Shown here: positions 1 through 64,000 of the stretch, piece by piece | Layout of the letters: each line of letters begins with the position of its first letter | Numbering within the stretch: the stretch's first letter is position 1 | Assembly (NCBI GenBank): GCA_947478465.1 | Contig: CANJWH010000001.1 | Coordinates: forward strand, 27,447-91,446 | DNA: 64,000 bases | Source of the DNA: Bacteroidota bacterium | Lineage (GTDB): Bacteria > Bacteroidota > Bacteroidia > SXHM01 | Direction: 5' to 3' | Made by a program: the position numbers and the translations under genes | Notes under the pieces: generated by a model | Seen by the model: the letters and a program-made list of their open reading frames with translations, nothing else | Told to the model about the DNA's origin: nothing | The model's database searches: none

Positions 1-44
1 CGGATTTGAATAAGTAGCTGTCAGCAGGAGAATGAAAAACGAAT

Positions 45-52
45 TATCTTTG
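45..52 (+). promoter_or_regulatory. Candidate Bacteroidota sigma-A -7 box (TATCTTTG) upstream of the TA pair
   Basis: Exact TAnnTTTG match 23 bp upstream of the ATG at 75; the same TATCTTTG octamer recurs at lepA and mnmG. Confidence 0.35.
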
Positions 53-74
53 TTTCAGTAAAATATTAATCAAA

Positions 75-329
75 ATGGGAACTACAGAAATAAGAACTGA
101 AGTGGAAAACTTTATAAAAAAAGCTGACAACCGGTTTTTAAAAATGGTTCATGCCATGGCACTAGCCTATTCTAATAAAGAAATTGTTGCCTACACAACT
201 GACGGAATTCCCCTGACCAAAAAGGCTTTTATTAAAGAAATGGAAGAAGCAGAAAAAGAAGTAAAAGCAAACAGGGTGTTGACAACAAAGGAGCTTAAAA
301 AGCGAATCAACACTTGGAAAAAAGGTTGA
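75..329 (+). CDS. Small 84-aa protein, putative antitoxin partner of the downstream ParE-like toxin
   Basis: ORF overlaps the toxin ORF by 16 bp (coupled arrangement). It has charged, helical composition and no recognised family motif. Confidence 0.4.
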   Translation: MGTTEIRTEVENFIKKADNRFLKMVHAMALAYSNKEIVAYTTDGIPLTKKAFIKEMEEAEKEVKANRVLTTKELKKRINTWKKG

Positions 330-607
330 AAGTAAAGTGGACAGAGAAGTCTTTGTCCGCCCTGCAATCTGTATATGATTTTTATTCCGTAAAATCAGTT
401 GATGCTGCCAATCGTGTGATTGATGATATTATTGAAACAGCTGAATCCATAACCTTTCCGGAACAATATCAGGAAGACGAAATACTTCCGCAATACAGGC
501 GAATGATTGTGCGCCACTACAAAATTCTGTATCAGGTTCATTCAAATGTGGTTTACATTATGAATGTTTTTGATACGCGCCAGAGCCCGATGAAGATTAT
601 TAAGTAA
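314..607 (+). CDS. Type II toxin-antitoxin RelE/ParE-family toxin
   Basis: 97 aa. C-terminal ...RHYKILYQVHSNVVYIMNVFDTRQSP matches the ParE/RelE fold signature (IxYRV...VxIlrVxhxRq). Confidence 0.6.
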   Translation: MEKRLKVKWTEKSLSALQSVYDFYSVKSVDAANRVIDDIIETAESITFPEQYQEDEILPQYRRMIVRHYKILYQVHSNVVYIMNVFDTRQSPMKIIK

Positions 608-2026
608 TTACGCGTTATAAATAAACCTCCACGGTTTGGCTTGTTCCAGTTCGTAGGCCAGTTCGATTAATCGTTTATCAAAACCATAAGGCGCTGAAAA
701 GTGCACACCTAGAGGCATTCCATCAGAATCAACTCCAAGAGGAAGAGAAATTGCCGGTGCGCCAGTAACATTGTTCAGTCCTGTATAGGATGCAAAATCT
801 ACGGCACGTTTTGAGACCTCTTCATAAGAAAGCTTAGGAGAAAAATAACCAATCTTAGGAGTCTTGTGCGAAAGTACAGGAGACATCAGCACATCGTATT
901 TGTGAAACAATTTTTCTGATTCCAATCCTGTTTTGCGCATGGCACGAATGCTTGCGGGAAGTTTCAGCATATTGGTTCTGAAACGCTCGGCAAGTCCTGT
1001 AGTAAAAGGCTCTAACAAACTGCGGTCAACTTTTGCCTTAAGTGTTAAACGCGACCAGCGCGACATCATGTAGGAAAAGAAACCATAGTAATTGAGAAAA
1101 TGATTTACCATGGTATCAACATCCAGCGGAAAAGGAATTTGTTCCACATGATGTCCAAGAGATTGCAGTAACTGAGCTGTTTCTTTTTGAGTTCTGTAAG
1201 TGTCTTCATCCTGGTTTGCGGTTTTTCCATCAGGAAGATTTTCAAAAAAAGCAATGCGCAGACGCTGCTTTGAAGCTTCTTTCACGTGTCCCAGTTTTGG
1301 GATGCGTGCGTAGCTGTAATATTTTTCTGCTTCGGCATAAAACAAAGCAGTGTCTCGCACGGTGCGGGTGAGCACACCCTGATGAACTAATTGCACAGGC
1401 ATTGCTTCACCGCCATCAACTCCATATAAGCGATGGCGCGAAGGTTTTAAACCCACCAGCCCGCAAATAGCAGCAGGTATGCGGATAGAACCAGCTCCAT
1501 CATTTGCTGAAGCAATTGGCACCACACCACTTGCCACCATAGCTGCAGAACCAGATGAGGAACCGCCAGTGGTATAATCGGTGTTCCAGGGATTGCGGGT
1601 TATTCCCCAGCGTTCGTTCTCGGTGCTGCAAATCAACCCGAATTCGGGAAGAGTTGTTTTTCCGAGGTTTCGCAAACCGGTGGAAAGAAACTGGTTAACA
1701 AATTTGCTGTTGCTCTTAGCCGGTTTTGCTTTTAAAGCCCCCGTTCCTAATTGTGTTGGGTAGCCGGTGATGTTGTCGCTGTCTTTAATAAATGTGGGAA
1801 CACCATGCAAAGCGCCACCGGGTTTTTGGTGGGAACCTTTGCGGGCATCATCGTACATTTTTATTACAATGGCGTTGAGTTCTCCGTTTACTTTTTCTGC
1901 ACGTGCAATAGCCGCTTCTACTGCTTCTTCAACAGAAATAGTTTTTGTGGCAATGGCTTCTGCTATTGCAGTAGCGTCCATTTTACCGAGTGCATCATCT
2001 GTAAATGCACTAATCTTTTTGCCCAT
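608..2026 (-). CDS. Amidase-signature family enzyme (GatA-like amidase)
   Basis: 472 aa. Amidase signature GGSSSGSAAMVASG and Ser-cisSer-Lys context (KDSDNITG). Confidence 0.8.
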   Translation of the reverse strand: MGKKISAFTDDALGKMDATAIAEAIATKTISVEEAVEAAIARAEKVNGELNAIVIKMYDDARKGSHQKPGGALHGVPTFIKDSDNITGYPTQLGTGALKAKPAKSNSKFVNQFLSTGLRNLGKTTLPEFGLICSTENERWGITRNPWNTDYTTGGSSSGSAAMVASGVVPIASANDGAGSIRIPAAICGLVGLKPSRHRLYGVDGGEAMPVQLVHQGVLTRTVRDTALFYAEAEKYYSYARIPKLGHVKEASKQRLRIAFFENLPDGKTANQDEDTYRTQKETAQLLQSLGHHVEQIPFPLDVDTMVNHFLNYYGFFSYMMSRWSRLTLKAKVDRSLLEPFTTGLAERFRTNMLKLPASIRAMRKTGLESEKLFHKYDVLMSPVLSHKTPKIGYFSPKLSYEEVSKRAVDFASYTGLNNVTGAPAISLPLGVDSDGMPLGVHFSAPYGFDKRLIELAYELEQAKPWRFIYNA

Positions 2027-2068
2027 TTTATTTTGTATTTAAATTAGAAGCATCAACTAATGGGCTGG

Positions 2069-2881
2069 TTAAGCCTCCGGTTTTTTTAGCACATAAGCCG
2101 AAACAAAAATGCTGACTTCGTAAAGCACCAACAAAGGTATGGTTACCAAAATCTGGCTGGTAACATCGGGAGGAGTAATGATGGCAGCAATGATGAGCAG
2201 TACGACAATAGCATGTCTGCGATAATGACGCATAAAATCGGGAGTAAGCACACCAATTTTGGTGAGGAAATAAACAAGGATGGGAAGTTCAAACACTACG
2301 CCTGTCATTAAGGTAAGTGTAGTTACCGTACTTATAAAAGAACCAAGGCTGATTTGATTTGCAACCAATGAGCTGACCTGATAAGTACCCAGAAAGTTTA
2401 CCGACATGGGCGTGATTACATAATAGCCAAATAAGACGCCTAGAAAGAAAAGCAGCGAAGTGAAAAAAACAATTCCATTCGCATATTTGCGTTCATGGTT
2501 GTGTAAGCCTGGTTTTATAAACCTCCATAATTCCCAGATAACATAAGGAAAAGCAATTATCATTCCTGCGTAAAGCGAAACCGACATGTGCGTGCTGAAC
2601 TGCCCTGACATATCTATATTGATGAGGGTAAAAGAAAGGTCTTTAATGCAGATGGACTCATCAAGGTGAAGTTTTTCACCTATCCAGCAAAGAAATCTGT
2701 AGGTGGGGAAATCGGCATTTTTAGGAGCAAGAATAAGTTTATCAAAAATAAACTCTTTGTTAAAAAAAGCGATAAGGGCAAAAACAAAAATGGCTGCGGA
2801 ACTGCGCACCAAATGCCAGCGCAACTCTTCAAGATGTTGAAGAAAAGACATTTCGGCCTGCGTTTTTTTCTCGTTAGTCAC
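2069..2881 (-). CDS. tatC: Twin-arginine translocase subunit TatC
   Basis: 270 aa polytopic membrane protein. N-terminal SFLQHLEELRWHLVRS motif typical of TatC. Confidence 0.85.
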   Translation of the reverse strand: MTNEKKTQAEMSFLQHLEELRWHLVRSSAAIFVFALIAFFNKEFIFDKLILAPKNADFPTYRFLCWIGEKLHLDESICIKDLSFTLINIDMSGQFSTHMSVSLYAGMIIAFPYVIWELWRFIKPGLHNHERKYANGIVFFTSLLFFLGVLFGYYVITPMSVNFLGTYQVSSLVANQISLGSFISTVTTLTLMTGVVFELPILVYFLTKIGVLTPDFMRHYRRHAIVVLLIIAAIITPPDVTSQILVTIPLLVLYEVSIFVSAYVLKKPEA

Positions 2882-2978
2882 TTAAAAAATTTGCTGCAAA
2901 GTTGGCAGAATCATCCGAAGTAAAAACTCAAAGGCTGAAATAAATTTCTGCATCACTTTTCCATATCAATATTTTATC

Positions 2979-2986
2979 TAAGTTTG
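2979..2986 (+). promoter_or_regulatory. Candidate -7 box TAAGTTTG for the atp operon
   Basis: TAnnTTTG match 41 bp upstream of the atpB ATG. Confidence 0.35.
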
Positions 2987-3026
2987 CACCCGATTTCAAG
3001 GATTTTTAGCAAGGAAAACGCGCGCA

Positions 3027-4199
3027 ATGCTCAATAATATCAACGGTTTCAGAAGTTTTTTACCCAAAGCAACAGCTTTCTCGCTCGCATTCATTTTTTC
3101 AGCTTTTTTAGCTTTTGCCCACGAAGACGAACACAAAGCCTCAGCGGAAGCTGCTCATGATACTATCGAAACTGTTCAACATGATAGTATTGCAACGGAA
3201 GCACATGCCGAAGCAGAACATCACGGAGAAGAAAAATTTGATGCCGGAAAAATGATCATGGAGCACGTTGCCGATGCACACGACTGGCACTTGTGGGGAC
3301 ACACTTCTATTCCGCTTCCTGTTATTATTTATTCAAGCGAAAAAGGCTTGACTGTTTTCTCTTCTTCAAAATTTAACCACGGTCATGATGATTACAATGG
3401 CTACCGTTTAGAGCACAACACAGTTGTTGCCGTAAATGAAGACGGAACGGTTAACGAAGAATTATCGGCTAATCTCTGGGATATTTCCATCACCAAAAAC
3501 ACTGCATCATTATTCATCAGCCTTTTAATAATGCTGTTTGTTTTTATTTCTGCAGCAAAAGCATACACCCGCAACCCGAACACAGCACCTAAAGGTTTGC
3601 AGGCTATTATTGAGCCTATCATTATTTTTGTTCGTGATGATATTGCAAAGGCAAGCATTGGTCCGAAATACAAAAAATTCATGCCTTTCCTGCTTACTGT
3701 GTTCTTCTTTATCTGGATTAATAATCTGTTGGGGCTTGTTCCTATCTTCCCGGGAGGTGCTAACCTTACAGGAAACATAGCAGTTACATTATCACTTGCT
3801 GTTTTCACATTCATTATTATCCTTATTAACTCAAACAAAAACTACTGGATACACGTTTTTGCAATGCCGGGCGTTCCGGTTTGGGTTCTGTTTCTTTTAA
3901 CACCCATTGAGATATTGGGCGTGTTCCTTCGTCCGTTTGTATTGATGGTCCGACTTTTTGCAAACATGACCGCAGGTCACATTATTGCACTTTCTTTCTT
4001 CAGCCTTATCTTCATTTTCGGTGAAATGAATGTGGTTGCCGGTTACGGAGTTTCCATTTTCTCACTTGCGTTTACATTATTTATGACCTGTCTTGAATTG
4101 CTGGTAGCATTCCTGCAGGCTTACGTTTTTACTCTTCTCTCAGCTATTTACTTCGGCTCGGCTGTAGAAGAGCATCACCATGCCGAAGAACATCACTAA
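3027..4199 (+). CDS. atpB: F0F1 ATP synthase subunit a
   Basis: 390 aa. Conserved RLFANMTAGH motif (essential Arg of subunit a), long N-terminal extension typical of Bacteroidota, multi-TM. Confidence 0.9.
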   Translation: MLNNINGFRSFLPKATAFSLAFIFSAFLAFAHEDEHKASAEAAHDTIETVQHDSIATEAHAEAEHHGEEKFDAGKMIMEHVADAHDWHLWGHTSIPLPVIIYSSEKGLTVFSSSKFNHGHDDYNGYRLEHNTVVAVNEDGTVNEELSANLWDISITKNTASLFISLLIMLFVFISAAKAYTRNPNTAPKGLQAIIEPIIIFVRDDIAKASIGPKYKKFMPFLLTVFFFIWINNLLGLVPIFPGGANLTGNIAVTLSLAVFTFIIILINSNKNYWIHVFAMPGVPVWVLFLLTPIEILGVFLRPFVLMVRLFANMTAGHIIALSFFSLIFIFGEMNVVAGYGVSIFSLAFTLFMTCLELLVAFLQAYVFTLLSAIYFGSAVEEHHHAEEHH

Positions 4200-4499
<300 letters not shown>

Positions 4500-4510
4500 G
4501 CATGAAGAAT

Positions 4511-4545
4511 AAAACAAGAACCAACGGTTGGTTGGTTCTTGTTTT
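4511..4545 (+). terminator. Perfect 15-bp stem / 5-nt loop hairpin followed by T-run between atpE and atpF (intra-operon attenuator or partial terminator)
   Basis: aaaacaagaaccaac-ggttg-gttggttcttgtttt then ttaaccc, read directly from the sequence. Confidence 0.55.
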
Positions 4546-4546
4546 T

Positions 4547-4575
4547 AACCCTTCGACTAAGCTCAGGGTGACAAT
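4547..4575. repeat. Dispersed repeat family B copy (ACCCTTCGACTAAGCTCAGGGTGACAAT)
   Basis: Near-identical 28-mer recurs at 27127-27154. Confidence 0.55.
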
Positions 4576-4609
4576 GATTAAACAATTGAAACAAAAAATA
4601 TAAAACAAA

Positions 4610-5104
4610 ATGGAATTAGTAAAACCGGCATTCGGACTTATCTTTTGGATGTTCGTTTCATTTGCGCTCATCCTTTTCCTGCTGAAAAAATTTGCATGGA
4701 AACCAATTCTTGAAATGCTGGATGAACGTGAAAAAACAATTTCTGATGCGCTGAACTCAGCACAAAAAGCAAAAGAAGAAATGACTGCGCTGCGAGCGGG
4801 TAACGAAAAACTTTTGCAGGAAGCACGCAACGAAAGAGACAACCTTTTGAAAGAAGCGCGTGAAGCAAAAGAAATGATCATTAACGAAGCCAAAACAAAA
4901 GCAACGGAGGCATCGGATAAAATCCTTGCTTCGGCACGTGAGAATATCAGCAACGAGAAAATGGCAGCTATTACCGAGTTGAAAAACTACGTAGCTACTT
5001 TGAGTATTGAGATTGCTGAGAAAGTATTGAAACAGGAACTTGCTGACCCTAACAAACAGAAAGAACTTGTTCAGACTTTATTGAAAGATACCAAAATGAA
5101 CTAA
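4610..5104 (+). CDS. atpF: F0F1 ATP synthase subunit b
   Basis: 164 aa. Single N-terminal TM then long charged coiled coil; position within the atp operon. Confidence 0.85.
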   Translation: MELVKPAFGLIFWMFVSFALILFLLKKFAWKPILEMLDEREKTISDALNSAQKAKEEMTALRAGNEKLLQEARNERDNLLKEAREAKEMIINEAKTKATEASDKILASARENISNEKMAAITELKNYVATLSIEIAEKVLKQELADPNKQKELVQTLLKDTKMN

Positions 5105-5108
5105 GAAG

Positions 5109-5666
5109 ATGGCAGAGCCAAGAATAGCCCACCGATACGCAAAATCACTGATTGACCTTGCACGCGAGCAAAAGTCGCTTGATGCTGTTTTTGCTGATAT
5201 GGAGCTTGTTCTTAAAGCAATTAATGAAAGCAGAGACTTCAGCGTATTGCTGAAAAGCCCGGTAATAAGTACTGATAAGAAATTAGCAATTCTGAAAGAG
5301 ATTTTTTCAGCGAAAGTGAACACAGTCAGTCTGAGTTTTTTGGTGTTGCTTACCAACAAAAAACGCGAGAAATATATTCATGAAATTGCTTCTTCATTTG
5401 TAGCACAATACAAAGCAGACAAAGGAATTAAGATTGCGGAAGTAAGCACACCGGTTGCGCTTTCAGAAGAAGCGAAAAAGAAAATTCTGGAAATTGTTAT
5501 CGGAAAAACAGGATTAAAAGTAGAACTGGTTGAGAAAATTAAACCTGAACTTATTGGTGGTTTTATTTTGCGTGTTGACGACAATCAAATAGATACAAGT
5601 ATTTCAACTCAGATTAATTTACTGAAACGTGATTTCAGTAAGAATTTATACGTTAAAGATTTTTAA
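5109..5666 (+). CDS. atpH: F0F1 ATP synthase subunit delta
   Basis: 185 aa. OSCP-like sequence (RYAKSLIDLAREQ...), operon position. Confidence 0.85.
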   Translation: MAEPRIAHRYAKSLIDLAREQKSLDAVFADMELVLKAINESRDFSVLLKSPVISTDKKLAILKEIFSAKVNTVSLSFLVLLTNKKREKYIHEIASSFVAQYKADKGIKIAEVSTPVALSEEAKKKILEIVIGKTGLKVELVEKIKPELIGGFILRVDDNQIDTSISTQINLLKRDFSKNLYVKDF

Positions 5667-5678
5667 ATAAAAAATAAA

Positions 5679-7256
5679 ATGGCAGAAATTAAACCAGCAG
5701 AGATTTCGGGAATTCTTAGGCAGCAACTTGCCGGATTCAAAAACGAAACCGAATTACAGGAAGTAGGAAGTGTATTACAGGTAGGTGATGGTATCGCTCG
5801 TATCTACGGACTTTCAAACGTGCAGTCGGGTGAGTTGATTGAGTTTGAAAACGGATTGCGTGCAATCGTTCTTAACTTAGAGGAAGATAACGTTGGGGCA
5901 GTATTGCTTGGTTCTTCAGCAGGTATCCGTGAGGGTTCTGTTGCAAAACGTACCGGCAAAATTGCTTCTATCAATGTAGGTGAAGGAATGTTGGGTCGTG
6001 TGGTTGATACCTTAGGTCTTCCTATTGACGGTAAAGGTCCAATCAAAGGTGTTACTTACGAAATGCCTTTGGAAAGAAAAGCTCCGGGAGTAATCTTCCG
6101 TCAGCCGGTAAATGAGCCTTTGCAAACAGGTATCAAAGCAATTGATGCGATGATCCCTATCGGGCGCGGACAGCGTGAGTTGATCATCGGTGACCGTCAG
6201 ACTGGTAAAACTGCTGTTGCGATTGACACCATCATCAACCAAAAAGAATTTTACGAAAAGGGTGAGCCTGTATTTTGCATTTATGTAGCGGTTGGACAAA
6301 AAGGTTCTACTGTTGCCAATATTGCAAAAACACTGGAAGAGAACGGAGCAATGCCATATACAGTAATTGTATCGGCTACCGCTTCTGACCCTGCACCACT
6401 TCAGTTCTATGCACCATTTGCAGGAGCTGCTATCGGTGAGTTTTTCCGTGATACCGGAAAACCTGCTCTGATTGTTTATGACGATTTATCTAAACAGGCT
6501 GTGGCTTACCGTGAGGTGTCGCTTCTGTTGCGCAGACCACCGGGGCGTGAGGCTTATCCTGGTGACGTATTCTATCTGCACAGCCGCTTACTGGAGCGTG
6601 CCGCTAAGGTGAACGCTTCTGACGAGATTGCAAAGAACATGAATGACCTTCCTGATTCAATCAAAGGAATGGTTAAAGGAGGAGGTTCTTTAACTGCTCT
6701 TCCTATTATTGAAACACAAGCGGGTGACGTATCTGCATATATCCCAACCAACGTAATTTCTATTACTGACGGACAGATATTCCTTGAATCAAATCTCTTC
6801 AACTCAGGTGTGCGTCCGGCTATTAACGTAGGTATCTCGGTATCTCGCGTGGGTGGTAATGCCCAGATTAAATCTATGAAGAAAGTTGCGGGAACGTTGA
6901 AACTTGACCAGGCACAATACCGTGAGCTGGAAGCGTTCTCTAAGTTCGGTTCTGACTTAGATGCTGCTACCAAAGCGGTTCTTGACAAAGGTTCACGTAA
7001 CGTGGAGATTTTGAAACAAGGACAGTTTTCACCACTTCGTGTGGAGCAACAGGTTGCTATTCTTTACATCGGAACAAAAGGATTATTGAGAAGCGTTCCT
7101 GTAAACAAAGTAAGAGATTTTGAAAAAGATTTCCTGAACCTTATGGAAGTAAAACACAAAGATGTGCTGAATGATTTGAAAGCAGGGAAACTGACGGACG
7201 AAATCACAAATACAATTGAAAAAGTTGCTGCTGAATTAACAGGAAAGTATAAATAA
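5679..7256 (+). CDS. atpA: F0F1 ATP synthase subunit alpha
   Basis: 525 aa. Walker A GDRQTGKT, highly conserved alpha-subunit sequence. Confidence 0.95.
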
Positions 7257-7263
7257 GGTTAAT

Positions 7264-7299
7264 CGTTATTCGTTATAGGGCTTTACGATAACGAATAAC
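7264..7299. terminator. Hairpin built from CGTTATTCGTTAT / ATAACGAATAAC arms (repeat family C) between atpA and atpG
   Basis: Arms cgttattcgttat (7264-7276) and ataacgaataaca (7287-7299) are complementary in 12 of 13 positions. Member of the ATTCGT-repeat family. Confidence 0.45.
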
Positions 7300-7316
7300 A
7301 AATAACTCAAAAGAGA

Positions 7317-8198
7317 ATGGCTAATTTAAAAGAGGTAAGGAATCGCATAACATCTGTAAGCAGTACGCAACAGATTACCAGCGCCATGAAAATGGTGAGT
7401 GCATCTAAATTGCGCAGGGCGCAGGATGCCATCCAGCGCATGAGACCTTATGCTTCCAAACTGAAAGAAATTCTGCAGAACCTGAGTGCATCATTGGACA
7501 GTTCTTCGGGTGGCGGTTTTTCAAAAGAGCGTGAGGTAAAGAATGTATTGTTTGTGGTTATTAACTCAAACCGCGGATTGTGCGGGGCTTTTAACAGCAA
7601 TGCCATAAAACTCACCAACAACATCATAAACGAGAAATATGCAAGCCAGAAAGCTGCGGGAGGAATTCACATTCTTACCATAGGAAAAAAGGCCACAGAC
7701 TATTTCAAGAAAACATACACACTGGCATCTTCACACAATGAAGTGTATGACAATTTAAAGTTTGACACTGTTGCCCCAATTGCAGAAAAAATTATGGCTG
7801 ATTTTGCAGCCGGTAAATATGACCGTGTTGAGGTGGTTTACAACCAGTTTAAAAACGCTGCGGTTCAAATTGTTACTTCGGAGCAATTCCTTCCTGTAAA
7901 ATCAGAAGCAGTTGCCGGAAGCGCAAAAGCAAAAAGTGTTGACTACATTTTTGAGCCAAACAAAGAAGAGATTGTAGAAGATCTTATTCCTAAATCGCTG
8001 AAAATTCAGCTTTATAAAGCAGTGCTTGATTCAAATGCATCTGAACACGGAGCTCGTATGACCTCGATGCACAAAGCAACCGACAACGCAAAAGAACTGT
8101 TGAAAGCTCTTAAACTGAGCTACAACAAAGCGCGTCAGGCAGCCATTACCAATGAGATATTGGAGATTGGTGGCGGTGCGGCAGCGTTGGAAGGGTAG
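7317..8198 (+). CDS. atpG: F0F1 ATP synthase subunit gamma
   Basis: 293 aa. N-terminal MANLKEVRNRITSVSSTQQITSAMKMVSASKLRRAQ is a canonical gamma subunit start. Confidence 0.9.
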   Translation: MANLKEVRNRITSVSSTQQITSAMKMVSASKLRRAQDAIQRMRPYASKLKEILQNLSASLDSSSGGGFSKEREVKNVLFVVINSNRGLCGAFNSNAIKLTNNIINEKYASQKAAGGIHILTIGKKATDYFKKTYTLASSHNEVYDNLKFDTVAPIAEKIMADFAAGKYDRVEVVYNQFKNAAVQIVTSEQFLPVKSEAVAGSAKAKSVDYIFEPNKEEIVEDLIPKSLKIQLYKAVLDSNASEHGARMTSMHKATDNAKELLKALKLSYNKARQAAITNEILEIGGGAAALEG

Positions 8199-8206
8199 TC
8201 GCTTGT

Positions 8207-8294
8207 CATTGCGAGCGTAGCGAAGCAATCTCATATTAAAATGAAGTAGCTCCATCAGGAGATTGCTTCGGTCGTTCCTCCCTCGCAATGACGG
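8207..8294. repeat. Long imperfect palindromic intergenic element (GTCATTGCGAGCGTAGCGAAGCAATCTC ... GAGATTGCTTCGGTCGTTCCTCCCTCGCAATGAC)
   Basis: 12-bp and 11-bp perfectly complementary segments flank a bulge. It produces the spurious ORF 8031..8288 (RGRNDRSNL / RYARNDKR peptides). Confidence 0.6.
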
Positions 8295-8331
8295 GCAAAT
8301 TTCCTAAGTTTGTTTTTCATTTCATTCTTTC

Positions 8332-9219
8332 ATGGAAGAAAAACTCCAGCGCATTTATGATTTTGTAGGTCCGGGATTGTATGTGGTAGCTATTACCAGT
8401 ATGATTACAGAAGGAATTGTGCTGCGCTGGATGAAAGAGAATGCCGATGTGAAACATGGCATTGTCAGCATGGTTTCCGGTCTGTTTGCATTCGGCAGCA
8501 TTGCCGTGGCGCAGGTGCTTTACAACTTTGCCATCATCAGTCTGTGTTGGCAATACCGTGTTTTTACGTTGGGTTTTGAGTGGTATGTGTGGGTAGCCTG
8601 TTTCCTGTTATATGACTTTATGTTTTACTGGCTGCACCGGTGGTCGCACGAGGTGAGGTTGCTGTGGTGCATACACAGCGTGCACCATACCAGCGAGGAG
8701 ATGCGCCTTACCTCCGGAATACGCGGAAGTATGTTTGATTTTGTGCTTTCGCCTGTGTTTTTTATCTGGATGCCGCTGCTGGGGTTTCATCCCATGCTGT
8801 TTCTGATTACCGAAACCATTTCAAAGTTGTGGGGATTGTTTGAGCACGTGAATATCCGATTTGTAAACCGCTTGCCGGTGTTGGATAAAATTCTGATCAC
8901 TCCTTCCGTGCATCGTGTACATCATGGCAAGGAAATAAAATATCTCGATACCAATTATTCAGAAATGTTTTTGTTTTGGGACCATTTGTTTGGCACCTAC
9001 ACACCCGAACAAGAATTGCCAACATATGGTGTTTTAAAGGGCACAGACCCTCGTAACTTCAGCGAGAGCCAGTTCGGATCGTTTCGCGATCTTTGGAGCG
9101 ATTTAAAGCGTTCTCCTTCGCTTGCGGTTAAGTTGAAGTATCTGTTCCTTCCTCCGGGCTGGAGCCATGATGGGGAAGACAGGAGAACGAAGACCTTGAA
9201 ACGTGCTTTATCAGCTTAG
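8332..9219 (+). CDS. Sterol desaturase / fatty-acid hydroxylase superfamily membrane protein
   Basis: 295 aa. Histidine boxes HRWSHE, HSVHH and HRVHHG on a multi-TM scaffold. Confidence 0.75.
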   Translation: MEEKLQRIYDFVGPGLYVVAITSMITEGIVLRWMKENADVKHGIVSMVSGLFAFGSIAVAQVLYNFAIISLCWQYRVFTLGFEWYVWVACFLLYDFMFYWLHRWSHEVRLLWCIHSVHHTSEEMRLTSGIRGSMFDFVLSPVFFIWMPLLGFHPMLFLITETISKLWGLFEHVNIRFVNRLPVLDKILITPSVHRVHHGKEIKYLDTNYSEMFLFWDHLFGTYTPEQELPTYGVLKGTDPRNFSESQFGSFRDLWSDLKRSPSLAVKLKYLFLPPGWSHDGEDRRTKTLKRALSA

Positions 9220-9261
9220 TAACACACAGCTCCGTAAAGCCGCTGCAGCGATTAAAGCTAA

Positions 9262-9545
9262 CTCCACAGCACTCCGTACATATTTTTAGTGCCGTAAACT
9301 TACTATTAGGAATTCTAACGTTAACGCCAGAATACTCCGTACATTTTTTATACTGTGTGAAGAATAGACCATATAGTTACGTACATATATTAAGCTCTGT
9401 GATGTATATATTACGGAACTACGTACATATATACAATCCTAAAACTGTTGTTTCCATTATCGTATTCTAAACGCGCATTACTTCCGTACATATATTTTAA
9501 GCTATAAAGCAACATTCTTAATATTCCGTACATATTTTATATATA
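9262..9545. repeat. Array of at least 6 direct copies (plus 1 inverted copy) of (A/T)CCGTACATAT(A/T)TTT in a 355-bp intergenic region
   Basis: Copies start near 9274, 9337, 9379, 9423, 9484 and 9526 (spacings 63/42/44/61/42 bp, about multiples of 21). An inverted copy lies at 9400-9420. Confidence 0.6.
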
Positions 9546-9574
9546 TTCGCAGGCATGTTTTCAATATAAACACT

Positions 9575-10258
9575 ATGCTCAGACGTAACCGCATACCCGA
9601 AAAAGACACTGATTTCAGCAATTACATCTACCGCACCACTGCTGCTTTGCTTAGTGGAACACCGCCAACATGGCAACGTTTTTATATTCGTGAAGAAGCC
9701 AAAAATAAATGGATTGAATTTATGAACCTGTGGGACGACTTATATCCCAAATATACCGACTTGAGCAAGCGGACCATGGCGGTAACTGCCGAAAAGAACA
9801 GAATAAAAAAAGAGTTCACCCGTTTTGCACAGCCACTTCTTAACCAAATGAGTGTGAGTTATGCAACCGAGAGCGACCGCCTTACTTTTAACCTGCGTAA
9901 AAAAGAACGCCCCTACCGCAAACGCGGAAAAATTGAAGATTCTCCTGAAGCTCATGTTCAATCCATTGGTGGTGGTCAACTGAAAATACGTGTACGAAGA
10001 GCAAATCAGGAAGGAAGGCGTGGTAAACATCCGCTTGCCGATGTGGTTGAGGTGCGTTACTGGTACGGACATCGTATGCTTACCATGCCGCTTGAGCAAT
10101 GCGTGAACTCCTTTACCACCGGTAAAACCTATTTTATAATGAAAATGCCTGATGAAGCAATTGGCAAATGGGCCTATTTTTATTTTAGATGGGCAATTCC
10201 GGGGAAAGAAGAAAACAGTAGTCCTTATAGTCAAATGCAGATAGCGGTGCTGGGGTAA
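9575..10258 (+). CDS. Hypothetical protein (227 aa), no recognised domain
   Basis: Clean ORF directly downstream of the repeat array. Basic and aromatic-rich, no signal peptide or TM. Confidence 0.5.
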   Translation: MLRRNRIPEKDTDFSNYIYRTTAALLSGTPPTWQRFYIREEAKNKWIEFMNLWDDLYPKYTDLSKRTMAVTAEKNRIKKEFTRFAQPLLNQMSVSYATESDRLTFNLRKKERPYRKRGKIEDSPEAHVQSIGGGQLKIRVRRANQEGRRGKHPLADVVEVRYWYGHRMLTMPLEQCVNSFTTGKTYFIMKMPDEAIGKWAYFYFRWAIPGKEENSSPYSQMQIAVLG

Positions 10259-10288
10259 AATTTCTACCTTCGCGCTTTCTTTTTCGCT

Positions 10289-11638
10289 ATGACAAAAAAC
10301 TTTTCTCCGCTTACCGCTATTTCACCTGTTGACGGGCGTTACCATAAACAGACTGCCGAACTGGCTCAATACTTTTCTGAATACGCACTACTTAAATATC
10401 GCGTAACAGTTGAACTCTATTATTTCTGCGCCCTGAGCGAAATTCCATTGCCAGCGCTGAAAAAGGTGACTAAAAAAATGCGCTTTGAGCTAGACGGACT
10501 AAGTATGGATTTCAACGAGAAAGACGCAGCACGCATCAAGGAAATTGAAAAAACCACCAACCACGATGTTAAGGCCGTTGAATATTTTGTGAAAGAAAAG
10601 CTGGAAAAGCTGGGCCTGAAAAACGAAAAAGAATTTGTGCACTTTGGCCTTACCTCGCAGGACATCAATAACACCGCCTTCCCACTAATGATGAAAATGG
10701 CTTCGCTGGCTGTTTTTATTCCGCATATAAAAGCCATCATCACCAAATTGAATGTACTGGCAAAAGACTGGAAAAATGTTTCCATGCTTGCCCATACCCA
10801 CGGACAACCTGCCTCCCCTACCCGACTGGGCAAGGAAATAACCGTCTTTGCGGAGCGTCTGGAAAATCAGTTGAAACAGTTTGAAGCCATTCCCTACACC
10901 GCAAAATTTGGTGGCGCCACCGGAAACTTCAATGCGCATTATGTGGCATATCCCGATGTGAACTGGAAAAAATTTGCTGATGATTTTTTGAATCATTATC
11001 TGACTTTACAGCGCCAGCAAACCACAACACAAATCGAACACTACGACAATCTTGCTGCGTGGTGCGATGCACAAAAACGCATTAACACTATCCTGATTGA
11101 TTTCTGCCGCGATATGTGGGCCTATATCTCCATGGATTATTTTAAGCAAACCATCAAAGCCGGTGAAGTGGGTTCATCAGCCATGCCACATAAAGTAAAC
11201 CCTATTGACTTTGAAAACGCAGAAGGTAACCTAGGTTTTGCGAATGCTATGTTTGAGCATTTTTCGGCCAAGCTTCCTGTTTCGCGTTTGCAACGCGATC
11301 TTACCGACAGTACAGTGTTACGAAATATAGGTATGCCTTTAGCACACACCTTAATTGCTTTCAAATCCATACAAAAAGGCTTAGACAAATTAGTCCTGAA
11401 CAAAGAAGCTATTGATCGCGACCTTGAAAATAACTGGGCTGTTGTAGCCGAAGCTTTGCAAACCATTCTGCGCAGAGAAGGCTACAAAAACCCTTACGAA
11501 ACACTGAAAGACCTTACCCGCAAAAACGAAAAAATAAGCAAAGAGAGCATTGCCGCATTTATCAAATCGCTCAACGTTTCTGATAAAGTGAAAAAGACAA
11601 TGCTGGCGATTACGCCCTTTAATTATACCGGGAAATAG
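10289..11638 (+). CDS. purB: Adenylosuccinate lyase
   Basis: 449 aa. Fumarate-lyase signature SSAMPHKVNPIDFENAEG. Confidence 0.9.
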   Translation: MTKNFSPLTAISPVDGRYHKQTAELAQYFSEYALLKYRVTVELYYFCALSEIPLPALKKVTKKMRFELDGLSMDFNEKDAARIKEIEKTTNHDVKAVEYFVKEKLEKLGLKNEKEFVHFGLTSQDINNTAFPLMMKMASLAVFIPHIKAIITKLNVLAKDWKNVSMLAHTHGQPASPTRLGKEITVFAERLENQLKQFEAIPYTAKFGGATGNFNAHYVAYPDVNWKKFADDFLNHYLTLQRQQTTTQIEHYDNLAAWCDAQKRINTILIDFCRDMWAYISMDYFKQTIKAGEVGSSAMPHKVNPIDFENAEGNLGFANAMFEHFSAKLPVSRLQRDLTDSTVLRNIGMPLAHTLIAFKSIQKGLDKLVLNKEAIDRDLENNWAVVAEALQTILRREGYKNPYETLKDLTRKNEKISKESIAAFIKSLNVSDKVKKTMLAITPFNYTGK

Positions 11639-11645
11639 AAGAAGA

Positions 11646-12674
11646 TTACGCTTCTGCTTTTGCGTATTTATTCATAAATTCCTCAGCCTTAGCAACCATA
11701 TCAGGCGAGCCTATAAACAAAGGTGTGCGCTGATGCAATGATGTAGGTTTAATATCCAAAATACGATTAAACCCATCTGAAGCTGTTCCGCCTGCCTGCT
11801 CCACCAAAAACGCAAGTGGATTGCATTCATAAAGTAATCTTAGCTTTCCCTTTGGTGCCGTAGATGTAGAAGGATAAATAAAAATTCCGCCTTTCAGCAT
11901 ATTGCGATGAAAATCAGCAACCGCAGAACCAATATAGCGCGATGAGTAAGGGCGCGATGTAGCCTTATCTTCAACCTGACAATATTTGATATAATCTTTT
12001 ACTCCCTGAGGAAAATGAACGTAATTACCTTCGTTAATAGAATAGATTTTTCCTGTTTTAGGAATTTGCATGTTGGGGTGTGAAAGAAAAAATGCACCAA
12101 TAGATGGGTCAAGCGTAAAACCATTTACTCCATTTCCGGTTGAATAAACAAGCATGGTTGAAGAACCGTAAATCACATATCCGGCCGCTACCTGCTCAAC
12201 GCCCGCCTGCATAAAATCATCAAGAGTTGCACAATCGCCCTCTGTTTTTCTGCGGTAAATTGAAAAAATAGAACCAACCGAAACATTCACATCAATGTTT
12301 GACGAACCATCAAGTGGATCAAATGCAACAATGTATTTCCCTGTTTTAGAAAACTCACCGTTGAATTCTATCATTCCTTCGTTTTCTTCGGAAGCGATGG
12401 CACAAACTTCTCCACGCTCTTTCAGTGCGTGAATGAATTGTTCGTTTGAAAAAACATCTAACTTTTTTACCTCTTCACCCTGAACATTAGTTGAGCCAAA
12501 ATCACCCAAAATACCATTCAATCCTGCGCGCTTTACTTCGCGATTTATGATACGTGCTGCAAGGCTTATAGCGCTGAAAAGTCGGGATAACTCTCCTTTT
12601 GCATATTTAAAATCTGATTGGCGCTCAATAATAAATTCGCCAAGCGAAATGTAGCTTCTCTTAAATGATTCCAT
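11646..12674 (-). CDS. fbp: Fructose-1,6-bisphosphatase class I
   Basis: 342 aa. Full-length similarity to class 1 FBPase (…[25 protein letters not shown]…). Confidence 0.9.
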
Positions 12675-12711
12675 TTGTATTGTTAGAAATTGTTTCCTGC
12701 TTGGCGGAAAA

Positions 12712-13488
12712 TTACAACTTCATGATAAATGCTAACTTATAGAAAGCGGGTCTGTTGTCGAATGTTGTTCCCGAGCCTGTTAATCCGCTGTTTCCTGTAG
12801 ACTGATTTATTGTTATTCCTGTAGTTTCAGTTGAAGAAGGTGCTGTTGTAAGCACAGTACCTGTGCCTACTGAACTGCTCAGTATTCCCGGAGTACCTGA
12901 ACCTGCATTTACAACAGGAAAATCATGCGCATGTCCTGCGTCTGCTATGGTATGTGTATGGTTAATGCTGTGATCATGTGGGGGAAGGTTTGCAATGGTC
13001 AATGACTGATCGTGTGTTCCACCTGTTGCACCAGGATTTTCTACTGAACTTTGAACAGAAAGAATAAAACGATTTCTTAAATCAGGAGTTCCGTTTGCGC
13101 CATCGCACAAAGCCCAGCCGCCAGGAATAGTGTTAATTGGTCCTGACCACATGCTGATTAAGCCGGGAGGCGTGTTTCCTGTGTTTTGGTTAAGTGGTAG
13201 CCAATCATTTAAACTTGCGCTCCAGTAGTAAAATCCTTTAGGTTCAGAATTAGTTCCGTCTGTTTGATAAATCAACAACCCTTCTGACGATGATGTAGTA
13301 GGAATAATCAAATCTCTCTGAAGAATAGTCATTCTGGGCACCAGCAATCCTTTTGAAGTAGATGAAATATCAAGCATTGCAGACGGTTCAGGAGTTGTTG
13401 TTCCTATTCCAACATTATTGGATTGAGCTTTAACTAGAGCAGGAATTGTAACTGCAATAACAGCAATAAAGAGTATTTTTCTTAGCAT
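12712..13488 (-). CDS. Secreted phage tail-collar (MdpB-like) domain protein
   Basis: 258 aa. Signal peptide, conserved Bacteroidota N-terminal module ([16 protein letters not shown]…LVPRMT), tail-collar motif [20 protein letters not shown]…[18 protein letters not shown]. Confidence 0.7.
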
Positions 13489-13571
13489 GGTTTTGTTTTT
13501 AAAACAAGTATGGAGTGCAATAATAGTAATTCTCCTCTAAATATTACTACTTGCAATAAAATTTGAAGATT

Positions 13572-14396
13572 TTAAAAATCAAGATGTCTTGCTTTTACTT
13601 CCTGACCGAAAAAGAGGGATGCCGCATTATTAAAGTTTTCGGCAGAATCTGAAGTATAAAAATCAATTATCCCACCTTTACTGCATCTGTATTCTATTTC
13701 AGAATGTCGCTTTAGATAGTCGGCAAGGCTTTTGGCAACTATTTCGCCCTGCGAAAGCAGTGTCAGGTTTTCGGGAATATACTTTTTTATTTTCTCTGCC
13801 AGTAATGGGTAATGGGTGCAACCTAAAATTATGGTGTCAATTTTACTGCTCTTTGCGAAAAGATTATCTAAATTCTTTTTTACAAAATAATCTGCTGCAA
13901 TAGTGTTTACCTCATTGTTCTCAACCAAAGGAACCCACATTGGACAGGCCTCCTGAAAAACATTAACTTCCGGAAAGAATTTTTCAATCTCAATTGGATA
14001 TGAGTTAGAGGCTACAGTTCCTTTAGTTCCCAGCACTCCGACATGGCCAGTTTTAGTATATTTTCCAACAATTTCAGTTGTTGGTCTTATTACTCCCAAC
14101 ACTCTCTTATCAGGATATTTTTTAGGTAAGTCAACCTGCTGAATATTCCTCAGCGCCTTAGCGGAAGCAGTGTTACAAGCAATAATCACCAGATTACAAT
14201 TCATAGCAAACAACCTTTCAACACATTGCAAGGTGTATTGATAAACAGTTTCAAAAGACCGGTTTCCATAAGGTGTTCGCGCATTATCGCCCAAATAAAC
14301 GTAATCGTATTGTGGAAGTTCTTTTACTATTTCTTTCAAAATTGTAAGTCCTCCGTATCCGGAATCGAAAACTCCAATGGATTGTTTCTGCTGCAT
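13572..14396 (-). CDS. murI: Glutamate racemase
   Basis: 274 aa. IGVFDSGYGGLT and CNTAS motifs. Confidence 0.9.
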   Translation of the reverse strand: MQQKQSIGVFDSGYGGLTILKEIVKELPQYDYVYLGDNARTPYGNRSFETVYQYTLQCVERLFAMNCNLVIIACNTASAKALRNIQQVDLPKKYPDKRVLGVIRPTTEIVGKYTKTGHVGVLGTKGTVASNSYPIEIEKFFPEVNVFQEACPMWVPLVENNEVNTIAADYFVKKNLDNLFAKSSKIDTIILGCTHYPLLAEKIKKYIPENLTLLSQGEIVAKSLADYLKRHSEIEYRCSKGGIIDFYTSDSAENFNNAASLFFGQEVKARHLDF

Positions 14397-14416
14397 TGCG
14401 TGGCTATATTACAAAT

Positions 14417-14451
14417 AAAAAATCCACCCTGTTTTGCAAGGTGGATTTTTT
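14417..14451. terminator. Bidirectional intrinsic terminator downstream of the uppS-bamA-skp-skp operon
   Basis: aaaaaatccaccctg-tttg-caaggtggatttttt: about 14-bp stem with A/T runs on both sides. Confidence 0.55.
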
Positions 14452-14468
14452 ATTTATTGTGTGAGAGA

Positions 14469-14975
14469 TTATTGTAACCCCAATTTAGCTTTTACAAATG
14501 GAAGAACGTCATCAGTTGGCCCCGCATAAAGTAAACCTCCACGTGCTTTGTCAAAAACATACTGGTAACCTTTTTCTTTTGCTACATCTTCAATAGCCTT
14601 TAAAGCTCTGTCAGAAATAGGTTTAAAAAGTTCTTGTTCTTTTTTAGCTACTTCCTGATTGCCGAGTTTTTCAAATTCATTCAAACGGCCTTGTTTATCA
14701 TTTAATTCATTGATTTTACTTTGACGGATAATTTCGCTCATTCCACCTTTGTTGGCTTCAAAATCTTCAGCAAGTTTTTTCAATTCGCCTGCCATTCTTT
14801 CATATTCTCCCTGAACTGCTCCTGCAAATTTCTGAAGGCTGTCTTGAGCCGCCTTTGCTTCAGGCATAAGGTTTACCAATTCCTGAGAATTAATGTGCCC
14901 TAGTTTTTTTGACTGTGCGTTTACACTAGCTGAGGCAAAAATTCCAATCGTTAATATAAAAAGTATTTTTTTCAT
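14469..14975 (-). CDS. OmpH/Skp-family periplasmic chaperone
   Basis: 168 aa. Signal peptide, helical and charged; sits downstream of bamA as usual. Confidence 0.8.
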   Translation of the reverse strand: MKKILFILTIGIFASASVNAQSKKLGHINSQELVNLMPEAKAAQDSLQKFAGAVQGEYERMAGELKKLAEDFEANKGGMSEIIRQSKINELNDKQGRLNEFEKLGNQEVAKKEQELFKPISDRALKAIEDVAKEKGYQYVFDKARGGLLYAGPTDDVLPFVKAKLGLQ

Positions 14976-15047
14976 AGTTTTTAAGTGGTTTTGAATTAGG
15001 GGTGCGAAAGTAAAAATAATTTTGAAAGAAGATTTACAAAGATTTCT

Positions 15048-15590
15048 TTATTCTTTAGTTTCCTTTGCCGTAGTTATGCCCATTGCTTCCAACACATCAT
15101 CGCTTAGGTCATACTTCTCATTTGTATACAGCATAGAGGCTCCCGATGATTTATCGAAGATAATCATATAGGTTCTTGCGTCTGCAATTTTTTTAATTTC
15201 CGTGTATATTTTATCCTGTATAGGTTTTATCATTTCCTGACGCTTTTTAAATAGATCGCCCTCAAAGCCAAATCGCTGTTTCTGAAGGTCTTTTGCTTTC
15301 TTTTCTTTCTCAATTATCTCGGCTTCACGCTTTTTGCGGGCAGCTTCTGGTAAAAGTATTTCCTCCGCCTGGTAATCAGAATACATTTTGTCTATGTCTT
15401 TATACATTGCTTCTATTTCGCTTTGCCATTGAACCGACATATCATCAAGTTGCTTTTGTTTTGAAGTGTAATCAGGCAAATTGCTGAGAATGTATTCTGT
15501 ATCAACAAATGCGAATTTCTGAGCCGAAGCAACGAATCCGCTAAATAAAAGAACTGCTATTGTTCCTAGAATTTTTGATGTGCTTTTCAT
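15048..15590 (-). CDS. OmpH/Skp-family periplasmic chaperone (second copy)
   Basis: Internal ATG (MKSTSKILG…, signal peptide) chosen. The longer track ORF would overlap bamA by ~90 bp. Confidence 0.75.
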   Translation of the reverse strand: MKSTSKILGTIAVLLFSGFVASAQKFAFVDTEYILSNLPDYTSKQKQLDDMSVQWQSEIEAMYKDIDKMYSDYQAEEILLPEAARKKREAEIIEKEKKAKDLQKQRFGFEGDLFKKRQEMIKPIQDKIYTEIKKIADARTYMIIFDKSSGASMLYTNEKYDLSDDVLEAMGITTAKETKE

Positions 15591-15615
15591 ATTTGTATTG
15601 TTTAGTTGCAAAAAA

Positions 15616-18213
15616 TTATTCAATAGTTTGTCCAATCGAGAAGTGGAAATTGCTTCCGCTTGACCCTGGCCTTCCTGGTATCTGGTCAAATCCATAACCC
15701 CAATCAAGTCCTAGTAATCCAAACATCGGAAGGAAAATACGGACACCAACACCTGCAGATTTCTTCACTCCAAAAGGATTGAAATTATCAAACTTGTCGT
15801 ATGCGTCTCCGGCCTCTAAAAAGGCAAGACCAAAAATTGTAGCTGAAGGGTTTAATGAAACTGGGTAACGCAATTCTAAAGAGTATTTGTTATAAATAGT
15901 TCCACCCGTGTAGTTGCCTTGATTGTTGGTTGGCGTTAAGGTGTTATCACCATAACCGCGCAATGCAATAATTTCACGTCCGTCAAGCGAGAACCCGGAT
16001 AAACCGCTTCCTCCTAAATAAAACCGTTCAAACGGTGTGATGCCAAGCTGCCTGTTATACAAACCAAGGAAACCAAACTGAGTTCGGACATTCATTACCA
16101 ACTTTCCTGCCAAGTTCTGGAACCATGAATAATTGAATTTGATTTTATTAAACTCTAACCACTTATATTTTGAAGATGGGTCAGCATAATCAATACTTCT
16201 TCCAAATGCCGACCAAGGAGGGGTCATTTGTAAACTTGCTGTAATTTTTGAACCTCGCTGCGGGTAAATAGGATCGCTGATAGAATTACGCGAAATTGTT
16301 GCTTTAACACTTAGGTTATTATACTGACCATTAATAAGTGCTCCAAGCGGGTAATTTTTCAAGTGGTAAGACTGATAAATGCCTTCAATATAAGCAGTGA
16401 AAAAGTCATCCGGCCATTTTAAACGGGTTCCAAAACCAACACTTCCACCGGTAATTAAAATTGCCTGACGGGTGATGTCACTTTTTGGTTTTCCGTTGCT
16501 CTGTACCGAGTGGAATACTGAGAAGCTTAATGAATTTGGTTTTTTACCCCCTAGCCAAGGCTCAGTAAACGAAGCATTATAGGATTGAAAATACAAGCCA
16601 TTACTCTGTACACGTAAACTAAGCTTTTGACCGTCACCTGCAGGAAGCGGCTGCCATGCACCTTTTTTGAAAATGTTGCGCATGGAAAAGTTATTAAATG
16701 TAACACCCAGTGTTCCAACTATTCTTCCTGCGCCCCAACCACCAGAAAGTTCAATTTGATCAGATGGTTTTTCTTCTACCTTGTATTCAATATCTACCGT
16801 TCCATCAACAGGATTGGGTTTTGGATTAACACCTAACGTTTCTGAATTGAAATAACCAAGGTTTGCTAATTCTCTTTGAGAACGAATAATGTCGCTGCGG
16901 CTGAATAACATTCCCGGCTTGGTGCGTATTTCACGAAGAATAACATGGTCGTTGGTTTTTGTATTTCCAATTACAGTTACTTTATTAATCCTTGCCTGCT
17001 TGCCTTCGCGCATTCTCATTTCAATATCAATTGAATCGTTTTCTGCAAGAATTTCAACGGGCTTCACGTCAAAAAACAAATACCCGTCATCAAGGTAAAG
17101 TGAGCTGACATCGGAGCTTTGCGGATTCATCAACAGGTTGGCCTCTAGGGCTGCTTGGTTGTAAACATCACCTTTCTTAATACCTAAAACTTTGCTCAGA
17201 TATTCAGAAGTATATTTAGTGTTGCCCGTCCAGGTAATATTTCGAAAATAATATTTAGGACCTTCTTCTAACCAAAGTTCAACATTGATTTCTCTATTGT
17301 TCACCTTATAAACAGAGTCGCGGATGATTGTTGCGTCTCGGAATCCTTGCTCGTTGTATTTTGCAATCAGAGCTGTTTTGTCATCACGATATTTTGAATC
17401 AAGGAATTTTGAGGCTTTAAAAATATTGAGTTTTACGTTTTCGTTCAGATGGGATTCCAATGCGTCAATAGCGCCATTCATGTCACTCTTTACAATGGCA
17501 GAAATAATATTTTTTGCTGCAACATCGGGGTTGCGAAACGGTGCGAAAATATTTTTTTCCTTGGTTTCCTTCATTGTCCGTTTCAGTTTCCCACTCTGAA
17601 TTTTTTCATTTCCATGAACAATAACCTGATTGATTTTAACTTTCTTTTTGCGATTAACTCCAATGGTTAACACCACATTGTTAGGCAGCGTAGCATCAGG
17701 TGCTTCCGTAATATTTACTTCTGTATTCAAGTATCCTTTTTCAATGTAATAATCGCCTACAATATTTTTAGTAGTAAGCAAAAGATCTTCGGTTACAACT
17801 TTTCCTTTAATTAGTTTAATCTTATCACGGATATCATCTTCTTCTGATTTACGTGTTCCGGTAAAACGGAAAGAAGAAAGACGCGGACGTTCCTGTAAAA
17901 TAAATTCAAGGAAGATTTTATCGCCAACAACTTTCTGTGCGTTAATACCGATATCAGAAAAAAGTCCTTGTTTCCAAAGGTTTTCAATTGCTTTAGAGAC
18001 CTGGTCACCGGGAACCATAATACGGTCTCCGACAGTTAAGCCCGAAAGCAATTTGAGAACGCTTTTATCTAAATATTTAGTTCCGGTAACTTCAATGCCA
18101 CCTATTTCATACTCCTGAGGTTTGCCATAATTTATTTCTACTTGCGCAAAGAGGCTAGAAGCGGTTAGAAAGAAATAAGCAATAAACAGAAAAAACTTTA
18201 TCAGGTATCTCAT
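15616..18213 (-). CDS. bamA: Outer membrane protein assembly factor BamA
   Basis: 865 aa. POTRA repeats then C-terminal 16-strand barrel; synteny with uppS and skp. Confidence 0.9.
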
Positions 18214-18956
18214 TTCGTTTTCAACTGTTCGCTTGTTTTTCCAAATCTGCGTTCGCGCTGTTGGTAATTAACAATGGCTTCATAAAAATCTTCTTTGCGG
18301 AATTCAGGCCACAATTTGTCTGTAAAATACAACTCGGAATAAGCAATCTGCCACAACAAAAAATTACTGATTCTATATTCACCGCTTGTACGGATAAGTA
18401 ATTCGGGGTCCGGCATTTTTGCGGTGCAAAGATGTGATTTAATAGTTTCCTCGTTTATATCTTCTTCCTTCAGCTTACCTGATTTAACATTTTTTACCAA
18501 ATCCTTCACTGCTTGTGTTATCTCCCACTTAGAGCTGTAACTAAGGGCCAACACCAAAGTCATGCGTGTGTTATTTTCGGTATTTTTTATCGCTTCGTGT
18601 AACTCTTTATAACAGTCTTTTGGCAAACTATTCAAATCTCCTATTGCCTGTAAACGAATATTATTCTTGTTTAATGTTTTGGTCTCTTTGTTAATTGTTT
18701 TTACCAAAAGAGTCATTAGGGCATCTACTTCATACTTGGGGCGGTTCCAGTTTTCGGTTGAAAAAGCATAAAGAGTTAAATATTCTACTCCTAGCTCAGC
18801 AGCTGCTTCAGTAGTTTCGCGAACAGAATCAACTCCGTTATGATGCCCGAATGTGCGAAGTTTTCCCTGCTTTTTTGCCCATCTTCCGTTGCCATCCATA
18901 ATGATGGCTATGTGTTTGGGTAGCTTGGTTTTATCTATCTGCTCTTTGAAGGTCAT
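18210..18956 (-). CDS. uppS: Undecaprenyl-diphosphate synthase (isoprenyl transferase)
   Basis: 248 aa. [13 protein letters not shown] and cis-prenyltransferase motifs; 4-bp overlap with bamA. Confidence 0.9.
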
Positions 18957-18960
18957 CTTT

Positions 18961-18996
18961 AAAAAAAGACCGTCCTCGTTTTTTGCGGGGACGGTT
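18961..18996 (-). terminator. Intrinsic terminator after the outer-membrane beta-barrel gene
   Basis: Minus-strand reading gives a 10-bp GC-rich stem (accgtccccg / cgaggacggt) followed by a T7 run. Confidence 0.55.
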
Positions 18997-19024
18997 TTAC
19001 ATTTATCCTATTTGTATTTTTAAT

Positions 19025-19891
19025 TTACTGGTATGCTGCACACTTAGGTTGCTTGGTTTTTATAGTGTACGAAAGTGTTGCTACTGCAAATGAATACCAG
19101 TCTTTATTAGTAGAATTTCCTCTCTGTCTGCCAACATTGCTTTCTGTGCTGGCAATCGAGCGGTCTGAAAGAACTGCTGCAACATCAGTGTATTCTGAAC
19201 GAAGAACAATGGGCTCAGCATAAGTTGTGCTTACATCATCCAGATAGTCTGTAAAAGTTGGCCTCATCCCCCATTCTAGTCCAAAACCAACACCGTTAGC
19301 AATGTTAAATTTAAAACCAATACCAAATGGAATAGAAAAACTTGTGAGTGAATATTTTTTTCTGTCAGGATATCCAGTTGTGCCCTGACCTTCTGTGCCA
19401 AGCGGCATCAGCGCATAATAACCACTGTTTGCTACAGTATAATTTATTCCGTTGATGTTATAGGTTCCTGCATCTACGAAGGCTTTTGGATTAAACTTAA
19501 AAATTCCGAAACCTCCAAAAATGTATGGAGTGAAACGAGTTTTTGTATCACCTGCTACAAAAGGGAGAAAATTTATTTCTATTTGACCCGAAAACTCAGC
19601 AACTACAGACTTAAAACTCAAATTTCGCTGGATTTGTTCTGGATTAGCAGACAAGGCATCATTACCTTCAACATTGCCATAAAGGAAACATAATTTACCT
19701 GAAAAATGTTCGTTGAAATTATGACGGTAAAAACCTCCGAATGCAAATTTCGGTTGCATAAATAGTGTTTTGCGATTAAGTTCTCCGTTATAAAACGAAG
19801 TTCCCAACATTAATCCAAACTCTGATTTTTGGGCAAAAACAGGAGCACAAAGAATTAATACAAAGAATGATGCTAAAAAATAGTTTTTCAT
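19025..19891 (-). CDS. Outer-membrane beta-barrel protein (DUF6089-like), paralog 1
   Basis: Signal peptide, alternating beta pattern, shared FTDYLDDVSTTY motif, C-terminal aromatic. Start set at MKNYFLASFF. Confidence 0.55.
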   Translation of the reverse strand: MKNYFLASFFVLILCAPVFAQKSEFGLMLGTSFYNGELNRKTLFMQPKFAFGGFYRHNFNEHFSGKLCFLYGNVEGNDALSANPEQIQRNLSFKSVVAEFSGQIEINFLPFVAGDTKTRFTPYIFGGFGIFKFNPKAFVDAGTYNINGINYTVANSGYYALMPLGTEGQGTTGYPDRKKYSLTSFSIPFGIGFKFNIANGVGFGLEWGMRPTFTDYLDDVSTTYAEPIVLRSEYTDVAAVLSDRSIASTESNVGRQRGNSTNKDWYSFAVATLSYTIKTKQPKCAAYQ

Positions 19892-19926
19892 CGGTTGGAT
19901 TTTTCCGCAAGAATAAAGCCAGGTCA

Positions 19927-20856
19927 TTAGAATTTAGGTAACCCTTTTCTTGTAGTTTTCAACTTATAGTTGTAGGTAATCAGGAAAAACATGTAGTGAT
20001 CCAAATCACGTGGGTCACCTCTTTGTTGTCCTGCACAGGTCTGACAACCACCGAATGGTCCTGGTGCACCACCTGTTCCTCCATTACCGGTTAATGCCGG
20101 ATCAGATAATTGAGCAGACGCATCTCCAAAATTCTGAGCCAACTCATTCTTGTCGTAATACGTTGTACTTACATCATCGATATAATCGGTGAAAACCTTA
20201 CGGATTCCATACTCAATACCAATGCTTGATGTTTTATTCAGACTGTATTTCAAACCAATTCCCATAGGAATAGCAAACTGAATGCGAGAATAATCTGATC
20301 TCGTAGACACTAAGCCTTGCCCCTCTGTATTCAAAGGAGCAAGCGCTGTCCATGTTCCATTATATTGGGCTTTGGGGTTAAAATAATATCCTGCTATACC
20401 AAAAAATCCATAAACATAAATGTCGCTTCCTTTTTTACCGCGACCGCGAACACGTCTTACTTTGTAACGACTTCCTATGGTTTCTTTCATCCATGAAAAT
20501 TCATATTGAGCGGATAATTCAACAATCGGAGATTTAAAATTCAAATTGCGATTATTCCTGTATGGTTCTTGTGTCCACTTGTCATCTCCTCTAAGTCTTC
20601 CGTAAGAAAAACCAACTTTAACAGCTGTAGATTGAGAGAGTTTATAACGCATTCCCAAATTCAAAACATAACGCGTTGCTGCCATCTCCAAATCTTTGTA
20701 GTAATTGGTTCCAATCTGATTGGCTCCACCCAATTCACCCAGGAAGTTGGTAGTTCCTGCAGCAGCCACAATTTCGTATCGCATCCTTTTCCAACGCTGA
20801 GCTTTGGAAAACATTGGCAAAAGAATGATAAACAGAAGGATATATCTTTTTATCAT
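19927..20856 (-). CDS. Outer-membrane beta-barrel protein (DUF6089-like), paralog 2
   Basis: 309 aa. Shares the FTDYIDDVSTTY motif and architecture with the adjacent gene. Confidence 0.55.
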   Translation of the reverse strand: MIKRYILLFIILLPMFSKAQRWKRMRYEIVAAAGTTNFLGELGGANQIGTNYYKDLEMAATRYVLNLGMRYKLSQSTAVKVGFSYGRLRGDDKWTQEPYRNNRNLNFKSPIVELSAQYEFSWMKETIGSRYKVRRVRGRGKKGSDIYVYGFFGIAGYYFNPKAQYNGTWTALAPLNTEGQGLVSTRSDYSRIQFAIPMGIGLKYSLNKTSSIGIEYGIRKVFTDYIDDVSTTYYDKNELAQNFGDASAQLSDPALTGNGGTGGAPGPFGGCQTCAGQQRGDPRDLDHYMFFLITYNYKLKTTRKGLPKF

Positions 20857-20932
20857 GATGGTTTTCAGGCGGTTTTAATTTTTAATAAGGCAAATATAAA
20901 CATATTATGAACAAACTAACAAGTTTTTAACA

Positions 20933-21568
20933 CTACAAAAATGGATTATTTTCCTTTTCAAAGCCAATGGTTGTTTCGGGTCCATGACCAGGATATACCG
21001 TAACATCGTTACCCAGCAGAAATAATTTCTCTTTAATGCTGCTGATAAGTGTATCAAAATTTCCTCCGGGGAGATCAGTTCTGCCTATGCTTCCACGAAA
21101 AAGTACATCGCCACCAATTACAAACTTTTGCTCGTTGTTATAAAAACACAAACTGCCTGGTGAATGTCCCGGAGTAAAAAGTATTTCTAGTGAACTGTTG
21201 CCAAATTTTATCACGTCATTTTCATCAATAAATTTAGCAGGTGCGGGCGGCTTTTCCAAACGAATTCCAAAAATGGCGGCAGCTCTTTCTGCACTGTCAA
21301 AAACAGGTAGTTCAATTTTATTAGTTTCAGAAATAAGATTATAGCGTTCCGAAACGTATTTACAACCGAGAATATGATCGATATGACAATGTGTAAGGAT
21401 TAGCCTTACCGGGTTGAGGTTTTCATTTTCAATAAATGTTGAAAGTTCTGCCTGCTCAAGTGGGCTGTAACATCCTGGATCGATGATAATGCACTCTTTT
21501 GTTTCGTCATGCAAAACGTAGGTGTTTTCCTGAAAAGGATTAAAAGCAAAAGATGAAATTTGAATCAT
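20933..21568 (-). CDS. MBL-fold metallo-hydrolase (glyoxalase II-like)
   Basis: THCHIDH metal-binding motif. Start set at the internal ATG (MIQISSF…) because the upstream extension has no homology-like character. Confidence 0.75.
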   Translation of the reverse strand: MIQISSFAFNPFQENTYVLHDETKECIIIDPGCYSPLEQAELSTFIENENLNPVRLILTHCHIDHILGCKYVSERYNLISETNKIELPVFDSAERAAAIFGIRLEKPPAPAKFIDENDVIKFGNSSLEILFTPGHSPGSLCFYNNEQKFVIGGDVLFRGSIGRTDLPGGNFDTLISSIKEKLFLLGNDVTVYPGHGPETTIGFEKENNPFL

Positions 21569-21635
21569 GGGTTGCAAATTTAGGTTTTGCGGGTGATATG
21601 TTTGAATTCTTTTGTCTTTATATCTTTGGCTGCAA

Positions 21636-22559
21636 ATGCGAAAACAATCAATAACAAATTTATCTCTTCCTGATTTCAGCAAAACTACAACGATTGATCA
21701 GGTTGGAGTGGAGGAACGCGTTGCGCGGTTTCAGACGCGCAGCATAAAAAAAGAAAGCAAAGTGCAGGGTTTGAAACTTGCATTAAACATGATTGACCTC
21801 ACTACTCTGGAAGGAAAAGATACAGAAGGAAAAGTAAAACAACTTTGTTATAAAGCAGCACATCTGCACGATATTATGCATGGTATTCCTACCGTTGCAG
21901 CAGTTTGTGTTTATCCGACTTTTGTAAAACTTGCAAAAAAACAATTAGAGGGAACAGGAATAAAAGTTGCATCCGTTGCAACTGCATTCCCAAGCGGACA
22001 ATCAACACGAAAAGTAAAAATAAGTGACACTCATTTTGCAGTGGATAATGGCGCAGATGAAGTGGATATGGTAATTTCACGCGGTGAGTTTCTGGAAGGA
22101 AATTACAGTTATGTGTTTGATGAAATTGCTGCCGTAAAAGAAGCCTGCGGTGCTGCACGACTGAAAGTAATCTTAGAAACAGGTGAGCTTTCAACACTGG
22201 ATAATGTGCGGAGAGCGAGTGAAATAGCGATTTATGCTGGGGCTGATTTTATAAAAACTTCCACCGGAAAAATTTCTCCTGCAGCCACGCAACCAGTAAC
22301 ATTGGTGATGCTGGAAACCATCCGCGATTACTATTACAAAACCGGAAAAATGGTGGGAATGAAACCCGCAGGAGGAATTTCAACTGCAAAAATTGCATTG
22401 CAATATCTAGTGATGTTAAGAGAAACATTAGGAGACAAATGGCTTACCAACGAATGGTATCGCTTTGGGGCAAGCAGCCTGGCAAATGATATTCTTATGC
22501 AATTGCAAAAAGAACAGGACGGTGTTTATCAAAGCGGAGATTATTTTTCAAAAGACTAA
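21636..22559 (+). CDS. deoC: Deoxyribose-phosphate aldolase
   Basis: Aligns with E. coli DeoC from LKLALNMIDLTTLEG through the FIKTSTGK Schiff-base lysine. The N-terminal start (21612 TTG vs 21636 ATG vs later GTG) is uncertain. Confidence 0.8.
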   Translation: MRKQSITNLSLPDFSKTTTIDQVGVEERVARFQTRSIKKESKVQGLKLALNMIDLTTLEGKDTEGKVKQLCYKAAHLHDIMHGIPTVAAVCVYPTFVKLAKKQLEGTGIKVASVATAFPSGQSTRKVKISDTHFAVDNGADEVDMVISRGEFLEGNYSYVFDEIAAVKEACGAARLKVILETGELSTLDNVRRASEIAIYAGADFIKTSTGKISPAATQPVTLVMLETIRDYYYKTGKMVGMKPAGGISTAKIALQYLVMLRETLGDKWLTNEWYRFGASSLANDILMQLQKEQDGVYQSGDYFSKD

Positions 22560-22562
22560 ACG

Positions 22563-24047
22563 ATGGCAACAACAGCAGAAAAGAAAAAACAAAATTCACT
22601 CGGATTGGGTGATTCAAAATGGGCGTATGCTCCTTCACCGGAAAGCACTTCGCACATCAATCTGAAAAAGCAATACGAACTTTTTATTGATGGGAAATTT
22701 GTAAAACCATCATCCGGAAAATATTTTGACACCATTAATCCTGCAACAGAAGAAAAGCTTTCTTCCATTGCTGATGCGGATGAAAAAGATGTGGACAAAG
22801 CAGTGAAAGCTGCACGCAAAGCTTATGATAAAACGTGGAGCAAGTTGCCTGCAAAAGAACGCGGAAAATACATTTATCGCATTGCCCGTCTGCTTCAGGA
22901 GCGTGCTCGTGAGTTCAGTGTTATAGAAACGCTGGATGGAGGAAAACCGATTCGCGAATCACGCGATATTGATATTCCGCTGGCAGCAAATCATTTCTTT
23001 TACTATGCCGGGTGGGCTGATAAACTGGAGTATGCTTTTCCTAACCGCAAGCCGCAGTCATTGGGCGTTGCGGGACAAATTATTCCCTGGAATTTTCCGT
23101 TGCTGATGGCTGCATGGAAAATTGCTCCCGCTCTCGCAACCGGCAACACGGTGGTTTTAAAACCTGCTGAAACAACTTCGCTTACTGCATTGAAACTTGC
23201 CGAACTGATTGCCGACAGCGGTTTGCCTGATGGCGTGGTGAACATTGTTACTGGTGCGGGGCGCACCGGAGCGGCAATTGTGAATCATCCGGATATTGAT
23301 AAAATTGCTTTCACCGGCTCTACCGATGTGGGCAAACTAATTCAGAAAGCAATTGCCGGAACAGGGAAAAAAGCAACTTTAGAATTAGGCGGAAAAGCCG
23401 CCAACATTATTTTTGAAGATGCTCCGATTGACCAAGCTGTGGAAGGAATTGTGAACGGAATATTTTTTAATCAGGGACACGTTTGCTGCGCGGGCTCACG
23501 TCTGTTTGTTCAGGAGGGTGTGGCTGATATTGTTATCCGAAAACTGAAAGACAGATTGGAAACATTGATTGTTGGCGACCCGCTTGATAAGAACACCGAC
23601 ATTGGTGCAATAAATTCAAAACAACAACTCGCTACCATCAATAAATACATTGAAATTGGTAAAAAAGAAGGCGCTGATTTTTACCAGAGCAAGTGTAGTA
23701 TCCCGAGCAAAGGATATTTCTGCAGACCTACTTTATTTCTGAATGCATCACAAAGTCATCGTGTAGTGCAGGAAGAAATTTTTGGACCTGTTCTGACCGT
23801 TCAGACTTTCAGAACTGTTGAAGAGGTGATTGAAAAAGCAAACAACATTCCTTATGGTTTATCTGCGGGTGTGTGGACAGATAAAGGTTCCAAGATTTTT
23901 AACCTCACCAATAAACTTCGTGCCGGGGTTGTGTGGGCAAATACCTACAATAAATTTGACCCTGCTTCACCTTTCGGGGGCTACAAAGAAAGCGGTTTTG
24001 GTCGCGAGGGCGGGTTGCACGGGTTGATGCCGTATCTGAAGTTTTAG
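22563..24047 (+). CDS. NAD(P)-dependent aldehyde dehydrogenase family protein
   Basis: 494 aa. ELGGKA and catalytic Cys context (FFNQGHVCCAGSR) typical of the ALDH family. Confidence 0.85.
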   Translation: MATTAEKKKQNSLGLGDSKWAYAPSPESTSHINLKKQYELFIDGKFVKPSSGKYFDTINPATEEKLSSIADADEKDVDKAVKAARKAYDKTWSKLPAKERGKYIYRIARLLQERAREFSVIETLDGGKPIRESRDIDIPLAANHFFYYAGWADKLEYAFPNRKPQSLGVAGQIIPWNFPLLMAAWKIAPALATGNTVVLKPAETTSLTALKLAELIADSGLPDGVVNIVTGAGRTGAAIVNHPDIDKIAFTGSTDVGKLIQKAIAGTGKKATLELGGKAANIIFEDAPIDQAVEGIVNGIFFNQGHVCCAGSRLFVQEGVADIVIRKLKDRLETLIVGDPLDKNTDIGAINSKQQLATINKYIEIGKKEGADFYQSKCSIPSKGYFCRPTLFLNASQSHRVVQEEIFGPVLTVQTFRTVEEVIEKANNIPYGLSAGVWTDKGSKIFNLTNKLRAGVVWANTYNKFDPASPFGGYKESGFGREGGLHGLMPYLKF

Positions 24048-24054
24048 TATTAAT

Positions 24055-24146
24055 CATCAACGAATAACGTATCTTTTACGAATATACGAATGAAGTCTGC
24101 CGAAGGGCATTCGTTAATTCGTATTTTTCATTCGTTATTCGTTGAT
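24055..24146. repeat. Palindromic element of repeat family C: four ACGAAT hexamers on the left arm, four ATTCGT hexamers on the right arm
   Basis: atcaacgaataacg…acgaatatacgaat … attcgttaattcgt…attcgttattcgttgat. The outer 14-mers are perfectly complementary. Confidence 0.55.
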
Positions 24147-24153
24147 ACAATTC

Positions 24154-24161
24154 TATCTTTG
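24154..24161 (+). promoter_or_regulatory. Candidate -7 box TATCTTTG for lepA (near-leaderless)
   Basis: CTATCTTTGCGCCCC 15-mer, identical to the one before mnmG. ATG lies 10 nt downstream. Confidence 0.4.
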
Positions 24162-24171
24162 CGCCCCGAAA

Positions 24172-25980
24172 ATGAAAAACATCCGCAATTTCTGCATCAT
24201 AGCCCATATTGACCACGGCAAAAGCACGCTGGCCGACCGTCTGCTTGAATTTACCAACACCATTAACAAGCGCGATATGCAGGCGCAGGTGCTTGACGAC
24301 ATGGACCTGGAGCGCGAGCGCGGCATCACCATTAAGAGCCACGCGATACAAATGCAATACACGTATCGTGGGGAAAAACCTGAATATAAAGGGCAGTCGT
24401 TTACGCTGAACCTGATTGATACTCCCGGACACGTTGATTTTTCATACGAAGTTTCGCGCTCACTGGCTGCCTGCGAAGGCGCTCTTTTATTGGTTGATGC
24501 CTCACAAGGTATCCAGGCGCAGACTATCAGCAACATGTACCTGGCGCTGAACAACGATCTGGAAATTATTCCCGTGTTGAATAAAATTGACTTGCCGAGC
24601 GCCAACCCTGAGGAAGTAAAATTTCAGGTGGTGGATTTATTGGGTTGCAAACGCGAGGAGATTATGGTAGCATCGGGCAAAACCGGTGATGGAGTTTTTG
24701 AAATTCTGGACGCTGTTATTGAGCGCATCCCGCATCCCAAGGGCGACCCGAAAGCTCCTTTGCAGGCGCTGATTTTTGATTCGGTTTTCAATTCTTTCCG
24801 CGGAATTATTGCTTACATCCGTGTGTTTAACGGCACGCTGAAAAAAGGCGACCTTGTAAAATTTGCTGCTACTGATCACCAGTATAATGCTGACGAAACA
24901 GGTGTTTTAAAATTAACTCCCGAGCCTAAAAACACATTGGGGCCGGGCGAAGTAGGCTATATTATTTCCGGTATAAAAAAGGCAAGTGAGGTAAAAGTGG
25001 GCGACACGGTTACCCATGTTGACCGCCCCTGCGAAAAAACAATTCAGGGTTTTGAAGATGTGAAGCCAATGGTGTTTGCGGGTATTTATCCCGTTGATAC
25101 CGATGACTACGAAGAGCTGCGCGACAGCATGGAAAAACTGCAACTCAATGATGCTTCGCTTACGTGGGAGCCCGAGAGCAGTGCCGCACTGGGCTTTGGT
25201 TTCCGTTGCGGATTTTTGGGTATGCTGCACATGGAAATTATTCAGGAGCGGTTGGAGCGCGAGTTTAATATGACGGTGATTACCACCGTTCCCAACGTAT
25301 CGTACCATTCGTTTAACACCAAAATGGTGAAGACGGTGTTACGCAATCCCAGCGAGTTTCCCGACCCTTCAAAATTAGATCACGTTGAGGAGCCTTACAT
25401 TCTTGCAACCATTATTACCAAGAGCGAATACATTGGCGCTATCATGGGCCTGTGCATGGAAAAGCGCGGCATTCTCAAGAACCAAACGTATCTGACTACC
25501 GACCGTGTTGAGTTGATTTTTGAACTTCCACTGGCGGAAATAGTTTTTGATTTTTACGATAAACTGAAAAGTATTTCGCGCGGTTATGCCTCGTTTGATT
25601 ATAACCCATTAGACTACCGCGAATCGGATTTGGTGAAGCTGGATATTTTATTGAATGGCGAGCAGGTGGATGCGCTATCGGCTTTAATTCACAGAAGTAA
25701 AGCACACGAATTCGGACGCAAAATTTGCGAGAAACTGAAAGAGCTTATTCCAAAACAGCAATTCCAGATTGCGATACAGGCGGGTATTGGTGCAAAAATT
25801 GTTGCCCGCGAAACCATTTCGGCTTTACGTAAAGACGTTACTGCCAAGTGTTATGGTGGTGATATTTCGCGTAAACGCAAACTGTTGGAAAAACAGAAAG
25901 AAGGTAAAAAACGTATGCGTCAGGTAGGCTCGGTTGAGATACCACAGAGTGCGTTTATGGCGGTACTGAAGCTGGATTAG
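24172..25980 (+). CDS. lepA: Translation elongation factor 4
   Basis: [23 protein letters not shown]-domain and LepA-specific C-terminus. The track ORF start at 24142 is trimmed to the conserved MKNIRNF. Confidence 0.95.
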
Positions 25981-25988
25981 TTTTTTTC

Positions 25989-26006
25989 ACCACTAAGGGC
26001 ACTAAG
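25989..26006. repeat. Dispersed repeat family A copy (ACCACTAAGGGCAC(A/T)AG)
   Basis: The same 17-mer occurs at 27026-27042 and 39315-39331, with inverted copies at 39359-39375 and a degenerate one at 42122-42150. Confidence 0.5.
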
Positions 26007-26089
26007 TTTTATTTTTTCTGATTTTAATCATTCTCCCGTTTTTTAAGGTGTTGCACCTTTGCGGTGTTTTATAACACAAAGCACACTTT

Positions 26090-27013
26090 ATGAAAAAAAT
26101 ATTTGCATTTATTGTTATTGCGGCTGCTCTGGTTAGTTGCAAAAAAGAGAAAAGCGGAAACATGAATTTTTCCATGCACTACACCACCTCGCCCGATGTG
26201 TTTAAAACTGAAGTTGTGCCCGATAGTTTATACACCGGTTTTGGTGATTACATAACCAGTGTAACTCCCTCCCATTTCTCTGGAAAATTCAGGATGCTGG
26301 GCTTTCAGGATGCTGTTAGTCCGATAGACCAAAACACGAATATGCTGCTGTTTATTGATGGCAGTATGTCGAATGATGACCCCGCACGTATTGCCGATTT
26401 TTCAAACAACGCGGTGGTTAGTTATTCACCAAATATCCAGGGCCTTCAGGATAACGATGGCCTGTTTAGGGCTGAGCAGATAAACTTTATTTATTTTTAT
26501 TTTGATGCCTATTATTTTTATCAGGAGGTTGCCTTGCCTGCGCAATATGATACTGTAACCATTGCTATGTTTAACCGCAGCTATGGCAATGGCAACTTTA
26601 ATTACCGCAGCGATTCGGTTAAGGTTAACAACATACTTAAGGTAGATTATTACCCGCTTATCAGCAATGTGTTTAATGACGAAAACTACTGGCCTCAGTC
26701 TTATGTTTTTGGTAATTGCGATTCAACTTTTCTTTTTAATACCGAGCGTAATAATGTACCCAATTCGGCTAACTGGCCCTTTGGAGGCTATACCCATGAA
26801 TCAATAATCCGCAGCAATAACTATAACATGGCAACGGTAAACACTCCTACCGAAGGCGAAACGGTTAACATGACATCAACCGTTGGTTTTGATACCCAAA
26901 ACCTGATTCAGATTTATGCCGGTGCCGATAACATCCCTTACAACAGTGATGATGTGTTTGTTTATGCGCCCAATTTTTGGGAACGGATACAGGCTAATCT
27001 GGTGGTGGAATAG
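26090..27013 (+). CDS. Hypothetical lipoprotein
   Basis: 307 aa. Lipobox …ALVSC at residues 15-18; no recognised domain. Confidence 0.55.
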   Translation: MKKIFAFIVIAAALVSCKKEKSGNMNFSMHYTTSPDVFKTEVVPDSLYTGFGDYITSVTPSHFSGKFRMLGFQDAVSPIDQNTNMLLFIDGSMSNDDPARIADFSNNAVVSYSPNIQGLQDNDGLFRAEQINFIYFYFDAYYFYQEVALPAQYDTVTIAMFNRSYGNGNFNYRSDSVKVNNILKVDYYPLISNVFNDENYWPQSYVFGNCDSTFLFNTERNNVPNSANWPFGGYTHESIIRSNNYNMATVNTPTEGETVNMTSTVGFDTQNLIQIYAGADNIPYNSDDVFVYAPNFWERIQANLVVE

Positions 27014-27025
27014 GGTTTATATTTT

Positions 27026-27042
27026 ACCACTAAGGGCACAAG
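27026..27042. repeat. Repeat family A copy
   Basis: ttaccactaagggcacaagaacac, immediately after the lipoprotein stop. Confidence 0.5.
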
Positions 27043-27126
27043 AACACTAAGGTTTTTTACCTCAAAGGCGCTAAGATTTTAAATCCTCTGTGTAACTCTT
27101 TATCTTCTCTGTGCCCTCTGTGTTAA

Positions 27127-27154
27127 AACCCTTCGACTATGCTCAGGGTGACAA
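27127..27154. repeat. Repeat family B copy (ACCCTTCGACTATGCTCAGGGTGACAAT)
   Basis: 27 of 28 identical to 4547-4575. Confidence 0.55.
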
Positions 27155-27159
27155 TCTTC

Positions 27160-27504
27160 TTACTTCCCAATCTTCTCCCAATACTTATCCCGCTCCTCTC
27201 CTACCCTTTTCAGTTCTTTTTTCAGGGCTTCAATTTCTTTAAGCAATTCTTTTTCGCGGGCGGTGGGGCGCACGTGTTCGGGTAATAATTCAAGGTAATA
27301 TTCAAACAGATTTTCGCCCAAAAAATCGCTGAGGGCAAGCAGTACTGAGGGGCGCACATCGCGGGTGCGCAGGTTGCTGTGCAAATAATTCGAACTTTTT
27401 TTCAGCTTCCGGCTTATAGCGTTAAGCGATGTGCCTTTGTATTTTGCCCAGTTGCGGGCTATTGCAGGCATATCTGGCAATTCTTTTTTGGTTTTTAGCG
27501 GCAT
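27160..27504 (-). CDS. Small HTH (XRE-like) DNA-binding protein with C-terminal coiled coil
   Basis: 114 aa. GTSLNAISRKLKKSSNYLHSNLR resembles an XRE-type helix-turn-helix. The ATG sits 11 bp from the first iteron. Confidence 0.5.
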   Translation of the reverse strand: MPLKTKKELPDMPAIARNWAKYKGTSLNAISRKLKKSSNYLHSNLRTRDVRPSVLLALSDFLGENLFEYYLELLPEHVRPTAREKELLKEIEALKKELKRVGEERDKYWEKIGK

Positions 27505-27514
27505 GATTTATAAA

Positions 27515-27672
27515 TTGTAATGAGCGGTAAAGAAATTGTAACGGGCGGTAGCATTTTTGTAACGGACGGTATAAAATTTATAACGGGTGGTATATAAACA
27601 ATAACGCAGGAACGAGAAATTGCAACATGGAGTTGAGATAGTGTAAAGCATGTTCAATCTATTGTAACATTG
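27515..27672. repeat. 21-bp phased direct-repeat (iteron/operator-like) array, consensus TTGTAACGGGCGGTA
   Basis: Good copies at 27515, 27536, 27557 and 27578 (spacing exactly 21 bp). Degenerate copies at 27599, 27620 and 27662. Confidence 0.65.
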
Positions 27673-27676
27673 CCTT

Positions 27677-27714
27677 AAAAAAGCCCTTTGCAACTATGTG
27701 CAAAGGGCTTTTTA
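27677..27714. terminator. Bidirectional intrinsic terminator (perfect 16-bp stem)
   Basis: aaaaaagccctttgca-actatg-tgcaaagggcttttt, A-run and T-run on opposite sides. Located 3' of the 311-aa gene. Confidence 0.7.
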
Positions 27715-27720
27715 GTGTGT

Positions 27721-28656
27721 TTAACCTATGGTAACTTTATAAGTGCCGGGTGTGCCGGTGGGGTTTTGCACCACCAGTTCGTTACCTGCCGGTGCCATAG
27801 CGCCAAAGGTAGTTTCCAGCGGGGTGCCGGGCATTACGTTTACCCATCCGCCTTGTATCATTCCGCTTATGGCTAAAGCAAACTGCAGTTGCGTACCCGA
27901 TACTTCAAATTTAACGGGAGTAGCTGCATTGTAGGTTATTTCGGCTACCTTTTTTTGTGCTCCGGGGTTTACACCTTCTTCATACACATCGCCTCCTCCC
28001 CCGCTTGGGTTATCGTCAATGGCGCGGGCCAGCTGATATTCTTCCCACAGCGCAACGGTGGCGGCATTGTTGCGATAGCTGTTCACATATCCGTCAAGTT
28101 TTTCAAGCAGTTTGCGGCTTTCGGCAATGCCGCGATCAACATCATTGCCGGCAACGGTTTTGGCTTCAATGGCATCTTTAACTTCGGGTATGGCGGTGAA
28201 GTAAGTAATGGTTAGTGCAGGCAGGTCGGCAATATCGCTTGCGGCAACATTATAGCCCGGCAGCGCAGCAAGCACAACGGGTGTAAGGTAGGTGTTAAGG
28301 TACTGAGCCTTTTGCTGCAATTCGGTATCCTGCATTTTTTTAAGGTCGCTTTTGGTATAATTTACCTTGTTTGCAAGTGTGTTGTTATTATTGTCTTCGG
28401 CATAAGAGTGTATACCGTTAGCTACATTATACATAACGGTTTCAAGCGCCTGACGGGTTTGCTGCTTGTCTTCGGCAACACCCGTAGTGTTTTCGGTGGC
28501 GCGGCCTGCGGCTTCAATAATAATTTGGATTTGTGCATCTAAAAGCGCTTTGGTTGGCGCAATTTGCATGTGGCTTGAGTAAGCCGCTGCATTGTCTTCA
28601 AGGTTGTCTTGCACCTTGAGCAGCATGTTTAAAAATGCTTGCTGTGTGTCATTCAT
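27721..28656 (-). CDS. Hypothetical protein (311 aa): helical N-terminal region, Gly linker, beta-rich C-terminal domain; no recognised family
   Basis: Clean ORF with its own terminator. No signal peptide or TM; SGGGGD linker near residue 225. Confidence 0.55.
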   Translation of the reverse strand: MNDTQQAFLNMLLKVQDNLEDNAAAYSSHMQIAPTKALLDAQIQIIIEAAGRATENTTGVAEDKQQTRQALETVMYNVANGIHSYAEDNNNNTLANKVNYTKSDLKKMQDTELQQKAQYLNTYLTPVVLAALPGYNVAASDIADLPALTITYFTAIPEVKDAIEAKTVAGNDVDRGIAESRKLLEKLDGYVNSYRNNAATVALWEEYQLARAIDDNPSGGGGDVYEEGVNPGAQKKVAEITYNAATPVKFEVSGTQLQFALAISGMIQGGWVNVMPGTPLETTFGAMAPAGNELVVQNPTGTPGTYKVTIG

Positions 28657-28674
28657 AAGATGAGGTTTTTGGGG

Positions 28675-29025
28675 TTAGTTTTCTGGTTTGTTTAGTTGAT
28701 TGGTATTAGAAAGTTTAATTTTAATTTCTTCAAGATCAGACAAGACTTGCTTCATAAATTGATCAGAAAAAACAATCCTGGTCTCTGCTACAACATTCAG
28801 CGGGTTTTCGGATTCAAAAACCGTTTTTTTCGAATCTGGAAAATCAATCGAAAAATCATGTCTGATGATGTTACCTATGCGTTCTATCATTTCTTCAGGC
28901 GGGTTGTGGGTTGCAAGCAGGCGGTCAAAAGTCTTTTTATCAATTTTCAACTTCTTGTAAATAAATGCCTTTGACACACCAAATTCTTCTATTCTTTCCC
29001 TGATTATTTTTCCGCGGTGTTCCAT
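28675..29025 (-). CDS. HTH XRE-like transcriptional regulator (116 aa)
   Basis: IRERIEEFGVSKAFIYKKLKIDKKTFDRLL is a helix-turn-helix signature near the N-terminus. Confidence 0.55.
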   Translation of the reverse strand: MEHRGKIIRERIEEFGVSKAFIYKKLKIDKKTFDRLLATHNPPEEMIERIGNIIRHDFSIDFPDSKKTVFESENPLNVVAETRIVFSDQFMKQVLSDLEEIKIKLSNTNQLNKPEN

Positions 29026-29086
29026 TTTCGGAACAAAAATACCGCAGCACCTTAGGCTTTATTGAACACCGGGCAGGCGAAAGTGA

Positions 29087-29131
29087 CCCATTAATGGGGA
29101 GCGTGAGAAGAAAAAATACCCCTTTATGGGG
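29087..29131. promoter_or_regulatory. Two operator-like sites CCCATTAATGGGGA / CCCCTTTATGGGGA 31 bp apart upstream of the HTH gene
   Basis: The first is a perfect 12-bp palindrome (cccattaatggg). Both sit in the 5' region of the minus-strand gene that ends at 29025. Confidence 0.35.
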
Positions 29132-29203
29132 AATTGAGAAAAAGGCCGGTGCTGTTGAGGCAATTAGCGCTACGGCAAAAAAACCGATATTTGCCCACCA
29201 ACA

Positions 29204-29238
29204 TTCGTATATTCGTAATTCATTCGTTATTCGTTGAT
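29204..29238. repeat. Half-element of repeat family C (four ATTCGT hexamers) overlapping the ybeY start
   Basis: attcgt-at-attcgt-aattc-attcgt-t-attcgt-tgat has the same architecture as the right arm of 24055-24146. Confidence 0.45.
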
Positions 29239-29671
29239 GATAAACTTCTTCACCCAAGACATAAAATTTACCCTGAAGAACAAAACAAAAGTTCGTCAGT
29301 GGCTAACCACCGTTGCCAAAAAAGAAGGCGCCCAAATAGCCGAACTCAACTACATTTTTTGCAGTGATAATTACCTGCTGGATCTGAACAAAAAACATTT
29401 GAACCATAACACACTTACCGATATAATTACGTTCGATACGGCTGTCACTTCGAGCGTAGTCGAGAAGCAAATAACCGGAGACATTTTTATAAGCATTGAA
29501 AGAATAACCGAAAACGCAGAAAAATTCAATGTTTCACGTGAGTACGAGCTGCACCGTGTAATGGTACACGGCCTGCTTCACCTCCTCGGCTACAAAGACA
29601 AAAAACCTGCAGATAAAGCCCAGATGACGGGCAAAGAAGATTTTTATTTAAAGAAAGTCCATAGTCGATAG
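29234..29671 (+). CDS. ybeY: rRNA maturation endoribonuclease YbeY
   Basis: 145 aa. HGLLHLLGYKD zinc-binding H-x-H motif. Confidence 0.85.
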   Translation: MMINFFTQDIKFTLKNKTKVRQWLTTVAKKEGAQIAELNYIFCSDNYLLDLNKKHLNHNTLTDIITFDTAVTSSVVEKQITGDIFISIERITENAEKFNVSREYELHRVMVHGLLHLLGYKDKKPADKAQMTGKEDFYLKKVHSR

Positions 29672-29739
29672 ACCACAGTTAAAAGGCAGCCAACCCAAAA
29701 CCATGGACCATCGACTATGGACTATGGACTTGATTTTCC

Positions 29740-29747
29740 TATCTTTG
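29740..29747 (+). promoter_or_regulatory. Candidate -7 box TATCTTTG for mnmG
   Basis: CTATCTTTGCGCCCCC, 8 nt before the ATG. Same 15-mer as at lepA. Confidence 0.4.
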
Positions 29748-29754
29748 CGCCCCC

Positions 29755-31653
29755 ATGTTCGAAAAATACGATGTAATTGTAGTAGGTGCCGGCCACGCAG
29801 GATGCGAGGCTGCTGCTGCTGCTGCCAATCTGGGCAGTAAAACATTGCTCATTACCATGAACATGGCAACCATTGCACAAATGAGTTGCAACCCTGCCAT
29901 GGGCGGCATTGCCAAAGGACAAATAGTGCGCGAAATTGATGCTCTGGGTGGCTACTCAGGAATAGTAAGTGATAAGTCGGCCATTCAGTTTAAAATGCTG
30001 AATAAATCAAAAGGGCCCGCCATGTGGAGTCCACGCACGCAGAATGATAGAATGATGTTTGCGGCAGAATGGCGCAACATGCTGGAACAAACCAAAAACC
30101 TTGATTTCTGGCAAGACATGGTAAGCGCGCTTATCATCGAAAACGGGAAACTTTGCGGAGTACGCACCTCTATGGGAATTGAATTTCGTTGCAAGGCAGT
30201 AGTGCTTACCAACGGAACTTTCCTGAATGGAGTAATACATATCGGTGAAAAGAATTTCGGTGGAGGAAGATCTGCTGAAAAAGCCTCAACCGGTATTACT
30301 GAACAATTAGTTCAACTCGGTTTTGAAAGCGGAAGAATGAAAACCGGAACTCCTCCCCGTCTCGATGGTCGCTCTCTGGATTACTCCAAAATGACCGAAC
30401 AACCCGGTGACGAAAACCCCTCTAAATTTTCATTTTCAGAAGGTACAAGCCCGTTTATTACACAAAACGGACAAGAGCCCAAGAAACAGATTTCGTGTCA
30501 TTTAACGTACACAAATGATGAGGTTCACGACCTGCTCAGAACCGGCTTTGATAAATCGCCTATGTTCTCAGGTCGCATACAAGGCATAGGACCACGCTAC
30601 TGCCCTTCCATTGAAGATAAAATAGACCGTTTTGCAGATAAAGAACGCCACCAGCTCTTTGTAGAACCCGAAGGATGGAACACTGTAGAGGTTTACATCA
30701 ACGGATTCAGCACTTCTCTGCCTGAAGATGTTCAGTATAAGGCACTTAAGAAGGTTACAGGCTTCGAAAACGTGAAAATGTTCCGCCCGGGCTATGCAAT
30801 AGAGTACGATTACTTCCCACCTCAGCAATTACACCTTACTTTAGAAACAAAGCTGGTAGAAAACCTCTACTTCGCAGGACAAATAAACGGCACAACCGGA
30901 TACGAAGAAGCGGCATGTCAAGGCATGATGGCGGGTATAAATGCGCACCGTAAAATAAATGAAGAAACAGCCTTTATTTTAAAACGATCTGAAGCATATA
31001 TCGGTGTCTTAATTGATGACCTTGTAACCAAGGGAACCGATGAACCTTATCGCATGTTTACCTCACGTGCTGAGTATCGTATCCTTCTTCGCCAGGATAA
31101 TGCTGATATGAGACTTACTCCTCTTGCCTACGAATTAGGTCTGGTAAATAAAGAACGTCTGGATAAGGTAAACGATAAATACGAGAAAGCACAACAGGTA
31201 ATTAACTATTTCAAAAAAGAAAGTGTAAGCCCTGATGTTATAAATCCTGTTTTGGAAAATGCGGGTTCAAGCCCTATCGACCAAAAAGTAAAACTATTTG
31301 GCATCATGGCTCGTCCCGGAATTAACTTCCCGGATTTATATAAAGGAATTCCTGATTTAAAAGAATACATGGATACTACCTTTGACAATAACCAGGAGAT
31401 TTCAGAGCAGGCAGAAATACTCATGAAGTATGAAGGCTATATAGAAAAAGAACAGGAAATGGCCAATAAACTAAACCGCCTTGAAGACACAATCCTTCAT
31501 GATAATTTTAACTTCGGTGTGCTTAAATCTCTGTCCATTGAAGCCCGTCAAAAGCTAACCAAAATTAAACCCAGAACACTCGGTCAGGCATCTCGTATAA
31601 GTGGGGTATCACCCTCCGACATATCTGTTCTGATGATACATCTTGGAAGATAA
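29755..31653 (+). CDS. mnmG: tRNA uridine-5-carboxymethylaminomethyl modification enzyme MnmG (GidA)
   Basis: 632 aa. N-terminal [19 protein letters not shown] fold and full-length GidA similarity. Confidence 0.95.
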
Positions 31654-31661
31654 TTCTTATT

Positions 31662-31677
31662 TGTTTCACGTGAAACA
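31662..31677. promoter_or_regulatory. 16-bp perfect palindrome TGTTTCACGTGAAACA (copy 1, after mnmG stop)
   Basis: Exact palindrome with a CACGTG core. An identical copy lies 224 bp downstream at 31886-31901. Confidence 0.45.
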
Positions 31678-31811
31678 TACATTAAGTTCTATTCAATATG
31701 ATACTTCAAAGGGGCAGTTTAGTTTGTCCATACCTGTCACTTCGAACGTACCATGGAGCATAATTAAGAAAAATCAATCACCTTGTTCCTCGTAAAACAT
31801 TAACACACTAT

Positions 31812-32720
31812 ATGGAAAATTTAACTCAATGCCCAGTCTGTAAAGAGGCAAATTTTACACCTTTTTTAGACTGTATTGACTACACTGTTTCACGTGAAAC
31901 ATTCACAATTGTGCAGTGTATTTCATGCGATTTTAAGTTCACCAACCCAAGACCCGAACCCAAATATTTGGGTAAATATTATGAGAGCGATGACTACGTT
32001 TCTCACTCCAAAAGCAATAAAGGATTCATCAATTCACTATACCATATTGCAAAACATTACAGCCTTCTAAAGAAGATACAACTTATAAACACGCTCATTA
32101 AAAAAGGCAATATTTTAGATTACGGATGTGGTACAGGCGATTTTTTAAACACCTGTAAAGTATCGGGATGGGAGGTGTCAGGAATTGAACCTAACGATCT
32201 TGCCAGAAAAAAAGCAAAAGAATTATTAAAATCAGAAATTCATTCCGGTTTATCTGAGAATGGTTTTGAAAAAAATAGTTTCGATATCATAACCCTTTGG
32301 CATGTTTTGGAGCACATATCAGAGTTAGACAAAACCGTTGATACGCTATTAAGCTTTCTAAAACCAGAAGGAATTCTTCTGATTGCCGTTCCTAATTGTA
32401 ACAGTTACGATGCTGATATTTACGGAAAATACTGGGCAGCTTATGACGTTCCAAGGCATTTATATCATTTTGTACCAAAAACCACCGAAAAATACTTCAA
32501 AAACAAGGGTTTAACCCTTGAAAGAACACTTCCAATGCCACTTGACTCATTCTATGTCAGCATGTTAAGCGAAAAATACATGGCTCAGGAAACAGGAAAA
32601 GCTGCAGGTTTAGGTATGATCCGAGCTGCATGGAGAGGCTTTATTTCTAACATCAAAGCAATTTCAAAGCAAGGAACATCATCAAGTCAGGTCTATATCT
32701 TCAAAAAAGGTGTTTTTTAA
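31812..32720 (+). CDS. Class I SAM-dependent methyltransferase with N-terminal Cys4 zinc ribbon
   Basis: CPVC…CISC ribbon then motif I LDYGCGTGDF. Confidence 0.7.
   Translation: MENLTQCPVCKEANFTPFLDCIDYTVSRETFTIVQCISCDFKFTNPRPEPKYLGKYYESDDYVSHSKSNKGFINSLYHIAKHYSLLKKIQLINTLIKKGNILDYGCGTGDFLNTCKVSGWEVSGIEPNDLARKKAKELLKSEIHSGLSENGFEKNSFDIITLWHVLEHISELDKTVDTLLSFLKPEGILLIAVPNCNSYDADIYGKYWAAYDVPRHLYHFVPKTTEKYFKNKGLTLERTLPMPLDSFYVSMLSEKYMAQETGKAAGLGMIRAAWRGFISNIKAISKQGTSSSQVYIFKKGVF
31886..31901. promoter_or_regulatory. 16-bp perfect palindrome TGTTTCACGTGAAACA (copy 2, inside the 5' end of the methyltransferase ORF)
   Basis: Identical to 31662-31677. It encodes VSRET within the coding region. Confidence 0.45.
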
Positions 32721-32971
32721 GCATTTTTAGCCCATTTCACTCTTCTGAGGTATTCAGACCCTCTTTTTTAGTAAAAATTCATGTACGGCTCTTAAAAAGA
32801 GCGCTCTCTGAAACCCTTATTCTATAAGGATTTCAGAGCCTCGTATTAGACGTTTTACGTTAAAATATGTTAAGATTTGACCAAAACGGGCAAATTTCAA
32901 AACCACAGGTTGAAAAAGGTCTAACTTCGTCACCCGAAAATTTTAAGCTTTACAAAATCAAAAATCTCCAA

Positions 32972-35101
32972 ATGTTAAAAAACTTTATTCTTAAATCTGT
33001 TTTAATATCTCTACTTTTCATTCGTTCCGTTTTCAGTTTTGCTGATGAAGGAATGTGGCTTCCTATTTACGCGGATGTCATCAGCGGAAATATGCAAAAG
33101 TTGGGGTGCAAACTAAAACCGGAAGATATTTATAACATCAATCACTCAAGCCTGAAAGATGCAATTGTTCAGGTAGGGGATTTTTGTTCTGGTGAAATTG
33201 TTTCAGACAAGGGTTTATTATTCACAAACCACCACTGTGGTTTTGATGCTATTGCAGGATTAAGCACACCTGAAAAAAATCATCTGGTTGATGGGTTTTG
33301 GGCAACAACACTGAACGATGAATTACCTGCTCCCGGATTAACAGTTTCTATTCTTGTTCACATGCAGGATGTAACCAAACGTGTGAATGAGGCCGAAGAT
33401 CAGGAACTTGAAAAAGCAGTGATTGCCGGAGAAGCAGAAGAAAACGGAAAATTCACCGCAGGTGTATTTTCTATGTTTGAAGGTGCAGAGCATTACCTGA
33501 TGGTTTACCGCGTTTTTCGTGATATTCGTTTGGTTGGAACACCTCCTGAAGTAGTAGGAAAATTTGGAGGTGATACCGACAACTGGATGTGGCCGCGCCA
33601 CACCTGCGATTTTTCTGTGTTCAGAATTTATGCCGGAAAAGACAATGAGCCTGCAGATTATTCAACCGGAAATGTTCCTTACAAACCTGCTCATTTTTTA
33701 CCTGTTTCCCTGAAAGGAATGAAAGAAGGGGATTTCACTATGACCTTTGGTTATCCCGGGCAAACAGAACGCTACCTTTCTTCACATGCTATTGAACAAA
33801 ACATCAAAAGCAATTATCCATCGTATGTAAAAATACTCGAGGCAAGACTTGCTGTAATGAAAGCAGAAATGGATGCGGACCCGAAAACAAACCTTGCTAT
33901 GGCTGCCGATTATGCGTCATTAGCAAACTCATGGAAATACTTTAAAGGTGTGGTTGAGGGCGCAGCTTCCACCGGCTTCATCAAAACCAAACAGGAACAA
34001 GAAAAAGCTTTTTCTTCTTGGGTTGAACAGGACGAAAACCGTAAAAAGGAATACGGCAATATTTTAACAGAATTTGGCGCTCTTTATGCAAACTCTACCG
34101 AAATTAAAAAACTTGAAAACTATATTAATGTAGCAGCATTTGCTCCATCATTTACGAGCTACGGATTTCAGTTTTACAGCCTCAGAGAACTGCTCTCTAA
34201 AAAAGAAGACATAGCTCCTGTTCTTGAGCAAATAAAAGCAGCAACTACAGAACAATTCAAAGAATATCTGCCTGCCACCGACAAAAAAATGCTCGCACTG
34301 GCATTGAAGATGATGCACGATGATTTGCCTTCAACTCAGCAGTTGAGCATATTCAATTCCAAAATATTCCTTAAACTGAAGGATAAGCCAGGCAAAAACG
34401 TTTACGACCAATATGCAGATATTCTATCTGCAAAATCAATTTTCTTCAACCAGAAAAAAGCTAACTCGTTTTTAAGTAAACCATCAATTAAAAAACTAGA
34501 TGCTGATGAAGGAATGAAATATATACTGAGTGTTGTGGAACTTTATCAGATGAGCAATATGGAGCTTTACCTTTTTGAGATGCAAAACGAGTCGTTACAA
34601 AAAAATTACATCAAAGCACAGCGCGAAATGAATCCTGATAAATTCTTTTATCCAGACGCCAATTCATCAATGCGCTTGAGCTATGGACAAGTTAAACCAT
34701 ATACAACCCGTGAAAAAGAATTCAAGACATTTTACACTCACCACTACCAAATTTTGGAAAAAGAAAAGCCAGGAGATCCCGAATTTGATGTGCCAAAAAA
34801 ATTGCACGATTTACTGGTAGCAAAAGACTTCGGACAATACTCGAAAAACGATACATTAAACATCTGCCTAATTAGTGGAAACGACATAACGGGGGGGAAT
34901 AGCGGAAGCCCATTAATTGATGGGGAAGGCAATCTGGTTGGAATTGCGTTTGACGGTAATTGGGAGTCGATGATTTCTGATTTGTATTACGATCCCGCTT
35001 ATGCGCGAACCATTAGCGTTGATATACGCTATGTGCTTTTTATGATTGATAAATTCGGAGGATGTAAGCGACTAATTGACGAATTGGTTCTAAAGAACTA
35101 A
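32972..35101 (+). CDS. S46-family dipeptidyl-peptidase (DPP7/DPP11-like)
   Basis: Signal peptide then DEGMWLP. Catalytic His (TNHHCG) and Ser (GNSGSPLIDGEGNLVGIAFDGNWE) motifs. Start trimmed to the internal ATG. Confidence 0.85.
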   Translation: MLKNFILKSVLISLLFIRSVFSFADEGMWLPIYADVISGNMQKLGCKLKPEDIYNINHSSLKDAIVQVGDFCSGEIVSDKGLLFTNHHCGFDAIAGLSTPEKNHLVDGFWATTLNDELPAPGLTVSILVHMQDVTKRVNEAEDQELEKAVIAGEAEENGKFTAGVFSMFEGAEHYLMVYRVFRDIRLVGTPPEVVGKFGGDTDNWMWPRHTCDFSVFRIYAGKDNEPADYSTGNVPYKPAHFLPVSLKGMKEGDFTMTFGYPGQTERYLSSHAIEQNIKSNYPSYVKILEARLAVMKAEMDADPKTNLAMAADYASLANSWKYFKGVVEGAASTGFIKTKQEQEKAFSSWVEQDENRKKEYGNILTEFGALYANSTEIKKLENYINVAAFAPSFTSYGFQFYSLRELLSKKEDIAPVLEQIKAATTEQFKEYLPATDKKMLALALKMMHDDLPSTQQLSIFNSKIFLKLKDKPGKNVYDQYADILSAKSIFFNQKKANSFLSKPSIKKLDADEGMKYILSVVELYQMSNMELYLFEMQNESLQKNYIKAQREMNPDKFFYPDANSSMRLSYGQVKPYTTREKEFKTFYTHHYQILEKEKPGDPEFDVPKKLHDLLVAKDFGQYSKNDTLNICLISGNDITGGNSGSPLIDGEGNLVGIAFDGNWESMISDLYYDPAYARTISVDIRYVLFMIDKFGGCKRLIDELVLKN

Positions 35102-35106
35102 TGCTT

Positions 35107-35553
35107 TTATTGAGTAACAGTAACCATAGAAGTGGTTATTGTATTACTTTGATTGCCGGCACGGTCTTTTACATAGATGCTGTAGGAAAAAGTCTGTGAA
35201 CTTGAGCCGTCAATAATTGCAGTGTTGGCAAGAGTAACATTCAGATTTCCTTCAATAATAATGCTCGAATTATCAGGTGCTAACTGCGGGATGCGAAATT
35301 TATAAATCACATTGTTTCGACTATCTGCAAGAAAGAAGTTTTCGGCATCGGGATTGTTTTCTCCTAAATCGCCATCGCCATCACGATATTTAATTGTAAA
35401 CACCAAAGAGTCTGTGTATTCGTGAACGTTTTGAGGCGTTACACTTATGAATTCAATTGTAGGGGTTGGTCCTATTTCTTCTGCTTTTTTGCACGAGACA
35501 ATTGCCAGAGAAACAAAAAGCAAGGCGTATATATTTTTCATTTTAATCATCAA
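35107..35553 (-). CDS. Hypothetical lipoprotein
   Basis: Lipobox LAIVSC. Start could be the third Met (MKNIYALLF…). Confidence 0.45.
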   Translation of the reverse strand: MMIKMKNIYALLFVSLAIVSCKKAEEIGPTPTIEFISVTPQNVHEYTDSLVFTIKYRDGDGDLGENNPDAENFFLADSRNNVIYKFRIPQLAPDNSSIIIEGNLNVTLANTAIIDGSSSQTFSYSIYVKDRAGNQSNTITTSMVTVTQ

Positions 35554-35560
35554 AAAGCCT

Positions 35561-36517
35561 TTATGGAATTACATAAAAAGAATAAAATGTTTTGTATTGA
35601 ATAATATTCTCATCTCTAGGAAACTGTGTGTTTTGCTGATGATCTCCATCGTTGGTAAAAAAGCGAAAATAGACTGTTGTGTCGGTTAAAAAATCACCAG
35701 AATTAACAGTGGCTAGATAATAATCTTTATTGTCGTTATGCAGATAAATGCTGGAATATTCATGATAACCCGGTGCAGATGGAGAAAAATTATCGGGCTC
35801 ATAACTCATTATAAATTTATTATACTGCAGCATATTTGCAGCAGTGCTGTCATCCGAAACCTCAATAGCAAGATTAAAAGAGGTGTTGTTTCCGATTATA
35901 AAAGGGTTGTAATAAATGCCATCAATTCTGGTGTTTGAATAAACAGTATCATAAGGAAAGGTGACATCAAACGCAATATAAAAACCAATATTGGGTTCCT
36001 GGTTAGGGTAGGAGGGCAGCGCTCCAAAAATATCTCTTGCCCCGTTATCAATCCATGCAGCAATATTGCTGATGTGATTGCTTTCAAGCTGCACACCAAT
36101 ATTGTCCTGTGGCATGCGATCGTCCTGATTTACAAAACAGCAATTGGTAAGTCTTTCATACAAAACTGATTGTTCTTTGTTAAAAGGAACTACGCGAAAC
36201 TGAAATGTGCTATCGGCATTATTTTTAATTATCGGATGATAAACAAGTGTAGAATAGGAGCTTTGCAGTGTGCGGAAGTCTGGTTCAAAGTGCCCGTCAT
36301 GGCAACCGGGAACTGCACAACGGGGCGAAAAAATATTTCGATGAAGTGCTACAAATGAAGCAGGGTCAACTGTATCTACCGGTGCCGGAGTGGTTGGATA
36401 ATCAATATCATCATAGGGATTGTGAGGCTCCGGGGTGTCTTTATAACAACCAATTAAAGCAACAGCAATCATAAATAGCAAGCAAACAAATGGTAAATTA
36501 TTTTTAATCAATTTCAT
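35561..36517 (-). CDS. Hypothetical lipoprotein with a Cys/His-rich segment (RCAVPGCHDGH)
   Basis: 318 aa. Lipobox ALIGC. The C-x4-CH segment is reminiscent of, but not identical to, haem-binding motifs. Confidence 0.5.
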   Translation of the reverse strand: MKLIKNNLPFVCLLFMIAVALIGCYKDTPEPHNPYDDIDYPTTPAPVDTVDPASFVALHRNIFSPRCAVPGCHDGHFEPDFRTLQSSYSTLVYHPIIKNNADSTFQFRVVPFNKEQSVLYERLTNCCFVNQDDRMPQDNIGVQLESNHISNIAAWIDNGARDIFGALPSYPNQEPNIGFYIAFDVTFPYDTVYSNTRIDGIYYNPFIIGNNTSFNLAIEVSDDSTAANMLQYNKFIMSYEPDNFSPSAPGYHEYSSIYLHNDNKDYYLATVNSGDFLTDTTVYFRFFTNDGDHQQNTQFPRDENIIQYKTFYSFYVIP

Positions 36518-36538
36518 GCCGATTTATTTATTCTTGGT

Positions 36539-37843
36539 TTAAATAAATGCCTGATCAAGTGATGTTCCGGAAAGCATTCCTCCTGGAATATCGTTTTGGA
36601 ATCCCAGCACTTTTGCAATCGTTGGTACCACATCAATGCTCTCGCCTGTTACCGTTGATATAACCTGATTTTGCACCACTTTATCAGGCGGACCAACAAT
36701 AAGACAGAAAATCTGTCTTGAAACCTCATCGCTGTTATGGTCAAGTGCGTATTTACCGTAAGCATCAAGAATGGTGTTGGGCTGTTCATTTCTTCCGTGC
36801 TCGGGAACTGCAATCAGAATGGTGTCGTTTGCCATTCCGGGGGTGGATTGAATTGTTTGCCACAGATGAGCTAATGCATAGTCTGATTTGCGGATGTTGT
36901 TGCAATAGCCCGTGAAGTTTGTGTGGCATACATCAATGTCCTGCATGTTTACCACTGTGAGTTCGGGTTTAAATTGTTTAATAATCTGTTCGGCAAAAAA
37001 CACATTATACATATCGCCATTCATGCTGTTGCCAACTCCCCACGGATTATCATATTGCCCTGCCACAGCTTCATCAAACGAATTGTTGATATAGTTTTCA
37101 ATAAGTATTGCCTCTTCTTCAATATTGGTAATTCCTGCATCGCCCGGAGTATAGTTGATTGAAAAATTATTGTCCATAAACTGGCGAAGGCTTTTTACTT
37201 TATCCAACTGAACTGCTTCAAAGTTTTTGGGATCACCTAATGAATTATATCCTGGAATAGAAATTATAGAACCTGGCTGAATAAAATTGGCTCCAAATTC
37301 AGCACCATAACCTGGATACTGACTGAAATTTAATGCCGGATAAGGACCAAGAGTATTCGCAACCCACCATGCATTTAGCGCACTCATGGATGGGGAATTA
37401 TGTTTACGATAGTATTCAAAAACCGTAGGGTATGTCGGGCGTTGTTTTATATTCAAATCACCCAGCACATATTGTCCGGTAAGAGCTGTAGAATGGCCGC
37501 TGAAGTGGCCTGTTGGACCTTGTGCAAACCGAAACTCTTTGTATAATGTGCCTTGTTGCTGAAGCCTTTGTCCGCTTGGTGTTGGCAGCGCATCCATGCC
37601 ACCAATAATTTGGGGGTTAATGCTTTCGTTTCCGGTAAGCGTAAAAGGCATAAGATTTCCTTCTGCCTTTTGCATTGATTCGAAGTTGCGCACACCACCG
37701 GCAAACAAACAAAGCACAACGTGATTGGCAATACGGCTTCCTGTGGCAGCAAACAATCTTCCTGATGGAAGAATATAGGGGGCTGCAAAGGCTCCTGCTG
37801 TTGCCAGTGCTGCTTTTTTAATAAATCCTCTGCGTTGCATCAT
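36539..37843 (-). CDS. TAT-secreted protein, possibly DUF1501 / sulfatase-like metallohydrolase
   Basis: 434 aa. Twin-arginine signal MMQRRGFIKKAALATAGAFAAP. Size and signal fit DUF1501; no sulfatase CxPxR motif seen. Confidence 0.5.
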   Translation of the reverse strand: MMQRRGFIKKAALATAGAFAAPYILPSGRLFAATGSRIANHVVLCLFAGGVRNFESMQKAEGNLMPFTLTGNESINPQIIGGMDALPTPSGQRLQQQGTLYKEFRFAQGPTGHFSGHSTALTGQYVLGDLNIKQRPTYPTVFEYYRKHNSPSMSALNAWWVANTLGPYPALNFSQYPGYGAEFGANFIQPGSIISIPGYNSLGDPKNFEAVQLDKVKSLRQFMDNNFSINYTPGDAGITNIEEEAILIENYINNSFDEAVAGQYDNPWGVGNSMNGDMYNVFFAEQIIKQFKPELTVVNMQDIDVCHTNFTGYCNNIRKSDYALAHLWQTIQSTPGMANDTILIAVPEHGRNEQPNTILDAYGKYALDHNSDEVSRQIFCLIVGPPDKVVQNQVISTVTGESIDVVPTIAKVLGFQNDIPGGMLSGTSLDQAFI

Positions 37844-37844
37844 G

Positions 37845-38336
37845 CTAATAATATCTGTATTCGTTTGAAGTCATCATTGCAAAATAAATCAACTCCGGAG
37901 TTGTGCTGTTGTCTCCGGCAATTTCGTTTTCAATATGCCACAACTCAAATTCGTTTGGCAAACGATTGAAAAATTTCACGTAACTGTTTTTGATGAACTG
38001 CTGCACATCGGCATTCATTTCTGTTTGTGATGGAATATCAACACCGCCATCGTTAAGGAAGTTTTTAATAATCATTTGCTCAATCAAGCGTTGGTCGCCA
38101 AAAGCCGCGTACGCTGTTTGTAATTCTACCAATTGTGTTTGCGAAATATTTGCTCCAAATAAATCGCTGTAGGCAATAGAAATAAATGTGAATGTTGATT
38201 TTACGTTGGGCTTATTTGCATCAGGTTTTTGAATATCAACATCTGTAACACCGTATATAAAATCGGTGTCTTTTTTACATGATGATAATACCGAAACCAG
38301 CAGCAGTATCCAACAGTATTTATAGTTAATTCTCAT
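37845..38336 (-). CDS. Hypothetical lipoprotein (163 aa)
   Basis: Lipobox VLSSC; no domain recognised. Confidence 0.45.
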   Translation of the reverse strand: MRINYKYCWILLLVSVLSSCKKDTDFIYGVTDVDIQKPDANKPNVKSTFTFISIAYSDLFGANISQTQLVELQTAYAAFGDQRLIEQMIIKNFLNDGGVDIPSQTEMNADVQQFIKNSYVKFFNRLPNEFELWHIENEIAGDNSTTPELIYFAMMTSNEYRYY

Positions 38337-38344
38337 TGTGGTTT

Positions 38345-39220
38345 TTAGTTAATTCCAACGTATTCATCAGTAGTAAGCACCTTTTTCAGCAGGCCTTTAT
38401 AATCACCAGAGTTTTTGTAGTAAGTGCTGTAAAGAGCCGATTCTTCGGAAGTGGGTTGACGGAAAAGATAGGCGTTGTAAACAATTTTTACCTGACCTCC
38501 ATAGTAGTCATCAGAAGCAAAAAAAATGTCCATAAAATCCTGTTTGCTTGTGCCTATTTGAAAGAATAATACTCCGCTTAACCCATCCACAATGTTTTTG
38601 GCTTCTGCAAGTTCAGCATCAGTAGGGTAGCGGGAAAGGAAGTGTTCAAATGTTGATACTACAAAGTTTTCGGTGCCCATATTTAATTCGTCATAAAATG
38701 AATTATTAATCATTGTGCGGTGCATCTGAGCTACTGTAATGTTACCGGCAACAAGGTTGGGGTATACATCTCTCAGCGCTTCAAGTCTTGAAATTTCGTA
38801 ATTAAGCTGATCAACGTATTGAGCATATTCGGGCTGAGTAAGAAGGTTTTGATAAATGCCGATAAAAAAGGTTGTTTGGGCTGTGTCAAAATTTACAAGC
38901 AGATAAGTGTAGTAGTTTTTGTAAAGGTTTTCATAGTACTCGGGCTTGTCAAGAATAGACTGAATAAATGTTTCGCGGCTGGCTTGTGACAATGCACCGG
39001 ATTCAAGCAATGTGGCGCCTTCGGCCTTTTCTGTGTCACTTGGCTTGCGGCCCAAAACGCTTATGTAGGCCTTGTTTACATAGGTTTCAATGACTATGCT
39101 TGACAGAGTGCTGTCGGGTGGTGGAACATTGTTAGGAATTAACACTTCCTCGTGTTTGGTGCATGAAGAAAGTATTGCCAATATTAAAACAAACGGCAAC
39201 CAAAGCGTTTTATTGAGCAT
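38345..39220 (-). CDS. Hypothetical lipoprotein (291 aa)
   Basis: Lipobox ILSSC; no domain recognised. Confidence 0.45.
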   Translation of the reverse strand: MLNKTLWLPFVLILAILSSCTKHEEVLIPNNVPPPDSTLSSIVIETYVNKAYISVLGRKPSDTEKAEGATLLESGALSQASRETFIQSILDKPEYYENLYKNYYTYLLVNFDTAQTTFFIGIYQNLLTQPEYAQYVDQLNYEISRLEALRDVYPNLVAGNITVAQMHRTMINNSFYDELNMGTENFVVSTFEHFLSRYPTDAELAEAKNIVDGLSGVLFFQIGTSKQDFMDIFFASDDYYGGQVKIVYNAYLFRQPTSEESALYSTYYKNSGDYKGLLKKVLTTDEYVGIN

Positions 39221-39314
39221 GTTTAAATTTATTTTACCGTGTAAAAATAAAATAATTTTCTATAAAGAAAACCTTTGGTTTGCTGATTTAAAGAAGGTTT
39301 AATAAAGGAAGTTT

Positions 39315-39375
39315 ACCACTAAGGGCACAAGAACACAAAGAAAATACTTAGCGAAAACCTTGTGCCCTTAGTGGT
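39315..39375. terminator. 17-bp inverted copies of repeat A forming a hairpin downstream of the dipeptidase gene
   Basis: accactaagggcacaag … cttgtgcccttagtggt with a 27-nt loop, followed by aaaaa. Confidence 0.5.
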
Positions 39376-39380
39376 AAAAA

Positions 39381-40748
39381 TCATTTGCTCATCTCCGCAA
39401 AGTTTTTGAAAAAGTGCGGAATGGTTTCAATGCCTTTAAGGTAATTGAAAACTCCGTAGTGCTCGTTGGGCGAGTGGATAGCATCTGAATCCAAGCCAAA
39501 ACCAAACAACACTGTTTTCAATCCTAATTCTTTTTCAAAGAGCGCAACAATAGGAATGCTGCCACCTGTGCGTTGCGGAATTGGTTTTTTACCAAAGGTT
39601 GTTTCCATGGCTTTTGCTGCTGCCTGATAAGCAATAGAATCGGTAGGTGTAACTGCTGCATCACCACCGTGGTGCGCGGTAACTTTTACTTTCACCGACT
39701 TGGGTGCAATGGAAATAAAATGTTTGGTGAACAACTCGGTAATCTCTGCAGGGGTTTGATTTGGAACCAAACGCATAGAGATTTTTGCAGATGCTTTTGA
39801 AGCAATAACCGTTTTTGCTCCTTCGCCTGTATAACCTCCCCAGATGCCATTTACATCAAGGGTTGGACGAATAGAAACGCGTTCGTTGGTGCTGTAACCT
39901 GCTTCGCCATGTATATCCGAAAGGTCAAGGTGTTTTTTGTATTCTTCAAGACTGAAGGGAGCTTTCGCCATTTCGGCACGCTCTTCGGTGCTTAGTATTT
40001 CAACGTTATCATAAAATCCGGGGATGTTTACTTTATTGTCTTTATCGTGTAATGAGGCAATCATTTCGCACAAGATGTTGATAGGGTTTGCAACCGCACC
40101 ACCATAAATTCCACTGTGCAAATCGCGGTTTGGGCCGGTAACTTCCACTTCCATGTAGCTTAATCCGCGCAGGCCAACGGTGATAGAAGGAATATCATTG
40201 GCAATCATTCCTGTGTCGGAAATAAGCACCACATCGGCTTTCAGGCGTTCTTTGTTGGCTTTTACAAATATGCCCAGGTTGTCGCTGCCCACTTCTTCCT
40301 CGCCTTCAATCATAAATTTTATGTTGCAGGGCAGGCTGTTGGTTTTCATCATCAGCTCAAAGGCTTTAACGTGCATATACATTTGTCCTTTGTCATCGCA
40401 GGCGCCACGGGCATAAATTTTTTCGTCTTTAATAACAGGCTCAAACGGTGGCGAAGTCCACAAATCCAATGGATCGGGAGGCTGCACATCATAGTGGCCA
40501 TAAACCAACACAGTAGGGGAGGAGGGAGAGATTATTTTTTCGCCATACACCACCGGGTAGCCCTTGGTCTGGCAAATTTCTACATTATCTGCACCTGCTT
40601 CAACAAGGCGTTTTTTTACCTCATCGGCAGTTTTGAAAACGCTTTCTTTATAAGCAGGGTCAGCACTGATGGAAGGAATTCTTAACAGGTCTATCAGCTC
40701 GTTGATAAAACGGTCTTTGTTTTCGGTGATGTAGTTTTGGATGGTCAT
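39381..40748 (-). CDS. M20-family dipeptidase (cytosolic non-specific dipeptidase-like)
   Basis: 455 aa. YGHYDVQPPDPLDLW…ARGACDDKGQ metal-binding region typical of M20A dipeptidases. Confidence 0.85.
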   Translation of the reverse strand: MTIQNYITENKDRFINELIDLLRIPSISADPAYKESVFKTADEVKKRLVEAGADNVEICQTKGYPVVYGEKIISPSSPTVLVYGHYDVQPPDPLDLWTSPPFEPVIKDEKIYARGACDDKGQMYMHVKAFELMMKTNSLPCNIKFMIEGEEEVGSDNLGIFVKANKERLKADVVLISDTGMIANDIPSITVGLRGLSYMEVEVTGPNRDLHSGIYGGAVANPINILCEMIASLHDKDNKVNIPGFYDNVEILSTEERAEMAKAPFSLEEYKKHLDLSDIHGEAGYSTNERVSIRPTLDVNGIWGGYTGEGAKTVIASKASAKISMRLVPNQTPAEITELFTKHFISIAPKSVKVKVTAHHGGDAAVTPTDSIAYQAAAKAMETTFGKKPIPQRTGGSIPIVALFEKELGLKTVLFGFGLDSDAIHSPNEHYGVFNYLKGIETIPHFFKNFAEMSK

Positions 40749-40911
40749 GTTTTATGGGTTGTTGAGAGGGCGAAAGTAGGGGAATTTACAACTAAAAACA
40801 GCATTGTGCAGTCTTGTTTTATTCTCAAAACAGATTTATATCATCTAATCCTTAATCTTTTTAGGAAATGCAGCGGATTTTACTACTTTCGCAATCTGTT
40901 TTTTCGCACCC

Positions 40912-41493
40912 ATGGCAAACGTAATTACCAAAAGCTACAAGAAGGATATTTTTTGCATTGAAGGGCATTGGGAAAAAGACATGCGCAAAACCGACAGCAT
41001 TCAGCCAGCGCTGAAATTGCTGAACCTGAACATGGGCGTAAAATTTTATTATCAGCGCAGCGCAACGTTAGAAGAAATTGCACACGTTAGTTTAGAATAC
41101 AGCAAAAAAAAATACAGTAAATACATCATTTACTACTATGCTTTTCATGGTCTGCCCAACAGCATACAGGTAGGCAATAAACACATTAACTTAGAAGAGC
41201 TTGCCGAAAGATTAGAAGGAAAATTAGAAGGAAAAATAATTCACTTCGGATGCTGTCAAACTTTAGGAATCAACAAACGCAGGCTCACTAATTTTTTAAA
41301 TAAAACCGGAGCGCTTGCTATTTCGGGCTACACCAAAGACATAGATTTTCTGCGAAGCACCACACTTGATATTTTGTATTTCCACACCTGCCAGTTCTGG
41401 CAAGACATCCGCAAAATAGAAAGCGAGATGAATAAACTCTATCGCCAGATGTCAAAAGATTTGGGGTTTAGAATTGTTTACCGCACGCAGTAA
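40912..41493 (+). CDS. Hypothetical 193-aa protein with a caspase/CHAT-like His…Cys dyad context
   Basis: YIIYYYAFHG (His ~79) and IIHFGCCQTLG (Cys ~124), about 45 residues apart after hydrophobic strands. No signal peptide. Confidence 0.45.
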   Translation: MANVITKSYKKDIFCIEGHWEKDMRKTDSIQPALKLLNLNMGVKFYYQRSATLEEIAHVSLEYSKKKYSKYIIYYYAFHGLPNSIQVGNKHINLEELAERLEGKLEGKIIHFGCCQTLGINKRRLTNFLNKTGALAISGYTKDIDFLRSTTLDILYFHTCQFWQDIRKIESEMNKLYRQMSKDLGFRIVYRTQ

Positions 41494-41537
41494 TTTTTTG
41501 CGTCACCCTAAACTTGTTTCAGGGTCTTAAAGTAAGA

Positions 41538-41558
41538 TGCTGAAACAAGTTCAGCATG
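41538..41558. terminator. Hairpin between convergent genes
   Basis: atgctgaa-acaag-ttcagcat: 8-bp perfect stem. Confidence 0.4.
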
Positions 41559-41562
41559 ACGA

Positions 41563-42075
41563 TTACTTCTGATAATATTCTGTCAATATTTTTTCCAGTT
41601 CATCGCCCTCAACATCCACCGCAATAATTTTTCCAGTGTGGTCAACCAGATAATTTGATGGAATGGCATGCACGCTGAAAGGCTTTAGTTGTGCAGATTC
41701 CCAGCCCTTCGCATCGGTGATATGATTTTTCCACATTAGGTTTTGTTGTACAATTCTGCGCTTCCAAAGTCCGGTGTCCTGGTCAAGCGAAATGCTCACC
41801 ATTTCAAAATCATGACCTCCAAATTTTTTACCACTATACTTTAAATTCATGTGAACTAATTCGGGGTTATGTTTCAAACAATCAGCACACCACGCAGCCC
41901 AAAAATTTACGAACAGAATTTTTTCTTCTTTGGTAAATTTTGAAAGCATAAGCGTATCACCCGTTGGCGTAAAGCCTGTATAATCAGGAAGCGCAGTTCC
42001 TTCTTCCAGCAAACCTTTTGGATTTCCGCACGAAGAAAAAATTAACACCAGAAAAAAAATAAAATACCTGCTCAC
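41563..42075 (-). CDS. TlpA-like thiol-disulfide oxidoreductase (thioredoxin fold) lipoprotein
   Basis: FVNFWAAWCADC (CxxC active site); lipobox IFSSC. Confidence 0.75.
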   Translation of the reverse strand: MSRYFIFFLVLIFSSCGNPKGLLEEGTALPDYTGFTPTGDTLMLSKFTKEEKILFVNFWAAWCADCLKHNPELVHMNLKYSGKKFGGHDFEMVSISLDQDTGLWKRRIVQQNLMWKNHITDAKGWESAQLKPFSVHAIPSNYLVDHTGKIIAVDVEGDELEKILTEYYQK

Positions 42076-42183
42076 AATAATTTTGAATTAATCACGTTAA
42101 TAGAACAAACCAAAACACACCCTTTGTGACCTTAGTGTCCTTGTGGTAAAAAAGCCCGCGAAGATATACAATAGATAAAATCC

Positions 42184-42191
42184 TAAATTTG
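42184..42191 (+). promoter_or_regulatory. Candidate -7 box TAAATTTG upstream of the PorZ-like gene
   Basis: TAnnTTTG match 7 nt before the ATG at 42198. Confidence 0.3.
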
Positions 42192-42197
42192 CCGCTC

Positions 42198-44531
42198 ATG
42201 CAGTACAACAAACTCCTTATCACATTGTTTTTTGCACTTATCAATTCTCTTGTGTTTGCACAGGGAGTTGGAGTAGGGCAATGGCGCGATCACTTACCCT
42301 ACACCAATGCAAAAACCCTTACCGAGGCTGGCGACCGCATTTACTGCGCATCAGAAGAGGGTTTGTTTTATTACAGCAAATCAGAAACAACAGTTGATAA
42401 GCTGAGCAAAATCACCGGCCTCAGCGACATCGGTTTCAGCACCATTAATTATGACAGTCTTACCAACACGCTTGTAATTGCCTACTCCAACGCCAACATT
42501 GATTTGATACAAGACAATCGCATCATCAATATTCCCGACATCAAACGAAAAATTATTCCGGGAAATAAAATCATCAACAAAATATTTTTCAAAGACAATT
42601 ACGCATATCTGGCCTGTGGTTTTGGAATAGTAGTATTAGATTTAATCAAGAAAGAAATAAAAGACACCTACTACATCGGACCCAATGGTGACAATATAAA
42701 CGTAACAGACATTACCTGCGATGGAAACGAGTTTTATGCATCAACAACAGGAGGAATTTATCATGCAGATGTAAATGCATCAAACCTTGCCAATTACAAT
42801 TTCTGGTCAAAATATAACAACCTGCCATCCACAACAGAAAGCATATTTTACAGCGCTGTTGAATATCATGCAGGAAAAGTTTTTGCCAGTCTTTATAGTC
42901 CGCTTACAAGAGATACTATTTATGTATTTGACGGAAACGCCTGGGCATATTTTGACACCACACTTTTTCAGGAAGTGCGCAGCATTACATCGCGTCACAA
43001 CAAAATGGCAGTTTGTGGTTACGGATTTATGTTAGTGTATAACGAGGATGATGTTGTAGTTCAAAATATCTATCAATATTTTGGTATGGCCAATCAAAAC
43101 GCAAATCCTAATGAAGGCTTTGCAGCACAAAATGGTGATTACTGGATAGCAGATGGCGGGCAGGGTCTGGTAAAAAATTTCAACACATTTGACTACCTGA
43201 ATGTGCATCCAAATGGTCCGCGTTTTGCAACTGCCTTTGACATATCTGTTGAAAACAGCAACCTATGGGTAGCATCGGGCGGGGTTAGTGTTTCCTGGAG
43301 TCCGTTGTTTAAATCAGAAGGCGTTGCTTCATACATCAACAACACCTGGAACACTATTTATCCAAAAGACGATAACGGAAACAATGTGGTTGATATAATC
43401 CGCGTTGCTGTTGATCCCAACAACCCTTCGCATGTTTTTGCGGGCTCGTGGCTTAATGGTGTTGTTGAAATAAATAACAACGCACAAACGGCTATGCACG
43501 ATACAACCGGAAACTCTTCTTTGCTTCCTCTTACGGGCATCGACTGGATAAGAATTGGCGGACTTGATTTTGATCTGGACGGAAATCTATGGATAGGAAA
43601 TTCAAATGTTACCAAGCCAATTTCAGTTTTTAAAACAGACGGCAACTGGCAAAACTTTAATCCCGGAAATGCATTTAACCAAAATCTTGTTGGCGATTTA
43701 ATCATCGACTCATATAACCAGAAATGGCTTATGCTTCCCTATGGAAACGGCTTATTGGTTTTCAACGACAACTACACCATAGGAACAACAACAGATGATA
43801 AGTACAAACGCCTGAACACTTCGCTCAACAATGGTGGTTTACCAAGTAATTATATCTACAGTATTGCAGAAGATTTAGATGGAGAGGTATGGGTAGGAAC
43901 CGATAAAGGAATTGCGGTTTTTTATTCTCCGGGTGAAATTTTTGCCGGTAACGGAAACTTTGATGCACAACAAATTTTAATTGAGCAGGATGGTTATGCG
44001 CAATACCTTTTTGAAACAGAAATTGTAAGTGCTATAGCGGTAGATGGTGGCAACCGCAAATGGATAGGAACACAAAATGCTGGCGTATTTTTAATGTCGC
44101 CAGATGGTACTCAGGAGTTATTACATTTCACAGAAGAAAACAGCCCTTTGTTTGCAAACAACATTCTCAGCATCGCTATTGATGATGTTACAGGCGAAGT
44201 ATTTATTGGCACACAAAAAGGAATTATTTCTTACAAAGGAACAGCAACCGAAGGCGGTGAAATTTTTAACGATGTGTATGCTTATCCAAATCCTGTGCAT
44301 CACGATTATGATGGACCAATTGCAATTAAAGGCCTTGTAAAAGATGCCGATGTAAAAATCACCGACATCAGCGGAAAACTAATGTATGCAACTAAAGCAC
44401 AAGGCGGACAAGCCGTGTGGAACGGAAAAAGTTTTGATGGCGAAAAAGCTGCAACAGGTGTTTATCTGGTGTTTGCTTCTAATGAAGATGGTTCGCAAAC
44501 ACACGTAACAAAAATCCTTATCGTAAACTGA
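42198..44531 (+). CDS. PorZ-like T9SS protein: two beta-propeller regions plus T9SS C-terminal sorting domain
   Basis: Signal peptide. Propeller-like repeats. C-terminal …VYAYPNPVHHDYDGPIAIKGLVKDADVKITDISGKLMYA…GVYLVFASNEDGSQTHVTKILIVN matches the T9SS CTD. The ~780 aa length fits PorZ. Confidence 0.6.
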   Translation: MQYNKLLITLFFALINSLVFAQGVGVGQWRDHLPYTNAKTLTEAGDRIYCASEEGLFYYSKSETTVDKLSKITGLSDIGFSTINYDSLTNTLVIAYSNANIDLIQDNRIINIPDIKRKIIPGNKIINKIFFKDNYAYLACGFGIVVLDLIKKEIKDTYYIGPNGDNINVTDITCDGNEFYASTTGGIYHADVNASNLANYNFWSKYNNLPSTTESIFYSAVEYHAGKVFASLYSPLTRDTIYVFDGNAWAYFDTTLFQEVRSITSRHNKMAVCGYGFMLVYNEDDVVVQNIYQYFGMANQNANPNEGFAAQNGDYWIADGGQGLVKNFNTFDYLNVHPNGPRFATAFDISVENSNLWVASGGVSVSWSPLFKSEGVASYINNTWNTIYPKDDNGNNVVDIIRVAVDPNNPSHVFAGSWLNGVVEINNNAQTAMHDTTGNSSLLPLTGIDWIRIGGLDFDLDGNLWIGNSNVTKPISVFKTDGNWQNFNPGNAFNQNLVGDLIIDSYNQKWLMLPYGNGLLVFNDNYTIGTTTDDKYKRLNTSLNNGGLPSNYIYSIAEDLDGEVWVGTDKGIAVFYSPGEIFAGNGNFDAQQILIEQDGYAQYLFETEIVSAIAVDGGNRKWIGTQNAGVFLMSPDGTQELLHFTEENSPLFANNILSIAIDDVTGEVFIGTQKGIISYKGTATEGGEIFNDVYAYPNPVHHDYDGPIAIKGLVKDADVKITDISGKLMYATKAQGGQAVWNGKSFDGEKAATGVYLVFASNEDGSQTHVTKILIVN

Positions 44532-45244
44532 TGCTGCACACAACACGGGGCATCGTGTTACGAACAATCCGCTACAACGATAAAGCGGTAATCGCCAATA
44601 TTTATACCGAGCTCTTTGGCTTGCAGGGTTACCTCATCCACACCGGAAAAAATAAAAAGAGCGCACTTTTACAGCCGCTTACTTGTTTAGAAATAACAGT
44701 TGAACACAAAACAAATAAAAGCCTCCAGCGCATAAAAGAAGCGCAATGCTCACCACCATTTTCAGATATTCCATATAATACTTCTAAAAGCTCGTTAGCC
44801 ATGTTTATGGCAGAGGTGGTTTACCGCTCAGTAAAAGAGGAAGAAAGTAATCCTGAACTTTTTGAATTTCTACGCTCAAGCATTTTAGTATTAGACGAAG
44901 AACAAAACAATTGCTCCAATTTTCATCTTGCATTTTTGGTACAGTTTTCAGGCTTCCTGGGTTTTTTCCCAGGAAACAATTATTCAGAAATCGAAACCAT
45001 TTTTGATCTGGAAGAAGGAGTTTTTTTCAGCGGAAAACCTGTTCACGCGAATTTTATTGCCGGAGAACCTGCTCGTTTTTTATCCCTTTTAATGAGCAAT
45101 GAAATTAACGAACACACAACGCTTAACATTAACAAAGCGCAACGCAAAGAACTTCTTTCTGCGCTTATGAATTATTACCGCATCCATCTGCAAGGCATGA
45201 GCGAAGTGCGCTCTCACAAAGTGCTGGAAGAGGTAATGGGTTGA
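44531..45244 (+). CDS. recO: DNA repair protein RecO
   Basis: 237 aa. N-terminal OB-fold sequence GIVLRTIRYNDKAVIANIYTELFG. TGATG overlap with the upstream stop. Confidence 0.85.
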   Translation: MLHTTRGIVLRTIRYNDKAVIANIYTELFGLQGYLIHTGKNKKSALLQPLTCLEITVEHKTNKSLQRIKEAQCSPPFSDIPYNTSKSSLAMFMAEVVYRSVKEEESNPELFEFLRSSILVLDEEQNNCSNFHLAFLVQFSGFLGFFPGNNYSEIETIFDLEEGVFFSGKPVHANFIAGEPARFLSLLMSNEINEHTTLNINKAQRKELLSALMNYYRIHLQGMSEVRSHKVLEEVMG

Positions 45245-45261
45245 GCTATCCTATTATTTTC

Positions 45262-45269
45262 TATTTTTG
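45262..45269 (+). promoter_or_regulatory. Candidate -7 box TATTTTTG inside the recO 3' end, upstream of pgi
   Basis: TAnnTTTG match 23 bp before the ATG at 45292. Confidence 0.3.
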
Positions 45270-45291
45270 CTGTCCTTTTGAAAAAAATTAC

Positions 45292-46275
45292 ATGGAACAC
45301 CTGATAGCTAATTTTTCTAAACAACTTGAAGAAGCCATTGAAATTGGCAGAAAAACCAAACTTGATTTTGGTGGAAAAAAATTTGCCAATGTGGTTGTTT
45401 CAGGATTGGGAGGCTCAGGAATTGGAGGAACAATTGTAGCTGAAGTTGTAAGCGAAGAGGCCACTGCGCCAATACTAGTAAACAAAGATTATTTTCTGCC
45501 TGCTTTTGTAAACGAAAACTCTTTGGTAATTATTTCTTCCTATTCAGGAAACACTGAAGAAACTGTTAGCGCAATGAAACAAGCATTAGAGAAAAATGCA
45601 ACTGTTGCTTGTATTTCATCAGGAGGAAAAGTGATTGAGATTGCTAAAGAAAAAAATCTGCAACACATAATTATTCCCGGGGGAATGCCACCACGTTCAT
45701 GCCTTGGATATTCGCTTACGCAATTATTCTTTGTGTTGAATGCTGCCGGAATAATTTCAAATAGTTTTGAAAAAGCGCTGGAAAAATCTGTTGCGCTGCT
45801 TAACAAAGAAGAAGAAAGAATTAAAAAACTCGCACTGAGAGTTGCCAAAAAACTTTACAAAAAAACTCCGGTTATCTACAGCGCAAACGGTTTTGAAGGT
45901 GTTTCAATTCGTTTCCGTCAACAGATAAATGAAAATTCAAAAATGCTGAGCTGGCACAATGTGGTTCCTGAAATGAATCACAATGAGTTGGTGGGTTGGG
46001 TTGACAAAAACAAAAAGTTGGGTGTGGTTATTTTCCGCAACAGCAGCGATTATTCGCGCACACAAAGCCGCATTGAAAACAACAAAGAAGTAATTGCCGG
46101 CTGCACTTCAACCATCATTGAATTGTTTTCAAAAGGTAAATCAAAAATTGAGAATTCTATTTACCTCATTCATCTTGGTGACTGGATTTCGCTTTACATG
46201 GCCCAATTACGCAATGTAGATGCAACGGAAGTAAATGTGATTGACCGCCTGAAAGGAGCTCTTTCAAAAATCTGA
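45292..46275 (+). CDS. Bifunctional phosphoglucose/phosphomannose isomerase (SIS domain)
   Basis: VVVSGLGGSGIGGTIVAEV SIS motif. Start trimmed to MEHLIANF. Confidence 0.8.
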   Translation: MEHLIANFSKQLEEAIEIGRKTKLDFGGKKFANVVVSGLGGSGIGGTIVAEVVSEEATAPILVNKDYFLPAFVNENSLVIISSYSGNTEETVSAMKQALEKNATVACISSGGKVIEIAKEKNLQHIIIPGGMPPRSCLGYSLTQLFFVLNAAGIISNSFEKALEKSVALLNKEEERIKKLALRVAKKLYKKTPVIYSANGFEGVSIRFRQQINENSKMLSWHNVVPEMNHNELVGWVDKNKKLGVVIFRNSSDYSRTQSRIENNKEVIAGCTSTIIELFSKGKSKIENSIYLIHLGDWISLYMAQLRNVDATEVNVIDRLKGALSKI

Positions 46276-47003
46276 TGCAAAACAAAAAAGTTTTCTTCCA
46301 CGATCTTGGCTTGATTGATTACCAGGAGTGCTGGGATATTCAGAAAGCTCTTTTTAACGATACCATTGCACGCAAACTTAAGAACCGTGATCTGCCTCCC
46401 GAAGAACAAGTTCCTACCGTTAATCATTTAATCTTCTGTGAGCATCCTCACGTTTATACGCTCGGCAAAAGCGGTGATGAAACCAACCTGCTATTAAACG
46501 ATGAGGAGTTGGAAGAAAAGCACGCGGAGTTTCATCATGTAAACCGCGGTGGTGATATTACTTACCACGGCCCGGGACAATTAGTGGGTTACCCTATTTT
46601 TGACTTAGACAATTTTACTTCCGACATTCATCTTTTTCTTCGCCTGATTGAAAAAGCTGCCATAAAAACTTTGCACGAGTACGGCATTGACAATGCTGCT
46701 CCTGGTGATGAGGGGCATACCGGTGTATGGCTTGATTATTACAAAAAAGGCAAGGCACGAAAAATTCTTGCTATTGGTGTGCACACCAGCCGATGGGTTA
46801 CCATGCACGGTTTTGCACTTAATGTAAATACCGATTTAAGTTATTTCAACAATATTGTTCCCTGTGCAATACCTGATAAAAGCGTTACATCTTTACAAAA
46901 AGAACTGGGAAGAAAAATAGATATGGAAGAAGCTAAAGAAAGGATGAAGAAAAACCTGGCGGAGGTTTTTAAATTTGAATTTATAGAGCGTATAGTTATT
47001 TAA
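46275..47003 (+). CDS. lipB: Lipoyl(octanoyl) transferase
   Basis: 242 aa. HHVNRGGDITYHGPGQLVGYPI motif. TGATG overlap with the upstream gene. Confidence 0.9.
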   Translation: MQNKKVFFHDLGLIDYQECWDIQKALFNDTIARKLKNRDLPPEEQVPTVNHLIFCEHPHVYTLGKSGDETNLLLNDEELEEKHAEFHHVNRGGDITYHGPGQLVGYPIFDLDNFTSDIHLFLRLIEKAAIKTLHEYGIDNAAPGDEGHTGVWLDYYKKGKARKILAIGVHTSRWVTMHGFALNVNTDLSYFNNIVPCAIPDKSVTSLQKELGRKIDMEEAKERMKKNLAEVFKFEFIERIVI

Positions 47004-47422
47004 ATTTTCTCCACCCTCTTCTGATGTCTTCCGCCTTCAAAAGCAGTTTCTAAAAACACATCCACCGCTTTTAGTGCTTCAGCCTCTTCAATAAATCTTC
47101 CCGGAAGTGTAAGTATATTGGCATCATTATGTTGACGGGCTAATTTTGCTATCTCTGCATTCCAACTTAAAGCAGCTCTGATACCTTTATGTTTATTAGC
47201 AGCCATGTTTATTCCATTGCCGCTTCCACAAATAATAATTCCAAAATCAACTTCTTTATTTTCTACTGCATTGGCTACAGGATGAGCAAAATCAGGGTAA
47301 TCAACACTATCTTCTGTATAGGTTCCAAAGTCTTTTACTTCTATTCCTTTTCCAAAAAGATGTTTTCTTACTACTTCTTTAAGTTTAAATCCTGCGTGGT
47401 CGCTTCCGGTTGCTATTTTCAT
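47000..47422 (-). CDS. rpiB: Ribose-5-phosphate isomerase B
   Basis: 140 aa. MKIATGSDHAGFKLKE…GIIICGSGNG motif. Confidence 0.9.
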   Translation of the reverse strand: MKIATGSDHAGFKLKEVVRKHLFGKGIEVKDFGTYTEDSVDYPDFAHPVANAVENKEVDFGIIICGSGNGINMAANKHKGIRAALSWNAEIAKLARQHNDANILTLPGRFIEEAEALKAVDVFLETAFEGGRHQKRVEKI

Positions 47423-47885
47423 GGTTGTGGTGTGTATATCAGTCAGTTAAATTTTATTCACAAGTTTACTGTTGAAATCCATTTTTGATGTTGAAAACTT
47501 TGTGCTAATTTTTTTGGTTTATTACTTTAAAAATGTGCCTTATAAAACCTTATCAATCTACAATGAATTATTTTTCAAAATAACTCAAATTATTTACACG
47601 AAGTAATTAACCGGTAAAAGTATTTTTTTGTTAACTATTTATCAATACCTATCTTTATCAACAGTATGTTAATTACTTCCTAATTTTCTGATTTTAAAAT
47701 AACTGTATTATTTATTAATGTTAATAGAATGTTTACTATTTATAAATATTTTCATTAACAAGAAAAACTCAAACTATTTATTGACAGTATTAACAAGCTA
47801 ATAATAAATACAATATTCTTTTTTATAAAAGTATTTATTATTAATTGATTTGTGAATTGTGGTTTTGGTGGTGTTTGTGTTTGCC

Positions 47886-47893
47886 TAACTTTG
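47886..47893 (+). promoter_or_regulatory. Candidate -7 box TAACTTTG for the MORN-protein/HK operon
   Basis: TAnnTTTG match 15 nt before the ATG at 47909, at the end of a 480-bp AT-rich region. Confidence 0.35.
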
Positions 47894-47908
47894 TCAAAAA
47901 TTATTGAA

Positions 47909-49453
47909 ATGAGGTTTCTTTTGGTTCTTGGTTCTTGGTTATTAATTCTTACTTCTGCATTTGCCCAGTCTGCAGATGGCGATGGCTACAAAAAATTCTA
48001 TTATCCAGATGGAACCATCCAAAGCGAAGGAACAATTAAAAATGGAAAACCTGACGGATATTGGAAAACTTATTATAAAAATGGAAAACTAAAATCAGAA
48101 GGTAACCGTCTGGATTACAAATTGGATAGCCTATGGAAATTTTATAATGAAGCAGGAAAAACAACCTTAGAAATAAATTATAAAGCAGAGAAAAAACAAG
48201 GTGATAGAAAAACATATGCTGTTTTAGGTTGGTTGGAGAAAAAAGAGTTGTTCAGCAATGATACGCTGCAAGGTAACTCAGAATATTATTTTGAAAATGG
48301 AAAACTATGGAAAACCATTCCATTTGAAAAAGGAAAAACTATTGGTTTTGGTTATGAATATGCTGCAGATGATGGAAGAATAATAACCATTACAGAGTTT
48401 AAAAATGGTTATCAGACTAAGTTGGAAAAAATAAACGAGAAAGATAAATTCAACCAGAAACAAGGTATATGGAAAGAATTTTATCCCGATACATTTTCGG
48501 TTGATAAAGGAAAGCGATTACATATTGAAGGTAAATACCTGAACGACAAGAAAAACGGGTATTTTAAAGAATATGACCCCGAAGGCAACCTAATTACAAC
48601 AACAAAGTATAAAGACGGCATTTTAGAGCCTGAACCGGCAGAATTAGCCAAATTAGATATTAAAAAGGATTTTTATCCTGATGCAACAGAGAAATTCAGA
48701 GGAAGTTATAATAAAGGAGTACCGGAAGGAGTCCATCGTTTTTACAATGAAAAAGGTGAAGTAGATAACTCAAAAATTTTCAGGAGAGGTATATTAGTTG
48801 GAGAAGGAATTTATGATGATCAAGGTATAAAACAGGGATTATGGAAAGAGTATTACGATAGTGGTGAATTAAGGTCAGAAGGAAAATATGAAGCAGGAAC
48901 AAGAGTGGGAGAATGGAAGTTTTATTATAAAAATGGAAAACTTGATCAGAAAGGGAAATATATAAAAGGAAAACCTGAAGGAGATTGGCGTTGGTTTTAT
49001 GAAAATGGAAACCCCTGGAGAGAAGAAATTTATTCTAAAGGAAAAGAAGATGGCCCCGCAACCGAATATAATGATACTGGATTAATAGTAGCAAAAGGTG
49101 AATTTATAGAAGGAGAAAAAGAAGGATTGTGGAATTATCAATATGGTGATTTCAGGGAAGAAGGAAGTTATAAAGATGGACAACAGGATGGTGAGTGGAA
49201 GAGTTGGTATAAAAATGGAGAATTAAGTTTTGAGGGGAAATACATAAACGGTTTAGAAGATGGTAAACATGTTTGGTATTATGATAATGGAAAGGTTAGA
49301 GAAGAAGGAAAATATATTCTCGGAAGCCGCGAAGGAGTGTGGAAAAAGTATGACCCCGAAGGTTTAGAAGCGATTGAAATAACCTACGAGAATAACAAAG
49401 AAATTAAGGTTGACGGTATAAAAGTTAAGCCGTCAGATGAAGAACAGGAATAA
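47909..49453 (+). CDS. Secreted MORN-repeat (YwqK-like) protein
   Basis: Signal peptide. At least 12 repeats of G-x-x-G-x-W-K-x-YY-x-NGKL-x-x-EG. Confidence 0.75.
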   Translation: MRFLLVLGSWLLILTSAFAQSADGDGYKKFYYPDGTIQSEGTIKNGKPDGYWKTYYKNGKLKSEGNRLDYKLDSLWKFYNEAGKTTLEINYKAEKKQGDRKTYAVLGWLEKKELFSNDTLQGNSEYYFENGKLWKTIPFEKGKTIGFGYEYAADDGRIITITEFKNGYQTKLEKINEKDKFNQKQGIWKEFYPDTFSVDKGKRLHIEGKYLNDKKNGYFKEYDPEGNLITTTKYKDGILEPEPAELAKLDIKKDFYPDATEKFRGSYNKGVPEGVHRFYNEKGEVDNSKIFRRGILVGEGIYDDQGIKQGLWKEYYDSGELRSEGKYEAGTRVGEWKFYYKNGKLDQKGKYIKGKPEGDWRWFYENGNPWREEIYSKGKEDGPATEYNDTGLIVAKGEFIEGEKEGLWNYQYGDFREEGSYKDGQQDGEWKSWYKNGELSFEGKYINGLEDGKHVWYYDNGKVREEGKYILGSREGVWKKYDPEGLEAIEITYENNKEIKVDGIKVKPSDEEQE

Positions 49454-49458
49454 TAAAG

Positions 49459-52400
49459 ATGATTAAGAGTTTAGAAAAGAAAATCTACGACTGGTCTAAA
49501 GACAGGCTCTTAATAACCGACAACATAGCTTTATACAGATTCTACCTTGCGGCAGTATTTGTTCTTGTTCCCTTTTTCACAATTCTTCTTTACGATGGCA
49601 AAATCTTGCCTATATATTCCAATATTTTTGCATCACTTGCTTCGGGATTAATACTTTTTATCAGTTATAAATCTGAAAAAGTAAAGAATAATCTTAGAGA
49701 TATTATTCACCTTCTTTTTTATAGTCTGGCGGTTTATATTTCAACTCTGGCTTATTATACAAACTATACACTCGAGTTTTCTTTTGGTTTACTGGCAATG
49801 CTATTGTTCAGCGAAATGATTATTGATACAACCAAAAGACTTTTTTGGTTTAGTGTTCCTGTTATTGTCTACAACACAGTATTATTAAGTCTTTCAGATG
49901 CAACACACATCAAAACTATATATATAATTTGTGCATTGGTAGTATTTTCTTTGTTTGTATATTTTGTTTTGCTCACCAAGATTAAATTACAAAAATCACT
50001 GGAAGAAAGCGAGAAAAAATTCAGAACAGTTATTAGTTTAAGCCCTGTAATAATCTGGGGAATTGATAAAAACGGAATAATTACTATTTCGGAAGGAAAA
50101 GGTTTAAAGTCACTTGGATATAAAGCAGGCGAAATTGTGGGCAAATCTGTGTTTGATATTAATAAAGATTTACCCGAAGCTCTCACCAACATAAAAAGAG
50201 CTTTGTCTGGAGAAACATTTGCTGCCGCTTTATGGATAGCTGATGCTTATTTGGAAACATGGTACAATCCGGTGATGGACGAAAACGGAGAGTTTGCCGG
50301 AGTTATAGGAGTAACTACTGATATTACAGAGAGAAAAATATCAGAACAGAAAATTTTACAGAACGAAGAAAAATTCCGCCTTCTTTTTTCAAAAGCGAAT
50401 GATTCGATTTTCATTATGGATAATGAAATATTTATTGATTGTAATGAAAAAACCAAGATAATGTATGGTTGTGAAGAAAAAGAGATTCTTGGAAAAACAC
50501 CGTTCTTTTTTTCGCCCGAAAAACAACCTGACGGAAGAGATTCTGCAGAAAAAAGCAAAGAAAAAATTAGTGCAGTACTTGAAGGAAAACCACAATTTTT
50601 TTATTGGAAACATAAAACAAAAAACGGAACCCTGTTTGATGCAGAAGTAAGCCTTAATCCTTTTAAAATTGATGGAAAAACACTTATTCAGGCTATTGTT
50701 CGCGACATCAGTGATAGAAAGGAAGCTGAGCGATTAATTAAAGAAAGCGAAGAGCGGTTCCGCCTACTTTCTGAGGCTACAATGGAAGGAATTGTAACTA
50801 TCGAAAACGGAATAATAGTAGATGCAAATGATCAGTATGCGCGCTTACATGGATTTATTAACAAAGAAGAAGTAGTAGGCAAAAAGATAGAAGGGTTTAT
50901 TACCCCTGACTTTATTGATATTGCTCAACACAATTTAGACAGCGGTTATCATCGTCCTTTTGTTATTAAAGCGCTTAAACGAGACGGCTCTGCGTTTACA
51001 GTAGAGGTTCGCGGACAAACCATTCCATGGTATGGAAAGACTATAAAAATTGCAACATTTACGGATATAACCGAACGCATAAGCTATGAGAATGAGTTGC
51101 GCGAAAGTCAGGAACGTTACCGTAATCATATAGAATCCTTGCCCGATGGAATTTTGATTATTGAAAACAACAAAGTGGTTTTTGCTAATGCAAGTGCCCT
51201 AAAAATACTGGGAACAACAAGCGCAAAAATTAAGCGTTCGGCACTTAGTGATTTTGTTTTACCTGAATACAAAAAAGAATATGAAAAGCTTTTTTCTAGC
51301 GTTCGGGATGACAAAGCCACAGAGTTTATTGAAATAAAAATAAGGCGCCACCTCGACAATAAAATTGCTGACATACAAGCCAACGGACGTCTTGTTAAAT
51401 TTAAAGGAGAGGAATCAATACAACTAGTTGTAAGCGATATTTCAACGCGTAAAGCGTTGGCCAGGGAACAAATGCGCGCGCAGATTGCTGAAGAAACAAA
51501 TTTACAATTACAGCGCGAAATTGTTGAGCGCAAGAAAACACAAACAAAACTGGCCACAACACAAAAATTCAACAAGAGTATCATTGAAAGCTCTTTGGAT
51601 ATGATTGTTGCAACGGATATAGATAGCCGTATTAACGAATTTAATATTGCCGCCCAAAAAACTTTTGGCTACAATAGAGAAGAGGTAATAGGGAAGCCGG
51701 TTTCTATTATTTATGCTGATGAAGAAGAATATAAACAGGTGCAGGATGTTTTACATAAAGAGGGCGTGTGTGCTCAGGAGATAGTTAACAAACGTAAAGA
51801 CGGCTCTTTGTTTATTTCATTTTTATCTGCTTCAACTCTTAAAGATGAAGACGGAAAAGTGTTTGGGGCAATGGGTGTTTCGCGTGATATTACTGCAGCA
51901 AAAAAAGCGGAAGAAGAATTAAGATTAAGCGAAGAACGCCATCGTGCGGTTTACGACCAGGCTTATATAGGTATTGCTCGTATTGGAAGGGTGGGTAGAT
52001 TCTTATTGGTAAACCAACGTCTGTGTGATATGTTTGGATACGCTTCTGAAGAGCTATACAAAAAAGCATTCTTTGAATTAACACACCCATCAGAAGTAGG
52101 AGAGAGCCTGAAAAAATGGGATGCTTTGTTAAGTGGCGAAATAAAAAATTTCACTTCAGAACAAATTTATCTGCACAAAAACGGTTCGCAGATTTATGCA
52201 AACCTTACGGTTTCGTTGGTGCGCGACACAACCGGTTCCCCCAACTATTATGTTGCCGTATTTGAAGATATAACTGTGCGCAAGCAACAGGAAAAAGAAT
52301 TGCAGGAATCTCTGAAAGAAAAAGAGGTGCTTCTGAAAGAAGTGCACCATCGCGTGAAAAATAATATGCAGGTTATATCCAGTATATTAAATCTGCAATC

Positions 52401-52920
52401 GTCATATATAAAAGACGAAGCGGCTATTGAAATGTTGAAAGAAAGTCAGGACAGAATAAAGTCAATGGCTTTTATTCACGAGAGCTTGTATCAGGGAAAA
52501 AATCTTTCGCATGTTAAGTTCTCTGAATATGTTCGCAACCTTGTGGGCAACCTTTTCCATACCTACGGCATAAATAAAAAAGGATTAAAGCTCAAGTTTG
52601 ATTTAGATGAAGTGTTCCTGAATTTGGATACTTCTATTCCATGTGGCTTAATACTCAATGAACTTATTTCAAACGCCCTTAAATATGCATTTATTGATAG
52701 AGGGGCCGGGACACTTTCTGTAACGTTGAAAAAATTAGATGGAGGAAAATTAAAGCTTGAAATAGCTGATGATGGAAAAGGTTTCCCAAAAGAAATCAAT
52801 TGGAAAGATACAGAATCACTTGGCCTGCAATTAGTGGTAACACTTGCCGGACAAATACGTGGCGATATTCAAATGGAAACAAAAAAAGGAACTACATTTA
52901 CCATCGTTTTTAACGAATAA
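49459..52920 (+). CDS. Membrane multi-PAS sensor histidine kinase (HisKA_2/HWE-type)
   Basis: 1153 aa. About 6 N-terminal TM helices, at least 5 PAS-like modules, H-box HHRVKNNMQVISSILNLQ, C-terminal HATPase_c. Confidence 0.85.
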   Translation: MIKSLEKKIYDWSKDRLLITDNIALYRFYLAAVFVLVPFFTILLYDGKILPIYSNIFASLASGLILFISYKSEKVKNNLRDIIHLLFYSLAVYISTLAYYTNYTLEFSFGLLAMLLFSEMIIDTTKRLFWFSVPVIVYNTVLLSLSDATHIKTIYIICALVVFSLFVYFVLLTKIKLQKSLEESEKKFRTVISLSPVIIWGIDKNGIITISEGKGLKSLGYKAGEIVGKSVFDINKDLPEALTNIKRALSGETFAAALWIADAYLETWYNPVMDENGEFAGVIGVTTDITERKISEQKILQNEEKFRLLFSKANDSIFIMDNEIFIDCNEKTKIMYGCEEKEILGKTPFFFSPEKQPDGRDSAEKSKEKISAVLEGKPQFFYWKHKTKNGTLFDAEVSLNPFKIDGKTLIQAIVRDISDRKEAERLIKESEERFRLLSEATMEGIVTIENGIIVDANDQYARLHGFINKEEVVGKKIEGFITPDFIDIAQHNLDSGYHRPFVIKALKRDGSAFTVEVRGQTIPWYGKTIKIATFTDITERISYENELRESQERYRNHIESLPDGILIIENNKVVFANASALKILGTTSAKIKRSALSDFVLPEYKKEYEKLFSSVRDDKATEFIEIKIRRHLDNKIADIQANGRLVKFKGEESIQLVVSDISTRKALAREQMRAQIAEETNLQLQREIVERKKTQTKLATTQKFNKSIIESSLDMIVATDIDSRINEFNIAAQKTFGYNREEVIGKPVSIIYADEEEYKQVQDVLHKEGVCAQEIVNKRKDGSLFISFLSASTLKDEDGKVFGAMGVSRDITAAKKAEEELRLSEERHRAVYDQAYIGIARIGRVGRFLLVNQRLCDMFGYASEELYKKAFFELTHPSEVGESLKKWDALLSGEIKNFTSEQIYLHKNGSQIYANLTVSLVRDTTGSPNYYVAVFEDITVRKQQEKELQESLKEKEVLLKEVHHRVKNNMQVISSILNLQSSYIKDEAAIEMLKESQDRIKSMAFIHESLYQGKNLSHVKFSEYVRNLVGNLFHTYGINKKGLKLKFDLDEVFLNLDTSIPCGLILNELISNALKYAFIDRGAGTLSVTLKKLDGGKLKLEIADDGKGFPKEINWKDTESLGLQLVVTLAGQIRGDIQMETKKGTTFTIVFNE

Positions 52921-52932
52921 AAAATACCAGAC

Positions 52933-53685
52933 ATGTCGAAAATTAACATTCTTGTGGTGGAAGACGAAAGCATTGTTGCTAAAGATATTCAGAATAGCCT
53001 CCGCAAACTTGGTTATAATGTGCCGCTAACAATTTCTTCGGGCGAAGAAGCTATTGTTGCTGCAGAAGAACATAAACCGGATTTAGTATTAATGGATATT
53101 ATGCTGAAAGGCGAACTCAGTGGTATAGAAGCTGCCGACCAGATACGCCAACGCTTTCAAATTCCGGTTATTTATCTTACAGCTTATGCAGATGAAAGCA
53201 CACTGGCTAAAGCAAAAATCACAGAACCTTATGGCTATATCATTAAACCGTTTAAGGAAATTGATTTACATACCACCATTGAAATGGCGCTTTATAAACA
53301 TGGTAAAGAAGCGCAGGTTAGAAAAGAACGTGACTTGTATTCCTCCATTGTTCGTGACACCAATTCAAACGATTCTATTTTTGTAAAATCAAACTCTCGT
53401 TTGGTAAAAGTAAAATTAGCCGATATCATGTATGTTGAGGCGCTGAAAGATTATGTGATCATTCACTGTGTTGGTGCAAAATACACCATACACTCCACCA
53501 TGAAAGATATTCAGGAAAACCTGCAGGATAAGGAGTTTATTCGCGTACACCGTTCTTTTATAGTGCGCATTGATAAAATAGCTGCTATTGATTACCCCAA
53601 CCTGGTAATGGAAGATGATAAAAAACACATTCCTATTGGTGGGTCGTACAAAGATGATTTAACAAATCGGTTAAAATTTGTTTAA
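52933..53685 (+). CDS. LytTR-family two-component response regulator
   Basis: 250 aa. REC domain (phospho-Asp context LVLMDIML) plus a C-terminal LytTR DNA-binding domain. Confidence 0.85.
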   Translation: MSKINILVVEDESIVAKDIQNSLRKLGYNVPLTISSGEEAIVAAEEHKPDLVLMDIMLKGELSGIEAADQIRQRFQIPVIYLTAYADESTLAKAKITEPYGYIIKPFKEIDLHTTIEMALYKHGKEAQVRKERDLYSSIVRDTNSNDSIFVKSNSRLVKVKLADIMYVEALKDYVIIHCVGAKYTIHSTMKDIQENLQDKEFIRVHRSFIVRIDKIAAIDYPNLVMEDDKKHIPIGGSYKDDLTNRLKFV

Positions 53686-53705
53686 ATATTCCCAAGCATT
53701 TAGTT

Positions 53706-53740
53706 CAACGCCTGCGGAATTTCCTGCGGGCGTTGTTGTT
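53706..53740 (+). terminator. Intrinsic terminator after the LytTR regulator
   Basis: caacgcctgcgg-aatttc-ctgcgggcgttg: 12-bp stem, then a T-rich tract. Confidence 0.55.
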
Positions 53741-53742
53741 TA

Positions 53743-53750
53743 TATATTTG
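53743..53750 (+). promoter_or_regulatory. Candidate -7 box TATATTTG for the tRNA-Arg gene
   Basis: TAnnTTTG match 9 nt upstream of the tRNA 5' end. Confidence 0.4.
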
Positions 53751-53759
53751 TCGAAAATT

Positions 53760-53831
53760 GGTCCTGTAGTACAACGGATAGTATGGGGGTTTCCGAAACC
53801 CTTGATCCAGGTTCGATTCCTGGCGGGACCA
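53760..53831 (+). tRNA. tRNA-Arg (anticodon CCG)
   Basis: Manual cloverleaf: acceptor ggtcctg/cgggacc, D-stem gtac/gtat, anticodon stem ggggt/accct, loop ttCCGaa, T-arm ccagg-ttcgatt-cctgg. 72 nt; CCA not encoded. Confidence 0.85.
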
Positions 53832-53835
53832 CAAA

Positions 53836-54045
53836 TTAAGCAGCCTTTTTATCCGAAACCTGATTAAAAGCAAAGTTTGAGATGGTTGCAGTGTAGGTAG
53901 CATGCTCCACTGTCATGCTTACTATGTTTTTATCTGCATCCATATCTACAATAACGTTTTCAGAAATATCTTTAGTTTCTTCCACCTTATTACTATTGAA
54001 AGTAACCAGCAAGGTATCTGTGTCTTTAAAATAGGTTATAGTCAT
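53836..54045 (-). CDS. DUF2283-family small protein (antitoxin-like partner)
   Basis: 69 aa. YFKDTDTLLVTF…ENVIVDMDADKNIVSMTVEHA matches the DUF2283 pattern (Y-D-x-D-x-L-x-I…gvilDyde-G-l-GiEi). Confidence 0.7.
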   Translation of the reverse strand: MTITYFKDTDTLLVTFNSNKVEETKDISENVIVDMDADKNIVSMTVEHATYTATISNFAFNQVSDKKAA

Positions 54046-54047
54046 AA

Positions 54048-54290
54048 TTAATCCTTTTTTAGTTTAAACGAACTGTCAAAAAAAGCGTTGTGTATAGTTT
54101 CCTTATCTTCTAAAATAATAACACGTAAAAATTTATTGGCTTCTTCTATAAAAGCCCATCTTCTTATCCTTCCATCCGACTGAAGTTCTTCATAATCGGG
54201 TTTATTAAATGTTTGTTCAATCCATTCTGCTTTTATTCCTGCCCTGTCGCTCCTTTGCTTTGTGAAATAAAAATACTCAGTAAATTTCAT
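54048..54290 (-). CDS. DUF4258-family small protein (toxin-like partner)
   Basis: 80 aa. RIRRWAFIEEANKFLRVIILEDKETIHNAFFD matches the DUF4258 signature. Confidence 0.75.
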   Translation of the reverse strand: MKFTEYFYFTKQRSDRAGIKAEWIEQTFNKPDYEELQSDGRIRRWAFIEEANKFLRVIILEDKETIHNAFFDSSFKLKKD

Positions 54291-54399
54291 TCACGCAAAA
54301 ATAGTATTTTTTATAATTTGTCTGATATGAATATGTTGCTACCCTATAGAAGAGCTCTTGTTTTTCTACTACTTTCGCACCACTAAAAAACCACAAAAC

Positions 54400-56208
54400 A
54401 TGAGCACAGAACTACTAAAAGGCGGAGAATTCATTATCAAAGAAACCGATTACAACAACATTTTTGTTGCCGAAGAATGGAATGAAGAACAACTCATGAT
54501 TCGTGACATGGTGAAGGATTTCTGCATGAAAGAAATTCATGGAATGGGAATAGAAAAAGCCGCTTCTCTGGATGCATCCAAAGATATGGATGTAATTGTT
54601 GGGCTGCTCGAAAAGTCGGCCGAGTTAGGTCTTTGCGGGCTTTCAATTGATGCCGAATATGGTGGAATGGATCTGGATTTCAACACAGGACTTTTGTTTG
54701 GCGAAGCTATTGCGTTAGGTTTTTCGTTTGCTACAACCATTGGCGCACAAACATCTATTGGCTCACTACCTATTGTGTTTTACGGAACAAAAGAACAGAA
54801 ACAAAAATACCTTCCGGGCATTGCCACAGCAAAACTAAAAGCATCATATTGCCTTACTGAACCTACATCCGGCTCTGATGCTAATTCTGCAAAAACAAAA
54901 GCTACACTATCTGCTGACGGAAAACACTATCTGCTTAACGGGCAAAAAATGTGGATTACCAACGGAGGCTTTGCTGATATTTTTATTGTGTTTGCAAAAA
55001 TTGAAGACGATGAAAATCTTTCTGCTTTTATAGTGGAGAAAAATTTTGGAGGCATACAGTTAGGTAAAGAAGAAAAGAAGTTGGGCATCAAAGGTTCATC
55101 TACTGTTCAGGTGTTTTTCAATGATTGCAAAGTGCCGGTAGAAAATTTATTATCTGAACGCGGTGCGGGATTTAAAATTGCACTGAACATCTTAAATACA
55201 GGTAGAATAAAACTATCGGCCGGTTCAGTAGGTGGTTCTAAGTTTGCAATTGGTCGCGCTGTAGTGTATGCAAATGAACGTTATCAATTCAAAAAACCCA
55301 TAAGTGATTTTGGGGCTATGAAATATAAAATCGGTGAAATGATTATGCGCGTTGTAGCCACCGAATCTGCCGTTTACCGCACCGGAAATTACATAGACCG
55401 TAAACAAAAGGAATTTGAAGCGCAGGGAATTGAAAAGAGTGAAGCAAAGCTAAAAGCAGTCAGAGAATATGCTGTTGAGTGTGCGATTTTAAAAGTCTAT
55501 GGTTCAGAAGTATTGGACTATACGGTTGATGAAGCTTTGCAAATTCACGGAGGAATGGGTTATGCTGTTGAAACCGGTGTTGAGATGGGTTACCGCGATG
55601 CGCGCATTACCCGAATTTACGAAGGCACCAATGAAATCAACCGCATGTTAGCTATTGCAGAATTGATGAAACGTTCATTTCAAAGCAAAGAGATAAACTT
55701 ACTTGAAGGCGGAAAGAAATTGCCAGGATTTTTGTTCATGCAAACACTTCCGTTAAAAAGCAAAGCGGGTTTTGACGAAGAAAGAAGAATAGTGCAAGGC
55801 CTTAAAAATGCATTCCTGCTTATTTCAGGTTCAGCAGGAAACAAACTAAAATTAAAGCTGGTTGACGAGCAGGAAATAATAATGAATATGGCAGACATGC
55901 TTGCTGAAGTATATATTGCAGAGTCATTGTTGCTGCGCGTTCAAAAACTTACAGCAAAGAAAGATGTTGATAAAGAACAATTAGAAGTGATGAAAAAACT
56001 GTTAAGGCTTTTCTTGTACGAGGCTTTAGCTAAAGTTCGCAAAACAGGACAAGAGGCTATTGCCAGCTATGCAACAGGTGCTGAAAAAAGTCTGATGACC
56101 GGTTTGCTGAAAATGCTTACACCTAAATTTGATGTCAACCCAAAAGATTTACGCAGAGCGGTTGCTGAGTATGCAATTAAGAAAAACGGATACCCGTTTA
56201 TTGGGTAA
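54400..56208 (+). CDS. Acyl-CoA dehydrogenase family protein (long form)
   Basis: Roughly 600 aa. ACAD middle and C-terminal domain motifs (…YCLTEPTSGSDANSAKTKA…, …QIHGGMGY…). Start trimmed to MSTELLKGG. Confidence 0.85.
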   Translation: MSTELLKGGEFIIKETDYNNIFVAEEWNEEQLMIRDMVKDFCMKEIHGMGIEKAASLDASKDMDVIVGLLEKSAELGLCGLSIDAEYGGMDLDFNTGLLFGEAIALGFSFATTIGAQTSIGSLPIVFYGTKEQKQKYLPGIATAKLKASYCLTEPTSGSDANSAKTKATLSADGKHYLLNGQKMWITNGGFADIFIVFAKIEDDENLSAFIVEKNFGGIQLGKEEKKLGIKGSSTVQVFFNDCKVPVENLLSERGAGFKIALNILNTGRIKLSAGSVGGSKFAIGRAVVYANERYQFKKPISDFGAMKYKIGEMIMRVVATESAVYRTGNYIDRKQKEFEAQGIEKSEAKLKAVREYAVECAILKVYGSEVLDYTVDEALQIHGGMGYAVETGVEMGYRDARITRIYEGTNEINRMLAIAELMKRSFQSKEINLLEGGKKLPGFLFMQTLPLKSKAGFDEERRIVQGLKNAFLLISGSAGNKLKLKLVDEQEIIMNMADMLAEVYIAESLLLRVQKLTAKKDVDKEQLEVMKKLLRLFLYEALAKVRKTGQEAIASYATGAEKSLMTGLLKMLTPKFDVNPKDLRRAVAEYAIKKNGYPFIG

Positions 56209-56581
56209 TTGCTGTTACTTCTATTTCCACTACTAAATCAGGGTCGATAAGCGCTGTTACTTCAACCAAAGTTGCAGCGGGTTTTATTTCCCTGAAAAAT
56301 TCTCCGTGCGCTTTACCAACTTCTTCCCATTTTGAAATATCGGTAACAAATATGCGCGTGCGAACCACATCATTTAAGGTTGCGTCTGCTTCATTTAAAG
56401 CGGTTTCAATTTTTTGAATGATATATTTTGTTTGTTCATAAGCATTGCCCGGGGAAATTATTCTTTCTCCTTCAGTTGCAGTTGTTCCGGCTACCTCAAT
56501 AATGTTTCCAACCCTAACAGCGCGACTATACCCAACAATATTCTCCCACTTTGTACCCGAAGAAATGTTTTGTCTACTCAT
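56198..56581 (-). CDS. RidA/YjgF-family reactive-intermediate deaminase
   Basis: 127 aa. Characteristic YjgF C-terminus (…RTRIFVTDISKWEEVGKAHGEFF…PAATLVEVTALIDPDLVVEIE). Confidence 0.85.
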   Translation of the reverse strand: MSRQNISSGTKWENIVGYSRAVRVGNIIEVAGTTATEGERIISPGNAYEQTKYIIQKIETALNEADATLNDVVRTRIFVTDISKWEEVGKAHGEFFREIKPAATLVEVTALIDPDLVVEIEVTAITQ

Positions 56582-56844
56582 TTTTTATCGCTGTTGCTTT
56601 GTTTAATTTCCCTTGCAATGGTTGAAAAATATTCCACTTCTCCCTTTTCGTTTTTATGTGCAATAATTACCTGCGAAACCGGTATTTCCTTTCCTTCTAA
56701 TGTAAGCAAAGCGGTTTCGCCTCTCCAAATTCCATGCTTTACAGAATAAGGAATGGCCTCATCAGCAATGTATCGAACAGCCCAGCCCGGTTGCAAATCC
56801 TTAATCTTTAATTTGTCTTTATCTAACTCGTCTGAATATACCAA
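56578..56844 (-). CDS. Hypothetical 88-aa protein
   Basis: Small ORF coupled to RidA (ATGA overlap). No recognised motif; its start overlaps the REC gene end. Confidence 0.4.
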   Translation of the reverse strand: MVYSDELDKDKLKIKDLQPGWAVRYIADEAIPYSVKHGIWRGETALLTLEGKEIPVSQVIIAHKNEKGEVEYFSTIAREIKQSNSDKK

Positions 56845-57430
56845 GCATTTTTTTACCTGCAGAATTAATGTACTGGCTTACATAGTCAGTTCCTGAAATA
56901 CCAACAAAGTCAGATGTAGATTCTAAAATGGTATTAAGTAGTTGGCTGCGTTTAAGTAAAAAATCTAACTGTTGTGCGCGATGCTTAAGTTCTATTTCGT
57001 TTTTACGCAACTCTTCAAGTGCAGCGTCTTTTTCATTTTGTATTTCTCTTTTTTTCAATACAGCATTAATTGCGTGAGGCAGGCGCTTAAGATTATTTTT
57101 CATTACATAATCATCAACCCCCTGCTTCAAAAATTCAATAACAACATCTTCTGACAATTCGCCAGAAATCAAAATAAAAGGAATATCAAGATTTTCCAAT
57201 TCAAGCAACTTAAATGCATGAAGGGCATTAAAACCCGGAAGACTGTAGTCTGCAATAATAATGTGTGGTCGAAATGCCTGAACCTGTGGAATAAAGTCGT
57301 GTCGCGAAGAATGAACATGAGCCTCAAACAGCATTTCCGACAGAGTTAATTCTTCCAGCATAATATCTGCATCTGCCGGAATATCTTCTAATATAAAAAC
57401 CCTGTATTTTTTATTACTCATTACTGCCAT
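56819..57430 (-). CDS. Single-domain response regulator (REC) with C-terminal coiled-coil extension
   Basis: REC features (ILEDIP…IIIADYSLPG…). No DNA-binding output domain. Start trimmed to MAVMSNKKY. Confidence 0.7.
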   Translation of the reverse strand: MAVMSNKKYRVFILEDIPADADIMLEELTLSEMLFEAHVHSSRHDFIPQVQAFRPHIIIADYSLPGFNALHAFKLLELENLDIPFILISGELSEDVVIEFLKQGVDDYVMKNNLKRLPHAINAVLKKREIQNEKDAALEELRKNEIELKHRAQQLDFLLKRSQLLNTILESTSDFVGISGTDYVSQYINSAGKKMLGIFRRVR

Positions 57431-57435
57431 AAAGA

Positions 57436-57468
57436 TAAAAAAAGCCCGCGAATTCACGCGGGCTTTTT
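57436..57468. terminator. Bidirectional terminator between the HATPase-only gene and the REC gene
   Basis: aaaaaaagcccgcg-aattca-cgcgggcttttt. Confidence 0.6.
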
Positions 57469-57494
57469 CGTTTAATAACATTGAAAAATAATAT

Positions 57495-58085
57495 CTATGT
57501 TACAGAGCCTACAGGTATATTAACTTTCAGAGTGAAATAAGATTTCTTGTCGCTCAGTTTACGAAAGTCGTATTCAAATTTATTGGATGATTTGCGAGTT
57601 ATATCTAGTAAACCTAAACCAGCCCCGCCTTTATCGCTAAACTCCATATTAGACATGAGTTCTTTGTACTTATCTCTTATTTCATCAGGATTCAAATTGT
57701 TAATATGTTCAAGCTTTTCTTTCAAATATGCTGTTTTCTCATTATCCATCATATTTCCGGTGATAATAAAGAAGCTTGTTTCGTTTCTTCCAATAAGCAA
57801 AATAGAAGATTCGTGGTCTTTACCTTTTTCGGGTTCGGCATGCCGACTCACATTTTGTAAGCACTCTACCAAAACATTAAAAACCTTTTTCTTTATTTTT
57901 TTCTCCTCGTCAAAACCAATCATCTTTGAGTCGACCATAGCAATAAGCTGGTCAGAGGTTTCCTCATTAATATTATCTTTATAGGCAAGCAGCAGTTGGT
58001 TTTCAACCATCATGCGCTCAATACCATATATCTGGTCAACAAGTTTAAAATACTTGTTGTTTTCGGGGGTGTTCTGTGTGGGCAT
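57495..58085 (-). CDS. Stand-alone HATPase_c (GHKL) domain protein, putative Ser/Thr kinase (RsbW/SiaB-like)
   Basis: 196 aa. N-box-like LQNVSRHA and G2-box GGAGLGLLDI. No HisKA or sensor domain. Confidence 0.55.
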   Translation of the reverse strand: MPTQNTPENNKYFKLVDQIYGIERMMVENQLLLAYKDNINEETSDQLIAMVDSKMIGFDEEKKIKKKVFNVLVECLQNVSRHAEPEKGKDHESSILLIGRNETSFFIITGNMMDNEKTAYLKEKLEHINNLNPDEIRDKYKELMSNMEFSDKGGAGLGLLDITRKSSNKFEYDFRKLSDKKSYFTLKVNIPVGSVT

Positions 58086-58187
58086 ACAGAAAACGATTAT
58101 GTTAACTCGGCACTAAAATAACTTATAATATCGACACCATAACGTTATTTATCTAAATAATGTTACGACACTTATTTATCTGCAATA

Positions 58188-58838
58188 TTAAAAACCTGGA
58201 ACTGCGTAAAAGAAAACCGCAAAATAATGAAGTATGCTTCCTGCCAAAACAAACAGGTGCCAAATACTGTGACTAAAGGGCAAAGTCTTCCATTTGTAAA
58301 AGATAAGACCTGACATATAAAAGAAGCCGCCAAGAGAAATTAAAATCAATCCACCTGTTTGTATGTGCTCCACAGCAGGACCGTAGAAGAAAATAAACAA
58401 CCAAGCCATAAACACATATAAAGATGTTGAAAGTGTTTCAAATCGTCCCGTAAAAAAAAGCTTGAAAATAATTCCTCCAACAGCCATTGCAGCCATTATA
58501 ACAGCAAAGGTTAATCCTCCGCTGTGTTTCAGATTCACAAATAGAAAAGGCATATAAGAACCAGCTATAAGAATATAAATAGCCGCATGGTCAAACACCC
58601 GCAATTTAAGTTTTACGTGGGGCTTGTGAAAACTATGATATAGCGTTGAAGCTGTGTAAAGAATAATCAACGAACCTCCGAATATACTTACCGCAACTAA
58701 ATGAGAAAACTCGTCAAGCCCAACCGAACGGTATAGTAAAGCTACAAGTCCGATAATGCTAAGAACTAAACCAGCTCCATGGGTAAGACTGTTTACCAGT
58801 TCTTCGTTTTTTGTTTGTGGATGGTCGTTTAGTCTCAT
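58188..58838 (-). CDS. Hemolysin III / PAQR-family membrane protein
   Basis: 216 aa, 7 TM helices. N-terminal EELVNSLTHGAGLVLSIIG motif. Confidence 0.85.
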   Translation of the reverse strand: MRLNDHPQTKNEELVNSLTHGAGLVLSIIGLVALLYRSVGLDEFSHLVAVSIFGGSLIILYTASTLYHSFHKPHVKLKLRVFDHAAIYILIAGSYMPFLFVNLKHSGGLTFAVIMAAMAVGGIIFKLFFTGRFETLSTSLYVFMAWLFIFFYGPAVEHIQTGGLILISLGGFFYMSGLIFYKWKTLPFSHSIWHLFVLAGSILHYFAVFFYAVPGF

Positions 58839-58848
58839 TGATGTGAAC

Positions 58849-60468
58849 TTATGCGGTTACTACTTTTTCAACCTGTTTTCTTACTTCATTCACCAATCCC
58901 GGATTTTTTAAAACCGCTGACGCGGTTATTAACCCGGCAAATAATGCGCCACCAATTCCAACAGTAACAACGTCTTGACCTGTAAGAAAAAGATTTTTTA
59001 CAGGAGTATGAGCTCTTAAAAATTTATGTCTAAAACGGTCTGTGGTGTGATCAATTCCGTAAATCTCGCCACTTGCATAAGAAGTAAAATGTTTGGTTGA
59101 TAGGGGAGAAGACAATTCGTAAAAATCAACCTTGCCTTTCAGTTGCGGAACTGTTTTATAAAGTTGTTCCAGCAAACGGTTCGAGAAATTCTCTTTCAGT
59201 TTTTCATATTCATCACCACGTTTTTTCCAACGTGCATCTTCCCAGTCTTTAAACCATTCGTAAGGAGCAAGTGTGATAATTTCAACCGTTGATTTTCCCG
59301 GATAGCGATTTTCCCAATCTGGATCTTTGGCTGATGGAAATGAAATGTAAACCACAGGAAATTCTTTGCTAGGATCAGCAATAAAATCTTTAACCGCTTT
59401 ATCGTGATCGTAATGCGGATAAATCCAATAGTTGGCATTTCCCTGATTAAGATTTTTCCAGCTTTCTTTTATGCCGATGTAAAGACAAACGTGCGCAACC
59501 GATGGCTGCACCAATTTCAATTTTTCACGCATCCCGTGTTTGTCGGCAACCTCATTGTTTACCAGATGTCCAAATGTATTTTCAATTCCGGCATTGCTTA
59601 TAATTATAGGGGCAAATAATTCACTGCCATCTTCCATTTTTACGCCAACAGCTTTATTGTCTTTTATGATAATTTCTTGTACCCCTGCATTTACAAAAAC
59701 TTCTCCACCGGCATTTTTTATAATAGGATAAATGGTTTCGGCAATTCGTTGTGCGCCTCCTATTGGATAAGCACCCCCATTGATGTAATGTTTTGCCACC
59801 ATTGCATGAATGGCAAAACTGCTTGATGCAGGAGGCAAACCATAATCACCGTATTGTCCTGCCAAAACACCAATCAATTCTTTGTTTTTGGTGAAACTTT
59901 GCAAAACCTCTAATGTTGTTCTATCGCTTTGTTTTAAAAAAGGTGGCTTAAAAAATAAACCTGCAATACTTCCAAGAAAAGGAGGCAACGCGCGCTCACT
60001 GAAAAAATTTGCTGCACTATGTGCGGTTTTGTAAATCAGGTAAACATATTCGTCAATGGCATCTTCCTCGCCCGGAAAATATTCCTTCATCTTCTTCAGG
60101 AAATTTTCTTTGCCGGCTACATAATCGTATTGTTTTCCGGCAATCACCATTTTGTCATACACAGCATCCATCTCAGCCCATTTCAACTCACCATCGGTAA
60201 CGTAATTGAAGAGTTGATAAAGAAAAGTTTTTTCGCGGTTTACTTCGCCCACATAATGTAAACCAACATCCCATTCATAATCTCTGCGTTTGAAAACATG
60301 AGTAAAACCACCGGCCACATAATGCTTCTCCAGCACCAATACTTTTTTCTTCGCTTTTTTTGCAAGAATTGCAGCGGTTCCTAAGCCGCCAAGCCCCGAG
60401 CCAATTACAATGGCATCGTAATTTTCACTTGAATGCTGTTTTTTATAGGAAGGCCAAGATTTTGACAT
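58849..60468 (-). CDS. FAD-dependent oxidoreductase, phytoene-desaturase (CrtI)-like family
   Basis: 539 aa. N-terminal dinucleotide fold YDAIVIGSGLGGLGTAAILA…EKHYVAGG. Confidence 0.7.
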   Translation of the reverse strand: MSKSWPSYKKQHSSENYDAIVIGSGLGGLGTAAILAKKAKKKVLVLEKHYVAGGFTHVFKRRDYEWDVGLHYVGEVNREKTFLYQLFNYVTDGELKWAEMDAVYDKMVIAGKQYDYVAGKENFLKKMKEYFPGEEDAIDEYVYLIYKTAHSAANFFSERALPPFLGSIAGLFFKPPFLKQSDRTTLEVLQSFTKNKELIGVLAGQYGDYGLPPASSSFAIHAMVAKHYINGGAYPIGGAQRIAETIYPIIKNAGGEVFVNAGVQEIIIKDNKAVGVKMEDGSELFAPIIISNAGIENTFGHLVNNEVADKHGMREKLKLVQPSVAHVCLYIGIKESWKNLNQGNANYWIYPHYDHDKAVKDFIADPSKEFPVVYISFPSAKDPDWENRYPGKSTVEIITLAPYEWFKDWEDARWKKRGDEYEKLKENFSNRLLEQLYKTVPQLKGKVDFYELSSPLSTKHFTSYASGEIYGIDHTTDRFRHKFLRAHTPVKNLFLTGQDVVTVGIGGALFAGLITASAVLKNPGLVNEVRKQVEKVVTA

Positions 60469-60486
60469 AGTCTAAGCGTTGGAGTT

Positions 60487-61338
60487 TTAATATCCGTAAT
60501 CTTTGTAACCTTTTGTAAACTCTTCGGGAGCAATAACAGGATTTACTACTATGTTATGATACTCATATGTAGCCATCAATCCTTTAGTGTCATATAGTTC
60601 CTGATAAATTGGCAAGTAGGTTAGTTTATCAATGTAAACAACAATTCTTTTAGCATACGTGATGGGAACTTTAATCACCTGTCCGGCCTTTACAGATGAA
60701 AAACTTTTCAGTCCGTTTATTTCCATCAGGTTGTATTCGCCAACTTTTTTCTTGCGTGCAATTTTTATCAGGTCTTCGCCTGCAAGCACGGTATAATCCA
60801 GTAGCTTATATTCTTTGTTATCTAACACAATTTTATAAACATCTCTTCCGTCCCATTTAATAATTCCTTCATTTTTCATGAATTCGTCTATTTTTTCTTT
60901 GTAACGGTCATGCGCATCTTTAAGCAATTCGCCCGTGTAAACAAATCCAAGTTCATGAATGGTGTGGTGTTGGTCGGTTCTTAAAATATCTCCGTATGGG
61001 TCAAGGTTTAGATTGATATAAGGAAACGCATTTGGATTAACCAGCGCATTGTTATTATTTGTTCCATTGACATATAAAACTTCAGCGCCAACATTTGGTT
61101 TTGCAATTTTCAGATAACATTTAAAAGGGTTTACAGCCATTTTCACTTGTTGGTCACCGGGAGCCATTTTTCCATTTGCCATCCTTTCGTTTTTTACCAA
61201 ACGAAATTTGAGCGTTTTTACATTGGCAATAGAGGCCATCATTTTATCAAACAACTCAGTATGTGCAGGCATTGGTTGTGCCCAAACGGTTGAAAAGACA
61301 GCAGAAAAAGCAATAAAGAGGAAAATCAGTTTTCTCAT
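60487..61338 (-). CDS. Secreted hypothetical protein with a LysM-like segment
   Basis: Signal peptide. YTVLAGEDLIKIARKKKV…LMEINGLKSFSSVKAGQVIKVP resembles LysM. Confidence 0.45.
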   Translation of the reverse strand: MRKLIFLFIAFSAVFSTVWAQPMPAHTELFDKMMASIANVKTLKFRLVKNERMANGKMAPGDQQVKMAVNPFKCYLKIAKPNVGAEVLYVNGTNNNNALVNPNAFPYINLNLDPYGDILRTDQHHTIHELGFVYTGELLKDAHDRYKEKIDEFMKNEGIIKWDGRDVYKIVLDNKEYKLLDYTVLAGEDLIKIARKKKVGEYNLMEINGLKSFSSVKAGQVIKVPITYAKRIVVYIDKLTYLPIYQELYDTKGLMATYEYHNIVVNPVIAPEEFTKGYKDYGY

Positions 61339-61358
61339 TTTTGTATTTAAATTAATAA

Positions 61359-62270
61359 TTAATAGCGGATTACTGCAGCCACAGCATAGTGATCGCTAAG
61401 GTCTTTTCTGGTTTTTGTTTTATCCCAGGCCTGTTGAATAATTTCTATTGTGCGGTCAATCCATGATGAACATTTACCATTTTCTTTTATAAGAATATAA
61501 TCGAGCAACTGCGGAATGCGGGCAGCATCTGCCTTAAATAAATCGTTATCCTTTCCTCCCCAGGTAACAAGATCTTTTATCCAAGATTTTGTTTTTCGCG
61601 GAGCACAATCCTCTGCATTTAACATTGAAAGCATATCGCAATATCCGGCTTCATCAGGAGCGGTATTTAAATCGCCAACAATAAACTGTGGCACATTTTC
61701 TTTTTCAAAAGGCTTAAGCAATTTTTCGGCAATATCTTGAAACTGCTCTTTGCGTACTTCCGGATAATTCTCTGCCTGTAAATGTGTTCCTATCACTTGA
61801 AAAAGTTTTCCGTTTTTTGTCATTTCAACAAGTATCGCTCCTTTTTTAGATATACAGTCGGCAATTTTGCAGGTGTTAAATTCAATTGTTGCAACTGAAG
61901 TAAACTCCAACTTGCTCAAGATCCAAACTCCGCTGTTCAATTTAAGAAATCCACCATCGCCTGGTCCGGCAGAAAATGGAAACTTTTCTTTCAATCCTTC
62001 CCACAAAATTTCTCTTGCCTTTTTTTCAAATGCTTCCTGAAATACAATTACATCATAAGCTTCATTTTTCAGTTGTTCTACTATGGCTTCAGCTCTTTCC
62101 ATTTGTCCTATTTTAGGGAAAAATGTACTTGGCAACATATAAATATTCCATGAAAGAATGCGCAATTCTTCTGTTCCGGTATTTAGCGAAACGGGGTTTT
62201 GTGCTCCGGCTTCAATGGCAGAAAAAATTCCAAAGAAAGAAAACAAAAGTTTTAATAAGCGCAATTGCAT
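61359..62270 (-). CDS. Secreted endonuclease/exonuclease/phosphatase (EEP) family protein
   Basis: 303 aa. Signal peptide, LRILSWNIYMLP N-terminal motif and C-terminal LSDHYAV catalytic His motif. Confidence 0.75.
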   Translation of the reverse strand: MQLRLLKLLFSFFGIFSAIEAGAQNPVSLNTGTEELRILSWNIYMLPSTFFPKIGQMERAEAIVEQLKNEAYDVIVFQEAFEKKAREILWEGLKEKFPFSAGPGDGGFLKLNSGVWILSKLEFTSVATIEFNTCKIADCISKKGAILVEMTKNGKLFQVIGTHLQAENYPEVRKEQFQDIAEKLLKPFEKENVPQFIVGDLNTAPDEAGYCDMLSMLNAEDCAPRKTKSWIKDLVTWGGKDNDLFKADAARIPQLLDYILIKENGKCSSWIDRTIEIIQQAWDKTKTRKDLSDHYAVAAVIRY

Positions 62271-62378
62271 GGAGATGAATTAGAAGTACAAAAATACGAA
62301 GAAACAAGTGCTAAACCCACCAAAATTTGTTTTCATTTAATAAAATCCTAATATTGCCCTAAACAATTCATAATTAAA

Positions 62379-64000
62379 ATGAAAAAATTATTTACACTTT
62401 TTACCTTTTGTTCAATATTTTCTACAATTGCTTTTGCACAGCAGCCTTGGCAAAACAATGGAAAATTGGATGACTTCAGTGAGTTATCAAACACGATTAC
62501 CTTGCCGATGGAAATGCCAGATGGCGTTAAATTAATGACGGATATCTATCTGCCAATTACTAAAGACTGTATGATGGTTGACCTGGGCATAGATATATTA
62601 GGAATGCAAAGCCTCCCCATTGAATTTATCCGCAAAGGAACACAGCTTATTCTTTACGACTCTACATACACCATCAGCAATGGCGATACCATCGGAACTG
62701 CAAACGCAAACCCTTACAAACTTCCTATGATTTTGCAACGCACCCCATACAACAAAGGAAATGGAGATGACCCTGTAGGTTCAATAGTTTCTATTCTTGG
62801 ATATGCTTTCTCTGTTCAGGATATGCGTGGTCGTTATGCTTCTGAAGGCGTTTACTTTCCATTGCAAAGCGATGGATGGGAAAAAAACACCTACCATGCC
62901 AACTGGCAGCATGTATTGGACGAAACAGATCCAAGCGACCCTAAAAACGGAAATCGTCACGAAGATGGATACAATACTATCAAATACATTGTAAACGATT
63001 TCAAGCGTGATTACGACTATGATTTGGATGGCACCCCAGATACCAACGACTTTGTGGTAAACGGTTGGATAGCCATGTTTGGTGCTTCTGCACTTGGTTA
63101 TAATCAATATCAGGCAGCAGCAGCTCATAAAATTGACCCTTCAGCCCCTGGTTTGAAAGCACTGCTTCCGATTGTTGCCCCTAATGAATTCTTTAAAAGT
63201 ACAGGATACCAGAATGGGGTTTTACGCGATCGTTTGGTTACAGGCTGGTTAAAAGGACAAATATTCACTGGTACCAATGACGATCTGATGGACATAGACA
63301 ACGAAATGCAGAACAACATTCACACTTCAAAAGATTACGATCTTCCGAAATCAATGTATGTCAACAATATCTTACAAAGTTATCAGGAAAATAAATTTGA
63401 TGCAGCAGCTCTTGCTATTGATCACTTTGTTTCTATACGTTACGAAGACCAGAATGGAAATCTTGGCCCTTGTGGATACTATCCTAACTCAATAGGCAGG
63501 AAAGATATGGATGCCAGCCGCGGAATGGTTGATTCGGCAGGTAATTGCAAAATGGAACAGCCCGGTGATGTGCTTGGTCAGGACGTTTTCAGTCGATATA
63601 GCAACATGGATGTACCCGCATATCACCTAACGGGATGGTGGGATATCTTTATTGACGGTCAGATTGAAACCTGGGCTTTCATGCGCAAGTTCATTGACCC
63701 TGCTCATGGCAATAATAAAAAACAAAAACTGGTTATTGGCCCTTGGGCTCACCAAACCATTGGCTCAAAAACAACAGGGGACAGAACCTATTCTGATAAT
63801 ATCAGTGATTTGCTTGGTTTTGACTTTGGTGAAGTTTCTGCTACAAATACACCAATCAGCAAAATCCTGAACTCTGAAGTAATAGCATGGTTCCGTTATA
63901 ACCTCAATTATCAGAACGGTAATTACCTGGGGGAGCCCAAATGTGTTATTCCTGAGAGTCCAAGATGGCAGAACGTTGTATCAAGCGGCTTAGTTAAAGT
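62379..64000 (+). CDS. CocE/NonD-family (S15) hydrolase, 5' portion (runs past window end)
   Basis: Not in the ORF track because no stop falls in the window. I translated the frame manually from ATG 62379 to 64000 with no stops. Signal peptide and RTPYNKG…QDMRGRYASEG motifs. Confidence 0.75.
   Translation, partial: MKKLFTLFTFCSIFSTIAFAQQPWQNNGKLDDFSELSNTITLPMEMPDGVKLMTDIYLPITKDCMMVDLGIDILGMQSLPIEFIRKGTQLILYDSTYTISNGDTIGTANANPYKLPMILQRTPYNKGNGDDPVGSIVSILGYAFSVQDMRGRYASEGVYFPLQSDGWEKNTYHANWQHVLDETDPSDPKNGNRHEDGYNTIKYIVNDFKRDYDYDLDGTPDTNDFVVNGWIAMFGASALGYNQYQAAAAHKIDPSAPGLKALLPIVAPNEFFKSTGYQNGVLRDRLVTGWLKGQIFTGTNDDLMDIDNEMQNNIHTSKDYDLPKSMYVNNILQSYQENKFDAAALAIDHFVSIRYEDQNGNLGPCGYYPNSIGRKDMDASRGMVDSAGNCKMEQPGDVLGQDVFSRYSNMDVPAYHLTGWWDIFIDGQIETWAFMRKFIDPAHGNNKKQKLVIGPWAHQTIGSKTTGDRTYSDNISDLLGFDFGEVSATNTPISKILNSEVIAWFRYNLNYQNGNYLGEPKCVIPESPRWQNVVSSGLVK

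Follow-up and report, generated by a model that had tools for sequence, protein, structure and literature searches.

The window, a stretch of 64,000 nucleotides from a Bacteroidota bacterium, carries on its plus strand (40912..41493) a complete DUF6642 gene, which starts with ATG and encodes a single-domain protein of 193 amino acids followed by a stop codon. Upstream of it lies the divergent gene of an M20 dipeptidase (M20/M25/M40 peptidase; 39381-40748, minus strand) at a distance of 163 nt, and downstream lies the convergent gene of a thioredoxin-like lipoprotein (41563-42075, minus strand) at a distance of 69 nt. The initial annotation had described a stand-alone reading frame of this length between a dipeptidase and a thioredoxin gene. 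The frame is real, as seen from its ATG start, its full-length match to DUF6642 and a dN/dS of 0.017-0.069, and the flanking genes are as described. The 69-nt convergent gap holds a perfect 12-bp inverted repeat (AACTTGTTTCAG ... CTGAAACAAGTT; 41511..41551), read directly from the sequence, and a terminator scan placed a minus-strand terminator-like hairpin at 41557-41537, overlapping this repeat. The repeat is probably a terminator hairpin common to the DUF6642 and thioredoxin-like genes. Owing to the divergent M20 gene on one side and the convergent gene and the repeat on the other, the DUF6642 gene looks monocistronic. PorZ and RecO genes come after the thioredoxin-like gene, and the window copy is thus solitary among housekeeping neighbours only (M20 peptidase, thioredoxin-like protein, PorZ and RecO). 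A promoter search found no sigma-70-like sites upstream of the gene, and the 163-nt intergenic region contains no Bacteroidota -7 motif (TAnnTTTG).

The protein has neither a signal peptide nor a transmembrane segment (maximum 19-residue Kyte-Doolittle hydropathy 0.47), and it is therefore predicted to be cytoplasmic. A link to type IX secretion, drawn from PorZ and from nearby cargo genes with CHU_C or Por_Secre_tail domains, was rejected because the signal peptide is missing and because genes of these types are abundant in Bacteroidota.

Six orthologous loci were found in related uncultured Bacteroidota genomes, all with the DUF6642 gene at the same position. Compared with the window gene, they show nucleotide identities of 84-94% and protein identities of 92-99%, with pairwise dS of 0.37-1.0, dN of 0.006-0.07 and the dN/dS range given above. 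The window gene is under very strong purifying selection; it is vertically inherited and highly constrained. Stable synteny and a dN/dS near 0.02 would be expected of a core gene sooner than of a defence gene with fast turnover.

The DUF6642 family

In a Pfam scan at E<=10, the window protein matched DUF6642 (PF20347) only, with 139.1 bits and an E-value of 1.6e-40 at a gathering threshold of 27 bits; neither CHAT (PF12770) nor Peptidase_C14 (PF00656) appeared. The match spans residues 11-190 and all but the first of the 182 profile positions (2-182), which makes the protein a full-length member, and all close homologs carry a precomputed DUF6642 domain. The family is large: 735 clusters at 90% identity were obtained by profile search, and an exhaustive HMMER scan at E<=1e-3 gave at least 1,399 representatives of 50% identity clusters (934 with E<=1e-10). 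Members are encoded in at least 535 species-level genomes. Most members come from Bacteroidota, with named genera including Flavobacterium, Hymenobacter, Flavisolibacter, Paraflavitalea, Xanthomarina, Niastella, and Dysgonomonas. Some GC-rich divergent members and one plasmid copy in Brevibacterium indicate that the range extends beyond this phylum. Protein length lies between 181 and 211 amino acids (5th to 95th percentile) and exceeds 230 amino acids in only 8 of 267 members; DUF6642 is essentially always a stand-alone single domain of about 190 amino acids.

Searches of NCBIfam, PADLOC and PDB sequences with the window protein gave no match, and a PDB search with the family profile gave chance matches only (E>0.1). 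Additionally, the DUF6642 HMM was run with filters off against the window reading frames of at least 100 amino acids and the gene calls of the sampled loci, and no bridging family emerged (best E 0.018). No paper in the library searched mentions DUF6642, and no published functional or structural assignment was found. Papers retrieved on caspase-like or CHAT proteins, defence islands and RM do not appear, by their titles and abstracts, to deal with it.

Predicted fold

Peptidases of clan CD share a signature in which a hydrophobic strand is followed by His-Gly, and a later hydrophobic strand by a small residue and Cys. An AlphaFold2 model of the window protein, built with an alignment of 119 homologs, has a mean pLDDT of 93.9 and a pTM of 0.91. 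Its topology is b1-a1-b2-a2-b3-(hairpin)-a3-b4-a4-b5-a5-a6-b6, with strands at residues 13-17 (b1), 45-49 (b2), 73-77 (b3), 109-112 (b4), 136-140 (b5), and 186-190 (b6). The top Foldseek matches of the model in the PDB are SAVED-CHAT, CED-3, caspase-3, and Csx29, with E-values of 5e-7 to 1e-5. Among viral models (BFVD), an uncharacterised myovirus protein ranks first (TMq 0.75) and giant-virus caspases come next. The absence of a caspase-like fold had been set beforehand as a result that would overturn the initial annotation; such a fold was found both in the model and by Foldseek. The model has the caspase-hemoglobinase alpha/beta fold by which MEROPS defines clan CD. Furthermore, the motif order of the clan is present, namely hydrophobic block-His-Gly and then hydrophobic block-small residue-Cys, and the model puts His79 after b3 and Cys115 after b4, which are the canonical positions of the clan CD dyad.

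Conserved residues

Conservation was counted in a closer set of 119 homologs (34-88% identity) and in a divergent set of 146 representatives, with lower denominators at some positions. Both motifs named in the initial annotation, YIIYYYAFHG and IIHFGCCQTLG, are present in the translation as IIYYYAF-H79-G80 and KIIHFG-C114-C115. Its numbering required correction, however, as the cysteines given as Cys124/125 are Cys114 and Cys115, and the spacing from His to Cys is 35-36 residues instead of about 45.

The putative catalytic histidine, which would act as general base, lies in the pair His79-Gly80 (41146..41151, plus strand), directly after the hydrophobic strand b3. His79 and Gly80 are each kept in 118 of 119 homologs and in all 145 divergent representatives. 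The putative nucleophile Cys115 belongs to the pair Cys114-Cys115 (41251..41256, plus strand) after the hydrophobic strand b4, and it is invariant in both sets (119/119 and 146/146). Of the two cysteines, only this second one is conserved: position 114 is mostly Ser (99/119 homologs, 111/146 divergent representatives), and the residues seen there across the divergent set are Ser, Ala, Cys, Thr and Gly.

A further conserved region, KKDIFCIEGHW (residues 11-20; 40942..40971, plus strand), comprises strand b1 with its following loop. Here, Glu17 is kept in 119/119 homologs and 142/143 divergent representatives, and Trp20 in 119/119 and 137/143, respectively. At the end of b5, in Ser138-Gly139-Tyr140 (41323..41331, plus strand), Gly139 is invariant (119/119 and 144/144). 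Position 140 is Tyr or Phe in all or nearly all sequences of both sets. Positions 145 and 153 are mostly acidic. Two other residues, Cys15 and His111, are kept in all 119 homologs but in only 125/141 and 90/146 of the divergent representatives, respectively; this variation excludes them from the catalytic core, and for the same reason they were rejected as alternative catalytic or metal-binding residues.

Relationship to CHAT proteases and caspases

For profile comparison, a CHAT profile was made from 12 plasmid-encoded proteins of four phyla, each annotated as CHAT in its own record, which were gathered by tblastn with a rough consensus probe; no CHAT gene was found in the first 50 kb of the Nostoc plasmid pCC7120alpha. 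The invariant residues of the 12-sequence alignment are the expected His of ATHG and Cys of LSAC. With hhalign, the DUF6642 and CHAT profiles gave a local alignment of 89 columns with a score of 30.5 and a pairwise E-value of 0.0017, at a probability of only 15%. In this alignment, the CHAT His falls on His79, the CHAT Cys on Cys115, and the Ala before that Cys on residue 114. Reversed-profile controls scored 11.2 and 13.5. Sixty column shuffles had a mean of 13.5 (sd 2.4, maximum 21.1), and 60 shuffles of 8-column blocks a mean of 15.9 (sd 3.1, maximum 24.8), so that the observed score lies above all 122 controls. The comparison supports remote homology between DUF6642 and CHAT with the dyad in register, as distinct from membership in the Pfam CHAT family. 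No PDB chain of a CHAT protein was recovered by phmmer with the protein or by hmmsearch with the family profile. Moreover, hhalign with -mact 0.05 or -glob gave no trustworthy CHAT alignment beyond the Cys (low confidence).

A profile of 16 vertebrate caspase-3 orthologs, which is shallow because the homolog search gave close orthologs only, had no significant hhalign match (probability 0.7%). A single caspase-3 sequence, checked against PDB 7xn4, gave a weak local alignment (E 0.0017, probability 15%) that sets His79 on His121 and takes in the hairpin and helix following His79, with no pairing of Cys. Taken as a whole, the caspase/CHAT-like reading of the initial annotation is supported by the fold, by the topology and by the CHAT profile score; Glu17, His79, Gly80, Cys115, and Gly139 are invariant or nearly so.

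Genomic context in other lineages

Sampled DUF6642 copies were grouped at 70% identity into 22 lineages. Conflict-type neighbours (RM, McrBC, BREX or integrase) occur in 8 of these, and the other 14, the window lineage included, are without them. Inside RM/McrBC-type operons, DUF6642 is on the same strand as the adjacent defence gene and 6-53 nt from it. The order hsdM-hsdS-hsdR-DUF6642 is found in lineages L001, L002, and L050, and hsdR-DUF6642-mcrB-mcrC in Flavobacterium helocola (L003). In Xanthomarina, DUF6642 comes after hsdS-hsdR (L068) or after an HsdM_N fragment (L059), and in both cases EVE-McrB and McrC follow. Other arrangements are hsdM-DUF6642 (L060), hsdR...hsdM...DUF6642-REase-ARP (L027), and DUF6642-BrxA (L051).

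In some lineages, a tyrosine-recombinase gene encoding about 300 amino acids overlaps DUF6642 by 4 nt, and DUF6642 is predicted to be translationally coupled to this small recombinase. The pair sits at one edge of an island whose far end, seen in L090 and L092, carries HTH_17 and a large integrase. The island cargo varies by genome and includes an AAA_15/21 ATPase, HD-CE with HATPase_c_3, AAA_17/18, or unknowns with a methyltransferase. In L090, the recombinase-DUF6642 pair is at a different chromosomal site, which indicates that it travels with the island. The remaining 14 lineages have unrelated neighbours, for instance FtsA-FtsZ or RadA on the upstream side and an overlapping cyclophilin or Ogt gene on the downstream side. 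DPP-IV, metabolic genes and a giant PKD/CHU_C protein are further examples. When the copies were placed in a neighbour-joining tree, each context class proved largely confined to particular clades.

A total of 259 PADLOC models were matched by genes up to three positions from DUF6642, as against 21 for genes at five or more positions, the higher count being inflated because Type I RM models are redundant. The DUF6642 protein itself matched none of the PADLOC-DB 2.0 models at E<=10. DUF6642 is nearly absent from phages: the GenBank phage collection has no member, and only 6 of 2.9 million viral contigs carry one. The only plasmid match, in Brevibacterium, is preceded at about 1.3 kb by an Abi_C gene. 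A conflict role for part of the family is plausible but unproven. The initial suggestion of a conflict-system effector hence fits some lineages (the 8 of 22 with defence or recombinase neighbours), but not the window copy with its housekeeping neighbours.

Comparison with known systems

CHAT proteases (PF12770), among them SAVED-CHAT of type III CRISPR (8tl0) and Csx29/TPR-CHAT of Craspase (7y83, 7zoq, 8eey), have the same order of strand-His-Gly and strand-small residue-Cys as DUF6642, and both groups are found in bacterial conflict loci. The differences lie in size and architecture. While DUF6642 is a stand-alone protein of about 190 amino acids, CHAT domains have about 280-300 and are nearly always fused to SAVED, TPR or other domains. 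The His-Cys spacing is 36 in DUF6642 and about 45 in the CHAT alignment, and the invariant Glu17 in the motif 'CIEGxW' is extra to DUF6642. In the window, moreover, no activating partner gene is found near DUF6642. For caspases, metacaspases, and orthocaspases (C14, PF00656), the shared feature is the weak local alignment on His121 of caspase-3. Unlike caspases, DUF6642 lacks a p20/p10 linker, an autoprocessing loop and a prodomain, and the acidic residue after b1 would suggest a basic P1 residue rather than Asp.

Tce2 (PA2372, 190 amino acids) and Tce1 (PA0256, DUF4347) are putative cysteine-protease effectors of the H3-T6SS of Pseudomonas aeruginosa, which their authors liken to the C80 (TcdB CPD) family; the toxicity of Tce2 to yeast needs its Cys115 (PMC13323088). 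As in DUF6642, their clan-CD-like domains are stand-alone or minimal and similar in length, and the Cys115-dependent toxicity of Tce2 gives a precedent for a caspase-fold domain of about 190 amino acids acting alone. They are, however, Hcp-loaded and secreted proteins of Pseudomonadota, whereas DUF6642 occurs mainly in Bacteroidota, lacks any T6SS context and resembles neither of them in sequence. Gingipains (C25), which also occur in Bacteroidota, separase (C50), legumain (C13), and clostripain (C11) have no sequence-level relation to DUF6642; these are large multi-domain enzymes, secreted or otherwise regulated. A functional analogy only is offered by the anticodon nuclease PrrC, a small stand-alone effector whose gene is embedded in EcoprrI, a Type Ic RM operon; the placement of DUF6642 within Type I RM operons in L001, L003, L050, L059, and L068 is comparable. 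PrrC differs in that it is no protease but an RNase carrying an ABC-ATPase-like domain, and that DUF6642 might be held latent by the RM enzyme, or might sense its inhibition, would be a purely speculative extension of the analogy.

Proposed activity and alternatives

The product of the DUF6642 gene is probably a clan CD cysteine endopeptidase, cytoplasmic and made of a single domain, and its nearest relatives would be the CHAT-domain proteases. His79 and Cys115 are the likely catalytic dyad, and position 114 would supply the small residue (Ser/Ala/Cys) ahead of the clan CD nucleophile. Glu17, the last residue of b1, may belong to the S1 pocket or to the active site. Together with the mostly acidic positions 145 and 153, it would line the S1 pocket, and such a pocket would direct cleavage to the bond that follows a basic residue, which is the specificity of metacaspases and gingipains; a basic P1 preference is accordingly suggested from the residue pattern. 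Ser138-Gly139-Tyr140 may correspond, by eye, to the substrate-binding edge of clan CD (caspase 'SWR', CHAT 'SLW'). As sensor, prodomain and targeting domain are all missing from the protein, its activity would have to be limited by other means, probably narrow substrate specificity, oligomerisation, or a partner in trans.

Legumain and GPI8 can act as transpeptidase or ligase, and a caspase-fold Cys-His enzyme with such an activity, or with that of an amidase or thioesterase on a small molecule or a protein modification, has to be considered in place of an endopeptidase. The protein is minimal and has no obvious extended substrate-binding loops, and the invariant Glu17 could be a catalytic acid instead of a specificity residue. 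Such an activity is distinctly unlikely, however, as the nearest structural neighbours (CHAT, separase, gingipain, and caspases) are all endopeptidases and the gene context bears no sign of a small-molecule pathway. Pseudo-proteases typically lose the catalytic dyad, whereas His-Gly and Cys are kept here in about 264 of 265 sequences of a family that diverges below 40% identity; a non-catalytic caspase-fold scaffold or ligand sensor, comparable to the caspase-like domain of Raptor or c-FLIP, is thus highly improbable. The name 'ERCC4-type nuclease', given by JGI to the homolog P0076, and the recurrence of DUF6642 near DNA-related genes would speak for a nuclease. This reading was rejected on the fold evidence, and both a nuclease and other Rossmann-like Cys-His enzymes (class I glutamine amidotransferase, DJ-1 family) are effectively refuted by the fold searches, leaving them scarcely credible.

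Regarding the role of the proposed endopeptidase, the embedding in RM, McrBC and BREX loci and the coupling to a recombinase point to regulated proteolysis in genome-conflict or DNA-associated processes as the most likely one, which for the family as a whole is put forward tentatively. It is also possible, though far from assured, that DUF6642 is a housekeeping cytoplasmic protease or peptidase without a defence role, and that the RM, McrBC and integrase contexts are clade-specific accidents of gene order. The window clade holds the gene at one locus across dS of 0.4-1.0 with dN/dS of about 0.02, and for the window copy this constraint and the stable synteny fit a housekeeping protease equally well. 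Neighbours are unrelated in 14 of the 22 lineages, context classes track clades in the tree, and PADLOC gave no match. Accidents of gene order account less readily for the same-strand embedding in RM operons with gaps of 6-33 nt (hsdR-DUF6642-mcrB in Flavobacterium and Xanthomarina, and hsdM-hsdS-hsdR-DUF6642 elsewhere) or for the 4-nt recombinase overlap, which recurs beside differing defence cargo and, in L090, at another chromosomal site. Additionally, the distribution of DUF6642 is patchy, not universal.

A more specific version of the genome-conflict role is rather doubtful. DUF6642, not recognised in this role before, would then act in prokaryotic genome conflict as a caspase-like effector or regulator that stands alone, serving Type I RM and McrBC as a minimal protease in trans, for example as a PrrC-like backup that fires on inhibited restriction or in the turnover of stalled HsdR. 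Its partner in Bacteroidales would be a dedicated small tyrosine recombinase bordering hot spots of defence cargo, and solitary copies, the one in the window included, would be single-gene immune or stress proteases.

Significance

Caspase-like proteases are now central to bacterial immunity, as seen in Craspase, SAVED-CHAT cascades and gasdermin-activating proteases. To our knowledge, the well-studied ones all carry or are tethered to sensor modules. DUF6642 would be a very large family that consists of little more than the catalytic core; its dyad is intact, and an invariant Glu comes in addition. It was already known as a Pfam DUF, and what is new here is its placement in clan CD beside CHAT, which newly annotates it as an enzyme of a known kind and does not amount to a new type of system. 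The assignment offers a testable biochemical function for thousands of "hypothetical proteins", mostly from Bacteroidota. Furthermore, hsdR-DUF6642-mcrBC and the recombinase-DUF6642 pair beside variable defence cargo are candidate new conflict modules. The locus is thus a solid lead on a large family of minimal caspase-like proteins, while the window itself gives no hint of a partner or substrate, or of a part in defence. Should DUF6642 prove active, it would provide structure-function studies with a minimal protease of the caspase fold.

As a minor observation, two stretches of DUF6642 and CHAT resemble each other by eye only, namely 'ISGY' and 'SLW', and 'MxxYYxxL' and 'LMxxFYxxL'.

Defence-associated contexts of DUF6642 genes

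Genes of the DUF6642 family (PF20347) are found beside restriction modules, recombinases and other DNA-related genes in loci sampled from other genomes (L-numbers; coordinates are within each locus). The combination of a Type I restriction-modification (RM) module, DUF6642 and a McrBC-type module is a recurrent three-part arrangement. DUF6642 is flanked by the two modules in Flavobacterium helocola (L003:2995-10083) and in two Xanthomarina genomes (L059:7498-13057 and L068:7699-~12800), in the same orientation and with gaps of 6-22 nt. In the Xanthomarina loci, McrB additionally carries an EVE domain.

A second context, seen at six distinct loci (L004:5090-6555, L090:5090-6564, L092:5105-6567, L094:5105-6585, L078:7099-8558 and L114:4975-6416), pairs DUF6642 with a small tyrosine-recombinase gene (~300 aa), the two genes sharing 4 nt. 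The pair marks one border of an island whose cargo varies by genome, comprising an AAA_15/21 ATPase, HD-CE with HATPase_c_3, AAA_17/18, or unknown genes with a methyltransferase. At the opposite end, HTH_17 and a large integrase are present in the loci that reach that far (L090 and L092). L092 and L094 have flanking genes in common but unlike cargo. The L090 island occupies another chromosomal site. These islands look like either a hot spot for defence cargo or a mobile island in which recombinase and protease form a conserved module.

In a pooled set (alignment A4) of genes at most three positions from DUF6642 in 22 representative loci, two neighbour proteins match the MADS defence components mad5 (best E 7.9e-53) and mad2 (best E 9.1e-43). 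The sole plasmid match for DUF6642 is on an actinobacterial plasmid of Brevibacterium spongiae (NZ_CP093444.1, L086:4522-7348), where the gene for a 242-aa protein follows an 'abortive infection family' (Abi_C) gene at a distance of ~1.3 kb; the family is thus present outside Bacteroidota. Furthermore, DUF6642 shares 4 nt at its 3' end with an Ogt (O6-methylguanine-DNA methyltransferase) gene in L066 (8579-9094) and L087 (6585-7100), and also in L088 and L089, a lineage that likely falls within Chitinophagaceae. In L082, a RadA-like gene overlaps the 5' end by 8 nt. Together with the RM and recombinase contexts, Ogt and the RadA-like protein suggest DNA-associated proteins as a loose theme among DUF6642 neighbours.

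A fusion and a possible viral relative

P0221, a GC-rich family member of 399 aa, is a rare fusion in which the DUF6642 domain spans residues 204-395. The N-terminal domain (~200 aa) has no Pfam match and contains an '...LSIEVKTSR...' stretch reminiscent of PD-(D/E)xK nuclease motifs, which could hint at a nuclease-protease effector. Among viral structure models (BFVD), the top Foldseek match to the model of the window protein is A0A8S5MXG5, an uncharacterised 320-aa protein of Myoviridae sp. ctWaE18 (E 3.6e-9, TMq 0.75). As it outscores giant-virus caspases, this phage protein may be related to the minimal caspase fold.

Flanks of the window locus

Directly beside DUF6642, a 218-aa ORF without a Pfam match represents a small presence/absence polymorphism. 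It separates DUF6642 from the M20 dipeptidase gene in three near-identical relatives of the window (L006:7278-7934, L009:7198-7854 and L010:7206-7862), in the region orthologous to window 40749-40911, and is absent from the window, L007 and L008. On the other side, the gap separating DUF6642 from the convergent thioredoxin-like gene holds a perfect inverted repeat of 12 bp whose arms enclose a 17-nt loop (41511-41551). The repeat is probably a bidirectional terminator, and its second arm also belongs to a smaller palindrome (41537-41557).

Elsewhere in the window, the products of three consecutive minus-strand genes (36539-39220) appear to be exported proteins or lipoproteins, and their Pfam matches are weak at best. 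The 434-aa product matches Phosphodiest weakly and has a twin-arginine-like leader, the 163-aa product has no Pfam match, and the 291-aa product shows weak DUF4214 and phycobilisome-linker matches.

Follow-up and report, generated by a model that had tools for sequence, protein, structure and literature searches.

Our analysis indicates that the locus holds two genes, one of them frameshifted, and on balance we lean somewhat towards reading it as an orphan SiaB-type kinase with a separate neighboring regulator rather than as a three-protein module. The earlier note had described three genes in the window, by which we mean the whole 64-kb stretch of DNA that was analyzed, and had taken a 196-aa kinase-like protein, a REC-only regulator and an 88-aa orphan together as a possible partner-switching-type module. 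The positions of the three ORFs, all on the minus strand, are confirmed (Table 1), but the evidence does not support a dedicated module of three proteins. The main value of this work is a correction, in that the locus is an ordinary, already-annotatable signaling locus with one frameshifted REC-PAS gene. What is new is modest: in Bacteroidia, a coherent subclade of the SiaB family, with several paralogs per genome, has lost its linkage to SiaC and PP2C while its active site stays intact and constrained, which suggests that SiaB-type switches may operate in trans or on partners of another kind.

Table 1. Coordinates of features at the kinase-regulator locus, numbered from the first letter of the window
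Feature	Position	Strand	Basis
RidA (YjgF/L-PSP) gene	56198-56581	minus	Pfam Ribonuc_L-PSP, 101 bits
88-aa ORF	56578-56844	minus	ORF list
220-aa ORF	56819-57481	minus	ORF list
REC / long helix / PAS response-regulator gene, ~280 aa if repaired	56578-57421	minus	orthologs, alignment
Regulator, predicted PAS domain	~56608-56908	minus	profile and ortholog model
Regulator, frameshift site, one extra T (minus strand GGTATA[T]TCAGAC)	56835/56836	minus	DNA alignment
Regulator, long helix, ~59 residues	~56924-57100	minus	
Regulator, REC domain	~57101-57421	minus	Pfam
-7-like promoter motif TATCTTTA, right after the U-tract, 9 nt ahead of the REC start codon	57430-57437	minus	motif search
Intrinsic-terminator-like hairpin and U-tract, 25 nt past the kinase stop codon	57431-57469 (stem 57438-57469)	minus	
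Predicted SiaB-family (DUF6272) GHKL-fold Ser/Thr protein kinase gene, 196 aa	57495-58085	minus	HMM and fold match
Kinase, G2-box K152-G158 (K152-G-G-A-G-L-G158)	57612-57632	minus	alignment to P. aeruginosa SiaB
Kinase, N-box E74/N78	57852-57866	minus	alignment to P. aeruginosa SiaB
Intergenic region 5' of the kinase gene	58086-58187	minus	alignment with relatives

A predicted SiaB-family kinase

The 196-aa protein belongs to the SiaB family, with a GHKL fold of the SpoIIAB/RsbW type, and is predicted from residue conservation to be a Ser/Thr kinase. It scores 145.4 bits against the NCBIfam SiaB-family model NF038262 (family cut-off 85) and 135.9 bits against Pfam DUF6272 (PF19788; cut-off 26.6), and its 68.6 bits against the SiaB equivalog model NF038264 (cut-off 225) indicate that it is not SiaB proper. 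The HATPase_c match expected in the earlier note did not appear in Pfam at E < 0.1, the family match being DUF6272/SiaB_fam_kinase instead. The note's proposal of an RsbW/SiaB-like Ser/Thr kinase architecture nevertheless stands, given the NF038262 match and a fold like that of SiaB, SpoIIAB and RsbW, as does its statement that the protein has no HisKA or sensor domain, neither of which was found in the Pfam scan. The kinase is a recognizable family member already named by NCBI pipelines, and we found no paper in the literature that mentions DUF6272.

SiaB (PDB 6KKO) has its home in the SiaABCD network of Pseudomonas aeruginosa (PMC7278518, PMC7647112, PMC8457831). Chain 6KKO_A, from the SiaB-SiaC crystal complex, is the PDB sequence match of the window kinase (E = 7.8e-14) and also the best PDB fold match of its AF2 model (pLDDT 82; E = 5.6e-10, TM 0.73/0.84), with SpoIIAB, UsfX and RsbW as the next fold matches. 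The two proteins are 25% identical, similar in size and both without a sensor or HisKA domain; E61 of SiaB corresponds to E74 of the window kinase, the predicted catalytic Glu, and both proteins also keep the GxGxG lid and the Asn of the N-box. The window kinase differs in a 20-residue N-terminal helix extension and in its surroundings, as no adjacent siaC (DUF1987), SiaA-type PP2C or SiaD diguanylate cyclase is present at the locus.

The GHKL N-box and G2-box pointed out in the earlier note align to P. aeruginosa SiaB and are conserved in homologs: in sets of 38 and 83 sequences, their residues either do not vary at all or reach at least 95% conservation. Residues E74, N78, G110-N111 and K152-G153...G156-L157-G158-D161 are all present, and are at least 95% conserved among the 83 family members, orphans included. 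The kinase ORF is unbroken in every good-quality relative, and purifying selection on the gene is strong (dN/dS 0.02-0.06 among orthologs). By analogy with its relatives, the kinase would most likely use the N-box (E74, N78) together with the G2-box lid to bind ATP, and its dimer would most likely act on a small SiaC-type, STAS-like switch protein, phosphorylating it at a Thr or Ser; in its phosphorylated form this switch protein would no longer bind its target.

The same fold allows a different view, in which the orphan kinase is mainly a binding protein that sequesters a partner in the manner of an anti-sigma factor or anti-adaptor, with ATP as a conformational cofactor and no dedicated phospho-substrate. 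The fold is common to the anti-sigma factors SpoIIAB, RsbW and UsfX, and three paralogous orphan lineages have no linked substrate gene. We nonetheless judge this rather improbable, since conservation of the catalytic Glu and of the complete ATP-binding motifs is as strict as in SiaC-linked kinases, no sigma factor gene adjoins the kinase among the Pfam-scanned ORFs, and the characterized SiaB binds no sigma factor (PMC7278518). The kinases of the SpoIIAB/SpoIIAA and RsbW/RsbV pairs resemble that of the window as anti-sigma-type GHKL kinases (Foldseek probability 1.0, query-normalized TM 0.45-0.52), but the window kinase is only 8-12% identical to them, and its surroundings contain no gene for a STAS antagonist, a sigma factor or a PP2C.

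Partners in the window and across the family

A six-frame HMM scan of the full 64 kb returned no SiaA-type PP2C and, for siaC (PF09345/DUF1987), nothing better than E = 0.18; the window has no YFNT[AS]S, the phospho-site motif of SiaC, and an HMM scan of the flanks of clade relatives found no siaC. STAS, PP2C/SpoIIE and GGDEF domains were absent from the Pfam-scanned ORFs, a set made up of the ORFs in the 32-64 kb half and, outside it, most of those 110-200 aa long, two that overlap longer ORFs excepted. In these scanned ORFs no STAS antagonist and PP2C are encoded with the kinase, as they would be in an RsbW/RsbV/RsbU system. The results agree with the earlier note, which had seen no STAS or PP2C partner in the window. 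In the reading that we favor, of an orphan kinase, its substrate and the opposing PP2C would be encoded elsewhere and act in trans.

Across the SiaB family, siaC lies directly 3' of the kinase gene in 65 of 80 loci from GTDB species, almost always on the same strand and no more than 75 bp away, and a SpoIIE/PP2C sensor gene lies directly 5' in 32 of the 80; a metagenome scan added only 5 further loci. Among the 10 longest or odd-length family representatives, six are DUF6272x2-SiaC fusions and one is a PP2C-DUF6272x2 fusion; fusion to REC or PAS occurs in none of the 10. The family members that have no adjacent siaC form one clade, an orphan subclade that includes the window kinase and has lost the SiaC/PP2C linkage. 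Within this clade, L006 and L027 are solo paralogs in the same MAG as L014, a close relative of the window. Bacteroidota SiaA-SiaB-SiaC clusters (e.g., L026, L043 and L089) belong to the same phylum and carry a homologous kinase domain (35-45% identity), but there a single operon encodes the PP2C sensor, the kinase and SiaC, and CheR/CheB/GAF genes and a fused ABC transporter often lie alongside, whereas the window subclade has lost all such links. Consistent differences between orphan and SiaC-linked kinases are confined to two positions, 37 and 160, and thus give no sign of a remodeled substrate surface in the orphans.

One regulator gene split by a frameshift

The 220-aa ORF, which the earlier note took for a receiver protein with no output domain, and the 88-aa ORF, which it took for a separate orphan gene, are one gene. 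Orthologs of the regulator are single ORFs of 274-292 aa whose conserved start corresponds to the ATG at 57421 (MSNKKYR), and the longer start of the 220-aa ORF, at 57481, reads through the intergenic hairpin. In the protein alignment the two window frames meet at ...KKMLGI|SDE..., and in the DNA alignment the extra T is missing from L010, L011 and L013, which are ~96% identical across the 2-kb region, as well as from L001 and L004, and is found in no other good-quality ortholog. A single frameshift caused by this one-base insertion accounts for both the REC ORF and the 88-aa ORF. Since the latter is the C-terminal half of a PAS domain, the REC protein is not without a C-terminal domain, and the intact regulator consists of a REC domain, a long helix and a PAS domain.

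The insertion cuts the regulator mid-PAS, after residue 195, and adds a 5-residue out-of-frame tail, so that the gene is here either a recent pseudogene or the product of an isolated assembly error at the extra T. Over 8.7 kb aligned with L010, the window has only two uncompensated coding indels, at 56835/56836 and 57503; at the second it carries the common 196-aa form of the kinase, which leaves the extra T as the single disruptive one. One such indel per 8.7 kb does not support a general assembly error in the window. Programmed frameshifting was considered and rejected, as the extra T is absent from the three ~96%-identical relatives and from other orthologs, and the site GGUAUAUUCAGA matches no known slippery or stop-stimulated motif. 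On a different contig, L097 contains many frameshifts, and the same regulator gene is split there artefactually.

The receiver domain matches Pfam PF00072 at 46.4 bits (cut-off 30.2). In an alignment of 28 orthologs and homologs, numbered here as in P0122, residues E12, D13 and K108 do not vary and conservation of the acceptor Asp, D58, reaches at least 90%; the window protein is not a row of this alignment, and its residues E12, D13, D57 and K107 were mapped by offset, while Ser85 was read by eye from the sequence. The C-terminal domain is assigned as PAS from sequence profile and modeled fold. The repaired regulator scores 16.8 bits with Pfam PAS_9, under the cut-off of 27, the ortholog profile matches the PAS domain of MmoS in the PDB (3EWK, E = 4.9e-9), and a model of the ortholog P0122, which shares 88% identity with the repaired regulator of the window, gives TM 0.79-0.84 to the PAS domains of NifL and CPS_1291. 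A histidine kinase would be expected to phosphorylate the regulator on D57, as placed by the ortholog offset, and the regulator's output may lie in contacts that its helix and PAS domain make with other proteins.

The REC domain and long helix resemble the LvrB-type receiver (PDB 8VC9, E = 2.6e-39), and the full length of REC-PAS is shared, at 32-39% identity, with REC-PAS-HisKA_3/GGDEF regulators. These proteins carry a catalytic output, either a histidine kinase or GGDEF, whereas the window regulator ends past the PAS domain. It is not LvrB: its score with NF047466 is 68 bits (cut-off 500), and it has no HisKA or HATPase domain. Two residue-level candidates were discarded. A phospho-site His in the REC-PAS helix (ELKHRAQQL), used in trans by the HATPase-like protein, was rejected because this His is unconserved among wider homologs, and the Pfam scan of REC-PAS found no HisKA signature. 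The likeness of 'PGFNA' in REC to the SiaC site 'YFNTAS' comes from a generic REC beta3-alpha3 motif, P62 and F64 being invariant in REC homologs.

Adjacency of the kinase and regulator genes

The kinase and REC-PAS genes are same-strand neighbors, separated by 71-75 nt, in about nine different lineages with identities down to 76% (kinase) and 66% (regulator), and their adjacency outlasts a rearranged upstream neighbor (L004/L094 versus L001). Every REC-PAS ortholog whose surroundings were read adjoins the orphan kinase subclade, and the next-best REC-PAS homologs are at most 39% identical, which points to a shared phyletic pattern of the two genes. REC-PAS occupies exactly the slot held elsewhere by siaC. 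This placement, in so many lineages and with a shared distribution, speaks for a dedicated module in which REC-PAS takes the place of SiaC, either as the Ser/Thr substrate of the kinase or as its phosphorylation-controlled regulator, as do the lack of SiaC or PP2C in the window and in the flanking DNA of relatives and purifying selection on both genes (dN/dS 0.05-0.16 for REC-PAS where intact). There are precedents in SypE of Vibrio fischeri and HsbR of P. aeruginosa, RsbW-type kinases that are coupled to a REC domain and place a partner switch under two-component control. Their tie between a receiver and an RsbW-like kinase recalls the window pair, but they hold REC, kinase and PP2C in one polypeptide and target a STAS protein, whereas the window REC-PAS is separate, dispensable and without PP2C. 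Such a module, if true, would link two-component input to a partner switch.

We consider a dedicated module unlikely, however, because the kinase persists without an intact REC-PAS beside it, the regulator gene being deleted in L017 and L100, replaced in L099 and frameshifted in the window. The L017 kinase is measurably constrained (dN/dS 0.064 versus the window), and in L099 and L100 the kinase ORF or match is full-length and intact. No REC gene adjoins the kinase in sister orphan clades, SiaC and PP2C fusions are common among the family representatives sampled while REC or PAS fusions were not seen there, the substrate surface of the orphans is not visibly remodeled, and a conserved terminator-like hairpin and promoter-like motif stand between the genes. 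Coupling of kinase and REC-PAS would be optional at most, and the evidence leans against an obligatory link. A narrower proposal, that a Bacteroidia-specific SiaB-type subfamily swapped SiaC for REC-PAS and that the kinase directly phosphorylates or sequesters the receiver protein, seems to us highly doubtful; it would represent a previously undescribed junction of partner-switching and His-Asp signaling.

The partner-switching idea of the earlier note is affected in two ways by these observations, as the partners seen family-wide are SiaC and PP2C, with no REC fusion among those sampled, and REC-PAS has been lost in some relatives. The ATP-binding residues are nevertheless present and the two genes are co-located in most close relatives, so the idea is weakened and not refuted. 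It is scarcely credible that both genes are non-functional remnants of a former SiaABC-type cluster. The frameshift in the window and the loss of REC-PAS in some relatives would fit such decay, but the kinase is intact in all good-quality relatives and the dN/dS values of the kinase and of intact REC-PAS are low.

Intergenic elements and transcription

The earlier note had placed a strong bidirectional terminator between the kinase and regulator genes and concluded that they are independently transcribed. The hairpin is real and conserved, with a stem of 13 pairs, 7 of them G-C, and the intergenic RNA has a folding energy of -24.2 kcal/mol (z = -4.7). L001 and L014 have a hairpin in the same position with another stem sequence, and that of L004/L094 is weaker; Rfam gave only sub-threshold matches at the hairpin, to terminator-ending leaders and sRNAs. 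The Bacteroidetes -7 promoter consensus is TAnnTTTG, and the motif TATCTTTA is a putative promoter of the regulator, its equivalent in L004/L094 being TATCTTTG, a perfect TAnnTTTG. As a conserved hairpin and U-tract are followed by a conserved -7 motif, independent transcription of the two genes is plausible, and the kinase gene, in a further difference from SiaB, is probably monocistronic.

The regulator stop overlaps the RidA start by 4 nt, which suggests that the regulator is probably co-transcribed with RidA. Wherever a relative has REC-PAS, the RidA gene lies 3' of it, and in L017 and L100 the RidA gene lies directly 3' of the kinase. On the other side of the kinase gene, the intergenic region contains a -7-like motif ~30 nt ahead of the kinase ATG, where the TAnnTTTG consensus suggests a putative promoter, and a 26-nt imperfect palindrome at 58140-58165.

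An orphan SiaB-family kinase beside a disrupted REC-PAS-RidA unit

The locus (56198-58187, every gene on the minus strand) is best read as an orphan SiaB-family kinase gene beside a REC-PAS-RidA unit that is disrupted in the window sequence and, judging from sequence features, is probably transcribed separately from the kinase. The kinase belongs to a known family, within which its unlinked subclade is undescribed, and the predicted enzyme would probably still phosphorylate SiaC, the SiaB substrate, or a STAS-like switch protein encoded elsewhere. A TrhA/hemolysin-III homologue is encoded upstream of the kinase and a convergent acyl-CoA dehydrogenase gene lies downstream of the locus.

Features of the locus and its surroundings (window positions)
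Feature	Position	Strand	Remark
Palindrome	58140-58165		26 nt, between trhA stop and kinase start
Kinase ORF	57495-58085	minus	196 aa
Perfect -7 motif	57575-57582		within kinase ORF
Kinase/regulator spacer	between the two genes	minus	71 nt, with hairpin
Hairpin	57438-57469		
REC ORF	56819-57481	minus	listed as 220 aa
88-aa ORF	56578-56844	minus	overlaps 220-aa ORF, different frame
RidA gene	56198-56581	minus	start overlaps 88-aa ORF stop by 4 nt
80-aa protein	54048-54290	minus	no Pfam match
DUF2283 protein	53836-54045	minus	
tRNA-Arg(CCG)	53760-53832		
Histidine kinase, then LytTR response regulator	49459-53685		

Identity of the kinase

The 196-aa protein matches the NCBIfam model NF038262, "SiaB family protein kinase", at 145.4 bits (cut-off 85) and Pfam DUF6272 at 135.9 bits; the SiaB equivalog model gives just 68.6 bits, below its cut-off of 225, and Pfam HATPase_c, the domain by which the earlier note had described the protein, has no match at E < 0.1. 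Among PDB sequences, the sole meaningful match is to 6KKO chain A (E = 7.8e-14), the P. aeruginosa SiaB within the SiaB-SiaC complex, where VECLQN of the kinase lies over IEMTQN and GGAGLGLLDI over SGAGLGLLDI; E74 is the counterpart of SiaB Glu61, predicted to be catalytic (PMC7647112). Conservation reaches at least 95% in 83 family members at V73, E74, Q77, N78, H82, G110, N111, K152, G153, G156, L157, G158 and D161. An AF2 model built from 38 homologues (pLDDT 82, pTM 0.77) retrieved SiaB as the top fold (TM 0.73/0.84), followed by SpoIIAB, UsfX and RsbW. The N-box and G2-box motifs and the SiaB/RsbW-like architecture proposed earlier are therefore correct. Close relatives are already named "SiaB family protein kinase" by NCBI, and the family is large, with 3178 clusters at E <= 1e-3 in a search of 50%-identity representatives.

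One frameshifted REC-PAS gene

The neighbouring 220-aa ORF had been taken for a receiver protein lacking an output domain and the 88-aa ORF for an orphan; on sequence comparison, the two are one gene. Frame A ends at a stop after ...INSAGKKMLGIFRRVR and frame B carries on with ...YSDELDKDKLKIKDLQPGW..., while the orthologues, single ORFs of 274-292 aa, read ...AGKKMLGI(T/A/S)DE...LQPGW... uninterrupted across the junction. DNA alignment with three relatives, ~96% identical in this region, shows that the window has one surplus T (GGTATA[T]TCAGAC on the minus strand; plus-strand positions 56835/56836), the sole disruptive coding indel in 8.7 kb against one of them, locus L010. A second uncompensated indel against L010, at 57503, shortens the L010 kinase to 194 aa, the usual length being 196. 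The frameshift is either a real recent mutation or an isolated assembly error. A different contig, L097 (JGI 3300056624, Ga0558117_00822), has the window's gene order, and frameshifts break nearly every gene in it, including those for amine oxidase, TrhA, kinase and REC-PAS, which suggests an error-prone assembly; since it splits the same regulator, such splits can be artefacts.

The repaired regulator consists of a canonical receiver (Pfam, 46 bits), a ~59-residue helix and a PAS domain. In an alignment of 28 homologous sequences headed by the ortholog P0122, in which the window protein is not among the rows, E12, D13 and K108 never vary and conservation of D58 is at least 90% (P0122 numbering); the window equivalents are E12, D13, D57 and K107 by residue offset, with Ser85 picked by eye from the sequence. 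Pfam PAS_9 scores a sub-threshold 16.8 bits, and the orthologue profile matches the MmoS PAS domain (PDB 3EWK, 4.9e-9) and the receiver plus helix of LvrB (2.6e-39); an AF2 model of P0122 (pLDDT 85) gives TM 0.79-0.84 to the PAS domains of NifL and CPS_1291. REC-PAS homologues at 32-39% identity continue after the PAS into HisKA_3-HATPase or GGDEF, whereas the window regulator stops there.

The kinase/regulator spacer

The hairpin comprises 13 pairs, of which 7 are G-C, and is followed by a U-tract; folding energy of the spacer RNA is -24.2 kcal/mol (z = -4.7). Related loci L001 and L014 also have a hairpin here, built from another stem sequence, L004/L094 have a weaker one, and Rfam gave sub-threshold matches only, to terminator-ending families. 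The regulator's conserved start is the ATG at 57421, 16 nt past the hairpin end; the listed 57481 start lacks conservation, and an ORF beginning there would include the hairpin. TAnnTTTG is the Bacteroidetes -7 promoter consensus. TATCTTTA immediately follows the U-tract in the window, the same position in L004/L094 holds TATCTTTG, a perfect TAnnTTTG, and another perfect motif, TAAATTTG, lies within the window's kinase ORF. The terminator-like element described earlier is thus real as a hairpin and U-tract, and independent transcription of the two genes is plausible because this conserved element is followed by a -7-like motif.

Between the window (56578-58085) and L010, its closest relative, synonymous divergence varies strongly, with a dS of 0.41 for the kinase gene and of 0.078 for the adjacent REC-PAS gene, suggesting that a recombination boundary lies close to the hairpin. 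Upstream, the AT-rich imperfect palindrome (TAACGTTATTTA-TC-TAAATAATGTTA, one mismatch) has the same sequence in L010, L011 and L013 but has diverged in L001/L004; its possible roles are an operator or the terminator of trhA.

Partners of the family and the orphan subclade

A family scan covering one genome for each GTDB species gave 80 loci. In 65, a 120-129-aa gene comes after the SiaB-family gene in the same orientation, nearly always no more than 75 bp away. Its sampled products reach 100-148 bits against Pfam SiaC (PF09345), and most of the proteins have the phospho-site motif YFNT(A/S)SS; directly upstream, 32 of the 80 loci encode a large sensor protein with a C-terminal SpoIIE/PP2C domain. 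Among the ten longest or odd-length representatives inspected, six are DUF6272x2-SiaC fusions, one is Reg_prop-Y_Y_Y-SpoIIE-DUF6272x2, and REC or PAS occurs in none. This linkage and fusion pattern identifies SiaC and PP2C as the evolutionary partners of the family, in line with the characterised SiaABCD system of P. aeruginosa (PMC7278518, PMC7647112, PMC8457831).

Across P0213-P0361, L071 5962-7077, L075 and L098 1-924, the top-scoring representatives are tandem double-DUF6272 proteins of ~360-385 aa, covalent pseudo-dimers; the larger fusions measure ~505 aa (DUF6272x2-SiaC) and 1371 aa (Reg_prop-Y_Y_Y-SpoIIE-DUF6272x2). Many Cytophagales and Marinilabiliales loci (e.g., L026 1-11600; also L029, L030, L033, L038, L041-43, L050, L061, L066, L073, L089) share a cluster of CheR, CheB, a GAF protein, a dCache-HAMP-GAF-PAS-SpoIIE sensor phosphatase, SiaB, SiaC, a fused ABC transporter (~1030 aa) and two unknown proteins (~300 and ~145 aa). 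This SiaABC-type switch seems to be linked with chemotaxis-like methylation enzymes and a transporter, not with a diguanylate cyclase.

All members without an adjacent siaC fall into a single clade in a neighbour-joining tree, comprising the window group, a solo group at 45-47% identity (L006-9, L018-23, L032), L025/L027 and L076, the second kinase of a SiaB-SiaC-SiaB2 triplet; three orphans (L014, L006, L027) occur in one MAG, GCA_945870105.1. Orphan and SiaC-linked kinases differ consistently at two positions only, 37 (D vs G) and 160 (L vs I). In the window, an HMM scan for SiaC (DUF1987) gave no match (best E = 0.18), there is no SiaA-type PP2C, and YFNT(A/S)S occurs in no frame; no STAS, PP2C or GGDEF domain is present in the ORFs scanned with Pfam, which were those of the 32-64 kb half and, elsewhere, most of those of 110-200 aa. 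Within these scanned parts, the reported lack of a STAS or PP2C partner holds. The closest genomic relatives of the window lie in MAGs labelled 'Chitinophaga pinensis' (GCA_945870105.1; L017/L018, CAMDBK), a species label that looks like a mis-assignment, and each of them encodes two or three orphan paralogues of the SiaB family; for other close relatives the label is 'Bacteroidia bacterium' only.

Is REC-PAS the partner of the kinase?

The regulator gene occupies the siaC slot, raising the question of whether it is the orphan kinase's partner. The order kinase, REC-PAS, RidA recurs in ~9 lineages (L001/15, L004/5, L010-13, L014, L016, L094/95, L097, L098, L101), persisting at identities as low as 76% (kinase) and 66% (regulator) and with a changed upstream neighbour. 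Wherever the surroundings of a REC-PAS orthologue were read, it adjoins this kinase subclade, the next-best homologues being at most 39% identical. However, collinearity among the relatives largely extends over at least 10 kb, so adjacency alone is weak evidence. Moreover, RidA directly follows the kinase in L017 and L100 without REC-PAS (in L017 after a 28-nt spacer with no hairpin), a convergent 430-aa gene replaces both REC-PAS and RidA in L099, where the kinase is 88% identical, and the window's own regulator is broken by its frameshift. dN/dS is 0.02-0.06 for the kinase (0.064 for window vs L017) and 0.05-0.16 for REC-PAS. The three-protein module of the earlier note is therefore not supported: there are two genes, and in some loci REC-PAS is lost, replaced or broken while the kinase stays.

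Neighbouring features

The 1153-aa histidine kinase (at least six PAS domains, HisKA_2/HATPase_c) and its LytTR regulator are kept ~3.5 kb from the REC-PAS gene in L001 and L004; nothing was found that would make it the cognate kinase for REC-PAS. In these two loci the gap from the LytTR regulator to the acyl-CoA dehydrogenase is just ~190 nt; in the window, the gene pair beside tRNA-Arg(CCG) looks like a small toxin-antitoxin-like insertion.
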